Of a stretch of 64,000 nt of DNA, positions 1 to 64,000 are shown one piece after another. The notes under the pieces were generated by a model, which did not search any database, had not been told where the DNA came from, and saw only the letters and a program-made list of their open reading frames with translations. The DNA comes from Octopus sinensis. Its lineage: Eukaryota. Made by a program: the position numbers and the translations under genes. Position 1 is the stretch's first letter. Each line of letters opens with the position of its first letter. The stretch covers positions 138,756,001 to 138,820,000 of the forward strand of contig NC_042997.1 of the NCBI RefSeq assembly GCF_006345805.1, written 5' to 3'.

Positions 1-126
1 AACATTTCACTTAATTTCTTTTCTCCAATTTAATTGTTCTTCTTATTTTACACTTAGTTGAAAATGTTTAAAAGGCGGAAACCGGTACTAAAATGTACTA
101 TATGATAAAAATATTTTAGCATTTTC

Positions 127-328
127 TACCTTCTACATACATACATACATACATACATACATACATACATACATACGTGCATACATACATACATACATAC
201 ATACATACAAACATACATACATACGCAGACACACACACAGACACACAAACAGACAGACAGACACACGGACACACAGACACACGGACACACACACACACAC
301 ACACACATACACATACACACACACACAT
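127..328. repeat. (TACA)n/(CA)n compound microsatellite
   Basis: Direct tandem repeats; explains the low-complexity ORFs here. Confidence 0.95.
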
Positions 329-514
329 AAAGGTTCGATTCTCTGTAAAGAAAGCTGGCCACTTTCTCCGGTTTTCTAAAGAGTATCTATTCGATTTTCT
401 AAGCTCTTTTCACAGCCATCTTGCATTCGAGGATTCCTTTATTTAGCCGTAGAATACCGACACACTCGGCGCTTTTAAGTTTGTTTACAATATACATATA
501 TATATATTCTTTTC

Positions 515-676
515 ATAAGCTTAAAGCTTATAAGAGTTCGCTGTGTATTGACTAAAGAAAATAGTCTGATATTGGGGCATATAAACCCACGACGGCAAAA
601 AAGAGCTTATATGCCTCAATATCAGTGTATTTTCTTTTGTCAAAACACGGCGAATCCTTATAAGCTTTAAGCTTAT
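515..676. mobile_element. Hairpin (foldback) MITE-like element
   Basis: ataagcttaaagcttataag...ggcatataa pairs with ttatatgcc...cttataagctttaagcttat; ~70-bp imperfect arms, ~22-nt spacer, TA-rich flanks. Confidence 0.7.
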
Positions 677-757
677 CAAATTATCATTATTATTATTTAC
701 AGTATTGTAAAAAACACGGCATCGCTTATCAAATCATCGCGTATATATGTATATATG

Positions 758-820
<63 letters not shown>

Positions 821-838
821 ATATAAATATGTATGTAT

Positions 839-888
<50 letters not shown>

Positions 889-922
889 ATATATATATAT
901 ATATAATTTATTATATAAAAGG

Positions 923-973
923 AGCTTCTACAGGACTAGAACTGTTTCATTCAAGAGAAATCTTCAGGAAGCT
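923..973 (-). ncRNA. Type I hammerhead ribozyme (family A)
   Basis: Minus strand: agcttc CTGAAGA tttc-tctt-gaat GAAAC ag-ttctagtc-ct GTA gaagct; 6-bp stem I, weak stem II. Confidence 0.8.
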
Positions 974-1321
974 AGTTAACAGGAATTGTATTGGCATTTA
1001 TACATTTAGGCAGGTTTAAAGGGGTGGTGGTGGGGGACTTTTTTGGGGGTAGGCATAGCGCAAAAAAATCATACTTGGGGGAGTGGTCAAGGAATCAGTG
1101 GTAAATTAGATAGTAGAATAAATAAAAGAATAAAAAAAGGGAGAATAAAAAAATATATAGAAGAATAGAGTTTTAGGTAAATAAAGAAAATCTCACTTAT
1201 ACCTATACACATATGTATACATATATACACACACACACACACATATACATACTCACATACATACACACACACCCATATATATATATATACACACACACAC
1301 ATACATATACATACATATATC

Positions 1322-1376
<55 letters not shown>

Positions 1377-1584
1377 ATATATACATACACATATACATGC
1401 ATATACATATACACACACACATGTATATATACACACACACACGACCACACATACACATACACACAAAAAAATATATACATACACACACATACACATACAC
1501 ACATACACACACATATATATCCACATACACACATGCACACACAACACGCACAAGTCCCTATATACTCATATATACTTATACACA

Positions 1585-1638
<54 letters not shown>

Positions 1639-2081
1639 CATATGTGTACCTATTCATACCTACACATACACACATATATACATACAAATACAAACCCATT
1701 CCCTAATTTTAATTTTATTATCTTCATTTATTACTTTTGTTATCTTTGACCGCTGGTCACAAGCATCTTGGCTACGACATCTAGTCCCTTTTATCTTTCT
1801 ACTTGAGCACAAGCACTCACTCACGCACGCACACTCGTTAGCACGCACACTCACTCATTCGTACACTCATACACATACACGCACGCACGCGTTATATTCA
1901 TGCATACATACATCTACATACATACACATATATACACATACGTACGCGTACCTACAGATTCATGTCTACAATCTTAGAAGACTAGTCTATACATATACAC
2001 CAATAAATATATATACACATATACATATACACCTACATACAAATACATACATACATATATATACACACACATATACATACA

Positions 2082-2133
<52 letters not shown>

Positions 2134-2214
2134 CATACATATCCGCATACATACATACATACACCCATACGTACATACATATATACACACATACACACAC
2201 CCACACGTATACAT

Positions 2215-2258
<44 letters not shown>

Positions 2259-2312
2259 GCGCATGCATACACATACAAATACATACACATACACATATAC
2301 ATATACATACAT

Positions 2313-2365
<53 letters not shown>

Positions 2366-2660
2366 CATACACATACATACATACATATACATATATACAC
2401 ACACACATACATACACATATACACATACACGCACATACACATATACATGCGTACCCATACACACACACACACGCGCGCATCCGTATATACACATAAGTAC
2501 ACACTTGCGTAAAAGTATACATATATCTATGCTTACACATACACACACACACACACGCCACTCCTTATGTTCATACTTACATGCATACTCAAAAAATAAG
2601 TAATAAAATATATATACGTGCAGTTACCTATTATACAGACGGATACATACATATAAACTT

Positions 2661-2732
<72 letters not shown>

Positions 2733-2733
2733 C

Positions 2734-2765
<32 letters not shown>

Positions 2766-2909
2766 TTGCACATATGTACATATACATACACACATACATA
2801 ACTCTACGTACCTACATATACCTAAACACACGAGCGTACACGTATATGTACATATACATACACATACACACGCATATATACATACATACACATACATACA
2901 CGCACATAT

Positions 2910-2941
<32 letters not shown>

Positions 2942-2959
2942 ATATAATACACATATATA

Positions 2960-3010
<51 letters not shown>

Positions 3011-3059
3011 CACACATATACACATATATACATACATATACATACACACACATACACAT

Positions 3060-3108
<49 letters not shown>

Positions 3109-3484
3109 TATATATTGATTTTCACTCTCGATAAATCTCCCCTTTTTGTGTTCCCAGCACTCGGCATCTTTATTTAGGAGCCCTTAATTGTATAACTACA
3201 TAAATAATATTTTTCTATATGAATAATATTTTGTCTTATGACTAATTCGTTTTGTGCTGGGCACCTGGTAGTAAATAATATTACTACCCTTCTTGTTTAA
3301 TATATATATATATATATACACATATACATATATATACATATACACATACATACACATACATATACATATACAACATACACACACACACATACATATATAC
3401 ACACCACACACATACATATACATACACACATACATACACACATATATACACATACATATATATATACAACACACACACATATAT

Positions 3485-3518
<34 letters not shown>

Positions 3519-4040
3519 CATATACATGTGTGCAAACATACATACATACTCATACACACTCACACACTTACATATACATATATACACACACTTACACACA
3601 CAACACATTATATAATATATATATATAATATATATACATACATATAAATATATATATATAATATATATATATACATATATATACACACATATCTATACAC
3701 ACATACACATATGTACACATACACACACATATTCACATATATATATATATATATATACACATACACACACATATATATATATATACATATATACATATAC
3801 ATATATATACATATATATATATATATATACATACATACACACACATATATATATACCCACACCTACACATACACACATATATATATATACATATATACAT
3901 ACATATACACACATACACACACACATATATATATATGTACATACATACACATACACATACATATACATATACATATACACATGCACATACGTATAACTCT
4001 ACATACCCACATATACATATATATATATATATACATACAC

Positions 4041-4073
<33 letters not shown>

Positions 4074-4378
4074 CATATATATATACATATACATACACGT
4101 ACATATACACACACATATATATACCCATCTACAATCTGTATATACACACACATACATGCACATACACATAACTCTACATACCTACATATACATCGACATA
4201 CTCGCGTACACTCATATGTGTGCATGTGTGTATGTGGATATATATGTGTGTGTATGTGTATGTGTGTGTATGTATATATTTTTTTTGTGTGTATGTGTAT
4301 GTGTGGTCGTGTGTGTGTGTATATATACATGTGTGTGTGTATATGTATATGCATGTATATGTGTATGTATATATATAT

Positions 4379-4410
<32 letters not shown>

Positions 4411-4663
4411 TTAAAAATTAAGGGTAGAAATTGATATTAGTCAATTAAAACCAGTGGTCTAGCACATTAAAAAGAATCCGAAGATTAAAATATTTATATA
4501 TACCAATTAAGGACTGAACACGAAAAGGTGGACAGTCAACATGCTAGATATAGACGTCAAATCGCCATTCTCCACAAGGATTATGTTCTCAAATAAAAAT
4601 AAAATTTAGCACGACCTAAAGCAATGGATGAGACAAAAGAAATATACTAAATGGAATAATTAC

Positions 4664-4723
4664 CTACGTACTGCAGTTTCAGCTATTAATATCACAAGGA
4701 TATCTGTAACTTCATCAGCGTAG
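4664..4723 (-). ncRNA. Type I hammerhead ribozyme (family B, inverted arm)
   Basis: Reverse complement of 5278-5337 with one G-U pair in stem II. Confidence 0.88.
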
Positions 4724-5277
4724 TTTGTTATGAGCATAATATGCTGTACTAGATGAAAAACGGTACCGGAGTCCCGCATGCAAACAGTACAGATATCCTT
4801 GTGATATTAATAGCTGAAACTGCAGTACGTAGGTAATTATTCCATTTAGTATATTTCTTTTGTCTCATCCATTGCTTTAGGTCGTGCTGAATTTTATTTT
4901 TATTTGAGAACATAATCCTTGTGGAGAATGGCGATTTGACGTCTATATCTAGCATGTTGACTGTCCACCTTTTCGTGTTCAGTCCTTAATTGGTATATAT
5001 AAATATTTTAATCTTCGGATTCTTTTTAATGTGCTAGACCACTGGTTTTAATTGACTAATATCAATTTCTACCCTTAATTTTTAAATATGAAATATAGGT
5101 CTCAAACCGATAAATTGACTGCTGCTAATTATTGGCTGCAGGCTAGTTTTTCGATTATCAGCGCGCCAAAAGTAGAGGCATTCGAAAGATACATCCGAAC
5201 GTAATAGGTTGTACTTTTTGCATGCGGGACTCCGGTACCGTTTTTCATCTAGTACAGCATATTATGCTCATAACAGA

Positions 5278-5337
5278 CTACGCTGATGAAGCTACAGATA
5301 TCCTTGTGATATTAATAGCTGAAACTGCAGTACGTAG
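5278..5337 (+). ncRNA. Type I hammerhead ribozyme (family B)
   Basis: ctacg CTGATGA agcta...tagct GAAAC tgca GTA cgtag; perfect stems I and II, palindromic stem III ACTGCAGT, predicted cut after 5332. Confidence 0.92.
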
Positions 5338-5730
5338 GTAATTATTCCATTTAGTATATTTCTTTTGTCTCATCCATTGCTTTAGGTCGTGCTGAATTTT
5401 ATTTTTATTTGAGAACATAATCCTTGTGGAGAATGGCGATTTGACGTCTATATCTAGCATGTTGACTGTCCACCTTTTCGTGTTCAGTCCTTAATTGGTA
5501 TATATATATATATATATATATATATGTAGATATATGTATGTATATGTATGTGTGTGTGTGTATATATATATATATATGGGTGTGTGTGTATGTATGTGAG
5601 TATGTATATGTGTGTGTGTGTGTATATATGTATACATATGTGTATAGGTATATATTTATATATGTATATATATATAAATATGTATATATAATATATTTAT
5701 ATATGTATATATAATTATATATTTATAATG

Positions 5731-5766
<36 letters not shown>

Positions 5767-5800
5767 TTGATCAAAATAAAAACATGATGCGAAGGATTCA

Positions 5801-5878
5801 GCGGTACATATGTTTCGGGCCTTTATTAGACAGATTTATAACAATGCATAATGTATGTCTGTGGCCTTCTTCAGCCGC
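5801..5878 (-). ncRNA. Type I hammerhead ribozyme (family C, inverted arm)
   Basis: Reverse complement of 8732-8809. Confidence 0.85.
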
Positions 5879-6487
5879 GCACAACAGCTTCCACAAGGAC
5901 ATGTGTTACATAAAAAATTCTTGGTTGGGGATGCAAATCCTCTCATTCGCGTACGACATAATGCGCAGCAGCATAGAATTGAAGCGTCCATCTCTTTCTT
6001 CTCTCAATGTAGAATGAGGAAATTTGGATGTTGAAGTAATGTAAATAAATAAATACATATATAGACGTGAAGATGGAGGGGCGAGAATTCAGGACGAGGG
6101 ATAAAAAATGTATAAAAAGTGTAAGTATAGAAAAATATAAAAAGTAGTAGAGTATAAAGATATAAAGGGATATAAGGAGATGTAAAGGGGGGGTATAAAG
6201 AATATAAAGAAATATAAAGAAATATAAATAAATGTAAAGGCATAAGGTTATAAAGTAAAAATAGAAATAGAAATAAAAGTAAAAAGTAAAAAAATAAAAA
6301 TAGGAATAAACATGATAAAAATGTAAAAAAAATATAAAGATAAGGGATGTATAGAGGTTACGGACCAAACATGGTGGTCAGGAGATTGATAAAATTTAGT
6401 TGTAGAAGTTTTGGGTGTCAATAAATCAACAGTGTCGTCTGGGGACCTAATGTGTTGTAAATCAGAGCTGTTGAGCGTTTAATCTGG

Positions 6488-6763
6488 TCCTCGCTGAAAC
6501 ACAGACATAAGGCTAACAGCACCTCCCTTTCTAAAAGAATTTGGGAATTAAAAGACAAATGCATAGGCTTCAAACTCAGGTGGTCCATCATCGGATCAGC
6601 TGCACCTTATTTAAATAATAGAGCAGGATGCCAACTATGTTGTGTAGAACTCCTGAACATCTTGAAATTCAAAGACAAACACAATCTTATTAACAAAAGG
6701 TCAGAGTTCAAACCATCCTGTATACACAAACTTATAAATACTTTCAAATACTACAAAGCGTAG
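6488..6763 (+). pseudogene. C-terminal fragment of a PLE GIY-YIG endonuclease domain (Neptune-like)
   Basis: Manual translation, absent from the ORF track: SSLKHRHKANSTSLSKRIWELKDKCIGFKLRWSIIGSAAPYLNNRAGCQLCCVELLNILKFKDKHNLINKRSEFKPSCIHKLINTFKYYKA*. Matches the NSTxLSKxIWELK...WSI...CxLC..E...LNKRSE...CxH pattern; uninterrupted frame that begins at the inversion junction. Confidence 0.85.
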
Positions 6764-8731
6764 GTTATTATACCAACTCCCCCATGCAATTTCCTCCCAC
6801 CCGGTGCAACCTGTCGGCTCCAGCACATCCCGCTTTCCTATATGTGCGTGTATATGCGTATATGTGTGCGTATGTATATGTATGTGCACGTATATGTATA
6901 TATATATATATATGTGCGTGTGTGTGTGTGTGTGTGTGGGTGTGTGTATGTGCATATATGTTTCCCTGCATTTTCCTCCTATATATACAAATTTTGTCTC
7001 CCATATATGTCTTCTTTTCCCTACATATTTCTTCTCCTACACCCATATCCTTCCTATATAGTCTCTTTATTTCCCTATATCTATACCCTTTCACATTTCT
7101 AACTCGGATGTTGAACGCACACCGCCAAACTCCACTTCCCACCCTTCCAATTTTCAGTTCCCCCCGCCCGCCCCTACGTGGGCACCTTTAACACACACCT
7201 CTAACTTTCAACCACCTTCATCTCATGTTAAACTTTACCAAATTATATTTTTATTTTATTTTATTTTATTTTTATTTTTGCTTTTATTTTTACTTTTATT
7301 CTACTTCGATTTATTCTCATTTTTATTTTCATCCCTTATCTTAATTCTTATAATTTTTATAATTTTTATATTTCATTTCTAACCTTTACATTGTATTTCT
7401 TATTTTATACTGTATTTCTTACTTTTATTTCTAATTTTTACCCTTACCCTCATTCTTACCCCTAACTTATCGCTTTATATCTCTATATATGTCTATTTTT
7501 TTTGCTTATCCCTTATTTACTTACCTATGGATCCACTTTATGATTATACGAGCGTCCGTGTACGTATGTATACGTATACATATATGTACATATGTACGAG
7601 TAAACATCTACGTCTGGATGTACATACCCCGTATTTCTTTTTTTACATGTTTTCTTATATTCATATGTTTACACCTATTTGTATACATCTTTTAATATCT
7701 TATAGCTATACCCATATGCGCGTATGTCTCTGTGTGTGCATGTAAGTGTATATGTGCACGTACATATGGACACACAGCCGTGTGTGCGTGCACGTGTAGA
7801 CGTGAGTGCGTGATTCTTTACATACGTTCTTATATACATCCTTTAATATCTTATATCTAAACCTGGAAGCGTGGGCATATGCGTATGTGTATGTAAGGAT
7901 GGGCGCACGTATGTACATATGGGTGTGTACACGTATAATGTCCGTGTATACATGCGGATATTATGTTGTATGTATGTATATGTACGCGCGTGCGTGTGGG
8001 TGTGTGTGTGTTTATGTACATGTTTACACGTGAGTGCGTGTGTATGCTTATAGGCTTGGAGGCGTATATGGGTGTATGTATCCATGATGGTATGTATGTA
8101 CTAGATGACCAATTAATTCAAAGAACCAGATTAAACGCTCAACAGCTCTGATTTACAACACATTAGGTCCCCAGACGACACTGTTGATTTATTGACACCC
8201 AAAACTTCTACAACTAAATTTTATCAATCTCCTGACCACCATGTTTGGTCCGTAACCTCTATACATCCCTTATCTTTATATTTTTTTTACATTTTTATCA
8301 TGTTTATTCCTATTTTTATTTTTTTACTTTTTACTTTTATTTCTATTTCTATTTTTACTTTATAACCTTATGCCTTTACATTTATTTATATTTCTTTATA
8401 TTTCTTTATATTCTTTATACCCCCTTTACATCTCCTTATATCCCTTTATATCTTTATACTCTACATTTTTATATTTTTCTATACTTACACTTTTTATACA
8501 TTTTTTATCCCTCGTCCTGAATTCTCGCCCCTCCATCTTCACGTCTATATATGTATTTATTTATTTACATTACTTCAACATCCAAATTTCCTCATTCTAC
8601 ATTGAGAGAAGAAAGAGATGGACGCTTCAATTCTATGCTGCTGCCGCATTATGTCGTACGCGAATGAGAGGATTTGCATCCCCAACCAAGAATTTTTTAT
8701 GTAACACATGTCCTTGTGGAAGCTGTTGTGC

Positions 8732-8809
8732 GCGGCTGAAGAAGGCCACAGACATACATTATGCATTGTTATAAATCTGTCTAATAAAGGCCCGAAACAT
8801 ATGTACCGC
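8732..8809 (+). ncRNA. Type I hammerhead ribozyme (family C)
   Basis: gcgg CTGAAGA aggcc...ggccc GAAAC atat GTA ccgc; palindromic stem III ACATATGT. Confidence 0.85.
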
Positions 8810-8934
8810 TGAATCCTTCGCATCATGTTTTTATTTTGATCAATTTACTCCACCACCTACACCACCAAACGGTATACACAGGTGCTTATAATTATCAAGT
8901 ACTCACCCCGAATTTCTATATATATATATATATA

Positions 8935-9145
8935 TACAGGGTTGGCCAAAAGCCACCTGACAGTAAATCAACACCATTTAATTCCTAGAATTATTTTTGT
9001 TTAACAACTGAATGAATTTAATAGAAGCATCTAAATATGAAACAGTATGAAAATTGTTCAAATTGAAGCCCTTCTTGAGCGACAAATTTTTCCCTTCGAG
9101 TCAATACAGAATCACAGATAGTATCTATGGAATTTTGATTTACTG
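8935..9145 (-). mobile_element. Tc1/mariner-superfamily 3' end fragment with terminal inverted repeat
   Basis: TA|CAGGGTTGGCCAAAAG terminus; the minus strand reads ...ICDSVLTR...AQEGLQFEQF, resembling a Tc1-like transposase C-terminus. Confidence 0.55.
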
Positions 9146-9554
9146 TCGCCTCCAAACAAGAACATCTCGGTTAACACAGTTTATAAATGAATAGCAAATC
9201 CAAATTAAGCCAAGCAAATCTCGATTAACACGACAATATTTTCAAATACTGCGGGGAAAATTGCCTTGTAATGAAGTAGCCGTAACTGTGAGCGCATAGT
9301 GCGGCCTACTCTTGTTACTCGACACAGTCTCTAAACAACTATCTAGAGCTAACTTTACGAGTTAATGTGATTATGAACTTCCTGCTGGAATGTGGTTTTC
9401 ACTTATGAATTTTTATTTTATTTTAGTGTATACGGTGTATTGTAAGTTCCGTTGTTTCTTGAAATAATCGTGTTGCTCCACTTTATCAAAATATAATACA
9501 CACCTCAGCCTTAATGGTTTGTGGATACAGAAAGACTAACGAGAAAAAATTCAG

Positions 9555-9975
9555 GTGTTAGGAAGAAAAAAAAGTGCTAACTCTGGATGATAAATAAACT
9601 AGAGGTTATAAAGAGATAACAAGGTGGGTGACAGCAAAGCAAAAATTGTGCGAAACTTTAGAATGAATAAAACAACGGTAAGAATAGTTATAAGAAAGAT
9701 AAACGACTCTGAGGAAAAAGCGTTAAGTCGTATCAACTTCAGGTAAACTGACAACAAGAAACAGAAGTAGTATAAAATGTAGCGTCTTTTGTTTTTGCGG
9801 ATGAGAGATAGCAGTCAGAAAAGACATCCCTCAAGCATGATGGCTACTAAAATGAAAGATTTAGTTATCTTCTCTACAATTAGAGAAAATGTTACGAAAG
9901 GAAACAAGATTCGAGCTGAAACTGAAAAAGAAGCGATTATATTTAGTTCTGGTTGATTTGCGAAGCTAAACTCTG
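9555..9975 (+). pseudogene. pogo/Tigger transposase N-terminal (CENP-B-like HTH) fossil
   Basis: With frameshifts: KKKVLTLDDK.LEVIKR*QGG.DSKAKIVRNFRMNKTTVRIVIRK...KM*RLLFLRMRDSSQKRHPSSMM...FSSG*FAKL, matching the Tigger motifs. Confidence 0.7.
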
Positions 9976-10036
9976 GCTCTTAAGGCAACAAGTGTAGACA
10001 AAATACAGCGCATAGATAACCAATATTCTGAAAACT

Positions 10037-10239
<203 letters not shown>

Positions 10240-10449
10240 ATCGGAGCATTGGGTTCAATACCATCCAATTTGAAACAAAAAACATCTGAAAACCTTAGAA
10301 ACACCCTACAATCTAGATGTATTGCAAAAGGCGGCACTACTTGGAACTGCACGCATATTGCGTAAAGTACTGTCTGTCTGAGGTCCTTGTTGTGACTTGA
10401 CAAACAGTACAATCAACAACCTCGCGATATTGTATACTGTGCGACGCCT
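10240..10449 (+). mobile_element. R4/Dong-clade non-LTR retrotransposon 3' end inserted in (TAA)n
   Basis: IGALGSIPSNLKQ/KHLKTLETPYNLDVLQKAALLGTARILRKVLSV* (stop 10379-10381), the typical C-terminus after the restriction-like endonuclease; short 3' UTR, then TAA repeats. Confidence 0.8.
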
Positions 10450-10468
10450 ATAATAATAATAATAATAA

Positions 10469-11016
10469 GATGCCCTGATGCAGTACCAGGCAGTGGCTCT
10501 CAAGGCTTCTGATCTTAACTGATTGGAAGTGTCATCATGTACATTGTTTTGTCTTGGTATAAAAGATGGGCTACAGCAAATATTCTGCTCAATACCACAG
10601 ATTTGCTTGTCAGTTGTTTGACCTTAACCAGTTGAGCATGTCCCTTAGTGGCTGACGATATGTGCATCTCTGATCACGAGCAAAAGTAGTGGGGGAGCAT
10701 CTTAGCCATGTGTTGAGAGGGATTCTTTGGGGTTTGAATAATTCACCTCTGGAAACATGGGTGGTTTTTTCAACATCCTTAAACAACCCTTATTCAGGGA
10801 CCGTTTGAGCGGGATGGGCTACTCAACCTGAAGAAAATTCTAACTGGGCCCCACCTGCAAGGTCATGTGCTGTTTATCTTGATATGAGATCACCATGTCG
10901 TGCACATATGGTTGTGATGCATGTGCCTGGTGTACCCTTATCAGACGGGTAGTCATGATGGGAATATTGGGCTTCGTATATTTTACCCCAGTGTCACTTT
11001 GATGGCATGCACACTC

Positions 11017-11017
<1 letters not shown>
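10469..11017 (-). mobile_element. ~550-bp non-coding interspersed repeat embedded in (TAA)n, copy 1
   Basis: Highly similar to 19849-20400 and to the reverse complement of 57043-57480; TAA repeats on both sides; strand inferred. Confidence 0.85.
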
Positions 11018-11078
<61 letters not shown>

Positions 11079-11537
11079 AGACGATGATAATGATAATTGC
11101 TGTGGTTATGGAGGCGACTCAATGCAAGCACGTTATTTATATATATGTGTGTGTGTATGTACATACATGTGCACGTGTATATACAAAGAGAGGAAGGGAG
11201 AGATGGGATCTCAATAACATCTTTAGTGGGAACCTCACGGACGACTCATGAATTCATGATGTAACAACAATGAAAGAATTAACGGCAAGAATGGAACTAT
11301 AGCCGACCATGGTGAAGGTTTCCCGCCAGGCTTGTCCGAAATCGCCCGCACCAGTGGCAGTAACCCTTTCACTCAAAAACGTCTTACTAAAGACCCCTTT
11401 GCATGTTTTGTAAACTTTCCAACAGACTATTTTAATCAGAAGGAAACCAATTTTGCGTTCTGTTGTTGCATGAACTTGTTCCACCTATGTTATATTTTGG
11501 AGGATAATACTAATGATAGCAAGAACTTCTTATATAA

Positions 11538-11700
11538 AGGTTTCACATTTTGGTATAGGGCCAGTAAGTTTTGAGGGAAGGGGGAAATCGATTACATCGA
11601 CACCAGTACATGACTGATACTTGTTTTATCAACCCCTCAAAGGATGAAAGGCGAACTCGGCAGAATTTGAACTCAGAACGTAAAGACAGACGAAATGCAG
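11538..11700 (-). mobile_element. tRNA-derived SINE family A (partial)
   Basis: aaaggatgaaaggc...cggcagaatttgaactcagaacgtaaagac, the reverse complement of a B-box plus the gcctttcatcctt core. Confidence 0.85.
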
Positions 11701-13487
11701 CTTCTTATATAATGAAATTATATTAGACTTTTTTGCATCATCAGTCCCGCTTTCTGCTCTCTTTGCTTCTCATTTTCTGATCTTGGTAAAGATTATTTTT
11801 GGAAACGTATTTAAAGTACAACATTTTATCTGGCTTAAATATTTTACTTCTAAGAAAAATCGTGACCCACCCCACTACATACTAAACACTCAGCACTCTC
11901 ATGATATTTGCTCTTCCCCTTATGAGCTCACAACGACAACAAAAGTGGTGGGGTACAGCCCAGGTTATGAACCAATGCTATTTAATTTAAAATGTCTGTC
12001 AATATCTGTCGCCAATCGACATTGATAAACAGAATAAACATATGCTCCTCTAGCTCTTAACTTAATTAACAATTCCAATAAGAATTTTTCTTCTCTTTTT
12101 AGCATTTGTTTTCTGTATCATTTGTCTTCTCTGACAACCATATTGCCATTCTTATCGAACATTTTTTAAATACCTCCTACTGAACTAAAGTTTCTTCCTT
12201 TAGCAGTTGTACTATTTTTGACAAATTTTGTGACTGTAAAATTGTTTTATCTGTTGAGACAATTATTTTTACCGAGCCATGCCAGAGGTAATCTCTTATG
12301 GCAAGAATGTATCATCAAAATAGCATTTCTATGGCCTTTTATCCTTGTCTGTCTCCAAATAGCATTATACTGATAACATCTCAAATTTGCGTTTCTCTGA
12401 TTAATATCCCAGTGCTTATATTTTCATACAGCCTCACTAATTGAAGCAATTAATCTTCCAGTATGACACATGAAGAACACTGAACTTCCAGATACTTCTA
12501 ACCACTGGTAAAAATCCAAGATTATTGAAAACAGAGAGACAGTATTTCGTATTGACAACATACTCCCAAGTACATGACACATAACATGATTAAGATATTG
12601 TCGAACATTCGACAAAGTTGAGTCGTTAAAAGTGGGTTAGATTTTAATTGGCTATGTCTATCAAAATATGTTGCAGGAGTGCCACACGTCTGGCGTCCGA
12701 TGTCTGCATTCGATGCTTAGGACAGGAACACAATTGTAAGCATTTGAAAAGTCTGACATAACTATCCCTTATGCTATTTACAAAACTATTTGCACAGCCC
12801 ATCCTCCCTGTCTATTCTTACATCGTTTCCATTTATAGAATATTAAATTACTTGTATATTTGTATTCATATTTAAATGAAACATTTGATAACCGACAGTC
12901 TGTGAATGCATTTTCACTAGGTTTCATTTAGCCATTCTGAATACAGTTTATTATGTCATAAATGTGCTAATCTACTGAATAAAGGTTGTCTTTATTGAAG
13001 AACAAACAACACACTTTTCTGTGATAACTCTTAATAACTTTCACTGAAGTGCATAAAATATATATAACGATGGAACCTCTTTTTGTGAAAATTTAGCATT
13101 AGTCAAACATTCTATATTTTAATATATGCTTTAAAAAAATTTTCGTCTGGTCTATTGTTTTTAATAGAAATCTTTAACATGACAAATTACAACAGTCATA
13201 CATATTCTCAGTTCGTAATGTTTCCTCATCTATACTGGCATTTCCCTTGTGAATATTTTCCAAATATTTGATCACTCCTGTAATAAATTACCGCCATCCG
13301 ACTTAAATACTATCACAGCCTTTTAGACTATAAACGTTTCATAGGAACAGCGTACAGTAGAGCACCACTACAGTGTCTACTAGTTCTCGTATGGTACCTG
13401 GCTCCTAATAAAGAGTAGTAAAAGTCGAAATTGATACTAAAGGCACTAAGCTTCTTTATCGACTCTTTATTATCTAATATCTTTTAT

Positions 13488-13704
13488 CTTTTGCTTGTGT
13501 TAGTCATTAGACTGCAGCCATGCTGGTGTACCACTTTGAAGAATTTTTAGTCGAATTAACCGACTCTAGTACTTTTTTTCCATAATAATTCTATCGGGTT
13601 CTTTTGCCGAACCGCTAATTTACGGAAACGTAAGCACGCTAATACAGGATTTCAAGTGGTGGTGGAGGCAAACACAAACACAATAACACACACAAACACA
13701 CACA

Positions 13705-13751
<47 letters not shown>

Positions 13752-13935
13752 CACACACACATTTATATATGTATATATGTATATATGATGTCTTCTTTCA
13801 GTTTCCGTTCCTCAAATCCATTTACAAGGCTTTGGTCAGCCCGTGGCTTATAGCTGGAGACACTTGTCCAAGTTGCCACGCAGTGGGACTGAATCTGGAA
13901 CCATGTGGTTGGGAAGCAAGCTTCTTACCACACAG
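13488..13935 (-). mobile_element. tRNA-derived SINE family B with internal microsatellite
   Basis: Head (tgtgtggtaagaagcttgc...gattcagtcccactgcgtggc), internal (CA)n and conserved tail (cagcatggctgcagtc). Confidence 0.85.
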
Positions 13936-14328
13936 CAAAAGAAACTTTAATCAACATACGCAGACTAAGTGTACCCCACTTACTATAATCTAATCTTTAT
14001 TTGATAAAGTAATTTAGTGTATCTAATTTGGGTAAGTGCTTTTTACTATAGTCTCGGGCCAACCAAAACCTTGTGTGTGGATTTGGTAGACGGAGACTGA
14101 AAGAAGCCTGTCATATATATATATATATATATATAAGTAATACTAAGCAATAAGGGTTTAGCAACGAGTTGCCTTACCACATACCGAATTTAGAAATAGC
14201 AGTCAAAGGGTTATAGCTATTTCTTCTACTAAAAAGGGAGATCTCAGTAAAAACAGCATTTGGAAGGCAGACACAAACAGGTAAGAGAGAATGAATTGAC
14301 TGCAATCTATCATACATTTTTTTAGTTA

Positions 14329-14435
14329 TCCACGGACGTACGTTTCGAAATCAAGTTTTTAGGAAAGCATAAGAATTAAATATTAAATATTAAATAATTC
14401 TATCTTACCGAAACTTCTTTTCTCTTCAGCGTAGA
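14329..14435 (-). ncRNA. Type I hammerhead ribozyme (family D, inverted arm)
   Basis: Reverse complement of 14684-14790. Confidence 0.85.
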
Positions 14436-14683
14436 ATACTATAATCATAAATGATTATATATTGAATTTTGAGATACCAGAAGGCACCAACTCAACTCAG
14501 TATCAGAGCGAGCTAGAATCCGCAACTGGTATCACCGAATTCAATTTGTGAATGAAACGATTGTGTCAACAGCCCCTTCCCACCCGCGTGTAGCCAAAAC
14601 AAGATGCTGTGGTCATCTACTGAGATAAAATATGGTATCTGGTATCTCAAAATTCAATATATAATCATTTATGATTATAGTAT

Positions 14684-14790
14684 TCTACGCTGAAGAGAAA
14701 AGAAGTTTCGGTAAGATAGAATTATTTAATATTTAATATTTAATTCTTATGCTTTCCTAAAAACTTGATTTCGAAACGTACGTCCGTGGA
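14684..14790 (+). ncRNA. Type I hammerhead ribozyme (family D)
   Basis: tctacg CTGAAGA gaaa...(long loop)...tttc GAAAC gtac GTC cgtgga; predicted cut after 14784. Confidence 0.87.
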
Positions 14791-15089
14791 TAACTAAAAA
14801 AATGTATGATAGATTGCAGTCAATTCATTCTCTCTTACCTGTTTGTGTCTGCCTTCCAAATGCTGTTTTTACTGAGATCTCCCTTTTTAGTAGAAGAAAT
14901 AGCTATAACCCTTTGACTGCTATTTCTAAATTCGGTATGTGGTAAGGCAACTCGTTGCTAAACCCTTATTGCTTAGTATTACTTAAATTTTCCTCGAATG
15001 AGGCTTTTACATGCCGAAGACTACTTGGTGTAATTGATAATTTTTCCAAATTAATTAATTTCACCCTTCATTATTACGGATATATATAT

Positions 15090-15482
15090 ATATATATAAT
15101 ATAAAATCCGTTCCGTCTGTGTGTGTGTGTATGTCTTCTAGGATCTCGGGCAATCTCCATCCGATTGCGCTCAAATTTGATATGTAGGTACCGACGGTAT
15201 CAGGGCGAGTATAAGTCTTGAAAAAATTACAAAAATCGATTCCAGGTGAGAATGCGATCGATAAAACCGTGGGAACGTGCATTTGTACGCGCAAGTACAT
15301 CAGCTGTTGCGATCGATACTACGCGTACGCGAGAAAAATGCCCGTGCAGTTTGCGCAAAAAAAGCCGGCTGGCTTGAAATAATGCCACAACATGGGACGG
15401 TCGGACAAGTTGTTTTGAGAAAATTTGGTTTAAATGTTTGACAACTCAGCACCGTCCATTGGACGGGGTACGTTTTGCTCGT
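15090..15482 (+). mobile_element. Non-autonomous Helitron-like element
   Basis: 5' tatataatataaaatccg...(tg)n start; 3' GC hairpin ccgtcc-att-ggacgg (15452-15466) lies 11 nt before CTCG|T, a variant of CTRR|T. Confidence 0.6.
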
Positions 15483-15486
15483 AAAC

Positions 15487-15562
<76 letters not shown>

Positions 15563-16222
15563 TATATACATCTTTGAGTGTCTGTGTTTGTCCTCCCAGC
15601 ATAGCTTGACGACCGATGCTGGTGTGTAACGTAGCGGTTCTGCAAGAGCGACCGATAGAATAAGTACTAGGCTTACAAAGAATAAGTCCTGGAGTCGATT
15701 TGCTCGACTAAAGGCGTTGCTCCAGCATGGCTGCAGTCAAATGACTGAAACAGATAAAAGAATATAATGAAAAGAAGAGAAATTATTTATTCTATTGGAT
15801 TTAACTTACCAGAGATAGCGCATATCCTAACAAATATTCAATTCCATGTTGAGATTATGTGAATTTAGGATCTTATAATTTAGAATCTGAAGAATTTCCA
15901 CTTCAGAGGTGATTTGCAGCTGAACCAGCTTTCGATAAATTTTATTTCGATGAAGTGTTTTCGATCAACGGTTCTCATATCTCTAAGTATATGTTTTGAA
16001 GATGAGACCTTTAAATTAATTCACGTAAAATATATTACTGCATGGTTGGTTACACAAGTCTCTTCTTTTACTTTTGTGTCATCCCTTCAATGGGGTCTGC
16101 TTTTAGGAAGAAAGAAAGAGAGAGGGACAGAGAAAGACAGAGTGAGAGAGAGAACGATAGTGTGTCTTTGTATGAGTGAGGGTATGACAGAGTGTGTGCG
16201 TGGGTATGTCTGAAATAATGAG

Positions 16223-16268
<46 letters not shown>

Positions 16269-16494
16269 CGTGTGCGCGTGCAGTTGTGCACGCGTGTGTG
16301 TTTTGTGTTGGCAGTAATATAAGGTGTTACGGACAAATGATATTGATATGACAACAATGTACGCCAACTATCGTCGGAACTAGGCGAGGATTCGGGTTGT
16401 AGTGTAGTAATGTAGCCTATTGCATACCGACACAAAGAGGCACTCGGTTGGACAAGCACAGTCACACAAACACACACACACACACACACACATA

Positions 16495-16675
16495 CATATA
16501 TGTATTCATATATACGACAGGCTTCTTTCAGTTTCTGTCTACCAAATCCACTCACAAGGCTTTGGTCGGCCCGAGGCTATAGAAGAAGACACTTGCCCAA
16601 GGTGCCACGCGGTGGGACTGAACCCGGAACCATGTGGTTCGTAAGCAAGCTACTTACCACACAGCCACTCCTATG
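16495..16675 (-). mobile_element. SINE family B head and body
   Basis: Reverse complement of ggagtggctgtgtggtaagtagcttgc...gggttcagtccc...ccttgggcaagtg. Confidence 0.9.
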
Positions 16676-17154
16676 TCTATCCTTTACTATCCTGTCTGTT
16701 TTCCTTGTTTTGCCGAACGTAGTGTATTCTAGGATTACAATATGTTGTCATCCACTTTTCATGGTAGACGGAAACTGGAAGAAGCCCGTCGTATTTACAC
16801 TTTTCATGATGAAAGGGTATGGTTTGAAGATGGTTTAGCAGCTATTTCTAGCAGGCTCAACGGCTATGTAGAGACCTCTTTGTTGGCTCATCGCTGGATA
16901 TTTTATTTACATCAGCAACATATCCAGAAAAAAACTATTCCAAATTTGTGAAACCCGTAAAGCTCAACCTAATACCAGTTTCCGTATAATTAAACGGATA
17001 ACAAAACCACATTCACTTCAACAGGATACCAGACTACTGCAGCTTTTTTACTCACAGACCATTCCGGATGAACTGGATATCAGGCTATGAGTAACGAATA
17101 TACTATGAAGTGAATCTCCCATTCTCCTTTGTGATTAGCTGACACTGTCTTTTT

Positions 17155-17257
<103 letters not shown>

Positions 17258-17317
17258 GCATGTACAGAAGTTTCAAAAGTTTATTGCATGTTCCGAAAAC
17301 CAACATTTCCTACAAAA

Positions 17318-17535
17318 TATTGATTTCAAATTTTGGCACAAGACCAGCAAGTTCGAGATAGGTGGGAAAGTCGATTACACCGACCTCAGTGCTCAAATGG
17401 TACTTATCTTATCAATCAAAAAGGATGAAAGGCTCAGTCGACCTCGGTGCTATTGGAACTCAGATCGTAGAGACAGACGAAATACGCTAAGCATTTTTGC
17501 CCGGCATTCTAACGATCCTGCCAGCTCGCTGCCTT
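17318..17535 (-). mobile_element. SINE family A (near full length)
   Basis: Tail gatttcaaattttggcacaag through head ccagctcgctgcc. Confidence 0.85.
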
Positions 17536-19454
17536 TCCATCAAAATATTGCCACGTCTTAACTGACGGGCGCGCTCACCACCGTTTGAAACATTGATCCT
17601 GTAGGTATTTAAACTGCAGAGTCGTTACAAAGGGACATTTTAAAGTACTAATCTCTGCATTATTTAGATAAGCTTCCTATAAAGAACATTATTTATACTT
17701 GAATATAAACGTATACATTACCTCAGCCTTTAATCTCTTTTTTTCCTTCATTTTACTCAGTAAAAAATACAGTAATAAAATATATTTTCTGCTTTAAGTG
17801 ACAAGCCTTTCATTGTCTGAATGTATCTATTTCCGGTTCTGAAATGGCGTTCTGCAGACTGGGGTGACATGTCCTTTTATATTCGTTCCTTTGCAGTCAA
17901 ATAAAATCGTGATTTAAAGATCTCCATGTACCTCATAATGGGATGAACGTTTTCAATGTTTCATCCCATATTTATCTACTTTCTTATTTTTGGAAGAATA
18001 TTTTCACATTACTGGATAGTAATGTTGATCAAGTCAATTTAGTTAGTTGCGTCCAGAAGTTATACTTTTTCTAGGACAAAATATTTAAAATCATACACAC
18101 ATAAAATAAAATGAAATACAACTCAATTAGAAAGGTTGAAGTAAGAGATGTCTACACGAACGATATGGTTTAACTAAATATCAATGAGGGTGGTGGGTGG
18201 CAGATTCCGCAATGGACAAAATATCTTCTGATATCTAGTTACGTCCTTTTACATTCTAAGTTCAAATTTTGCCAGAATCGACTTTGGTTTTCATCCTATT
18301 ATAGGTCTATGTGTACAGAAATAGTTAAGTATCGTGACAAAGTCTAACGATTTAAATCCCATTGAAAATTATATATTGTTGTCAATAAATAGATAAATAA
18401 ATAAAATTACATTACATTAAATTAAATCAAGCGTCGTGGTTTCGGAAAAATTTCCTTTACATTTTTCTCTACTTCAAAAGAGAAATTGTCTTAATATTCC
18501 ATGTCGAAAAATGGTTAATCAAAAATGGCAAAACCGAGCTTTTAACAATGTCATATAACATAAAGATCAAATTGGCAAAAAAAAAAAAAAAAAATTAGAG
18601 AAAATAAATAAATAAAAATAGATCAATATGTTATTTCTAGTTTTATCCCTTATCAACAGAATTCCGAGGGAAAAGCAAAAGAATAAAAAAAAAAGGGAAA
18701 AGTAAATAAAATAAGAAACAAAAAAGAAAAATATAACAAAAGCACAAAGCTTAATTGATAAACACTTTCTAAGAGTTGGACATCTCTAATTCAAACGCAT
18801 CGGCCAAGTTTTCTATTATTTGCCAATGTTTTCTGGGGAAAATAGATTTCTGGACATTTCTAAATAGAGTTTACAAGTACATTTTCGTGCCGAACAAATA
18901 CGAATATTCATATAAAATAGCTACGCATATTCTGTACATTGAAATACATTGAAAACGTTTTATCACATTAGTATGGACCAGCAAATCTTTGTAAATTCTG
19001 ATTCTATTTTCACTGTAGTGGTTTCCCTAGAAATTGATTCATATGTTTCATTCATTCTTTAACTTTCACGGTATGTCAGCAATTTTCTACTTTCGAAGTT
19101 GTTATCTATCAAACTTTGCATTATAGTTTCCACCATTGCTTAAAAATCATTCTATAGTAGTTCCTCGTGCAGTTAGACACAGCAGACAAATCTCACTCAA
19201 ATTGCACCCCATTGTCTTAAAAACGTAAGAATACATTGAATAATGTATTAGATACACAAAAAGACTTTCTAAGTTATCTACCACTCTTTGCATTACAGAT
19301 TTCACCATTTCGTGGAAAGCTCTCTGTAGGTACTTGCACTGCTAGAAACAGCAGACAAACCTCATTCAATTTGCTCCCAACTGTCTTAAAACGTAAGAAA
19401 AGATTAAATAATATGATGTAGATATACTAGAAGATTTCAGAGTGGTTAACTTTC

Positions 19455-19700
19455 AATGTTGAGAAATATCGAGACCTAGCCAAAGTAATAACGATTTTGT
19501 AGAATACAAAGGGGACAAATGTTTCAATGGTAATTGGTGCACAAAGTAAAAATCTCAAAGAAGTTAGAGAATACAGAAACTGAGACAAGCATTATCGGCC
19601 ACCAGGAAAGTGCCATCTAAAGATTGTTGAAATTCGAAGAGACTTGTTGTCAACAAACCGCAGGATAAGATATATACCAATTAAATTAGCATGCAATAGG
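19455..19700 (+). mobile_element. Decayed R4/Dong-like 3' fragment
   Basis: VEKYRDLAKVITIL*NTKGTNVSMVIGA matches the KYxDL...VIGALG motif; followed by (TAC)n/(TAA)n. Confidence 0.55.
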
Positions 19701-19701
19701 T

Positions 19702-19747
<46 letters not shown>

Positions 19748-19748
19748 G

Positions 19749-19817
<69 letters not shown>

Positions 19818-19848
19818 ATAATAATAATAATAATACTGATAATAATAA

Positions 19849-20400
19849 ATGCCCTGATGCAGTACCAGGCACTGGCCTTCATGGTTTCTCATCTTAACTG
19901 ATTGGAAGTGTTATCGTGTATATTGTTTTGTCATGGTATAAAAGATGGGCTACAGCAAATTTTCTGCTCAGTACCACAGATTTTCTTGTCGGTTGTTTGA
20001 CCGTAACCAGTTGAGCATGTCCCTTAGTGGCTGACGATATGTGCATCTCTGATCGCGAGCAGAAGTAGTGGGGGAGCATCATAGCCATGTGTTGAGAGGA
20101 ATTCTTTGGGGTTTGAATAATTCACCTCTGGAAACATGGGTGTTTCGTTCGACAGCCTTAAACAACCCTTATTCAGGGACCTTTTGAGCGGGATGGGCTA
20201 CTCAACCTGAAGAAAATTCTAACTGGGCCCCACCTGCATGGTCATGCGCTGTTAATCTTGATATGAAATCACCGTGTCGCGCACATATGGTTGTGATGCA
20301 TGTGCCTGGTGTACCCTTATCAGACGGGTAGTTATGATGGGTATACTGGGCTTCGTATATTTTAACCCGGTGTCGATTTGATGGCACGCACTGCTCTCTC
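19849..20400 (-). mobile_element. ~550-bp (TAA)n-embedded repeat, copy 2
   Basis: Colinear with 10469-11017. Confidence 0.85.
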
Positions 20401-20756
20401 AATAACAATGATAATCCTTTTTGCTATAGGCACAAGGCCTAAAATTTGGGGGAGGGGAATAAACGATTACGTTCACCCCAGAGTTTCACTGGTACTTAAT
20501 TTATCGACCCCGAAAGGAAGCAAGGCAAAGTCGACCTCGCCCGGCGTGCTAACGATTCTGCTAGCTCACCGACTTAATAATAATGGTGATGATGATGATA
20601 ATAATAATAATAACAATAATAATAATAACAACAACAACAACAATAATAATAATAATAATAATAAATGACAGAAGAAATTTAATGATTTTATCAAGAGGTT
20701 AGCATGAAATAAATGAAACCATAAAGGCTACAATTTATACTAATTTATGATTATAT

Positions 20757-20988
20757 TGAAGGGTGCATATAAACGCCACTAACACGCTAGAAATAGACGT
20801 TAAATGGCTCTAAAAACCACATGCACACTCCGTTAGCACAGGTTGTAAACAGGCAGATGGATGAATAATTTTTTTTTTAAATTGATTAATTGCAGATCGA
20901 TTTCTGGCTTACGATTGTAAAACTCTTTGCTTTCTTCAGTAGAATGGTGTCTATTTCTAGCGTGTTAGTGGGATTTATCTACACCCTT
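20757..20988. mobile_element. Old inverted-arm element with a decayed hammerhead
   Basis: 20757-20798 pairs with 20947-20988. Minus strand 20890-20944 reads ttcta CTGAAGA...GAAAT cg ATC tgcaa with damaged stems. Confidence 0.5.
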
Positions 20989-20997
20989 CGATATACT

Positions 20998-21395
20998 CTT
21001 TTACTCTTTTACTTGTTTCAGTCATTTGACTGCGGCCATGCTGGAGCACTGCCTTTAGTCGAGCAAATCGACCCCGGGACTTATTCTTTGTAAGCCCAGT
21101 ACTTATTCTATCGGTCACTTTTGCCGAACCGCTAAGTTACGGGGACGTAAACACACCACCATCGGTTGTCAAGCAATGCTAGGGGGGCAAACACAGACAC
21201 AAAAACACATACACACACACACATATATATATATACATATATACGGCAGGCTTCTTTCAGTTTCCGTCTACCGAATCCACTCACAAGGCATTGGTCGGCC
21301 CGGGGCTATAGCACTTGCCCAAGATGCCACGCAGTGGAACTGACCTTGGAACCATGTGGTTGGTTAGCAAGCTACTTACCACACAGCCACTCCTG
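20998..21395 (-). mobile_element. SINE family B (full length)
   Basis: Tail, internal (CA)/(TA) tract and head all present. Confidence 0.9.
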
Positions 21396-21488
21396 CACCT
21401 ATGATTATATTATACTTATGCTATATATATATATTTATATATATAATGAGCTAAACGGAAAGTGGAGTTCACGAGAATCAGTATTTAT

Positions 21489-21590
21489 CACAACGATCGT
21501 TTCGAACCATCTTGCGACGGTTCTTTGCGCGTGGGATACTGTACAACTGGCTATGTTGCATTCTCTGGTGTAGATGCATCTCATCAGGTG
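21489..21590 (-). ncRNA. Type I hammerhead ribozyme (family E)
   Basis: cac CTGATGA ga...tc GAAAC gatc GTT gtg; palindromic stem III. Confidence 0.72.
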
Positions 21591-21825
21591 TCTTGTTTTA
21601 AAGAAGATATCTCGCTAGATATATTCGGTTCCGCTTGGTATGTTATTCTTGCCAGTAGGTTATTGGCTATAAGGCCAATAAGAAGGAAAACTGTATATAT
21701 GTATATATACGTGTGTATATAATGTATGTGTCTTATCAAGTGCCTTATAGCCAATAACCTACTGGCAACAATAACATACCAAGCGGAACCGAGTATATTT
21801 AGAGAAGTATCTTCTTTAAAACAAG

Positions 21826-21929
21826 ACACCTGATGAGATGCATCTACACCAGCGGATGCAACATAACCAAATATACAGTATCCCACGTGCAAGAGACCGA
21901 TGCAAGATGGGTCGAAACAATCGTTGTGT
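21826..21929 (+). ncRNA. Type I hammerhead ribozyme (family E)
   Basis: acac CTGATGA gat...gtc GAAAC aatc GTT gtgt. Confidence 0.72.
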
Positions 21930-22130
21930 GAATAAAGATTCTCGTAAACACCATTTTCAGTTTCCCTCATTCATCATAAACTCAACGATTACGGTGGAAT
22001 TCCTGAAGTAGAACCAGTGATATTTATATCAAATTTGATGATGACATCAGGTAGCCTAAACAGTGAAAGTGCTCTAATTGGCATACTACTAACCGTACAC
22101 TCAAAGTCCAAATAATTATATATATACCCA

Positions 22131-22468
22131 CATATATAAATAAGATGGAGGTTTTTCGATGTATCTCATCTTATCAAATATCAGTAATAATTTATAAAAA
22201 TTTGAAGTAAAAACAGTTTATATTTTGTCTGGGGGTTAAGAACATGTCCTTGTCCCCAAGAACATGTTCTTGACCCCAGGTACGAGATAAAATGTTTTTA
22301 CTTCAAATTTTTATAAATTTTTACAGATATTTGATAAGATGATATACATCGAAGACCGGTAATATTTTCTTTATATAATCTTTTAAATTATTTTTATTAA
22401 ATTCCCTCTTAAATTGAAATGTCTTAGACTTACTTCTGTACTATTTCCACCTCCATCTTTTATATATA
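22131..22468. mobile_element. Foldback MITE-like element
   Basis: 22156-22250 pairs with 22260-22353 (ttcgatgtat...aagaacatg / catgttcttg...atacatcgaa); outer arms tataaataagatggaggt / acctccatcttttatata. Confidence 0.7.
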
Positions 22469-22516
22469 AAAATTTGATTTGCATAGATCTCTAATCTTTT
22501 TTTCAACCTATGTATA

Positions 22517-22618
<102 letters not shown>

Positions 22619-22959
22619 AATATATGCGTATGTATGTATATATATGTATGTATATATGCATGTATGTATGTGTGGGGGTGGGGGCATATGTATGTGTATA
22701 TATGTGTGTGTGTATGTATGCATGTATCTATTTATGCATGCATATACGTAATATATCTTTTGACTTACACATCAGAGATGTAAGCATAATTACAGAAAAT
22801 GAAACTTCAGTGGGCTTTTCGAAAGAGGTTTTTTGCTTGTGATAGTTGTTCTACACTGGGTTACAGACACTCCCTTGTCACTCTCACAGTCAAGAATATA
22901 TTAATCTAGTGATTATTTCTTTCGAAACCTCTAGTTTTCACGACTCTACATTTCACGAA

Positions 22960-23500
22960 ATGTGGTCTAAAATGAAAAGGGAAATATATTGTTTCTAGTT
23001 ACTCAGTGTTAGACCAAACGAAGTATATAATTATGCACATTAAAATTAGAGAGTTCATACTCTGGAAATCATGCCAGAATTATCAAGAATATGCAGAGAG
23101 AGGTGTACAAACACACAGCACAGTCTTAGATGATGTTCGTACAACACTCTAGGACATGCCGATTCTTGCGGACAGACATTAAGGAAAAATAGTCCAGATA
23201 TTATTATCAAAAACTAGCAGAAAAACAAATGTATCCTATCTGTTATAGAATTCCAAGCGGGGATATTTTATCTCTGAAGGATATGAAGAAAGTATCCAAA
23301 TGTACAGACCTGGAAATACAGATAACCAGAAGGCTTGGATTCAATGCAGAAATATTTCCCATGATAACACATACTTCGAAAATGAAAAGAGAGAAAAATA
23401 GATAAAGACAAATATATAACCTGCTTCGCTACAAATTACACAATACAACAAATAGTACCATTCAGCACTGCATACACAATACGCACAATATTTTCCTTGC
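22960..23500 (+). pseudogene. R4/Dong-like restriction-like endonuclease domain fossil
   Basis: *DMPILADR..NSPDIIIKN*QKNKCIL...SLKDMKKVSKCTDLEIQITRRLGFNAEIFPMI matches the WD.PI.TD...NRPDI...K..KY.DL motif; (TAA)n downstream. Confidence 0.75.
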
Positions 23501-23585
23501 GGAAAGAAGAAAGAAATGGGGGAACACGGAGCTGTAATGGGGAAGGATGCACAGAACTAAAATAGACTATTGAAATAATAATAAC

Positions 23586-23637
<52 letters not shown>

Positions 23638-23639
<2 letters not shown>

Positions 23640-23850
23640 CCTTTCTACTATAGGCACAAGGCCTGTAATATGGGAAGGGGAACTAGTCGATTACATCGGC
23701 CTCAGTGCTTCACTGGTACTTAATTTATCGACCCCGAAAGGATGAATGGCAAAGTCGAACTCGGCAGAATATGAACTCAGAACGTAGCGACGGGCGAAAT
23801 ACCCCTAAGCATTTCGTCCAGCGTGCCAACGATTCTGCCATTTCGCTTCT
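23638..23850 (-). mobile_element. SINE family A
   Basis: Conserved body cgaccccgaaaggatga...gaactcagaacgtagcg. Confidence 0.88.
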
Positions 23851-23920
23851 TTAATAAAAAATAGTAATTCTTTCCATTGAAACCTCAAGGCCTGAAATTT
23901 GGTTGGAGGGGATGAGTCGA

Positions 23921-23994
<74 letters not shown>

Positions 23995-24218
23995 CAATAA
24001 TAATAAAGAGGTAAGATGAATTAATTTTATTATTATTGAAATATAATTTACTCCCTGATCGAAAACTGCAGTTTCTGCGGGATTGCTCGTAGCACAAACG
24101 TGGGTATTGAGGATAAATATGTGTTCACATTCGGCTGTATATTTTTGGAAGTGTTCGTTGAATATCGGTTATGCGATGACGCTTGATCGCGTACATCTTT
24201 AAATTTATATTTCGAAAT

Positions 24219-24286
24219 GTTGCACTGAAGATGAGAAATAATTAAGTAAATATAACTTTACTTTAATCTCGAAACGCGTATGTAGC
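24219..24286 (+). ncRNA. Type I hammerhead ribozyme (family F)
   Basis: gttgca CTGAAGA t gaga...tctc GAAAC gc GTA tgtagc. The downstream ctatttctaaattcggt (24391) is shared with family D (14920). The host segment 23995-24460 lies between microsatellites. Confidence 0.75.
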
Positions 24287-24471
24287 TAATCTGAGTCGTG
24301 TGGATTCGTTATTTTTTCTTTTTGCCTACGTAAATAAGAGTGTTACTGTCTGGAAGATCTTTATGGTGGTAGAAAAGGCATTTTAACTCCTATTTCTAAA
24401 TTCGGTGCGTAGCGTAGCAATTAGATGACCCCTGATTATAATTATGTTCATAATCATAGAATATTTGCATG

Positions 24472-24566
<95 letters not shown>

Positions 24567-25086
24567 TGGGCTTCCTTTAGTTTTCATCTGCTAAATTCAC
24601 TCACAAGGCTTTGGTCGGCTCGTGGCTATTGTAGAAGACACCTACCAAAGGTACCAATATACGTGAGGGCATATGCCCTCGAAGTTAGGGTGTCGCAATC
24701 ACGATCGCGAAATCGTGACTTTACTTCCGGTACTGCGTGGTGCGTTGTGTTCTTGAACAAAGCATTTCATCTCACATTGATCTTTGATCATTTCCACACC
24801 TTACGTGCTGGTACATCGACGTGTTCGGTCAATGTTGATTTGATGGAGGGTGTGAGCTTATTTGCAGCACACACGTTTGATTAAATCATGAGTGCAAGTT
24901 ATTCAAATAAAAAAAAAAATGAACGCTCATACGTCATCTTCAACGGGAAATTTGGGGGGGGGGAAGGGAAAGTCGATTATATCGACCCCATTGTTCAACT
25001 GGTACTTATCTAATTGACTCCGAAAGGATGAAAGGTGAAGTCGACCACGGCGAAATTTGAACTCAGATTCTGTCAGTTTGCTGCTC

Positions 25087-25137
25087 TACTACTACTACTA
25101 TTACTACTACTACTACTGCTACTACTACTACTACTAC

Positions 25138-25170
<33 letters not shown>

Positions 25171-25282
25171 TGATGATGATGAGGAGGAGGAGGAGGAGAA
25201 GAAGAAGAAGAAGAAGAAGAAGAAGAAGAAGAAGAAGAAGAAGAAGAAGAAGAAGAAGAAGAAAAAGAAGTAGAAGAAGAAG
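25087..25282. repeat. Compound trinucleotide run (CTA)-(ATA)-(ATG)-(AGG)-(AAG)
   Basis: Direct tandem repeats. Confidence 0.95.
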
Positions 25283-26414
25283 GAAAATAGTAATAAGAAG
25301 TGTTTTCAAAACTTTTACTTTAGTAGTGTAGATGTTTGACATTTCTTCTGTAGCATTGCAAAATAAGACTTCTTGTGTAGAGCGTTGTTTTTTATTTTAG
25401 TAGATTTCTTGTACCACAGTCTCTGGAATTTAAGTTTGTAACATTCCAGTTCATATATTATTGCTGGTACAGCAAACGTAATAATGGCACAGTTTGTATT
25501 CTTGCTCTTGAAAGGAATATTTTACAGTTTCTTTAAAATCAGTAACTGTCAAAATATTCATTTTTAAAACTCTTGTTCGCAAAACTGCAACGCAGACAGT
25601 TTTACTATTATTTGCTCTCTTTAGTAAAAACGAAAGATTTTTCCGCGCAAAGACTCAAGCATTTGTAGAAAGCGGAATTGATGGTTCTTTGATGGCTCCT
25701 TACCAAGGAACATGCTCGTTTATTATCGCTGCCATCGTCATAAATAAACAGCAGATTGAAAGTTTTTCTCAGTATTGCAAAGCAAGTTATCAAGGACATT
25801 AAAAAGTTTGGGGACTGGAAATAAAATGCAGTAAAGTGATAATAAAACCAGGCAGACTTGGAAGTCGGGCACATAATTTAAAGATCCAAGTAAAGCAGCA
25901 AGCTGGCAGAATCGTCGGCATCCGGACAAAATGCCGCTAAGCTATTTGTCCGTTTTTATTTTCTGAATTTAAATTCCGCGGGGTCAACTTTGCTTTTCAT
26001 CCTTTCGGGGTTGCTAAAATAAATACTGACTTTCTCCCTCCCCTAAAATTGCTGGCCTTGTGCCAAAATTTGAAATCAATATAGAGATCCAAGTAGGCGA
26101 GATAATGCAGGATTGGCGAGAGCTGGCAAAGAATTCTTTAAAATAATTTAAAAAGTAAAAAAACAAAACAAAAACGGTTCAAGCCTTTTTGATATAATTT
26201 TTGCGTAATTCTTGTGTTGGAGTACGAACAAATTGATGAATAGTTGCATTTTTATAACCTTAAATTAACATTTAGCATCTCATTTTGTATTTTTATTAAA
26301 GATTTTAAATTACTAGCTTAAAGAGTACCAAAATAACCTTTTCATAATGGCTTCTACTTAAAAGTTAAAAAAATGGTTGCCGGCAAATGTTCCTTTATTT
26401 TATGTAAATAGGTA

Positions 26415-27465
26415 TTGATTTCAAATTTTGGCACAAGACCAGCAGTTTTTGGGAAAGGGTAAGACAATTACATCCATTCCTGTGTTTAACTGGTACTTAT
26501 TTTATCGACTTCAAAAACATGGAAGGCAAAGTCAATATCGGCGGAATTTGGACTTCGGACGTGAGAGCGGACGAAATGTCGCTAAGCATTTTGTCCGGTG
26601 TGATAACAAAGTAAAGAGAAAATATTACTCATCACTTTTGTGTTTGTGAGTATGCATGTGTGCTTGTGTGTGTGCACACGTGTATGTGGAGGCACAAGGC
26701 CTCAAAATTGATGGGAGGGGATTAGTCGATTGCATCGACCCCAGTGTTTCACAGGTACTTAATTTATCGACCCCGAAAGGATGAAAGGCAAACTTGATCT
26801 CGGTGGAATTTGAACTCAGAACGTAGCGACAGGCGAAATACCTATTTCTATTTCTTTACTACCCACAAGGGGCTAAACACAGAGGACAAACAAGGACAGA
26901 CAAACAGATTAAATCGATTATATCGACCCCAGTGCATAACTGGTACTTATTTAATCGATCCCGAAAGGATGAAAGGCAAAGTCGACCTCGGCGGAATGTG
27001 AACTCAGAACGTAACGGCAGACGAAATACCTATTTCTTTACTACCCACTAGGGGCTAAACACAGAGTGGACAAACAAGGACAGACAAACGGATTAAGTCG
27101 ATTATATCGACCCCAGTGCATAACTGGTACTTATTTAATCGACTCCGAAAGGATGAAAGGCAAAGTCGACCTCGGCGGAATTTGAACTCAGAGCGTAAAG
27201 ACCGACGAAATACCTCTAAGCGTTTTGCCCGGAGTGGTGACGATTCTGCTACCACGCTGCTGTGAATCCTATAATAGATATTGGTTTCAGATTTTGGTAC
27301 AAAGCCAGCAATATCGGGGCAAGTGGTAAGTCGATTACATCAAGCTAGTATTTAACTAGTACTTATTTTATCGATCCAGAAAGGATGAATGGTGAAGTCG
27401 ACCCCAGCAGAAGTTGAACTCAGAATGTAAAAACACTAAGCATTTTTGCCTGGATTCTGCCACCT
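26415..27465 (-). mobile_element. Cluster of SINE family A copies, including a trimeric unit (26690-27260)
   Basis: Five bodies containing gaaaggatgaaaggcaaagtcgac or variants, all in the same orientation. Confidence 0.9.
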
Positions 27466-28061
27466 TGTATTTATTGAAGGATATTTACTTTTGGAGTACT
27501 GAAAAAACGCATCGTCGTTTTCTATGAAATGAACATGTTTCTTTTTTTTTTTTATCAACAACTGACACATGCAACAACTACATGCACACCATGTGGTTAA
27601 TAATTCTGCAAAGCAAATAAGAATTACCGCATCATCAATCACATCCGATACGTCTGAACTTTCAAAAACAAGCAAAGCAGAACCAATCATCTCAACGAAA
27701 TAGAAATTAAGAAATTTCGGAATTTCATTAAATTTAATAGCTTACACTTGCACATTTTAACATTTCGGTATACACACACACACACACACACACACATACA
27801 TACCTACATGCATACACACACATACATACATACATACATACATACATACGTACGTACGTACATACATACATACATACATACATACATACATACATACATA
27901 CATACGTACGTACGTACATACATGCATACATCCATACATACATACGCACGTACGTACATACATACATACATACATACGCATACATACATACATACATACA
28001 TACATACATACATACATACTTCGCCATTAATATTGTATTATATTATATTCTGTCGTAAATC

Positions 28062-28272
28062 AGCGAGCTGGCAGAATCGCTAGCACGCCGGTAAAAATGT
28101 TTAGCGGCATTTCGTCCGCCTTCACATTCTGAGTTCAAATTCTATCAAGATCGACTTTGCCTATTATCCTTTTGAGGTCGATAAAATAAGTACCAAGTGA
28201 GTACTGAAGTCGATGCAATCGACGTACCCGCTTCCCCGAAAATGCTGGCCTTGTGCCAAAATTGGAAATCAA
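28062..28272 (+). mobile_element. SINE family A (sense)
   Basis: A-box-like tggcagaatcgc, B-box-like gagttcaaattc and the gcctattatcctttt core variant. Confidence 0.88.
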
Positions 28273-28303
28273 CATTTTTTAAATATTGTACGTATTATCA
28301 TAT

Positions 28304-28524
28304 TCTTTTACTTGTTTCAGTCATTTGACTGCGGCCATGCTGGAGCACCGCCTTTAGTCGAGCAAGTCGACCCCGGGACTTATTCTTTGTAAGCCCAGTA
28401 CTTATTCTATCGCTAAGTGACGGGGACGTAAGCATACCAGCATCTGTTGTCAAGCAATGCTAGAGGGACAAACAACAGACACACAAACATATACACACAC
28501 ACATACACACACATATATACATAT

Positions 28525-28586
<62 letters not shown>

Positions 28587-28758
28587 CATATATACGACAG
28601 GCTTCTTTTCAGTTTCTGTCTACCAAATCCACTCACAAGGCATTGGTCGGCCCGAGGCTATAGAAGAAGACACTTGCCCAAGATGCCACGCAGTGGGACT
28701 GAACCCGGAACCGTGTGGCTGGTTAGCAAGCTACTTACCACACAGCCACTCCTGCGCC
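28304..28758 (-). mobile_element. SINE family B (full length)
   Basis: Tail, internal microsatellite and head. Confidence 0.9.
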
Positions 28759-29239
28759 TACATATATACAAAATACATGCATACATACAATCTGTGTGTG
28801 TGTGCATGTATATATGTCTGTCTATCTATCTATCTATCTCTTCACACACACACGCACACACAGACATATATACATACATGGCATTGTAACTAACTGGTTA
28901 TTTAGATTATAACATTTTAATAATTACCAAGTGTGATCATGTATATAACTCTGAATAAGTAAAATAAAGATAACTTTTCTCTTAGTACAGATGCACTACT
29001 CTTCTGAAGGTTCTTATGCACTTGCAATTCGCTTGTAAAGTAAGGAAGGAAACAGTAAATATACTATGCGCTATTTTTTTTTTCAAAAAATGATGCAATG
29101 ATAGTAGGCGTGGTCGGTCTAGCTATCAAATGGTTCTCCGTCGCTTTCGGCGATGAGGATTCAGTTGTTCGCATAATTGAATTCCCCTGCCCATTCAATT
29201 GGCTCGTAAGTGGCTGAGTATTCCACAGGCACGTATATC

Positions 29240-29468
29240 TTTTTCTTTACTACCCACAAGGGGCTAAACACAGAGAGGACAAACAAGGACAGACAAACGG
29301 ATTAAGTCGATTATATCGAACCCAGTGCGTAACTGGTACTTATTTAATCGACCCCGAAAGGATGAAAGGCAAAGTCGACCTCGGCGGAATTTGAACTCAG
29401 AACGTAACAGCAGACGAAATACCGCTAAGCATTTCGCCCGGCTTGCTAACGTTTCTGCCAGCTCGCCG
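29240..29468 (-). mobile_element. Young SINE family A variant with probable target-site duplication
   Basis: Close match to the other family A copies; gcacgtata on both flanks (~29229 and ~29468). Confidence 0.88.
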
Positions 29469-29589
29469 CACGTATACCATTAATGTAATCTTTGAGTAAA
29501 CCAGAGTGGAATTATGCATGAGAAGGATACTTATTTGAATTACGCGTACAATTCAACAAATGGGCTTTTGAATAGTTTCAGTCCATGCA

Positions 29590-30847
29590 ATTTCTCTCAC
29601 AAAGCTTGGTCAACTCGAAACAATGATAAAAAGACACCTATCTAAGATGCCACGCAGCGGGATCGAACACAATAATTCGTGATTGTGAAGCAAACTTCTT
29701 AACCATTCGGCCAAGCATTGGCTGCTAATTATAGTTACGTTGGAACTAAACGCCGTCTTTAATTAGATTATAGTCATCTGGACGATGGAAAAAAGGAGGT
29801 TAGAGCAAAATAGATTCATAGAGAAGGCAACAATAATATGGAGAAGCGAGTTTCCTGAAAAAATGCAATTTTAAATAAACCTATTTAACAAATTTAATGT
29901 ATAAAATATGTTAACTCTAACTCAACATACGCGGAAATGCTTTCAAGTTAAGTGAATAATTCATAAGTGCAGATGCACTCATAGATGAAACAGAGAGGAA
30001 GCTTATCAAATTAGTTGAACCATATGAAAGTACAGCTGTTGTAACTGGGCAGGTGAACCCCAGCCGAACAGACCTATAACCAAAATAGTTCCATTCGTGG
30101 CCATCATGTGCTTTATGAAAATATTATTTAACGTGACTGAAGGAAAATCTGGCTGCTACTTCTAGAGAAGTCTGCGTTATCTAACGTGCTTTTTATGTAA
30201 GTAGGTAGGATGTGAAGGAAGAATTGGCTGCTATCTCTAGAGAATTCTTCTTTAGATCTCAGAAACGATGTGACTATGCCTGCATGTTCGGTACGATAAA
30301 CATTTGTGGCTTAGCAGTGTATCAAGTGCAAATATCAGCTTGGTTCCTTGTGCCGTCAAAAATTGCAATATGAAACGGGTTTGAAAGAACAGCCATACTA
30401 CACTGTCCGTCGCGTGGGTTGACAAGGAATGCGTCGGAAAATATACTGTTGTTTCTACCCAGTGCTAGTACAGTCAGTAATAGTCCTGCAACTTTTTCTG
30501 TGTGGTGTGGTTGGGGGCACAAAGCAGGCATGTCCCAGGACCCCGAAGAAGGTGCAATTTGTTAAATAGGTTTACTTAAAATTGCATCTTTTTTCAAGAA
30601 ACTTACTTCTCCACATTATCGTTACTTTTTTCTCTAACCTCTTTTCTTCCATCATTCAGATGACTATTCTCTAATTAAATGCGATGTTTAGTTCCAAGGT
30701 AGCCATAATTAGTAGCCGACGCATGGACGAATGGATAAGAAGTTTGATTCAAAATCATGAAGTATCGCTTTCGGTCCTGCTGCGTGACATCTTAGATAGT
30801 TGCTTTTTTTATCATTGCTCGAGTTGACCAAACCTTGTAAGAGAAAG
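29590..30847. repeat. Old inverted duplication (~300-bp arms)
   Basis: 29590-29897 (SINE B head plus unique flank) is an imperfect reverse complement of 30555-30847. Confidence 0.75.
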
Positions 30848-31454
30848 TAATAATCCTGCAACTTGTTCTGAGAGGCATGGCTGAGAGCATAAAGGATGCG
30901 TGTCCCAGGGCCCGGATGCAGGTCCAGTTAGAGAGGAGCCTATGCAAGTGGTGTTTAGGGAGTCAACCCCTATTACGCTCTCAGGAATTGTGGGCGGAAA
31001 AGGTGGCTGGCAGGCTGGATAAGGATTTATATGTAGGGCATCCATCGGTCAAGGATTAACATGCATCTGAACATATTATGAACAGGTCTGAGCGAGATTA
31101 TCTTCTTTTTAAAAAAGAATAGCAAGTGCCCATGCAAGTCTCCCTTCTCCATACCTCCTATGTTTAACTAAAGAAAAGGCTACTGACATGGACTAATACT
31201 ACTTAGTTCTGGTGTCGTCACAGGAGTCGTTTCAGAGCGCAAAGGCCCAGCACGGTACTGCGTCTGACACTCTAAGAGAGAGTTTCACCAATCCCCTACC
31301 TCAGAATGGCAAGCTTTAATTGATCTCGAAAGGGTGAAAAGAAAACCTGACTTAGGTAGGAGTTGAACTCGGTGTATAGACTGGAAACAAATTCCACGAA
31401 GCATTCTAACCAGCACCTTAATGATTCGGCCATATTACAGACTGAGACAATGCT

Positions 31455-32077
31455 CTCAAATTTTGGCACAAGGTTAGCAATTTTACGTGAGATGTAAGTC
31501 AATTACATCGATCCATCGGTCAACTGGTATGCATTTTATTGACCCAGGAAAGGTTGAAATGCAGAGCCAACCACAGCGACATTTAAACTGAGGACATGAA
31601 GAGCCGGATGAAATGCCGCTAAGCAATTTGTCCTCAACAAAATCGTATGTATTGACAAGGAGGGATATTGGCTTCAAATTTTGGCACAAGTCCAGCAATT
31701 TTAGGGTAAGAATAAGTCGATTACATCAACCCCAGTATCAGCCCCAAAAGGATGAAAAGCAAAGTCGACCTCGGCGTAGTTTGAACTTAGAACTTAAAAA
31801 CGATCGAAATACCACTAAACATTTTGTCCGGCACGGTATCAATTCTGCTAGCTCACCGCCTAGATGAAAAAGAAATATTGGTTTCTAATGTTGGCGCAGG
31901 CCAGCAAGTTCGGGGTGGGGTAACTCAATTATATCGACGACGGTGCTCAACTGGTACTTATTTCAGCGACCCCGAAAAGAAGAGATGCAAAGTCGACCTC
32001 AGCGGAATTTGAACTCAGGCGAAATCCTACTAAGCATTTTGCCCGGAGTGCTAACGATTCTGCCAGTTCGCCGCCTT
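31455..32077 (-). mobile_element. Three tandem SINE family A copies
   Basis: Bodies at about 31455-31630, 31668-31860 and 31878-32077. Confidence 0.85.
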
Positions 32078-32581
32078 AATGAGTGGGAAATATCAAAAAT
32101 GAAAATTAAACGAAAGCTATAATAGACTAAAAGGTTAGCGATAAGTTTGCAAATAAAATATATAGATGATGAAATCTATATATGAAACCACACATACTCG
32201 AGAAACAATTTGAAACCGTGGATGATTTTAAGGTTTACGAACTGGAATCTATCAACTTGTATAGATTAACAAATAAATGAGATAGACAAATTAAGATGTA
32301 GTAAAATAGCAATTGAAGCGTAATAGCCAAAGACAACAAAATAAGGAAAATTCTTTATTTACATAAACAGGAAGTGGTTTGTACTGCAAAATGAATAATA
32401 TCAAGCACTTAAGTGGTTCAAGATCAAACATAGATAAAGTTAGTAAGATTTTGAACTGACATATGGTAGAATAAAATTGCAGAGAATAGCAACATTGCCA
32501 TAGAAGGTCGGGTTATCTGAAATATTGAGAAAGAAGGAAAAGGAAAATAAAGATGTTAAATATAAAGAAGATATTCTTTCT

Positions 32582-32935
32582 TCTTTTACTCGTTTCAATC
32601 ATTGGATTGCGGCCATGCTGGACTACCGCCTTGAAGGGTTTAATCGAACTAATGGAGGCCAGTACATAGTTTTTAAAGTCTAATGTCTATCATATCAGTC
32701 TCGTAAACAAATCGACAAGAGATGGTGGGAGGGGCAAACACAAGCACAAATAACATACACACACATACACACAAACACACATATATACAACGGGCTTCTA
32801 CACCTATCTCTGTCTATCAAATCCACTCACAAGACTTTAGTCGGGCTGAGGCTTAGTAGAAAACACTTGCCCAAGGTGTCACAGAGTGGGACTGAACCTG
32901 AACTGTCGTTGAGAAGGAAAGCTCTAACCACACAG
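32582..32935 (-). mobile_element. SINE family B (diverged)
   Basis: Tail, (CA) tract and head recognisable. Confidence 0.8.
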
Positions 32936-33654
32936 GAAGTATTACAAAATGAAAAAAAAGAACCCAGACAAATATTTACTATACTAGAGATGGACAATAT
33001 TCATCTTTACTGGAAACCAATAAATCATTCAATATAATGATGAGTACATAATTCAGGCTGAATTGGAAAGCAATGAGCCAGTGATCTATGAGAGTACCCC
33101 ATACGCGATTTTCACTAGAGTTTAGCTAATTGGAATATCATGCCGAATGGGATAATACGTAGTATGAAACCAAATGCATATTTGATAAAGCCGACCAATT
33201 ATAAAGGAGAAAATGCATCACACACTGGAATTAGAGTTCACCAACGAAACTGGCTATAGGTTTTGATGATTATCAGAAATCCGATGACGTGGTATCAAGA
33301 TTGAAAAAAAAAATATGAGTTTATGAGTGAATACCTTTACCGAGGTATGTGTGGTTTTATAAAATGAATTATTGGCAGATGCTGAATAAGAAGTATGGTT
33401 GCTAGTGAGAAGAAAACAAGCTTCGGAATCTCAGTTTGATAAAGAAGGTTCTGTAAGGAAAATAATTAGCCAATAGTATGGATTTAGATCAGTGCTCAGT
33501 CTGTTTGGTTTTGGAGCAGGCTGGAAGTCAAACATAAAATTGCCGGCGTAATTCGTATGGAAACTTTTTGAAATTAAAGAATTACAAAAAGCATAAACAA
33601 GGAAAATATCAAAAAAATTATTGCTTACTACGCTTTATTAATCATACATGAATA

Positions 33655-34118
33655 GTGGTGGCTGTGTGGTCAAGTTTACTTCTCAACCACGTGCTTCCAG
33701 GATCAATCCCAATGTGCAATACCTTGAGTAAGTGTTTTCTACAGTAGCCTCGGACCTACCAAAGTCTTGTGCCTGGATTTGGTAGACTGAAATAGAAAGA
33801 ACCCTGTCGTATATTTATAAATATGTGTGTATATGCGTACAAACACGCGCGCACGCACACACTCTCTCTCTCACACACACACACACACAAAATATATATG
33901 TTTGCCTGTTTGTATGTGTATGCTTGTTTGTCTTTGTGTTTGTTTCCAACCACTGCTTGATAACCGGTGCTGGTTTGTTTACATCGTCCCTGTAATCCAG
34001 CGGTTCATCTAAGAGAAAGCGACATGTACCACACTTAAAAGAAGAAGAAAAAAAACATAAGCCCGGGGGAAGATTTGTTCGACTAAATCCTTCGCTGACT
34101 GAAACAAGTAAGAGATAG
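33655..34118 (+). mobile_element. SINE family B (diverged, sense)
   Basis: gtggctgtgtggtcaag head through ctgaaacaagtaagag tail. Confidence 0.8.
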
Positions 34119-34686
34119 AAGAAAAGCTAGTAAAATAATAATTAAAATACCTCAGAATGCCTAACTATTAATAAGGCCTTTTCTAAAGCCTTAAATTATA
34201 TATTCAAAATCTACAACGCAACAGTGCGTCGTCACGTACCCTTTAAAGAACACTGAATTATAAAATTCAGTAGGTGGGGATTTATTATATGACACGCGCA
34301 AAAGAATTCTTCATTGATTAGGTCTAATAAGTTCGAAATACTCCCGTATCAGTTACCTTATTTACATACAAACAATAATCATATTTTCCCCCGTTAGCAT
34401 GAAAATTCAATTTTCTGTGAAAAAAATTGTTTGATTTCTTGAAATTATTCCTCCTCGTTTTTAAAAGCCGCCAAGTCTTTTGCTTTCTGTCTCCCATAAA
34501 GAGGCATATTTCAAAGCATTTTTCATTTTGTTGCTTTTGTCATTTAGTACATTACCGTCTACCTGTACTGCATATATACTATATTCCTGGTCGGCTGCGA
34601 AACGACTCTCTTAGTATGAATAAGAGATAATCTTCATTGAAATACAAAGTTTAATACCATGTTGACATTAACTTTTCACTTGGAAA

Positions 34687-34696
34687 TATATATATA

Positions 34697-34768
<72 letters not shown>

Positions 34769-34786
34769 ATATATATATGTATTATA

Positions 34787-34828
<42 letters not shown>

Positions 34829-35526
34829 TATATATGTATATAATATATATAATATATATATACATATTATATATAGATATATATATACATATATCTATAA
34901 CATAATATATATATATACATATAATATATATATATATATATAAATATATATATATAATATATATATACATATATATATAGTATATATATATACATATATC
35001 TATAACATATATATTACATATATATATATATACATATATATATTACATATAATATATATATATATATAAATATATACATATGTATACGTATATAAATAGG
35101 TGTATATATATATATATATATATATGTAATACTAAGCAATAAGGGTTTAGCAACGAGTTGCCTTACCACATACCGAATTTAGAAATAGCAGTCAAAGGGT
35201 TATAGCTATTTCTTCTACTAAAAAGGGAGATCTCAGTAAAAACAGCATTTGGAAGGCAGACACAAACAGGTAAGAGAGAATGAATTGACTGCAATCTATC
35301 ATACATTTTTTTAGTTATCCACGGATATGTATATAGATATATGTATATAGATAGGTATATATATATATATATATATTATATAGAGAGAGAGAGAGATAGA
35401 TAGATAGGTATATTAATATATATATATATATATATAGATAGATAGATAGATAGGTATATATATATATATATATATTATATGTATATAGATAGGTATATAT
35501 TATATATATATTATATATTATATATG

Positions 35527-35567
<41 letters not shown>

Positions 35568-35568
35568 T

Positions 35569-35621
<53 letters not shown>

Positions 35622-35670
35622 TATAGATAGGTATATATATATATATATATAGATAGATAGGTATATATAT

Positions 35671-35712
<42 letters not shown>
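34687..35712. repeat. Long (TA)n-derived tract containing a family D fragment
   Basis: Degenerate TA and TAGA repeats. Confidence 0.9.
35126..35325 (-). mobile_element. Family D fragment ending at the hammerhead cleavage site
   Basis: Apparently identical to 14137-14336; stops at ...ttatccacg(ga). Confidence 0.88.
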
Positions 35713-35714
<2 letters not shown>

Positions 35715-36500
35715 AATAAAACTTATATATAAAGAAACAAGAACGTGAAATACACAAAGGGACGAACACAGAAAATAGACGGGTCACTCGAAGCCTTTAA
35801 TCTTCAGTCAGAAACCGGATCAGCATAGCAAATTTCGGCTGTTTAATTCTGATATTTGCTCCAACGCGGCCAGCCCCAAGGAAAAACTAAGCTGTGAGCA
35901 TTAGATTTCTTGGAAAAAGGAACGAATGTAAACGCAACAGAATATAAATACAAAAAAACGAAAACAAAAATAAAATTAAAACAAGAATGGTTAATAACAG
36001 GATAACAGCAGGTGTCTTACGACTTTAGACAAAATGAGACAAATATAACTTATCTAGCAGGCGTGTTTGGAAAAAATTGCCTTTTCGGCAGAGGGGGAAC
36101 GATGTCGTGCGGGCTGCGGTCACCAACGAAATGGCTTGTTAAGCAGCAGGTCACAAGAGGGTAGAGAGAGAGAAAGAGAGACAGAGAGAGAAGGAATTAA
36201 AGAGGGTGGAAGACAGAAGGCGCCGAGGATTGACCAGGTCACGTGAGAGTAAGAGAGAGAGAGAGAGAAAAAGAAGGAATTAAAGAGGATGGAAGGAACA
36301 GGGGGAAGAGACAGAGAACGCCAAAATAGCTTAGCAAAGAAGCAATGGCGCATAGCGAAGGCGAGAAAGAGACAGACAGAAGTGAGGTATAGAGAAAGTA
36401 TTTAGAAGTCGTACAAATGGATAAAATGTAAACATACATAAGGGAACGAGGTGTACGTACGCCGCAATAATATAGGAATAAAAATTATTTATAAAGAAAT
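35712..36500 (-). mobile_element. (TA)n-flanked unclassified element with a purine-rich tract and a permuted hammerhead-like motif
   Basis: Bounded by TA tracts; same layout as 50810-51400 and 62510-63120. Confidence 0.5.
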
Positions 36501-36508
36501 ATATATAT

Positions 36509-36558
<50 letters not shown>

Positions 36559-36640
36559 GGTCCCGGGTTGAGTCGGGGTTAACCACAGTAAATAAGGTAC
36601 TCAATACATAGCAGAGTAAATTAATCTATTTTATAGAAGG

Positions 36641-36691
36641 AGCTTCTACAGGACTAGAACTGTTTCATTCAAAAGAAATCATCAGGAAGCT
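36641..36691 (-). ncRNA. Type I hammerhead ribozyme (family A)
   Basis: agcttc CTGATGA tttc-tttt-gaat GAAAC agttctagtcct GTA gaagct. Confidence 0.8.
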
Positions 36692-36919
36692 AGTAGACAA
36701 GAGTTGTTTTGGCATTTATACATTTAGGCAGGTTTAAATGGGTGGTGGTTGGGGGACTTTTTTGGGGGTAGGCATGGTGCAAAAACGTCATTATTAGGGG
36801 AGTGCTCAAAGGAATCGGTGGTAAAGTAGATAAAAGAATAAATAAAAGAATAAAAAAATAAAAAATATAAATAGAAAAATAGAGTTTTAGGTAAGTAGGG
36901 AGACTCTCACTTGTACATC

Positions 36920-36965
<46 letters not shown>

Positions 36966-37624
36966 TACACCCGCATATTCACATATATCTATACATATAC
37001 ACATACACACATACACATACATACATATACATACACATACACATACACATATATACATATATATACACATACATACACATACACATGTACGTACACACAG
37101 ATACACATATACATACATATACATACATATATGTATACCCACTCGCACATATATATACAAATGCATATACATGCACACACATACACACACATTTTTATTA
37201 TCTTATTTTAATTTTATTATTACTACTTTTGTTTATATCTTTATTTTTATCTTGACCGGTCAGCCGGTCTCAAGGGATGATATAAAGATTCCGTTTATCT
37301 ATCTACTTACTGGTACGAACGCAAGCACTCACTCACGCCCACACACTCACACGTACACACACGCACGTGTTATATTCATACACGCATACATCTACATACA
37401 TTCACGTATATTCACATACACGCATACACATACATACCTCAACACACCCACAGAAGACTAGTCCATACATATACACTAATTAATATATATACACATATAC
37501 ATATACACATACATACACATACATACATATACATACACATATACATATATATATATACATATATATTCATATACATATACATACACATATACATTCATAC
37601 ATATATACACATACACACATACAT

Positions 37625-37668
<44 letters not shown>

Positions 37669-37912
37669 CGGGAAGCTTTATGAAAAAAAAATATATATAT
37701 ATATACATACATATGCATATATATGCGTACACACACACACACACACGCGCGCATCTATATATACACATAAGTACATACATGCATAAAATATGCATAAATG
37801 TATACATATGTCTATACATATGCATACACATCCACACACACACGCGCCTCCTTATGTTCATAAAAACATACATGCATACGGGCACATACATATATACATA
37901 CATGCATACTCA

Positions 37913-37977
<65 letters not shown>

Positions 37978-38117
37978 TATATACGTGCAGTTACCCATTA
38001 TACAAACGGATACATACATATAAACATACCCATATATACCTATTTACACATATGTATATATACATACATACATACACACATAACTCTACATACCTACATA
38101 TACATAAACACACAAGC

Positions 38118-38184
<67 letters not shown>

Positions 38185-38314
38185 CACACATATATATATA
38201 TACATATACACATACATACATATCCATATACACATACACACATACACATATACACACACATACACACATATATATATATTATATATAATATATATATACA
38301 TATACATATATATA

Positions 38315-38353
<39 letters not shown>

Positions 38354-38405
38354 TTACACTCACATTTACACATATATATACATACACATACACATACACA
38401 CACAC

Positions 38406-38436
<31 letters not shown>

Positions 38437-38806
38437 CACATACATATACATATATATATGTGTATATATACACATATATATATATATTTACATATATATA
38501 CACACAAGCACATACATGCATAAATGTATACATATGTTTATACAAATGCATACACATACACACACTCACGCGCCTCCTTATATACATAAATACTTACATG
38601 CATACAAACGCATACTCATGTAATAGATAATGAATAATAAATAATAGATATATATACACATGCAGTTACCCTTTGTACAGACGGAAACATACATATAAGC
38701 ATACACGTATATACCTATCTACACATATGTATATATACATACATACATGCACATACACATAACTCTACATACTTACATATACATAAACACACGAGCGTAC
38801 ACATAT

Positions 38807-38851
<45 letters not shown>

Positions 38852-39407
38852 TATATATATATACATATACACACATACATACACATACATACACACACAT
38901 ATACACATACATACATACATATACATACATACACATACACACACATACACATACATACATATATATATACATTTATATATACATATATATATCTATATAT
39001 ACATTACACACATATATATACATATACACATACACATACACACATACATATACACATATATATATATATGTGTACATATACATACATATATACACATATA
39101 TATACACACAAGCACATACATGCATAAATGTATACATATGTTTATATAAATGCATACACATACACACACTCACGCGCCTCCTTATATACATAAATACATA
39201 CTCCCTACTTACCTAAAACTCTATTTTTCTATTTATATTCTATTTTATTCTTTTATTTATTCTTTTATCTACTTTACCACCGATTCCTTTGACCACTCCC
39301 CTAATAATGACGTTTTTGCGCCATGCCTACCCCCAAAAAAGTCCCCCAACCACCACTCATTTAAACCTGCCTAAATGTATAAATGCCAAAACAACTCTTG
39401 TCTACTA

Positions 39408-39456
39408 GCTTCCTGATGATTTCTTTTGTATGAAACAGTTCTAGTCCTGTAGAAGC
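39408..39456 (+). ncRNA. Type I hammerhead ribozyme (family A, stem II mutated)
   Basis: gcttc CTGATGA tttcttttgtat GAAAC agttctagtcct GTA gaagc. Confidence 0.7.
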
Positions 39457-39506
39457 ACCTTCTATAAAATAAATATATATATATCTATATATATATATAT
39501 TATATA

Positions 39507-39541
<35 letters not shown>

Positions 39542-39554
39542 GATATATATATAT

Positions 39555-40120
39555 ATGCCGATTAAAGCACTTACACCGTTTAGGCTACCAGATGTCATCT
39601 ATGGTTATGACATAAATGTCACTGGATCTACGTCAGGAATTTCGCGGTGTTCGTTGAGTTTATAGTGAATGAGGGAAACGGAAAATGGAGCGGGCGTGGG
39701 ATACGTCGATATATATATGTCAACACGTGTGAACCTAGCTTTCTTCATTTTATCTTTTAATTCGGAGCCTTTGTTATGTTTTATCCTTCCATTACTTGAA
39801 TTTATGTTTATGTTATGTATTCACTGTGTATTCTAGCCAGATCCATCTACCGGTTATGACCCGGAAATGTTTTCCATCCATTGTCAGCATAACCAATATC
39901 CCTCAGGCAACCACAACATGCAAAACGAAACTCAGTATATGTAACGGAGTATCTTATTTATAGCTTGACACCTGACACGATGGAACCTGGAAATATGGAT
40001 GGAACACAAGTAGCTGTGCAATATCCCACCGATAAAGGACAAATGCAGGATGTGTCGAAACGATCGTTGTTTTGAATAATGGTTCTTGCTAACTCCATTT
40101 TCCGTTTCCCTATTCATTAT
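39555..40120. mobile_element. Family E-related element with a decayed hammerhead
   Basis: 39555-39690 resembles the reverse complement of 21950-22085. 39968-40072 reads acac CTGACAC gat...gtc GAAAC gatc GTT gttt (core mutated). Confidence 0.7.
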
Positions 40121-40136
40121 ATATATATATAACACG

Positions 40137-40322
40137 AAGTTAAATATATGCCCGGTCATAGAGTGACCAATAGTTTCGCAATCATAAAACACTTAAGCTT
40201 TATGGAGTTTGAAGTGAATTCATATGCGCGCGGCCATTGGAGTCTAACGTGTCGTTTATAAAGCTAAGCGCTTTATGAATGCGACCATTGGTCAATCTAT
40301 GACCGGACATATATTTAACCTC
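40137..40322. mobile_element. Foldback MITE-like element
   Basis: gttaaatatatgcccggtcatagagtgaccaat pairs with attggtcaatctatgaccggacatatatttaac. Confidence 0.7.
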
Positions 40323-40614
40323 ATGTAAATACATTATTGCTCTAACTTTTAGAGTGTTCTTCTTTTTCGGATAAATGAACCACTGACGAACTATATATAT
40401 ATAGTGTAAACAGAGTTACCGATTATAATGACTAAACGATAAAATATCTATCCGTATGTACTGGTATCCGTTGCCCGTGTTATCACCGGGCATTGGTGCG
40501 CAGGCACATTATGCACATAGAGTGCAGATAACAAAAGGATAAACAAGAGTTTATCAGGAAACAAATAGAAATAATGAGACGGAGAAAACCTTAGATTAAC
40601 AACTACATCGATTA

Positions 40615-42122
40615 GACCACATTTTTAGCTTATTTTTAGTACAAAGCATGACATTAAAAAATAGGTGATGTAACAAATCTTACGGCCGTTTCTGCATCCG
40701 TTGCCAAGCGTTGTCTATAAATAATTGCGAAATTAGAAATCTTCATCTTCATAGGACATTCGAATTAAGGCACGGAGCTTTATCGGAGTAAAAAAACAAG
40801 ATCATCCAAAGGGAAGAAGGAACAGGAAAGAAAACATGGCCTGGGAATGAAGTCTAGAAGCCTAATACATTAAAAGCATATAACCTACCATTCTTGGGGC
40901 TACAAGGTCCGTAGGTGAAAAAGCGAGCTAGTAATGGTCTAGGGAGTACTAAAATTTATTTATAGGTAGTTTCAATTTAAGGGTGGGGCCAAGATTTTTT
41001 AAAATTTATGGAAAGAAGTTATCGTAAAAATAATAATACAAGGAAACTTTCAAAATAATAATAAAGGAAACTTTCAAAGGGCATTGCCTATGCTAACGAA
41101 ATAAACTCAAGTTAAAATGTATCCAAAACATTACCGTAGGTACTTAAGAAAGTGTCTTGCAGAAGTATTACCAAGAATCTCAACTATGGTCCACAATGGG
41201 GCAAGTATAAGTCCAACGGTCTCTACAATTGGTCAGTTATAATTTGAACCGAGATCGCAGGTTAAAACAGTTACCATGGATATGTCAATAAAAACAAATA
41301 AGAAAAAATAAAGGGTTCTGGTGAGAAGACAATGATATATGTGGCCGCTTATGTCCTTCAGCAGCTTAACGTTATAACATACATGAGAGAACGGTCAGAG
41401 TGAGTAGCCTCGGGTTATAGTTAAGGGGAGGCAACTAGTACAGGTAATTCAGTGACTCTTTAAGACTGCTAGGAAATGAATCTCGACTTAACCTCATACA
41501 TAGCAAATTATGGTAATAATCAGATATATACAGGTACGCAAGAAAAAAGCCATCTTATAGGTACACTACAATGCACAATTAAAAAGCCACTTACAATTAG
41601 GCAGTTAATATTTAAGACGAAATCACATGTTAATTATTATCAATTAATAAAACTCACAAGTTGCCACAGTATACTAAATATGCTTAATAAGCATTACATA
41701 ATCGTTAAAGTTATATAGTTCCTATCATAATATAAACAATTAAAAAGAATATATTGGCACTATATGGATACAGTAAACACTGGGTTCACTGGCAAATTAG
41801 TTTTATAAGTAAAGTTTTCTTAATTCAAATAATTTACTAAACATACTTAAAAAGCAATTAAAAATACCCGAACATTAGAATGTTAATACTAATTAAATCT
41901 AATAATAATAAAAAATAATAAACTAAAGATATATTAACTCAAATTGGGTGCAGAAAATAGTATTACAATCAACAGGCTGTGCTTATATTACATTACCCTA
42001 AAATTTTATTTTCGTAATTATTTATAGACAGCGTTTGGCAACGAATGCGGAAACGGCCGTAAGAATTGTTGCGTCACCTATTTGTTACGTCATGATTTGT
42101 ATTAAAGAGTAAACTATAAGTG
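40615..42122. mobile_element. Old inverted-arm element with hammerhead 3' halves
   Basis: 40615-40740 pairs imperfectly with 42003-42122; both carry GAAAC ggcc GTA; the 5' core is decayed (ATGAAGA, minus strand ~40746-40752). Confidence 0.55.
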
Positions 42123-43317
42123 TGCTCTGAGATAAGCTATAAAGAAGCTATAAATGTGCATGGCTCTGTGATAAGTAGTTTGCTTCCCAGCCACATAGTT
42201 TCACATTTTGGCACAAGGCTAGTAATACTGGGAGAAGGGCTGAGTCGATTACATCCATCTAAGTGCTCGACTGGTACTTATTTTATGGACCCCGAAAGGA
42301 TGAAAGGCAAAGTCGACCTTGGTGGAATTTGAACTCAGAATGTGCGGACAGACAAAATTCTTAGCAGCATTTTGTCTGGCACGCTAACGATTTTGCCAGC
42401 TCGTTGTCTTAAAAGCCATTGATATTAAGAGTTTAAAAGGTGGCAAGCGAGTAAAATTGTTACCGCACCGGACAAAATGCTTAGCGCATTCCTTAGTCTT
42501 TGCGTTGTGTGTTCAAATACTGCCGAGATGACTTTGTCGTTCATCCTTTCTGGGTCGTTAAAATAAGTTCCAATTGTACACTGTAATCGATGTATTCGAT
42601 TAGCTCCCTCACCCCTAGATTTCAGGCCTTGTGACTATCGTACGAAGAAATAGAGTTTAAGTGAACTGGATAAACCAATTTGCTTACAGTGGGTAGCTTG
42701 ATTGAACATCAAATTACTGGTGTGATAACGTTTCGTTTCCTTGCAGTAATATACAATACAAAATATTCATAGGATTATTAACCAATATCGAGCGTTACAA
42801 AGATTAGAGAAATTATAAACACTGCATTTAAACAAAATATTTGAGGACAGAAAAATTCAACAAAGACGAAATGTTAACTAAAAATAGCAGAGCCGTTAAT
42901 TATATGTCTTTGCAGTCCGTTGTTCGTATTGTTTTAACATACTGAGTTCATATCCCGCGGAGGTCTGCTCTACTTTTCATTCCTAAAATCTTATTAAACC
43001 AAGTACTAATGATACATTCAAGTCAATTAAACAAGGCATAATCAATTTTGTTCTCTAATTAATACAAGATCTGGTGACTTGCAGCCTCTGTGATGTTGGT
43101 TAATGTTCTTAATTTCAAGAGGCTACAAAGAAATGTAGATTTTAAGTAGAAACTAAGGTTATTAACCTTCTTGGAAGAGGTTAAATCTCACAGTCTGTGT
43201 TATCCATCCATGGGCTAAAAGAAGAATGTTGTTGCTGTTTAACCCAGGGTCAAACTTGGTCAAAGACATCACAACGGTAATCCTCTCTCATTTTTTTCTA
43301 ACAATAGTATATACTGA

Positions 43318-43545
43318 GTGGAGGTACGTGGCTTAGTGTTTAGGGTGTTGAACTCATGGTCGTAAGATTGCGGTTTCGATTCCTGGATCGGGCGACGCGT
43401 TGCGTTCTTGAGCAAAACATTTCATTTAGCGTTGCTCCAGTTCACTCAGCTGGCAAATCCTGCCATGGACTGGCATCTTGTCCAGGTGGAGAAAAGATAT
43501 ACGCCATGGAAACCGGGAAACCGACCCTATGAGTCTGTATGACTT
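43318..43545 (+). mobile_element. tRNA-derived SINE family C
   Basis: gtggcttagtgtttaggg...ggtttcgattcctgg...ttcttgagcaaaac; related copies at 24680-24950, 44745-45040 (minus) and 59400-59700. Confidence 0.8.
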
Positions 43546-43609
43546 TTACTTTTTTTTTTAGTATATCCAGAACGATATCATCCAATATATACATCCATAT
43601 TTTAAGATA

Positions 43610-43815
43610 AAGGCGTTGAGCTAACATAATCGTTAGCACGCCGGGCAAAATGCTTAGCGGCATTTCGTCCGTCTTCATGTTCTGAGTTCAAATTCTGCCG
43701 AGGTCGACTTTGCATTTCATCCTTTCCGGATCGATAAAATAAATACCAGTTGAATACTTGAGTGGATGTGACCGACTTACCCCTCCTCTAAAACTGTTGT
43801 TCTAAAATTTGAAAT
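43610..43815 (+). mobile_element. SINE family A (sense)
   Basis: gagttcaaattctgccgaggtcgactttgcatttcatcctttcc. Confidence 0.88.
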
Positions 43816-45959
43816 TAATATGTGCATTCATGTTGAAGGAAAATGCTGAACGGCATTTTTTCGGCTCTTCACGTCTGGTAATACATAAAATATATTACCA
43901 GTCACCTCCCTTCAAAATTACTGGCCTTGAACCTTTCAACGGACCAGCGTCCTCTTCCAGGGAATATTGTGATCGCAGTCATTTATATGCATTGGAAACC
44001 GGGTATCTGACTCTTTGATTCCTTGGGCATCAAATTAAGATTGCCAGGTGGTTTGATTTTAGGGAAATTTGGTTGTTATTTCTCATCGGTTGAACAACTA
44101 CGTACCGACTCTCTGTTTATTGTATAGATCCCGACTGATATTCACCAAACTTTCTTTTAAATCTCTTTTTATAGATCTATATCTTCACTTTTCATTTGAA
44201 GTCAATGCATTTCTACAACGCATTGCACAGCTCGTCATCTCCAGTATCATTCATTTGATTCAGTTATTGGACTGCGGCCATACTGGAACACCGGCTTGAA
44301 GAGTTTAATGAAACAAATTGACCCCGGTAATTTTTGAAGTCTGGTACATATTCTATTAGGGTCTTTTGCTGAACTGCTAATTTACGTGGATGCATATAAA
44401 CCAATACCTGCTGACAAACGTTGTAGCGGGGGTGGGGAGCACAAGCACAAAGATACACGCACATACATATGGAATTGTACACAGTTTCCTCCGACCAACT
44501 TCATTCACACAGCATTCGCCGACCCAGGGCAATAGCAGAAGTCACTTGCCCAAGTTGCCTCTCGGTGAGAATGAACCTGAAACCATGTGGGTTCAAAGCG
44601 AGCTTCTTAACCGCACGTCAGTATTGTATTAAATATCAAGAATCTCTCTCCAGTTTTCTACAGCACTCGCATACGCGAGATTTACAGTTCTCTCTTCCCA
44701 AGTTGGCCCTGATTTAGCATCCCAATGATCGGGTAAAGTAAAAGGGTAAAGGTAAAGATTCCCTTCGGCCATGAATGACCATGAGATTGTACCTAGTAGA
44801 AGTCCGGGCAAGGTTGTTTATGGAAGATTAGCAGTGGCCCATGGAAGACCAGCAGTCGCCCAGCCTCCCCTCTCCACGCCACTGTTGTTATCCAAGTGAA
44901 AGCCAAAAGCCCAAACAGCTTGGCACCAGTGATGTTGCAACTCATTTCTACAGCTGAAACACAACACAACCTGGTCTTGGAATCGAACTCACTACATCAT
45001 GATTGTGAGCCCGATGCTCTAACTACCGAGCCATGCAACTTCGGAAACCAATGATCAAAAACGTTCAAACCATAGCCATCCATCGTTCTTTTTCAGACGC
45101 AATTTGTCTCAGACGACATAATCAAGTACATGTTTCACCATTTTTTTAATGGCACCAGAATCTGTTTTGAAGGGGGTTTAACATCTATTTCTAACCAGCA
45201 GTAGCACTTGATAAAAAATCAATCAAAATTCAAAATCAAAGAAGAATCTCCTCTCAGCAATGCATTTGATAATACTCCACAGTTTCCGTTGTGTTGCTGG
45301 ATGAAATTAAATGAGAATAAACGTTTCTACGAGTCACGTATGGCTCATAAAGTGGTAAATACACAAGAGACTAATCAATCCTCCATACACTTCTAGTAAC
45401 ATCACCAGAAGACCTAATACGTATTCCCGACTGATTTGTAACCAGAAGCACAGAGAATTGTGTGTCCCGCCTACAGACATAACAAACAACAACAACAACA
45501 CACCTGTTGTTGATTTTGAACTCGAAGCTCAGAAACGAGTAAACGGATAGCTTAACAAGTTGATCACTTCCTCTCTGGGTTTATACATGGATTCACAATT
45601 TGTCAACGTAATCAATTAAAAAAACAATTCTAAAGAGTATAAAACTAATTCAGAAGCAATTAGTCAAGGATTTTTTTCATATTTATATAATATTTTAAGA
45701 GCTAATAGAAATTAAACTTATAAGGTTTATTGCTATTAAAATGTGCTTATGTCATTAAATGTCTAATGTTTAAAACTATAGAATTTAATTACATGTATTC
45801 GCAGCTGCGAATATGTTAGAAAAGCCTCTTGGTTCACATAAAAAAAGGAAGGGAAGAAAAACCAAATAACTTCTCTGATAGGTCTGTGTGATTTAAGAAG
45901 TTCGCCTTTCTTCACAACTATGAGGTTCCGGATTCAGTCCCAGCGGGACTTATTCATTG

Positions 45960-46556
45960 CAGGACTTATTCATTGCAACCAGTCCTATGTGCACCTCTCC
46001 ACTTGATCCGATTTAGAGCATCATTTTCCCAATCACATATTTTCATATCTAGTTTCTTCAGGTTTCCCTTCACACAGTCTTTATACCTTTTCCTCGGATT
46101 ATGTTGTGGTCGCTTATCAGAGTTGAGGTCACCATAAAAAAGGCGCTTTGGCAAACGCTCGTCTTTCATTCTAATAACATGTCCAGTCCATCTCATTTGG
46201 GCCAAGATAATATTTTGTTTAATTGAGCTGCAACATGCAATGCGCAAAACCTCTGTATCTGGTATGAAATATTCCCACTTGACTCCTGAAATACATCTGA
46301 GGCACTTTTGATGAAATCTCTCCAGCATTTTTATGTGACGCTTGTAAGTGGTCCATGTCTCACTTGAATAAAGAGGTGTAGACAATACACACACTTTATA
46401 GACATTGATTTTTGTCTGCAGGGGAATACCTCTATCCGCCCATACTCGTTTTTCGAGCTTTCCAAATGCAACACTTCCCTTCCCTATTCGATTGTATACC
46501 TCTGCATCAAGACTACCATCTCTTGACAGTGTGCTTTCTAGGTAAACAAAGGTGTT
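45960..46556 (-). pseudogene. RTE-clade LINE ORF, C-terminal fragment
   Basis: FVYLGSTLSRDGSLDAEVYNRIGKGSVAFGKLE...VLSTPLYSSETWTTYKRHIKMLERFHQKCLRCISGVKW...QMRWTGHVIRMKDERLPKRLFYGDL...PRKRYKDCVK. Confidence 0.9.
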
Positions 46557-47185
46557 CCATTCACAAAAAGTTGTACAAGTCTCAGAAAGAAGACTTGCAA
46601 AAAGAACTCAGGAGTCTTAAAGACACTTGGTGGAGAAATTTGTCAAAGGAAGTACAGGCAGCCTATGACAGGAAAGATATTAATAGTTTCTATATTTTAT
46701 TGCAGCAAGCTTTTGAACCGCAATCTTCATCACTATATGTTCCCTTGAGGTCGATAGATGGAAATGAGGTTATTAAAGATCCTCCTAGAATAATGAATAG
46801 ATGGAGAGAACACTTTGCAGATCTTTCCTACAATCCGTCTCTAGTGAACTTGGATATCATAAACAACATTCTGCAAAGAGAGATAGTGCAACACATGGAT
46901 GATACACCTTCAATTGAAGAAGAAAATCTGACATTATGTAAACTGAGATCAGGTAAAGCTCCTGGATTGGATGGTATTACAGTTGAAATTCTGAAAGCAG
47001 GAGGGGATGATATTTCATCTGAAATTCATAACCTGGTAACTCGAGTTTGGAATGAATTTTCTGTGCAATAAAAATGGATAAATGGCATTCTGATCTCTGT
47101 ATACAAGGGTAAGCGCCCGAAAGCAGTGCGTGATAATTCTAGAGGGATAACTCTTTTGGCACATACCGGGAAGATACATTATGTC
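46557..47185 (+). pseudogene. RTE-clade LINE ORF, linker and start of reverse transcriptase
   Basis: LRSLKDTWWRNLSKEVQ...RWREHFADL...GKAPGLDGITVEILKAGG...*KWINGILISVYKGK...NSRGITLLAHTGKI. Confidence 0.9.
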
Positions 47186-47599
47186 AGGTCGCTCTTGAGC
47201 GCTACTGGTAACATGTAACCCAGTACAACGTGTCGGGTCGTCGGCGACTAAACTGGCAACCCCACCAAGCTTACTTGGCAAGGAGGGTGATTGTTGGACA
47301 CTCTGCAGACCTGTCAGAGGGCGGAAGGACTCATGTGTCAACGGCCATACAGCATTATGTGTACATGAGTGTGTGTGTGTGTTTATGTGTGCATGCGTGC
47401 GTGTATATTTGTATATATATATCAAAATAAGCAACAAGGATATCCAGAGGTAATGCAGTATGATCGTTTCATGCGACTCCATTTAAATGAACAATGTATA
47501 CATTATATCAATTTAAAATGTAGAGCAATCTTCATTTGCATAAAAATATAGAATTTAGTTAAATTCGAACGATTCATTTGTATAATTTTCTTTTTATCC

Positions 47600-48030
47600 C
47601 AAATCACCAAGACGATAAGTAGATAGACAAAGAACAAGTTTTATCAACAACATCACAGACAAAGAGCATTTTTTATCAACATCACAACTGATATATTTAC
47701 CAAATTTTAACAGATATATTTACCAAAATTACATTAAAATATCTTGAAATACTAAACAGTAAATTTATTCAATAAAATCGCCATTGGCTTCAACCACGGC
47801 CTCCAGACGACTTTGGAATCTCCTGCAACTCTTCTGCAACTCTTCCGATTCCTCTGCACTACCCTCATGTTGACACCCAAACAATCTAAAATGTTATTGG
47901 AGCTTCCGGCCCGAATACCAAATTGTAAAACATGTCTCTTCCAAATTTCTGGCAGAGTGAATTACGTCATGGTGCTATTTTTCTCGCAGATAGTGCCCAG
48001 CTGACCCTACTATACTGTATAGTCGACAAA
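47600..48030 (-). mobile_element. maT/Tc1-like DNA transposon deletion derivative
   Basis: Minus strand ~47840-47765 reads LQKSCRRFQSRLEAVVEANGDFIE*, a typical maT/Tc1 transposase C-terminus. Confidence 0.65.
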
Positions 48031-48099
48031 AGGAAAAACAAACAATGCGCATACCCGAAATTAAAAATATAAAATGGACACAATTTACCCATCGCACCC

Positions 48100-48210
<111 letters not shown>

Positions 48211-48235
48211 GTCTGTCAGTCTCTATATACATATG

Positions 48236-48267
<32 letters not shown>

Positions 48268-48311
48268 TGTATGTATGTATGTATGTATGTATATATATAT
48301 ATATATATATA

Positions 48312-48981
48312 TAATCAATATAGGGTGGCAAGGAAAATTTTGTAGAATTTTATTGCCACCAGCGGCCCAGTGGGAAAAAATTAAATAGTCATAGACCATT
48401 TTTAAGTTCAACAATAACAATTAAGGAACGGCCATAATAGGCCATTCACCCACTAGAAATAACAGCCAAAGCTGTTATTGTAATTGTTATTGTTGAACTT
48501 AAAAATGGTCTATGACTATTTAATTTTTTCCCACTGGGCCGCTGGTGGCAATAAAATTCTACAAAATTTTCCTTGCCACCCTATATTGATTAATTATGAA
48601 TTTTTTGGTTAATTCCGTAATGGAATCGACGGCTGATATTTATTTGCTGCCGATAAATTTGGCGCGAGTGCGACGATTTGAAAATTTTAGGTCAGATATT
48701 GACTTGGCAAGATTGGGTATGCCTCGTGTAAATATCTGTTCCGACTTGAGCTATTTCTTGCTGAAGAATCCGAGGGCTTATGGAAGATTGGCTTGATTTA
48801 ATTTAATCATGTTAGTTTACCATTAAACAGCGGATGAAACGGTATACCGTACAAGAAATTACAGGGTAAATGTTTTTTTAATTTTCTCCTGTTTACGGAA
48901 TTGATCTTTATTTGCGGTAGAAGCTTTGGCTGTTATTTCTAGTGGGTGAATGGCCTATTATGGCCGTTCCTTAATTGTTAT

Positions 48982-48982
<1 letters not shown>
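48312..48982 (+). mobile_element. Non-coding hammerhead retroelement family G (491-nt unit plus an inverted arm spanning the unit junction)
   Basis: taattgttatt at 48481 and 48972; 48312-48473 is the reverse complement of the unit end joined to the unit start; (TA)n flanks. Confidence 0.88.
48753..48859 (+). ncRNA. Type I hammerhead ribozyme (family G)
   Basis: atttcttg CTGAAGA atccg...cggat GAAAC ggtatacc GTA caagaaat; perfect 8-bp stem I, 5-bp stem II, palindromic stem III; predicted cut after 48851. Confidence 0.93.
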
Positions 48983-49016
<34 letters not shown>

Positions 49017-49027
49017 CTATCTATCTA

Positions 49028-49089
<62 letters not shown>

Positions 49090-49499
49090 ACACACACACA
49101 CGTATATATATATATTGTGTGTGAGTATTTCTTTGTGCTTGTCCTCTCCTCACTATACAACCGGTGTTGGTTTCACTTTACGTTCCCTGTTAGCTAGCGG
49201 TTCGGCCACAGGGTTAGATAAAATATGTACCAGACTTTCAAAATGTAAGTATTGACTTCGATTTGTTCGATGAGACCCTTCAATGCGGTGCCTCAGCCTG
49301 GCTGCTCTCCAAAGAATGATTCAAATAAAGTATGAGGTATAATAATTATTATAAAGCAAGATGTGAGTTAAGACTGCGACTCGGGTTCAATCCTCAGTTA
49401 CAGCAATTACAATCCAATAACAAGACACAAAAGACACACCACCCATTTCTCCTATCGCACACACACACACGCACAATATTATATATGTTTACAGTGTGG

Positions 49500-49875
49500 T
49501 GACCTGGCAGAAACGTTAGCACGCCGGGCGAAATGCTTAGCGGTATTTCGTCTGCGTTACGTTGTGAGTTCGAATTCCGCCGAGGTCGACTTTGCCTTTT
49601 ATCCTTTCGGGGTCGATAAATTAAGTACCAGTTGCACACTTAATCGACTTAATACCTATGTCTGTCCTTGTTTGTCCCCTCTGTGTTTAGCCCCTTGTGG
49701 GTAATAAAGAAATAGGTAGTTTGTCTGTCTTTATATTCTGGGTTTGAACGCCGCCGCGTTCGACTTTGCCTTTCATCGTTTGGAGGTCGATAAAACAAGC
49801 ACCAGTCGAGCATTGTGGTCGATGAATGGACTTATCCTCTCCTTTGTAACTGCTGGCGCAGTGCCAAAATTTAAA
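49500..49875 (+). mobile_element. Dimeric SINE family A
   Basis: Head-body-tail2, then a second headless body and tail1. Confidence 0.85.
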
Positions 49876-49982
49876 ATTTATATTATATATGTACAAATTC
49901 CTGTGTATGTGTGTATATTCATTACGTCTACATACACACGCACACACACTCACGCACACACACATATGTATATATTAACACA

Positions 49983-50028
<46 letters not shown>

Positions 50029-50034
50029 CATACA

Positions 50035-50068
<34 letters not shown>

Positions 50069-50086
50069 CATACACAAACACACATG

Positions 50087-50146
<60 letters not shown>

Positions 50147-50742
50147 TATTTGTGCAACATCGAAAGAAAACTTTTATTTTTTGTTATTTTCAATAAAAAA
50201 ATAATTCACTTAATCTTTATAATGTAATTGTATTTTTGTAGATGGATTTCAAAAAAAAAATCTATTTGCAAATATGAAAAATCGTTTGTCATTTACAACA
50301 GCACCATAAATTGTCAAAAAGCAGAAAGAAATTTATCACTGTCACGATTCGATGTTTGTATGTATGTATTACAACTCTCTTTTACTGTCAGAGAAACTGT
50401 CACATACTTTTTTTGTAACGATGTAGTTTGAAGAATTATTGGGAAAATGAACATAGCCAGAAATTTATAAGAAATAACGAAAACTTACGATGTTGAAAGA
50501 AATGAGTAAAAAAGATCACGAGGTGTTATGTTTTTATATGCCTCGAAGAAGGAGAGGGATTTGGATGTTTCGGAATACGGTTGGCAGATCAATTTGTAGA
50601 AAGTAGCACAAAATTTTCAAAAATCTCGAAGTTAGTCAATACATCCCTTGAAAAAAAAAATTAATAGATATGTACTCCATTAAAGGGTATTAAGTTAATT
50701 TTCAATTTACTGTAAATTGTTATCATATATAACTTCACATAA

Positions 50743-50807
<65 letters not shown>

Positions 50808-51545
50808 CATGCGCATACACATTAAATACAGGACACACCACGTAAACCACGGAAAACACATAAACATACGTCTAACTCTTCCTCAGTTGTCGACTGCTTA
50901 TTACTCCCTATTTCGAGCATTCAACAACAAGATAGGAAAACTTCATAACACAGCAGCATCCAGAAATTTTTAAAATATAAAATTTGTGGACAGTTAGGGC
51001 TTCGAACGAACAAACAGCAACAGAGTGGACGTACAGAGTAAACACTCAACAAAGACAAGCATTAAGGACCGTTATACCAAGTCGTATTATAATGGGTAAC
51101 GCCTGGGAGAAATTTTGAAAGGATATAGAATAAAGAGAAGAGAAAAAAATGTCGAGAAGCGAGGGAAATAACGTCCAGCTGGATGGGCGTCTCGTCCAGA
51201 AAAGACAGAGATGAGAGAAATGAGCAAGCAGGCAGAGGGGAAAGGGGATAAGAGAGAGGATGAAGGAAAGAAATAAAGGGAGTGAGGAGATGGAAGATAG
51301 TAGGGAGTGGAAGAAAGAGAGGGGACAGCAAAGAACGAGGGGAGAAACGGAAAATAAAGAGGATTATTGAGGGATAGTAATTCTATATTATTACTATATC
51401 TATCCTACGTTATATCTGCACAGCTCGGTGCGGCCCCAAAATCTGGTATTGCCAGTTGGTATCTTTAAGCTGTAACCGGCATAATAAAATAGGAGCTTTT
51501 ATATGAGTATTCAAAGCGTTTCCTGTTAACGAACTTAAAAGGTAA

Positions 51546-51599
<54 letters not shown>

Positions 51600-51729
51600 A
51601 CACACACACATATATTATATATACATTATATATATATATATTTCCTCAGCTTGGCCGCAGTCTAATGACAGAAACAAATACAATATAAAAGATATATATA
51701 TATTTACATACTTAGATAGATAGATAGAC

Positions 51730-51770
<41 letters not shown>

Positions 51771-52229
51771 TACGCGTACCTACACATATATTGGTTTCAA
51801 ATTTCGACACAAGGCCACCAATTTCGGATGAAGGGCCATCACTAGTTTCATGGGATTCTTCTGATTCACTTAGAATTTTCAATCAGTTACTCTAGTAAGG
51901 CTATGTATTGGAGACGTTTTCTTTGCATCTACGTTTGCTCGGTTTCAGGCTCACTTCACATCAAATGGGACCAAATGTTTTTAACTACTCATTTTGTTAT
52001 TCAAACTTGATGCATTTCAGAACAAACTACTTCTTAACTATATATATGTAATATACCCTTTTACGGCACAGATTTTGAGCTTATTGATTTATTGATTTAT
52101 TGTAAAAGCTTATAGTAAAAGCTTTTCTTTGTTTTTAAAATAAATTGTTTTAAGCAGTCCAATTAAACATAAGGGGACAAGTTAAATTCTGGTGACTCTA
52201 AAGGTCAAAATAGAACTCGGAGCGGAAGG

Positions 52230-52950
52230 AACAGATGGCAACATCAACCAATAAATAATTTGGTCAGGGGACGCTCAAAGAACATACAACTCAACATTGG
52301 TTCAAATATTTTGTCGTAGCGACGAGTGTATTGAAAATGAAGAAGGTTGCTAAAAACCTGCGATTACCATCGACAAGTTGGGGGACAACCACGAAGCAAA
52401 CCTACATAAAACACACTGAGAGATTGTAGAAAGAAATAAACGTTAATCATTTGTTCATTTGCATCGCAGTGGAATATGAAAATAGCTCGACAAATGGGTG
52501 CCATATGTGCTGTATGAAAAATATTTAAAAAATCGGTTTTATGGCGGCGCTTCTTTTGTGCAACAGAAACGATCCAGTTCTTGACCGTATTGTGACACGT
52601 GTCAAAAAATAGATGCTACACGACAACCGATGGTGTCTCGTGCAGTGATTAGACCAAAGTGAAGCACTAAAACACTTTCCCAAATCTAAGCCGCACCCAA
52701 AAACGATTATAGGCACTGTTTGGTGGTCGGCAAGTCGAATCATTTACCACCATTTTTTTAATCCTGTAGAAACCGTAGCAGTAGATACCTATTGGAGGGA
52801 AATCGAAAAAATGCACCAAGAGCTTTAACCTTTACGTGGAAGCATTGCTCAATCGTAAAGAACGAATTCTTCCCCACGACTACACATGTCCCTCAAGTTT
52901 TGTTACAGAAATTGAAAGAACTTGGCTACAGAACTATACCTTCTCACATC
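52230..52950 (+). pseudogene. mariner (Mos1/Hsmar-like) transposase fossil
   Basis: FGQGTLKEHTTQHWFK...LDKWVPYVL...NDPVLDRIVTRVKK*MLHDNR...HFPKSKPHPKTIIGTVWWS, matching the WVPHEL and DRIVTCDEKW motifs. Confidence 0.85.
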
Positions 52951-53024
52951 TAACTCTGCAGTATAGATTCATTCTAAATTATTATTATTTCTATTAATAA
53001 CATTTATTCTGATCAAAGAATAAA

Positions 53025-53402
53025 TATTGATTTCAAATTTTGGTACAAGGACAGCAATTTTCGGGGGAGAGTGGTCAACTGATACTTATTTTATCGAACT
53101 CGAAAGGATCAAGGGCAAAGTCGACTTCGGCGGAATTTGAACTCAAAACGTAAAGATGGATGAAATACCAATTTCTTTGCTACCCACAAGGGGCTAAACA
53201 CAGAAGGGACAAACAAGGACAGACAAACGGATTAAGTCGGTTATATCGACCCCAGTGCGTAACTGGTACTTATTTAATCGACCCCGAAAGGATGAAAGGC
53301 GAAGTCGACCTCGGAGGAATTTGGACTCAGAACGTAGCGGCAGACGAAATACCGCTAAGCATTTCGCCTGGCGTGCTAACGTTTCTGCCAGCTCGCCGCC
53401 TT
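53025..53402 (-). mobile_element. Dimeric SINE family A
   Basis: Same architecture as 49500-49875. Confidence 0.88.
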
Positions 53403-54024
53403 ATGAGAGAATAAATATCGCTTTAAAGTTTATGGTTGAATTATTGTTTGCACCATTTTGACTCATCTTTGGATCGACCGAGGGTCTCTAAATGAAATTT
53501 GGTTGACAAAAACAATGTGGAGGCTTATCCTTGAGTAGTAGATTTAATCTTTTGCCACCACATATCACTTAATTGCCTTTAGTGGGGACCACACTGTTGC
53601 TGGTTTCGGGCCTGATATCAGGTCTGAGGATAACTTCTTTATTTTTTCCCTACCAGCCTTGGACACTACCGAAAAGGTTCGTAGGTGCTATTCTTCTGTG
53701 ACTAACTCGTCAGCTCTTCTCTAAGTTTGTTTAAAAATCATGCAGCAACCTTTAAAATGACTTTATCAAGAAGATTGATATTACTTTTCACAGGGCCAAT
53801 TTCTTTCGTGAGGATATATAATGAATCGAATTTATATCTAACCGAAACATTTTCCATTTTCGTGGTGGTAGTATGAAAGCGTTTCATTGTTAACAATTAC
53901 TGTTATTACAGGAGCTTTCTTGTATAAAGAAATTTCCAAATGAAGAGAAAATATGTTTTAGCTTATAGAAATAACGCAATTTCATAATTTATAATCAGTT
54001 GTTTGAAATGAATACTATTTGGAT

Positions 54025-55564
54025 CAGTGTTGTAAACCGGGGTCCATACGGTCCCTGAGGGTACATATAAGATTTTGTGGGGTCCATGCAACAAAATAGT
54101 AAGTTAGAGATCCACAAAAAATTTGCTTTAGATGTACGTATTGGTATGTATTGCAAGAAATAGCTAGGTTTGTTTCTCTAATATTTTACATAGTTCAATC
54201 TACACAAGTTAATGTGTGAAAAACAAAGTAGTAATTTGGAAAAAAAAGTTTCTATAAAACTAGTTTTCATACATCGAATGGCTATAGAGGTCAATATAAG
54301 ATTTTTGTGGTCCACGCAACAAAATAGAAAATTGGGAATCCACAATGATATTTTAAGGGTCCCTGAAGAAAATTTGTTTTAGATATATGTATTTGTATGT
54401 ATTGCGAGAAGCAGCCTGGTTTCTTTCTCTAACATTTTATAAAGTAGGAACTTGGGAAGAATCTTTTATAAAACTAGTTTTTAAACATCGAATAGCCTTT
54501 TTATAAAACTAGTTTTTAAACATCGAATGACCTTTTTATAAATCTAGTTTTTAAACATCGAATGGCCTTTTTATAAATCTAGTTTTTAAACATCGAATGG
54601 CCTTTTTATAAATCTAGTTTTTAAACATCGAATGGCCTTTTTATAAATCTAGTTTTTAAACATCGAATGGCCTTTTTATAAAATTAGTTTTTAAACATCG
54701 AATAGCCTTTTTATAAATCTAGTTTTTAAACATCGAATGCCCTTTTTATAAAACTAGTTTTTAAACATCGAATAGCCTTTTTATAAATCTAGTTTTTAAA
54801 CATCGAATGGCCTTTTTATAAAACTAGTTTTTAAACATCGAATGACCTTTTTATAAAACTAGTTTTTAAACATCGAATAGCTTTTTATAAATCTAGTTTT
54901 TAAACATCGAATGGCCTTTTTATAAAACTAGTTTTTAAACATCGAATGACCTTTTTATAAAACTAGTTTTTAAACATCGAATAGCCTTTTTATAAATCTA
55001 GTTTTTAAACATCGAATGGCCTTTTTATAAAACTAGTTTTTAAACATCGAATGGCCTTTTTATAAAACTAGTTTTTAAACATCGAATGGCCTTTTTATAA
55101 AACTAGTTTTTAAACATCGAATGACCTTTTTATAAAACTAGTTTTTAAACATCGAATAGCCTTTTTATAAATCTAGTTTTTAAACATCGAATGGCCTTTT
55201 TATAAAACTAGTTTTTAAACATCGAATGGCCTTTTTATAAAACTAGTTTTTAAACATCGAATGGCCTTTTTATAAAACTAGTTTTTAAACATCGAATAGC
55301 CTTTTTATAAATCTAGTTTTTAAACATCGAATGGCCTTTTTATAAAACTAGTTTTTAAACATCGAATGACCTTTTTATAAAACTAGTTTTTAAACATCGA
55401 ATAGCTTTTTATAAATCTAGTTTTTAAACATCGAATGGCCTTTTTATAAAACTAGTTTTTAAACATCGAATGACCTTTTTATAAAACTAGTTTTTAAACA
55501 TCGAATGCCCTTTGATCATTAATCAAAGGGGTTTATAAATAAAAAAAATGGTTGAGAACTCCTG
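54025..55564. mobile_element. hAT (Charlie-like) non-autonomous element hosting a minisatellite
   Basis: Termini CAGTGTTGTAAACC and GGTTGAGAACTCCTG; 8-bp flanks atttggat / ctttagat; internal ~230-bp direct duplication. Confidence 0.65.
54464..55510. repeat. 35-bp minisatellite, ~30 copies
   Basis: Unit tttttataaaactagtttttaaacatcgaatggcc with few variant sites and no spacers. Confidence 0.95.
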
Positions 55565-56026
55565 CTTTAGATTATGGTATAAAATGTGAACTGTTTGTGT
55601 TAGAGTATAGTATCGAATTAATTTGACTAGGTACCACACAGCTTTTTTTTTTTTTGTGTGCGGGTGCGATATAATGAAAATTGAGCATCATAATGGTAGT
55701 TTGCGTAGTCATAATTTTGGTGATTAGCCGAATTGACCTCGGAGAAGAGGAAACATGGAGGTTGTGATGTTTATGGCTTTACCATAGTCATCAGGGAGTT
55801 ATTAATAATAACAGAGTAATATCGCAAAGAAAAATAATGATAAATAATAAAAAAAAGTTCGGTCGTTGCATTCGCTTGTGGCACATTTCTGCTAATTTCT
55901 TCCAGATTTTTGCCTTGTTATATAAGTCTCTCTGTGTGTGTTTGCATGTGCGTGCATGCGTGTGCTTTCGTGAGCGAATGTCTGCGTGTATGTGTTCGTG
56001 CGCGTGCGTGTGAGTGTTCGGGTGTA

Positions 56027-56075
<49 letters not shown>

Positions 56076-56180
56076 GTGCGTGTGTGCGTGCGTGCGTTAG
56101 CCTGTCTCAATAAAAACGGAGGAAATAAAATATCCTTCTCTGGCCGAATATGAAGCGTTAAAACACACACACACACACAC

Positions 56181-56245
<65 letters not shown>

Positions 56246-56338
56246 ATGTATATGTGTGTGTGCTTACGTATATTCATCTATTAATATGCACACATATATA
56301 CATAAATAATATGTATATATGTGTGTGTGTATGTATAT

Positions 56339-56382
<44 letters not shown>

Positions 56383-56901
56383 CATATATTACATATATAT
56401 ATATATGTGCATGCATATAATTACATATATATGAGTGTATGTGTGTGTGTGTTTGTGCGTGTATGTTTGTATATTATGCATAAAGATATACAAACATATA
56501 TGAAAGTATGAGTGTATGTGTATATACATACATGCATGTAGACAGGTCGGAGAGAGAGAGAGAGAGGGGGGGGGGAGAGAAAGACGAGACGAGACGACGG
56601 TTTGATGTTTGACGGAAGGGTAACAATCGTCTGGTTTGAAGAGGAATCCCGTTACTGCGAAATCTTGGCTGTGTACATTTCTTCTAATTTCTGTTTTTTT
56701 TTTTTATTTTCTGTTCTCGCTCCAGACGTTTCTTTTCATTTACGTGAAGCTGTTTTCTACCGCTGACATGTTAACTGAGTGCTTTAGTACAAATTTACAG
56801 CTTTGTGCAAAACCGTATCTCCACTTTGCAGATAGTTTGGAAATTACATTAATTATTTCAAATAAATTCGTTTGAAATAACACCAACTACAACCGACAGC
56901 T

Positions 56902-56950
<49 letters not shown>

Positions 56951-57042
56951 GCAGCAGCGATAACAATAATAATAATAATAATTACAACTGCAAGCGTTAT
57001 TTTCATTATTTATAATATTGCAGTTGTAATTATTATTGTTAT

Positions 57043-57477
57043 TGAGTGCTTGCCATCAAAGTGACATTAGAGTAAAATATATGAAGCCCATTATACCCAT
57101 CATGACTACCCGTCTGATATGGGTACACTAGGCACTTGCATCAGAATCATATGTGCGCGACGTGGTGATCTCATATCAAGATAAACATCGCATGACCTTG
57201 CAGGTGGGGCCCAGTTAGAATTTTCTTCTGGTCGAGTACCCATCCTGCTCAAAAGGTCCCTGAATAAGGGTTGTTTAAGGCTGTCGAACGAAACACCCAT
57301 GTTTCCAAAAGGTGAATTATTCAAACCCCTAAGAATTCCTTTCAACATATGGCTACTCCTGCTCGTGATCAGAGATGCACATATCGTCAGCCACTAAGGG
57401 ACATGCTCAACTGGTTAAGGTCAAACAACTGACAAACAGATCTGCGGTATTGAGCAGAATATTTGCTGTAGCCCATC

Positions 57478-57480
<3 letters not shown>
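57043..57480 (+). mobile_element. ~550-bp (TAA)n-embedded repeat, copy 3 (truncated, opposite orientation)
   Basis: Reverse complement of 10560-11017; runs into (TTA)n. Confidence 0.85.
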
Positions 57481-57547
<67 letters not shown>

Positions 57548-59399
57548 TTTAACACTATATGGTCGTACGCTTTCGTTTGATGCAATTCACTAGACATGTT
57601 AATATTCTCGGCATGATTGCAATGCATTGAAAAAAAAAGCAAAAACACTTTTAAAATGTCCATGTAACGGAATATAAAATCTACAATTGCCACAAACCAA
57701 AGAAACCTTTTTCTTGGAAAGAAAAAAACATAGTACTCAGGGACAAAATAGATAAATAAATAAATAAAATACAATAAAAAAAGACACGCCTTTTGACTTA
57801 AATGCTTATTTACTTCTCATTTTGTTTGTTTATATATTATTTTATTTCAGTATTGTTTCAACAGTGAAGTAAATAATATTGCATTTCACTACAGTTATGT
57901 CTGTATAATACTCAAGGAAGAATATGGACGTTAGAATATAGAGATTCAGTTGTGAATAGTTAAAATTAGTTAAAAGCAAATCTCTGCGAGCTAGCGAGTG
58001 AGCTTTTCTCTTGGTCGCTCTCCCTGCTAGAAATAACGACTAAGTTTCTTCAAATCACAGCCCATTGCCTTAAGTAAAGAACAAGAGACACATTGGACAA
58101 TGTAACCCCCGACATTTAATGTGCTTAAGGTGCTGTTGTACTCCGTCTCTGAATACAGGTGTCGATCTCTCATCATGTGGTGAAGTAGCTCTCTTGGTGT
58201 TTCGGCTCCTTCCGATGCGACACCAGAACTGCTTGGGGGTCACCCTCCGATTCAGGCAACAAAACTCCCACACAACAACACAAGCTTTGTTGAGACAGAT
58301 GTTGCGACTCTGAGCCAGATGTTTCTATCATTCTCAAAGCTCGTTCATGCTGCGCCGCTCGTCCTCTCATTTGATCCAAACGTAACGGCTCGTTTTCTCA
58401 TCGGCTTCCGACGATTTTCCGGCAACATTTTTTTGTCCTCTTCGCAACTGGCCCAAAAAGACAGGATGATCACGGCTGTAACGACTTTGACCTTTATGCT
58501 TGCTCGATCACAACAGATCAATATGAAGAAGAACAACAGCTAAACAATAACAACAACAGCTTTTAAACAAGGAAAGGGTGCAGTATTTAATATAGTCCCA
58601 CATATCCCTAAAACGACTGGATGGTCACGGGTAGAATGCGTTTCATCATTGTTGTGCTTGAAAAGGTTTGATCTGGGACTAAACAGAACAAATACAAAGC
58701 CTTGAGTGTGCAAATAGTAAGGTCCTGACAAGATAGTCTCAAATTCAGAATGAAACCATATTATCTTCTTAATGTCTTTGGAAGAGGCATGAACTCTAAT
58801 ACCTATTGCTTTATTTGTTCTAGTGTTTGAACAGCGGCCATACTGTAGCATTGCAACATTGCGCTTTGGTATTTTATCGATCTAGTAACGGATGAAAGGG
58901 ATATAACTCGAATGAGCTAAATAATGTGAGGGATTTTTTTTCCGACTAATTGATTCTTTTTTGTTCATCGCATGTACTTTGTATTACGCCAGTACTTTGT
59001 CTGGTACTTATTTTATCGATCTTCGAGGAGGACCACAGACAAAATTATCCGTGGTGTCCAGAGATATAAATCGGAGTGAATTAGACACTGTACAACACAT
59101 TTGTTCAATGCGCAACAGATTTTTGTTCATCGGATGTCTGAATATCCAGTCAATTCCGCACAGTTCGTGGCTACCAGATTTCACTACCAAAGCTTTAGTT
59201 GATGGAGCACAGAACCACATGGTTGCAAAGCTAGCTCCCTAAGCACAGACGCCATTTGTCTAACAAGACCACAATTCTTTGGATCGAATTGCAATAAAAT
59301 GTAGTGGAACAAAACCCAGAAATATATAGTTCGAAGCGAATTTCTTAACCATGCGGTAATGTTTGTGCCATATCATGGTATAATGTAAGTAGGTATGTG

Positions 59400-59950
59400 A
59401 AGGCGGATGGCTCAGTGGTTAGAGTGTTGGGCTCGCAATTATGCGGTTGTGAGTTTGATTCTTGGACCAGGCTGTGTGTTGTGTTCTTGATCAAGACACT
59501 TTATTTCACATTACTCCAGTTCACTCACCTGTAGAAATGAGTTACGATGTCGTTAGTGCCAAGCTGTATTGGCTTTTGTCTTTCTCTTGGATAACATCAG
59601 CGGGGTGACTGCTGGTCTTTCATAAACAACTCTTCCCGGACTTGTGCCTTGGTGAGGAATTTCTAAGTGTAATCCCATGGTCATTCATGCCCGAAGGGAG
59701 TCTTTGCCTTGTTTTTGTCTGCCTGTCTGTATGTATGTATGTGCGTATGCATATGTGTCTCGTCTTTGTGTTGTGTCTATTCTCCAACCACCACTTGATA
59801 AGTGGTCTTGGTTTCTTTACGTCCACGTACCTTAGTATTTCGGCAAAAGAAGCTGTTGGACTAAGTATCAGCCCTGGAGTCGATTTGTTTGACTAAAATA
59901 CTTCAAGGCGGTACTCCAGCATGGTCGCAGTCCAATGACTGAAACAAAAC
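59400..59950 (+). mobile_element. SINE family C joined to a SINE family B tail
   Basis: tggctcagtggttagagtg...gagtttgattc head; cagcatggtcgcagtccaatgactgaaac tail. Confidence 0.75.
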
Positions 59951-60199
59951 AATAAAATAATACTACACCGTTGAATGCAATTCTATATCTTAAAGGAGTT
60001 GTGGGCAAACTGCAACCAGTGGGATTTTCTGCGTTACATTACCAACCAAAAAATTACTTTCAATCTTTTTTTAGTTAGGGTAGCCCGCCCCATGATGATG
60101 ATCCATATCTCAAGCGGCCCGCTTCTCGAAAAAAAAAAAACGTCAACCCAAACCAAAAAATTCAATCGCTTCACAGTACCATTTACCACATTTCCAGCA

Positions 60200-60358
60200 C
60201 ACTACCACCAACACCACCACCACAACAACCACCACCATACCACCACCACCAACGCCGCCGCCGCCGCCACCACCACCACCACCACCACCACCACCACCAC
60301 CACCGCCACCGCCACCACCACCACCACTACCACTACCACTACTACCACCACTACCACT

Positions 60359-60389
<31 letters not shown>

Positions 60390-60525
60390 CTACCACCAAC
60401 ACCACCACCACCACCATACCACCACCACCACCACCACCACCAAACCACCACCACAACGCCGCCGCCACCACCACCAAAAACCACCACCACCAAAAACCAC
60501 CACCAACAACAACATCACCACGGCT
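60200..60525. repeat. (ACC)n-derived compound trinucleotide repeat
   Basis: Degenerate CCA/CAA/CCG/CTA runs. Confidence 0.9.
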
Positions 60526-60860
60526 AACAACTCTATAACTGCCACCATCTCTATCACCGCATAATAAAACCACACCCTGCGATATCATTGCATACCATAA
60601 CATCCTGCTATCCAACATTACCAAACACGAATGACTTACTACACGAGACCATATTACTACTCCTTCACTTCACAGTCAAAAATATCCACCTCTCATATCC
60701 ACCTCTAATATCATCCCACAATATCTTGGTATTTCTGAATAACAGTATAGTCTTGCTTTTGGCTCACAGTGGTAAATGGGCTAACCGGATGCCATAAATA
60801 CACATGCAATATGCATACATTCATAAATACGTAAGCGCGCGCACAGACGCTTAGACACAC

Positions 60861-60932
<72 letters not shown>

Positions 60933-61555
60933 AATATATATATATAAATACAAATACATATATATATATATATAAATACAAATACATATAAATATATATA
61001 TATAAATACAAATACATATATATATATAAATATATATATAAATGCAAATACATATATATATATATATATATATATAAATATATATAAATATATTATATAT
61101 ATATATATGTATATATTCACATACATATTTATATATGTATATATGTCTGTTCAGTATACACACGCAGAGACACAGACACATGTGCAAATATGTAGACAAC
61201 ACATACACACATACCCCATATACATTCAGAAAGTTCTACTTCTTGTTTACCATTACAAACTGGCAGCTGCTGCACTGCGCGGTTTGCCAGCTAAAATGAG
61301 TTAATATGTTGAAGAATACCAGTGAAATAGTGGCCTAGGATCTTAGCAGGAATCTAGGTCTAATAACTATAGATATTCACATTCCATGGCTTATGTGCTA
61401 TTTATGTCTATTCATTGCGTTCGCGAAACAAGACCGAATCAGATGCATGTTACAGGCCATTAACCCGAAAATTTCCGGACCGATTTAAAATCTCTTACAC
61501 TAACAAACTTACACACAATTACATATATAATCTTAATGAACGACTATATATATAT

Positions 61556-61586
<31 letters not shown>

Positions 61587-61663
61587 TATTATATATATAT
61601 ACATATACATATATACATGCATAAACTGAGATACATATATATGTATCTCGGTCTATATATGTA

Positions 61664-61722
<59 letters not shown>

Positions 61723-61911
61723 CACCCACATACATATATGTACATATACATAATTTATACATATGTATGTATGTATATCCATATGTGTGTGAATATATCT
61801 TACATATGCGCGTATATGTATGTGTATGTTTTATGTAAACAAGTCAAAACGCTTTTGACTTGAATTCCTATTCTATGAACTGCAGGCTTTATGTTTCATG
61901 TACAAAAGCAA

Positions 61912-62011
<100 letters not shown>

Positions 62012-62225
62012 TGTAATGCTGATACAAGTCTACAGTTGAATTTTTCAGGTTTCTACGTGTAAAGATTTTGCTTTTGTTTTGTTAATAATTTTAATTTTTG
62101 CGAGACATTAGAAAATTTAGGCTTTACGTCTCTCTCTCTCTCTTCACACACACACATATAAACGTATATATGTATATATACAGACATGCATATATTATAT
62201 ATATTATATACAGACATGCATATAT

Positions 62226-62278
<53 letters not shown>

Positions 62279-62293
62279 TACAGACATGCATAT

Positions 62294-62338
<45 letters not shown>

Positions 62339-63902
62339 AATAAATCTTTGAACGAGGTATAGACAGTAACTGCACGACAATGTGTATATTTGCCATCTCA
62401 ATATGGCCAACCACTAAGGGTGGATATTACTATATATATATATATATATATGCGTGTGTTTGTATGTGTGTGTATATACATACATACATACATATATGTG
62501 TGTGTGTAAATCAAAAGTAAAACACAACAAACGGAAATCGTCAAAACATAACAAGCAGGGAAAGAACGATAGTACAACAATGGCAAACAGGACAAAATAA
62601 GATACACGAATCATTCGCAGCCAATTGCTTCTTCAGTCGGAGTCTGGAATCTCCACGCAGTTTCGCACAATCCTCTCCGATACTACTCAAAACCATTTGG
62701 GCCAAGGGCTTAAACTGAATACATTAAGCCCCTGAGCAAGACAAACGAATGTACATATACAAACACAAAAAAAATAACAAGCAGAAAGAGGTTTTCGACT
62801 AAGGGACGAACGTAACATAAGAAATAGAATTATACACATACAGTGGACAAAGGCCTTTCGGCCATACAACAAAAGTTAATCGAAATAGAGTCTTTCGACT
62901 ATCAGACACTATAGTAAGCTAACGCAAGGAAAAAAGGAAATGGAAAAAATCTTGTGGCGAGACAGAACAAAACTGATGCGACTGACCAAAAAGAACGACA
63001 ATGCATAAACCGGACAGCGATCACATGGTACAGGAGGGGAGGAGTTGAAGAAGGCAGAGGGACTAAGGAATAGGAGAGAAGGGAAAGAAATCAGAGGGAT
63101 CAAATAATGAAAGGAGGGATCATATGTATACACACACATACATACACACATTCAGATATATATATACACTCTCTTCCCCTCTCCTCTCTTTCTCTCACAC
63201 TTACTTCCTCCCACCCACCTCTCCTCTCTTGCTCCGACACCTACTTCTCTTCACTCCAACCCACCTTCTCCCTTCATCGTCACCCCTCCCTCGTAATCCC
63301 ACTCCTATACAATCAAACTCCACCTTCCTTATCCATCCCATGACACCCACCCCACCCCATCCTTTACACTCACTCCCATATACCCCACCCCTACCCCCAC
63401 TTCTACCCCACCCTCAGCCTAACCCACATCCCACCGTTGCTTTCCCCACTCTCGCCTCCTCTACATCCCAACACCACCACACCACACACACCACACCCCA
63501 CCCACCCCACCACACACCAGCACACCACACACCAGCACACCATACACCACCATACTACACCTCACCACATCACATCACACCACCACACCATACACCACCA
63601 TACTACACCTCACCACATCACATCACACACCCACGCACACACAAACACTGACCACTTCCCAGCCCCACACTATCATCCACACACCTACACATGCACACAC
63701 GCGCACGCACACGTCAAGGTCACCAGCCCTCTTCCACACGCACATAATGCTCTCTTATAGACACGCACGCACACCTTCGTTTTGGGATCCACACTACTTT
63801 ATTATCTCCCATTCTTCCTAGCTCTCCTGTGTGACCCCTCTGTTGGGTATTCACCATGATAGATCGCTAGCTACTACACATTCTTTATTTTCTCTCCTTG
63901 TT

Positions 63903-63940
63903 TCTTTCTGTGGAAGAGCATACGTTCGAAACGTTAAAGA
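63903..63940 (+). ncRNA. Atypical minimal hammerhead-like motif
   Basis: tcttt CTGTGGAA gagc-atac-gttc GAAAC GTT aaaga; stems I and II intact, core deviates from CUGANGA, stem III could form only as a dimer. Confidence 0.45.
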
Positions 63941-64000
63941 CTTTTTCACTTCCCGAGCGTTAAGCTAATACATCTGTTTGCTGTCTACACCACATGTCTT

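Follow-up and report, generated by a model that had tools for sequence, protein, structure and literature searches.

The ~1,100-nt insertion at positions 4407–5506 of the window (the whole 64,000-nt stretch of Octopus sinensis DNA that was analysed) is likely a non-autonomous Penelope-type element (PLE), a 505-nt hammerhead repeat whose RNA a PLE reverse transcriptase-endonuclease, acting in trans, probably copied twice in a single event. The insertion is set in a TA microsatellite, between two (TA)n runs (4380–4406 and 5507–5525), and the surrounding window is AT-rich, microsatellite-dense animal DNA. It consists of two arms pointing outward. The plus-strand arm of 711–719 nt, or ~1.41 units of 505 nt, runs from 4788 to 5498–5506, and the inverted, minus-strand arm of 385 nt runs from 4791 to 4407, the two meeting head-to-head with an overlap of 4 nt (4788–4791, the plus arm starting at 4788 and the minus arm ending at 4791). 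Both the ~1.4 head-to-tail copies of a 505-nt unit and the upstream inverted copy had been claimed in the preliminary description, and both claims hold, with the plus arm running to ~5506. Within the plus arm, 4788–5001 and 5293–5506 form a direct repeat of period 505 with 0 differences in 214 nt, and the copies first diverge at 5002/5507. The first direct copy (214 nt), the equivalent of a pseudo-LTR, begins with a hammerhead 3′ half, and the second stops in the right TA flank, its end lying between 5498 and 5506. The single-copy part of the arm (5002–5292) comprises the tail region up to 5089 and an internal segment. The inverted arm corresponds to unit positions 5210–5292 followed by 4788–5089 and differs from the plus arm at four sites (window 4607, 4709, 4725 and 4785). 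A blastn search of the window found no further copy of the focal unit beyond short chance matches.

Each arm terminates in (TA)n, and the two unit positions concerned, which we call site 1 (5001) and site 2 (5089), are separated by 88 nt. Site 1 is an internal TATATATA (4994–5001) at which the plus arm stops one unit later (5499–5506), with 8 nt common to unit and flank. The left end, at site 2 (window 4407), lies 88 nt deeper in the unit and has just 4 nt in common with the TA flank. Consequently, the proposal that the insertion ends at the internal TATATATA is right for the right end and wrong for the left one. The 88-nt stretch from site 1 to site 2 forms a tail at this insertion end only (4407–4494, minus strand). 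The minus arm carries 5210, the hammerhead, site 1 and site 2 contiguously, a stretch that the plus arm does not have in one piece, and the predicted cut site is traversed twice by the plus arm and once by the minus arm. If transcribed through, this copy would form a 302-bp hairpin and is therefore likely not the source copy of monomers.

This layout agrees with what has been described for PLE insertions, which combine a partial tandem with a truncated, inverted copy beside it, carry a tail on one side and target TA (PMC8557442; PMC3846280, as far as their accessible text goes). Direct pseudo-LTRs, a head-to-head inverted 5′-truncated copy, a tail at one end and a hammerhead in the repeat, the marks of EN+ PLE insertions, were all found, and, judged from the sequence, each structural feature of a non-autonomous PLE insertion that could be checked is present. 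That an inverted arm with a one-sided tail is standard PLE anatomy had been overlooked. The element lacks the ORF with reverse transcriptase and GIY-YIG endonuclease that marks an autonomous PLE. In the tandemised unit, the longest stop-to-stop frame is 70 codons and the longest from an ATG is 60 aa, and tblastn of 150 Penelope-type proteins against the element gave 0 matches, in line with the earlier statement that there is no credible ORF. The features of non-LTR retrozymes are present as well: a short non-coding unit with a type I hammerhead and no LTR, PBS or PPT, a multi-copy family, and a self-paired monomer whose ribozyme is predicted to be free to fold. A tandem of at least two units, each with its complete hammerhead, was not found at this locus, where the plus strand has one complete and one half hammerhead. 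We therefore class the element as likely a non-autonomous PLE, non-LTR-retrozyme-like and of a kind already known; with one complete ribozyme per strand at the locus and a circle that is hypothetical, it is not classed as a proven retrozyme. The link that makes retrozymes non-autonomous PLEs has itself been drawn in a preprint (bioRxiv 2026.07.22.740005, in its accessible part). Scans for the exact motif turned up 0 loci in either metagenome or viral contigs, and a bacterial promoter scan of the window, irrelevant here, stayed below chance.

The complete type I hammerhead motif of the plus strand spans 5278–5337, with helix I at 5278–5282/5333–5337, CUGAUGA at 5283–5289, helix II at 5290–5320, GAAA at 5321–5324 and a predicted cut at 5332/5333. 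Among 2000 resampled 713-nt sequences, 1 contained any candidate and 0 contained one of this quality. The assignment is based on our own pattern scan and on folding; Rfam gave no support, with 0 matches in the window at the gathering score and no hammerhead among the 7 matches up to E 10. The "one intact hammerhead" of the preliminary description is thus borne out on the plus strand, but a second complete type I motif on the minus arm (4664–4723; core 4718, predicted cut 4669/4668) had been missed, so that the locus has one complete motif per strand plus the 3′ half on the plus strand (4788–4832, predicted cut 4827/4828).

Helix III of the motif has 1–2 bp and a palindromic loop, which is the dimer-acting type according to PMC4209133 and PMC7229834 (in the text accessible). 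For the monomer, the active fold (−10.2 kcal/mol) lies 4.9 kcal/mol above the minimum of −15.1 kcal/mol, whereas for a double hammerhead, in which the upstream half can pair with the downstream core, the active fold is the predicted minimum (−24.2 kcal/mol). The hammerhead is therefore predicted to work as a dimer. Helix II is closed by an A-U pair instead of the usual G10.1-C11.1 (PMC4209133, same part), which may lower the activity of the ribozyme; of the predicted Xenopus retrozyme dimers, 8 of 9 were uncleaved in vitro in the accessible part of bioRxiv 2026.07.22.740005. The cut-to-cut monomer (4828–5332, 505 nt), a non-coding, self-paired candidate circle, folds as a linear molecule with a z of −4.0 (0 of 100 shuffles equally stable). 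As a sense circle, it reaches a z of −3.7 (0 of 40 shuffles), with 61% of its nucleotides paired and hammerhead helices I and II formed in the prediction, compared with a z of −1.6 (2 of 40 shuffles) for the antisense circle. Single variants 5031 G>A, 5038 A>G and 5292 C>T preserve predicted pairs, and 5037 G>A disrupts one.

A relative of the unit lies in the same window. At 48310–48982, a 491-nt non-coding unit with its own hammerhead shows the same two-arm layout and is colinear with the focal unit, with 281 of 451 columns identical (62%) and 0 of 300 shuffles scoring as high; its circular fold has a z of −5.5. The plus arm of the relative stops at the homologue of site 1 and its minus arm at the homologue of site 2, although there is no internal TA run at site 1 and at most 3 nt are common to the unit and the TA flanks at both ends. 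These results indicate that insertions can end at these positions without a TA run. At the arm junction, the relative has a short palindrome and a ~43-nt gap. The 8-mer CCTTAATT occurs at 4984–4991, 5073–5080 and 48969–48976, that is, 2–9 nt before both focal end sites and the relative's site 1, and 7 of its 9 occurrences in the window fall within the focal element and the relative. It is possible that CCTTAATT is a start-site signal.

The same 64 kb contain five further two-arm elements whose sequences are unrelated or distant and whose outward ends lie in TA. The immediate neighbour (5763–8918) is a two-arm PLE insertion with a 71-nt one-sided tail. Its 730-nt minus arm (6491 to 5763) is 99% identical to 8122–8847, and its plus arm opens with 90 C-terminal codons of a GIY-YIG endonuclease of PLE type (6491–6763), followed by a long 3′ region. 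In an exhaustive protein search, the endonuclease piece had 63 matches at E ≤ 1e-10; it returned 0 Pfam families, and a word-index search of longer proteins gave 0 matches. Six long matches were scanned, of which one gave sub-threshold reverse transcriptase and GIY-YIG, four no family and one an unrelated weak match; the reverse transcriptase of these relatives has a YRDD motif. Our guess is that the neighbour belongs to the Hydra or Neptune clade. Its terminal sequence differs from that of the focal unit. This coding end shows that a coding partner type exists in this genome, and, taken together, the neighbour and the 491-nt relative show that coding and non-coding elements alike leave the two-arm tailed layout.

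Other repeats were noted in the window. The two-arm element at 14136–~15080 has 346-nt inverted arms that are 100% identical and hammerheads at 14690 (plus) and 14429 (minus) with a helix II region of 76 nt; a 200-nt 3′ piece of it, also 100% identical, stands alone between TA runs at 35126–35325. An older palindromic element (21445–~22110) has arms of 83% identity and CUGAUGA cores at 21830 (plus) and 21587 (minus). At 36624–39474, inverted 279-nt arms (95%) with minimal hammerhead-like cores enclose 2.3 kb that is mostly microsatellite, and a third piece lies at 919–1112. The hammerhead-like cores at 8736/5874 (in the neighbour) and at 39413/36685/967 were read by eye and failed both scans, and a relaxed scan placed a type I hammerhead-like motif on the plus strand at 24225–24290, outside any repeat pair seen. 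The window also holds broken LINE reverse-transcriptase reading frames on the minus strand (45966–47071), which we take to be RTE-like from their translation, a tandem array of 35/70-nt period at 54464–55513 (~95% identical), three copies of a ~540-nt dispersed repeat (10470–11012, 19849–20415 and 57029–57483; 86–93% identical) and, throughout, many SINE-like repeats of 100–300 nt.

The unit recurs in public sequencing data. Twenty of the 24 runs listed contain the unit or part of it (9 studies, 6 organism labels), and 14 of the 24 contain at least half of the sampled words; no run recorded as RNA among the 24 holds it. Contigs of four runs (X5, X4, X2 and X16), more than 1,300 of them in each of two large runs, were mapped onto 4900–5404. 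Such assembled contigs are uninformative on RNA ends, strand and circles, and X5 is possibly the window's own sample, in which case it is not independent. All 30 bins were covered in X5, X4 and X2 and 12 of 30 in X16, a run that we guess to be RNA; it covers 4900–5103 only and is uninformative either way on expression. Since the whole unit is present in contigs of other samples, it represents a family and not a one-off deletion. The preliminary description, of a non-coding ribozyme unit that went in as more than a single monomer, is supported. A 357-nt X2 contig (4983–5337) bridges the internal join, and a 137-nt X5 contig identical to 5105–5241 has a depth of 8157, compared with 25–53 for low-depth contigs. 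On a rough reading of depth, and bearing in mind that X5 may be the same sample as the window, the internal join is common to many copies.

The contigs also mark the ends of other copies. Among the 23 loose ends listed (of 163), those at 5077 have the best support (28 contigs from X5 and 18 from X4) and run into TA-rich sequence, as do those of X16 at 5080–5085; loose ends into TA-rich sequence at unit positions 5077–5085 are thus seen in three of the four mapped runs, and one loose end, at 5006, exits into TA. Furthermore, in one X2 contig, 4983 is preceded by part of the unit in inverted orientation, and sister-subfamily contigs carry a TA-rich version of site 2. At two positions where the arms differ, the minus-arm allele is frequent: A at 5276 accounts for all the depth of X5, X4 and X2, and T at 5292 is found in X2 and most of X5, X4 having mostly the plus-arm allele. 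The summed depth in X5, which we do not read as copy number, is 314,000–902,000 over 4917–5086 and 12,000–18,000 over 5155–5222. This excess is expected from 5′ truncation together with a diverged sister subfamily and may as well come from a coding relative with the same end. Overlapping X2 contigs close a 505-nt cycle. A joint in X2 that goes back 505 nt was considered as a circle junction and rejected, as it is ordinary pseudo-LTR sequence running over the edge of the reference.

How could one event have produced two outward arms of unequal length? In the favoured explanation, the PLE endonuclease would nick both (TA)n strands, and each free 3′ end would prime reverse transcription inside the element RNA, at 5001 or at 5089. 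The two ends of the insertion point to this, as does the purified Poseidon protein, which cuts and extends both strands and has two internal start sites that define the tail (PMC11167929). It would mainly be the RNA that determines the start positions, short AT matches helping at most; the Poseidon protein starts internally without target homology in vitro (PMC11167929). The sequence shows the two copies, of ~715 and 385 nt, united head-to-head over their 4 common bases. Since the plus arm crosses the cut site twice and the minus arm once, the template would have comprised successive units. It may have been a ligated 505-nt circle, to which we give slightly less than an even chance, or else a multimeric transcript left uncut or a template jump, to which together we give slightly more. 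With dimer-type cleavage, as predicted, monomers and circles would arise from tandem transcripts.

Since the minus arm is continuous from 5210 to site 2 and this stretch is missing in one piece from the plus arm, the minus arm is not a plain fold-back of the integrated plus arm. It is plausible that the arms come from two RNA molecules. The divergence between the arms and that between the direct copies (4/385 vs. 0/214) do not differ significantly (Fisher p 0.30), so that this two-template reading is based on the layout, and the alleles could also stem from mutation after insertion or from an error of assembly. The involvement of a PLE reverse transcriptase in trans, suggested before, is supported as most likely by the PLE-type anatomy of the insertion. 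One point against the favoured explanation is the 88-nt tail, which exceeds the usual 30–40 nt.

Was the template a circle? The locus may be that of a true non-LTR retrozyme, whose self-cleaved 505-nt monomer would be ligated into an abundant circle and reverse transcribed for more than one round; this is compatible with two-copy PLE insertion, of which it specifies the template step, and we regard it as a serious possibility that falls somewhat short of probable. The two passages of the plus arm over the cut site and the identity of its direct copies fit such a circle, and a 1.41-mer ending at site 1 would regenerate itself only via a circle, not as linear RNA. The better fold of the sense monomer compared with shuffles and antisense, with helices I and II free, and that of the 491-nt relative point the same way, as does the closed 505-nt cycle of X2 contigs, and circles of this sort have been demonstrated for coral, mussel and axolotl repeats (PMC7229834, accessible text). 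Tandem DNA, however, gives the same closed contig cycle, and an uncut multimer of ~2.5 units or template re-entry by a jump would give the same 1.4-mer; Poseidon works mainly on uncut RNA and can do without cleavage in vitro (PMC11167929). With one complete hammerhead per strand and none in tandem, the locus also falls outside the "active retrozyme" of bioRxiv 2026.07.22.740005, and 505 nt is longer than the 170–400 nt of validated circles but within the 51–972 bp of predicted families given in the accessible part of that preprint. The circular-template idea was put forward for PLEs in 2014 (PMC4209133) and for retrozymes in 2020 (PMC7229834), going by the accessible parts of both papers. A second reading takes the locus for no more than the ends of a long coding PLE, or for a single internally deleted copy of one (pseudo-LTR, short remnant, pseudo-LTR and inverted pseudo-LTR). 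The coding neighbour leaves the same anatomy, and the depth of 4917–5086, far above that of 5155–5222, means that most 3′-module sequence comes without the internal part. Yet 5′ truncation and a sister subfamily yield the same depth excess, contigs of other samples run across the internal join (X2 4983–5337; X5 5105–5241, depth 8157), and none of the 23 loose ends listed (of 163) reads, in the internal part, as a switch to unrelated long sequence, those before 4902–4928, before 5100 and behind 5150 resembling diverged versions of the unit. The 62%-identical relative, moreover, retains the length and order of the unit. We consider this reading improbable; the preliminary description had named just such a pseudo-LTR of a long coding PLE as the outcome that would speak against it, and the data examined, with the internal join bridged, do not show one.

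What fixed the ends is a separate matter. Pairing of nicked (TA)n with the internal TA run, proposed earlier as target TA priming, accounts for the 8 nt in common at the right end, for the contig exiting into TA at 5006 and for the sister-subfamily contigs with a TA-rich site 2. It is weakened by the 4 nt at the left end, by the ≤3 nt at both ends of a relative without a TA run at site 1, by the loose ends, most of which lie at site 2 and not at the TA run (among the 23 of 163 listed), and by Poseidon, which needs no homology in vitro (PMC11167929), and we now find it doubtful. A local DNA-level event or artefact, with slippage, repair or misassembly between microsatellites having doubled and inverted a monomer, might be suspected from the perfect direct repeat and the microsatellite flanks. 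It is very improbable given that the arms differ at four sites, that five other two-arm elements in the same 64 kb have outward ends in TA and that the ends coincide with positions used by other copies in the contigs. Insertion of a non-autonomous PLE by double copying is the likely reading, and the one that we retain.

Neither the class nor the anatomy nor the circle hypothesis is new to the literature, and the focal element is one more non-autonomous Penelope-type hammerhead element. The main text of the papers covered contains no description of this family and no direct test of two-template priming, and the family may already be catalogued. In the accessible main text of a paper annotating the repeats of one octopus genome (PMC13282606), ribozymes are mentioned 0 times. 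What the family offers is a 505-nt, many-copy unit from which template length, start sites and arm origins can be read in the genome, which is rare with 3-kb coding elements; it may serve as a test object for how PLEs generate more-than-unit, inverted and tailed insertions. A bolder proposal, which we think unlikely to hold as a whole, is that a lineage of ~500-nt non-coding hammerhead RNAs spreads as circles, that a dimeric PLE enzyme primes both (TA)n strands on two RNAs, one per start site, and that the half hammerhead of the 1.4-mer restores monomer release. If so, the lineage would be old, diverged to 62% identity with its length, fold and two fixed reverse-transcription start sites kept, and it would be a minimal natural substrate uniting retrozyme circles with the partial tandems, inverted pseudo-LTRs and tails of PLEs.

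Among known systems, EN+ PLE insertions such as Pen2a_Av share with the focal element ~200-nt direct pseudo-LTRs from a partial tandem, an adjacent head-to-head inverted 5′-truncated copy, a tail at one end and a hammerhead in the repeat (PMC8557442; PMC3846280), and the EN+ PLEs Hydra, Neptune and Naiad share its (TA)n target (PMC8557442). In contrast to these, as described in the accessible text, the focal element has no ORF, a unit of only 505 nt, a tail of 88 nt as opposed to 30–40 nt and no TSD readable in the TA run. Animal non-LTR retrozymes (PMC7229834; bioRxiv 10.64898/2026.07.22.740005) resemble it in several ways: the unit is short, non-coding and AT-rich with a type I hammerhead, copies are arranged head-to-tail, the predicted circle is self-paired and leaves the ribozyme unblocked, and mobilisation by PLEs has been proposed. 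They differ in that the focal locus has only 1.4 units, one complete ribozyme per strand and a hypothetical circle, and its ribozyme is of the dimer type with a long helix II, as in PLE hammerheads. A fresh-looking PLE-type two-arm insertion like this one is not discussed in the accessible parts of these two retrozyme papers. The Chlamys elements such as MRC1 are likewise non-coding PLE derivatives with pseudo-LTRs and head-to-tail copies, and their 3′ ends are in common with autonomous families; they are algal and mostly without hammerheads (PMC8557442, accessible part). Poseidon of Anolis (PMC11167929) is coding, with start sites 111–118 nt into the ORF, whereas the focal ends lie 166–174 and ~262 nt past the cut, one of them being itself a TA run. 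On the other hand, Poseidon has, as the focal element appears to have, two internal reverse-transcription start sites that lie 3′ of the hammerhead and delimit the tail, together with AT-rich targets of which both strands are cut and extended.

Follow-up and report, generated by a model that had tools for sequence, protein, structure and literature searches.

We describe here a family of small hammerhead repeats in the genome of Octopus sinensis (2.72 Gb, rich in microsatellites), represented by a copy at 48312-48982 of the window, i.e., the whole stretch of 64,000 nucleotides that was analysed (contig NC_042997.1, positions 138,756,001 to 138,820,000). This copy is one member of a dispersed 491-nt hammerhead repeat family found inside (TA)n. 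It is a new family of a known kind, a non-LTR retrozyme that bears the footprint of PLE-type integration; its 491-nt tandem units, within the 150-1000 bp typical of that class, each have a type I hammerhead, and they are non-coding, low in G+C and dispersed. The form of the insertions gives good support to double priming at two fixed sites, and we consider it probable (roughly 60%) that the family has spread as a circular RNA monomer, copied in rolling-circle fashion by a PLE-type RT/endonuclease from both cut target strands.

The features of the window copy are collected in Table 1. The reverse complement of 48312-48473 matches the unit at 442-491 (50/50) and then directly at 1-112 (112/112), that is, with 100% identity. 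The initial annotation had proposed that this inverted arm joins the last part of the unit seamlessly to its first, producing a contiguous sequence without counterpart in the direct copy, and so it does, as the direct copy carries only 11 nt past the end-to-start junction. The same 11 nt had been taken as a terminal redundancy. Their recurrence is real (TAATTGTTATT at 48481 and again at 48972, a distance of 491), but they are not a terminal repeat of the element. Since 5' ends vary over the whole unit, the redundancy is incidental, the product of the chance stop of this copy; what stays constant among copies is the ribozyme and the two sites, A and B. Besides, reading through the junction occurs in every tandem array, and therefore cannot by itself separate a circle from a multimer. 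None of 100 shuffles folds as well as the unit (z -4.75). The unit has a G+C content of 178/491 and, as already noted at the outset, contains no credible ORF: in the natural array the longest ATG frame has 66 codons in sense and 10 in antisense. The RT + GIY-YIG reading frame of an autonomous PLE is absent from the unit, and PLE proteins gave 0 matches by tblastn against the window.

Table 1. Features of the 491-nt family copy in the window (window positions; unit positions where given).
Feature	Position	Strand	Remarks
Left flank	48228..48311	.	(TATG)n/(TA)n, target repeat
B arm	48312..48473	-	unit 442-491 + 1-112; outer (3') end = site B, beside (TA)n
Filler between arms	48474..48480	.	7 nt; short fold-back or duplication
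A arm	48481..48982	+	491-nt unit + 11 nt; outer (3') end = site A, beside (TA)n
Tail	48489..48597	+	site A (unit 9-11) to site B (unit 110-117), ~105 nt
Hairpins within tail	48503-48521, 48544-48580	+	predicted
Type I hammerhead	48753..48859	+	Rfam Hammerhead_1, structure scan, covariation
Hammerhead stem I	48753-60/48852-59	+	8 bp
Hammerhead CUGAAGA core	48761-67	+
Hammerhead stem II	48768-72/48831-35	+	5 bp, long paired loop II
Hammerhead GAAA	48836-39	+
Hammerhead stem III	48839-50	+	palindromic
Predicted cut	48851/48852	+	unit 371/372
Right flank	48983..49086	.	(TA)n, target repeat

A genome search with the direct arm, in which 39 of 696 candidates were scored, gave at least 292 matches, with 98-100% identity among the 150 matches listed, and exact end patterns were found genome-wide for 148 A ends and 737 B ends. 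The family is thus young and dispersed, with hundreds of members. We mapped 38 loci from the first search (biased towards long arrays), 40 selected by their A end and 20 by their B end, the latter two sets taken in list order, together with the window copy; the total is 100 records, with locus L154 contributing two. A second, diverged element at L037, local duplicates in L061 and L065 and one spurious chain each in L142 and L147 were left out of the counts, and L067, L119, L147, L154b and L157 were additionally left out of the 5'-neighbour and collision counts given below. Two arms were present in 81 of the 100 records, always head-to-head (minus then plus), and one arm in 19, three of which (L035, L039, L055) have in the flank a partner arm too short to map. 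Arrays reach up to 12.4 units per arm. The sequence (TA)4 lies within 30 nt of 157/161 outer ends, and this (TA)n target masks any target-site duplication. The inner junctions of 78 loci range from -65 to +24 nt, mostly within 10, i.e., small overlaps or fillers. The 5' ends are spread over the entire unit with no LTR arrangement, and none of the mapped copies is a colinear part of a longer element bearing ordinary terminal repeats. The element left out at L037 (8997-9896) is an older, diverged relative with a different middle section, located 1.7 kb from a young copy; exceptionally, both of its arms were mapped as ending near site B.

The outer ends of the 100 records fall either at site A (unit ~9-11) or at site B (~110-121); in an older subfamily, whose sequence differs there, site A maps to unit ~1. 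One A end is combined with one B end in 80 of the 81 two-armed loci, 79 of them directly and one (L046) after its far end was fetched, with no A/A or B/B locus and only L066 remaining. Among loci selected by the A end the partner was B in 35/40, and among those selected by the B end it was A in 19/20; no partner arm was seen in the others. The tail of ~105 nt, bounded by sites A and B, is consequently present on one end only. Both ends of an insertion are 3' ends of the element, as would be expected from priming off both cut target strands. The early suggestion that a circular or multimeric template was primed twice thus finds support in 100 insertion records and in the strict pairing of their ends. 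First-lap A arms stopped near site B more often than expected (8 vs 3.2, p=0.017, with zones picked post hoc and the tail hairpin as a confounder) and no B arm stopped at site A, which gives a weak hint of collision of the two cDNAs at the opposite start site.

A different origin for the inverted arm would be single priming followed by fold-back self-priming, along the model of PMC3846280, with later growth and homogenisation of the arrays by unequal exchange (the satellite route outlined in bioRxiv 10.64898/2026.07.22.740005). Near-palindromic centres, found in 19/77 loci and thus above chance (p=3e-4), speak for it, as do 14 private variants (see below) that are only partly spread. However, the inner ends are out of phase by >25 nt in 58 of the 77 clean pairs, and therefore fold-back copying cannot be the general rule for the inverted arm. 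In 43 of these pairs the A arm extends further, in 24 the B arm does so, and in 10 the two end together. Moreover, the inverted arm of the window copy contains a junction absent from its direct arm. The lengths of the two arms correlate (rho 0.44, p=0.001, n=52, an end-selected sample), so array length seems to be set at insertion, and we found no case of a private variant that is fixed in a single arm. Already disfavoured as a general rule, this combination seems to us highly improbable.

As the initial annotation stated, the best hammerhead of the window is that of the unit: the window scan found 6 motifs, and in none of the others are stems I and III as long. It matches Rfam Hammerhead_1 with E=0.0095 and 21.4 bits, under the gathering score of 34 bits because loop II is long. 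Rfam run over the whole window also gave miRNA matches among the 150 rows listed, which were discarded as driven by microsatellites. Across 15 distinct ribozyme copies 98.9% of the cells are paired, and two-sided changes occur in 5 pairs (two in stem I, two in stem II and one at the palindrome centre), while the core changes at its variable seventh position. The count of two-sided pairs alone was equalled by 41/500 shuffles and the 15 rows are related, so that the covariation supports a kept structure as a qualitative argument and not as a formal probability.

The ribozyme also leaves a mark on the ends of the copies. Inner ends fall at unit 372-400 in 38/174 cases, where some 10 would be expected (p=2e-12), and the excess begins abruptly at the predicted cut (372). 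The stop rate in this stretch is 9.2% per pass, compared with 2.4% per 29 nt elsewhere, and it is steady from lap to lap (9/151, 8/90, 7/56, 4/39 and 10/77). The junction 371/372 itself is passed seamlessly, with 3, 3 and 1 indel events at 370-372 in ~385 passes and no peak. These stops fit equally well a circle with a ligation site that is cut again or is difficult to read, and the cleaved 5' end of a linear multimer. This second template, a linear, partly self-cleaved multimer of an already uniform parent array, would also be copied by double priming at A and B, and the sharp edge at 372 is what one would look for if it were used. The 10/77 pairs in which both arms halt at the same template position point in the same direction, and count against a circle. 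Likewise, axolotl retrozymes have multimeric RNAs (PMC7229834) and the main substrate in vitro was uncleaved RNA (PMC11167929).

The variation among arrays bears on the choice between the two templates. A single-base change present in every unit is the prediction of rolling-circle copying from one monomer. In 82 young loci we found 31 variants fixed in one locus only, spread over 22 loci. Of the 37 repeated private variants at sites represented in both arms, 23 were in all units of both arms and 14 were partial, and the 51 well-covered loci carried 38 haplotypes. By exact genome search, the variants of L140 and L046 had 13 and 14 matches, respectively, all within their own locus. That of L150 was also present in a separate two-unit insertion, an observation against the circle. 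From a linear multimer arrays could only shrink, yet arrays of ~13 and ~16 units bear variants found nowhere else, and single-site A>G changes occupy whole arrays; the number of haplotypes is equally at odds with it. The array-wide private variants (23/37, with two of the three searched unique to their own locus) thus favour rolling-circle copying. The parent array could be absent from the assembly, a point to be held against the circle. Taken as a whole, the linear multimer is to us an unlikely template, although one that deserves real weight. No periodic variant patterns of the sort expected of dimer or trimer circles were seen by eye.

The clearest case against a pure monomer circle is L157 (5283-6694), in which a 233|372 joint, unique in the assembly, is present in both arms and is followed by an intact unit and junction. 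Its template was therefore longer than one monomer, or was jumped, and a single RNA, or a single pair of RNAs, served for the two arms; the joint is one more argument for the linear multimer. The joint itself may represent RNA ligation of a cleaved 5' end to the wrong partner. It starts exactly at 372, as would be the case if linear cleaved monomers were copied with repeated jumps from 5' end to 3' end, building arrays with no covalent circle involved. The steady rate per lap of the cut-site stops would also agree with such jumps, and so would locus L186 of the 505-nt family described below, with a shortened unit repeated in one arm only. Template jumps, however, usually leave untemplated or lost bases, and there is no indel excess at 371/372 in the ~385 passes. 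We consider this route improbable.

The fixed variants have a direction. Read on the ribozyme strand, A>G changes outnumber T>C (18 vs 8, p=0.005), also when only private fixed variants are considered (12 vs 5, p=0.024), while singletons show no such lean (14 vs 18). The 5' neighbour is U at 12/18 of the A>G sites against a background of 43/130 (p=0.004), and a 5' U is the neighbour preferred by ADAR (PMC9989829). We count this lean in favour of the circular monomer, and its absence from 18 older loci (8 vs 9) against it.

From these observations we propose the following cycle for the circular monomer. Arrays would be transcribed, and the hammerhead, the structure and covariation of which are described above, would cut the RNA at unit 371/372, probably in a dimeric form held by its palindromic stem III. 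The monomers would then be ligated into circles, by analogy with other animal retrozymes. A PLE protein, probably a dimer, would cut both (TA)n strands, one cDNA starting at A and the other at B, in line with the observed pairing. Each cDNA would run for zero to twelve laps, with a chance of ~9% per lap of halting at the ribozyme junction, as the end statistics show, and the two cDNA 3' ends would be joined through microhomology or short filler, as seen at the inner junctions, and presumably filled in by repair. More tentatively, and with slightly less than even confidence, the insertions could be read as a record of two-headed rolling-circle retrotransposition, in which an asymmetric PLE dimer grips the hairpin tail of a single circle and primes a cDNA on each side from the two (TA)n strands, A-to-I edits being copied into all units of both arms. 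If true, the tandems, the head-to-head inversions and the one-sided tail of PLEs would share a single mechanism, and RNA editing would become a heritable source of change for the element.

Since no PLE locus inspected shares a terminal repeat with the unit, the helper enzyme is a matter of inference. A profile search with PF01541 gave 147 matches, and the PLE families inspected combine RT with GIY-YIG, their CX4CxxC motif being that of Neptune/Nematis. No terminal repeat common to the unit and a coding PLE was found among 50 GIY-YIG loci (150 of 5029 candidates scored), and this counts against a PLE helper; a short-query search for shared sequence returned family copies only. An 18-nt antisense match inside the reading frame of one PLE family was judged to be due to chance. 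The same genome has a coding PLE copy (L117) with head-to-head arms, the ends of which differ by a 33-nt tail, and L118, whose arms are also head-to-head, has a minimal hammerhead some 90 nt ahead of its end. Another locus (L101:2136-6979) holds a young PLE family with two frames, of 479 and 781 codons. Near-identical copies of this family are numerous, its 3' region contains short tandem repeats, and the scan found no canonical hammerhead in it. As for RNA, no records carrying the unit were listed. In three runs guessed to be RNA, contigs cover the unit and not the adjacent single-copy stretch; a high-copy repeat such as this may stem from DNA traces, and the coverage was therefore set aside.

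The genome contains many such hammerhead families. One of 505 nt, at 4400-5511 of the window, likewise has head-to-head arms, its tail measuring some 85-90 nt, and is unrelated to the 491-nt family at the blastn level, as had been claimed. It gave at least 111 matches when 40 of 1505 candidates were scored. In 20 mapped loci, both outer ends were at the family's own two sites in 6, the inverted arm ended elsewhere or was cut off in 3, and 11 had one arm in the stretch examined. Short CCTTAATT-like motifs are common to these sites and to sites A and B of the 491-nt family. In L186:3027-3612 one arm of this family repeats a shortened 223-nt unit and the other consists of three full units. A third family, at 14114-15079 of the window (with a lone fragment at 35103-35325), again has its arms head-to-head, and here the tail is some 95 nt long. 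At 21560-21900 inverted arms lie on either side of a centre rich in TA, and position 21830 has a hammerhead-like core. Two 730-bp inverted repeats with 99% identity (5763-6491 and 8122-8847) flank 1.6 kb. Unrelated hammerhead motifs, some in inverted pairs, were also found beside PLE copies at L103:7264-8375, L104:1851 and 7397-8513, and L106:7521-8728.

Among known systems, the closest are the metazoan non-LTR retrozymes (Cervera and de la Pena, 2020, PMC7229834; Li, Clavereau and Pollet, bioRxiv 10.64898/2026.07.22.740005). They are also non-coding tandems of a few hundred bases with low G+C and one type I hammerhead per unit, dispersed and co-occurring with PLEs. Their repeats are expressed as circles, with PLEs proposed as helpers (PMC7229834), and the synthesis of tandem cDNA from such circles has been put forward as a proposal (Discussion of PMC7229834; PMC4209133). 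The 2026 preprint links retrozymes to the terminal repeats of PLEs and gives preference to local amplification at a later stage. A word search of PMC7229834 and of the preprint found no description of inverted arms or tails. In contrast, the 491-nt family has head-to-head arms, strict A/B ends and array-wide private variants; on the other hand, circles have been demonstrated for metazoan retrozymes and would be predicted for our family.

Similarities are also evident with the endonuclease-bearing PLEs (Penelope/Poseidon, Neptune, Naiad), for which PMC8557442 and PMC3846280 report partial tandems, an inverted 5'-truncated head-to-head copy, a tail at one end, a (TA)n target and a hammerhead in the terminal repeat. 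The inverted 5' copies, the one-sided tails of 30-40 bp and the (TA)n targets are presented there as features of unexplained origin, self-priming being the proposal of PMC3846280 for the inverted copies. The 491-nt family differs in having no reading frame, a tail of ~105 nt instead of 30-40, up to 12 units per arm and no homologous coding element found. The Poseidon of Anolis (PAc) offers a biochemical parallel (Frangieh et al., 2024, PMC11167929). In vitro, two internal start sites bound a tail, the target is AT-rich, both target strands are cut and extended, and the protein is a predicted dimer. Unlike in our insertions, with one A and one B each and a ribozyme structure that has been kept, both strands use both PAc sites alike and ribozyme cleavage is dispensable, which argues against the PLE model.

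The plant LTR retrozymes, with a type III hammerhead inside LTRs, can be ruled out by the type I motif and the tandem units. LINE-1 twin priming also uses both target strands to prime cDNA, resulting in an inversion, but its second primer anneals at variable places and its arms do not overlap on the template, whereas the 491-nt family has two fixed sites and arms that overlap by up to many units. In the literature covered, mostly the main texts of open-access papers, we found no published report, for elements of this kind, of insertions that strictly pair an A with a B end, of private variants spread over whole arrays or of a signature of editing. How PLEs come to make tandem and inverted insertions, with a tail at one side, is an open question according to PMC8557442. 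The 491-nt family bears on it, as its hundreds of insertions with 98-99% identity make start sites, stop sites and template identity readable. It makes the mechanism directly testable: every event should have a single start at A and a single start at B, copying of the 491-nt circle should continue beyond the first lap, and edits of the RNA should appear in the DNA.
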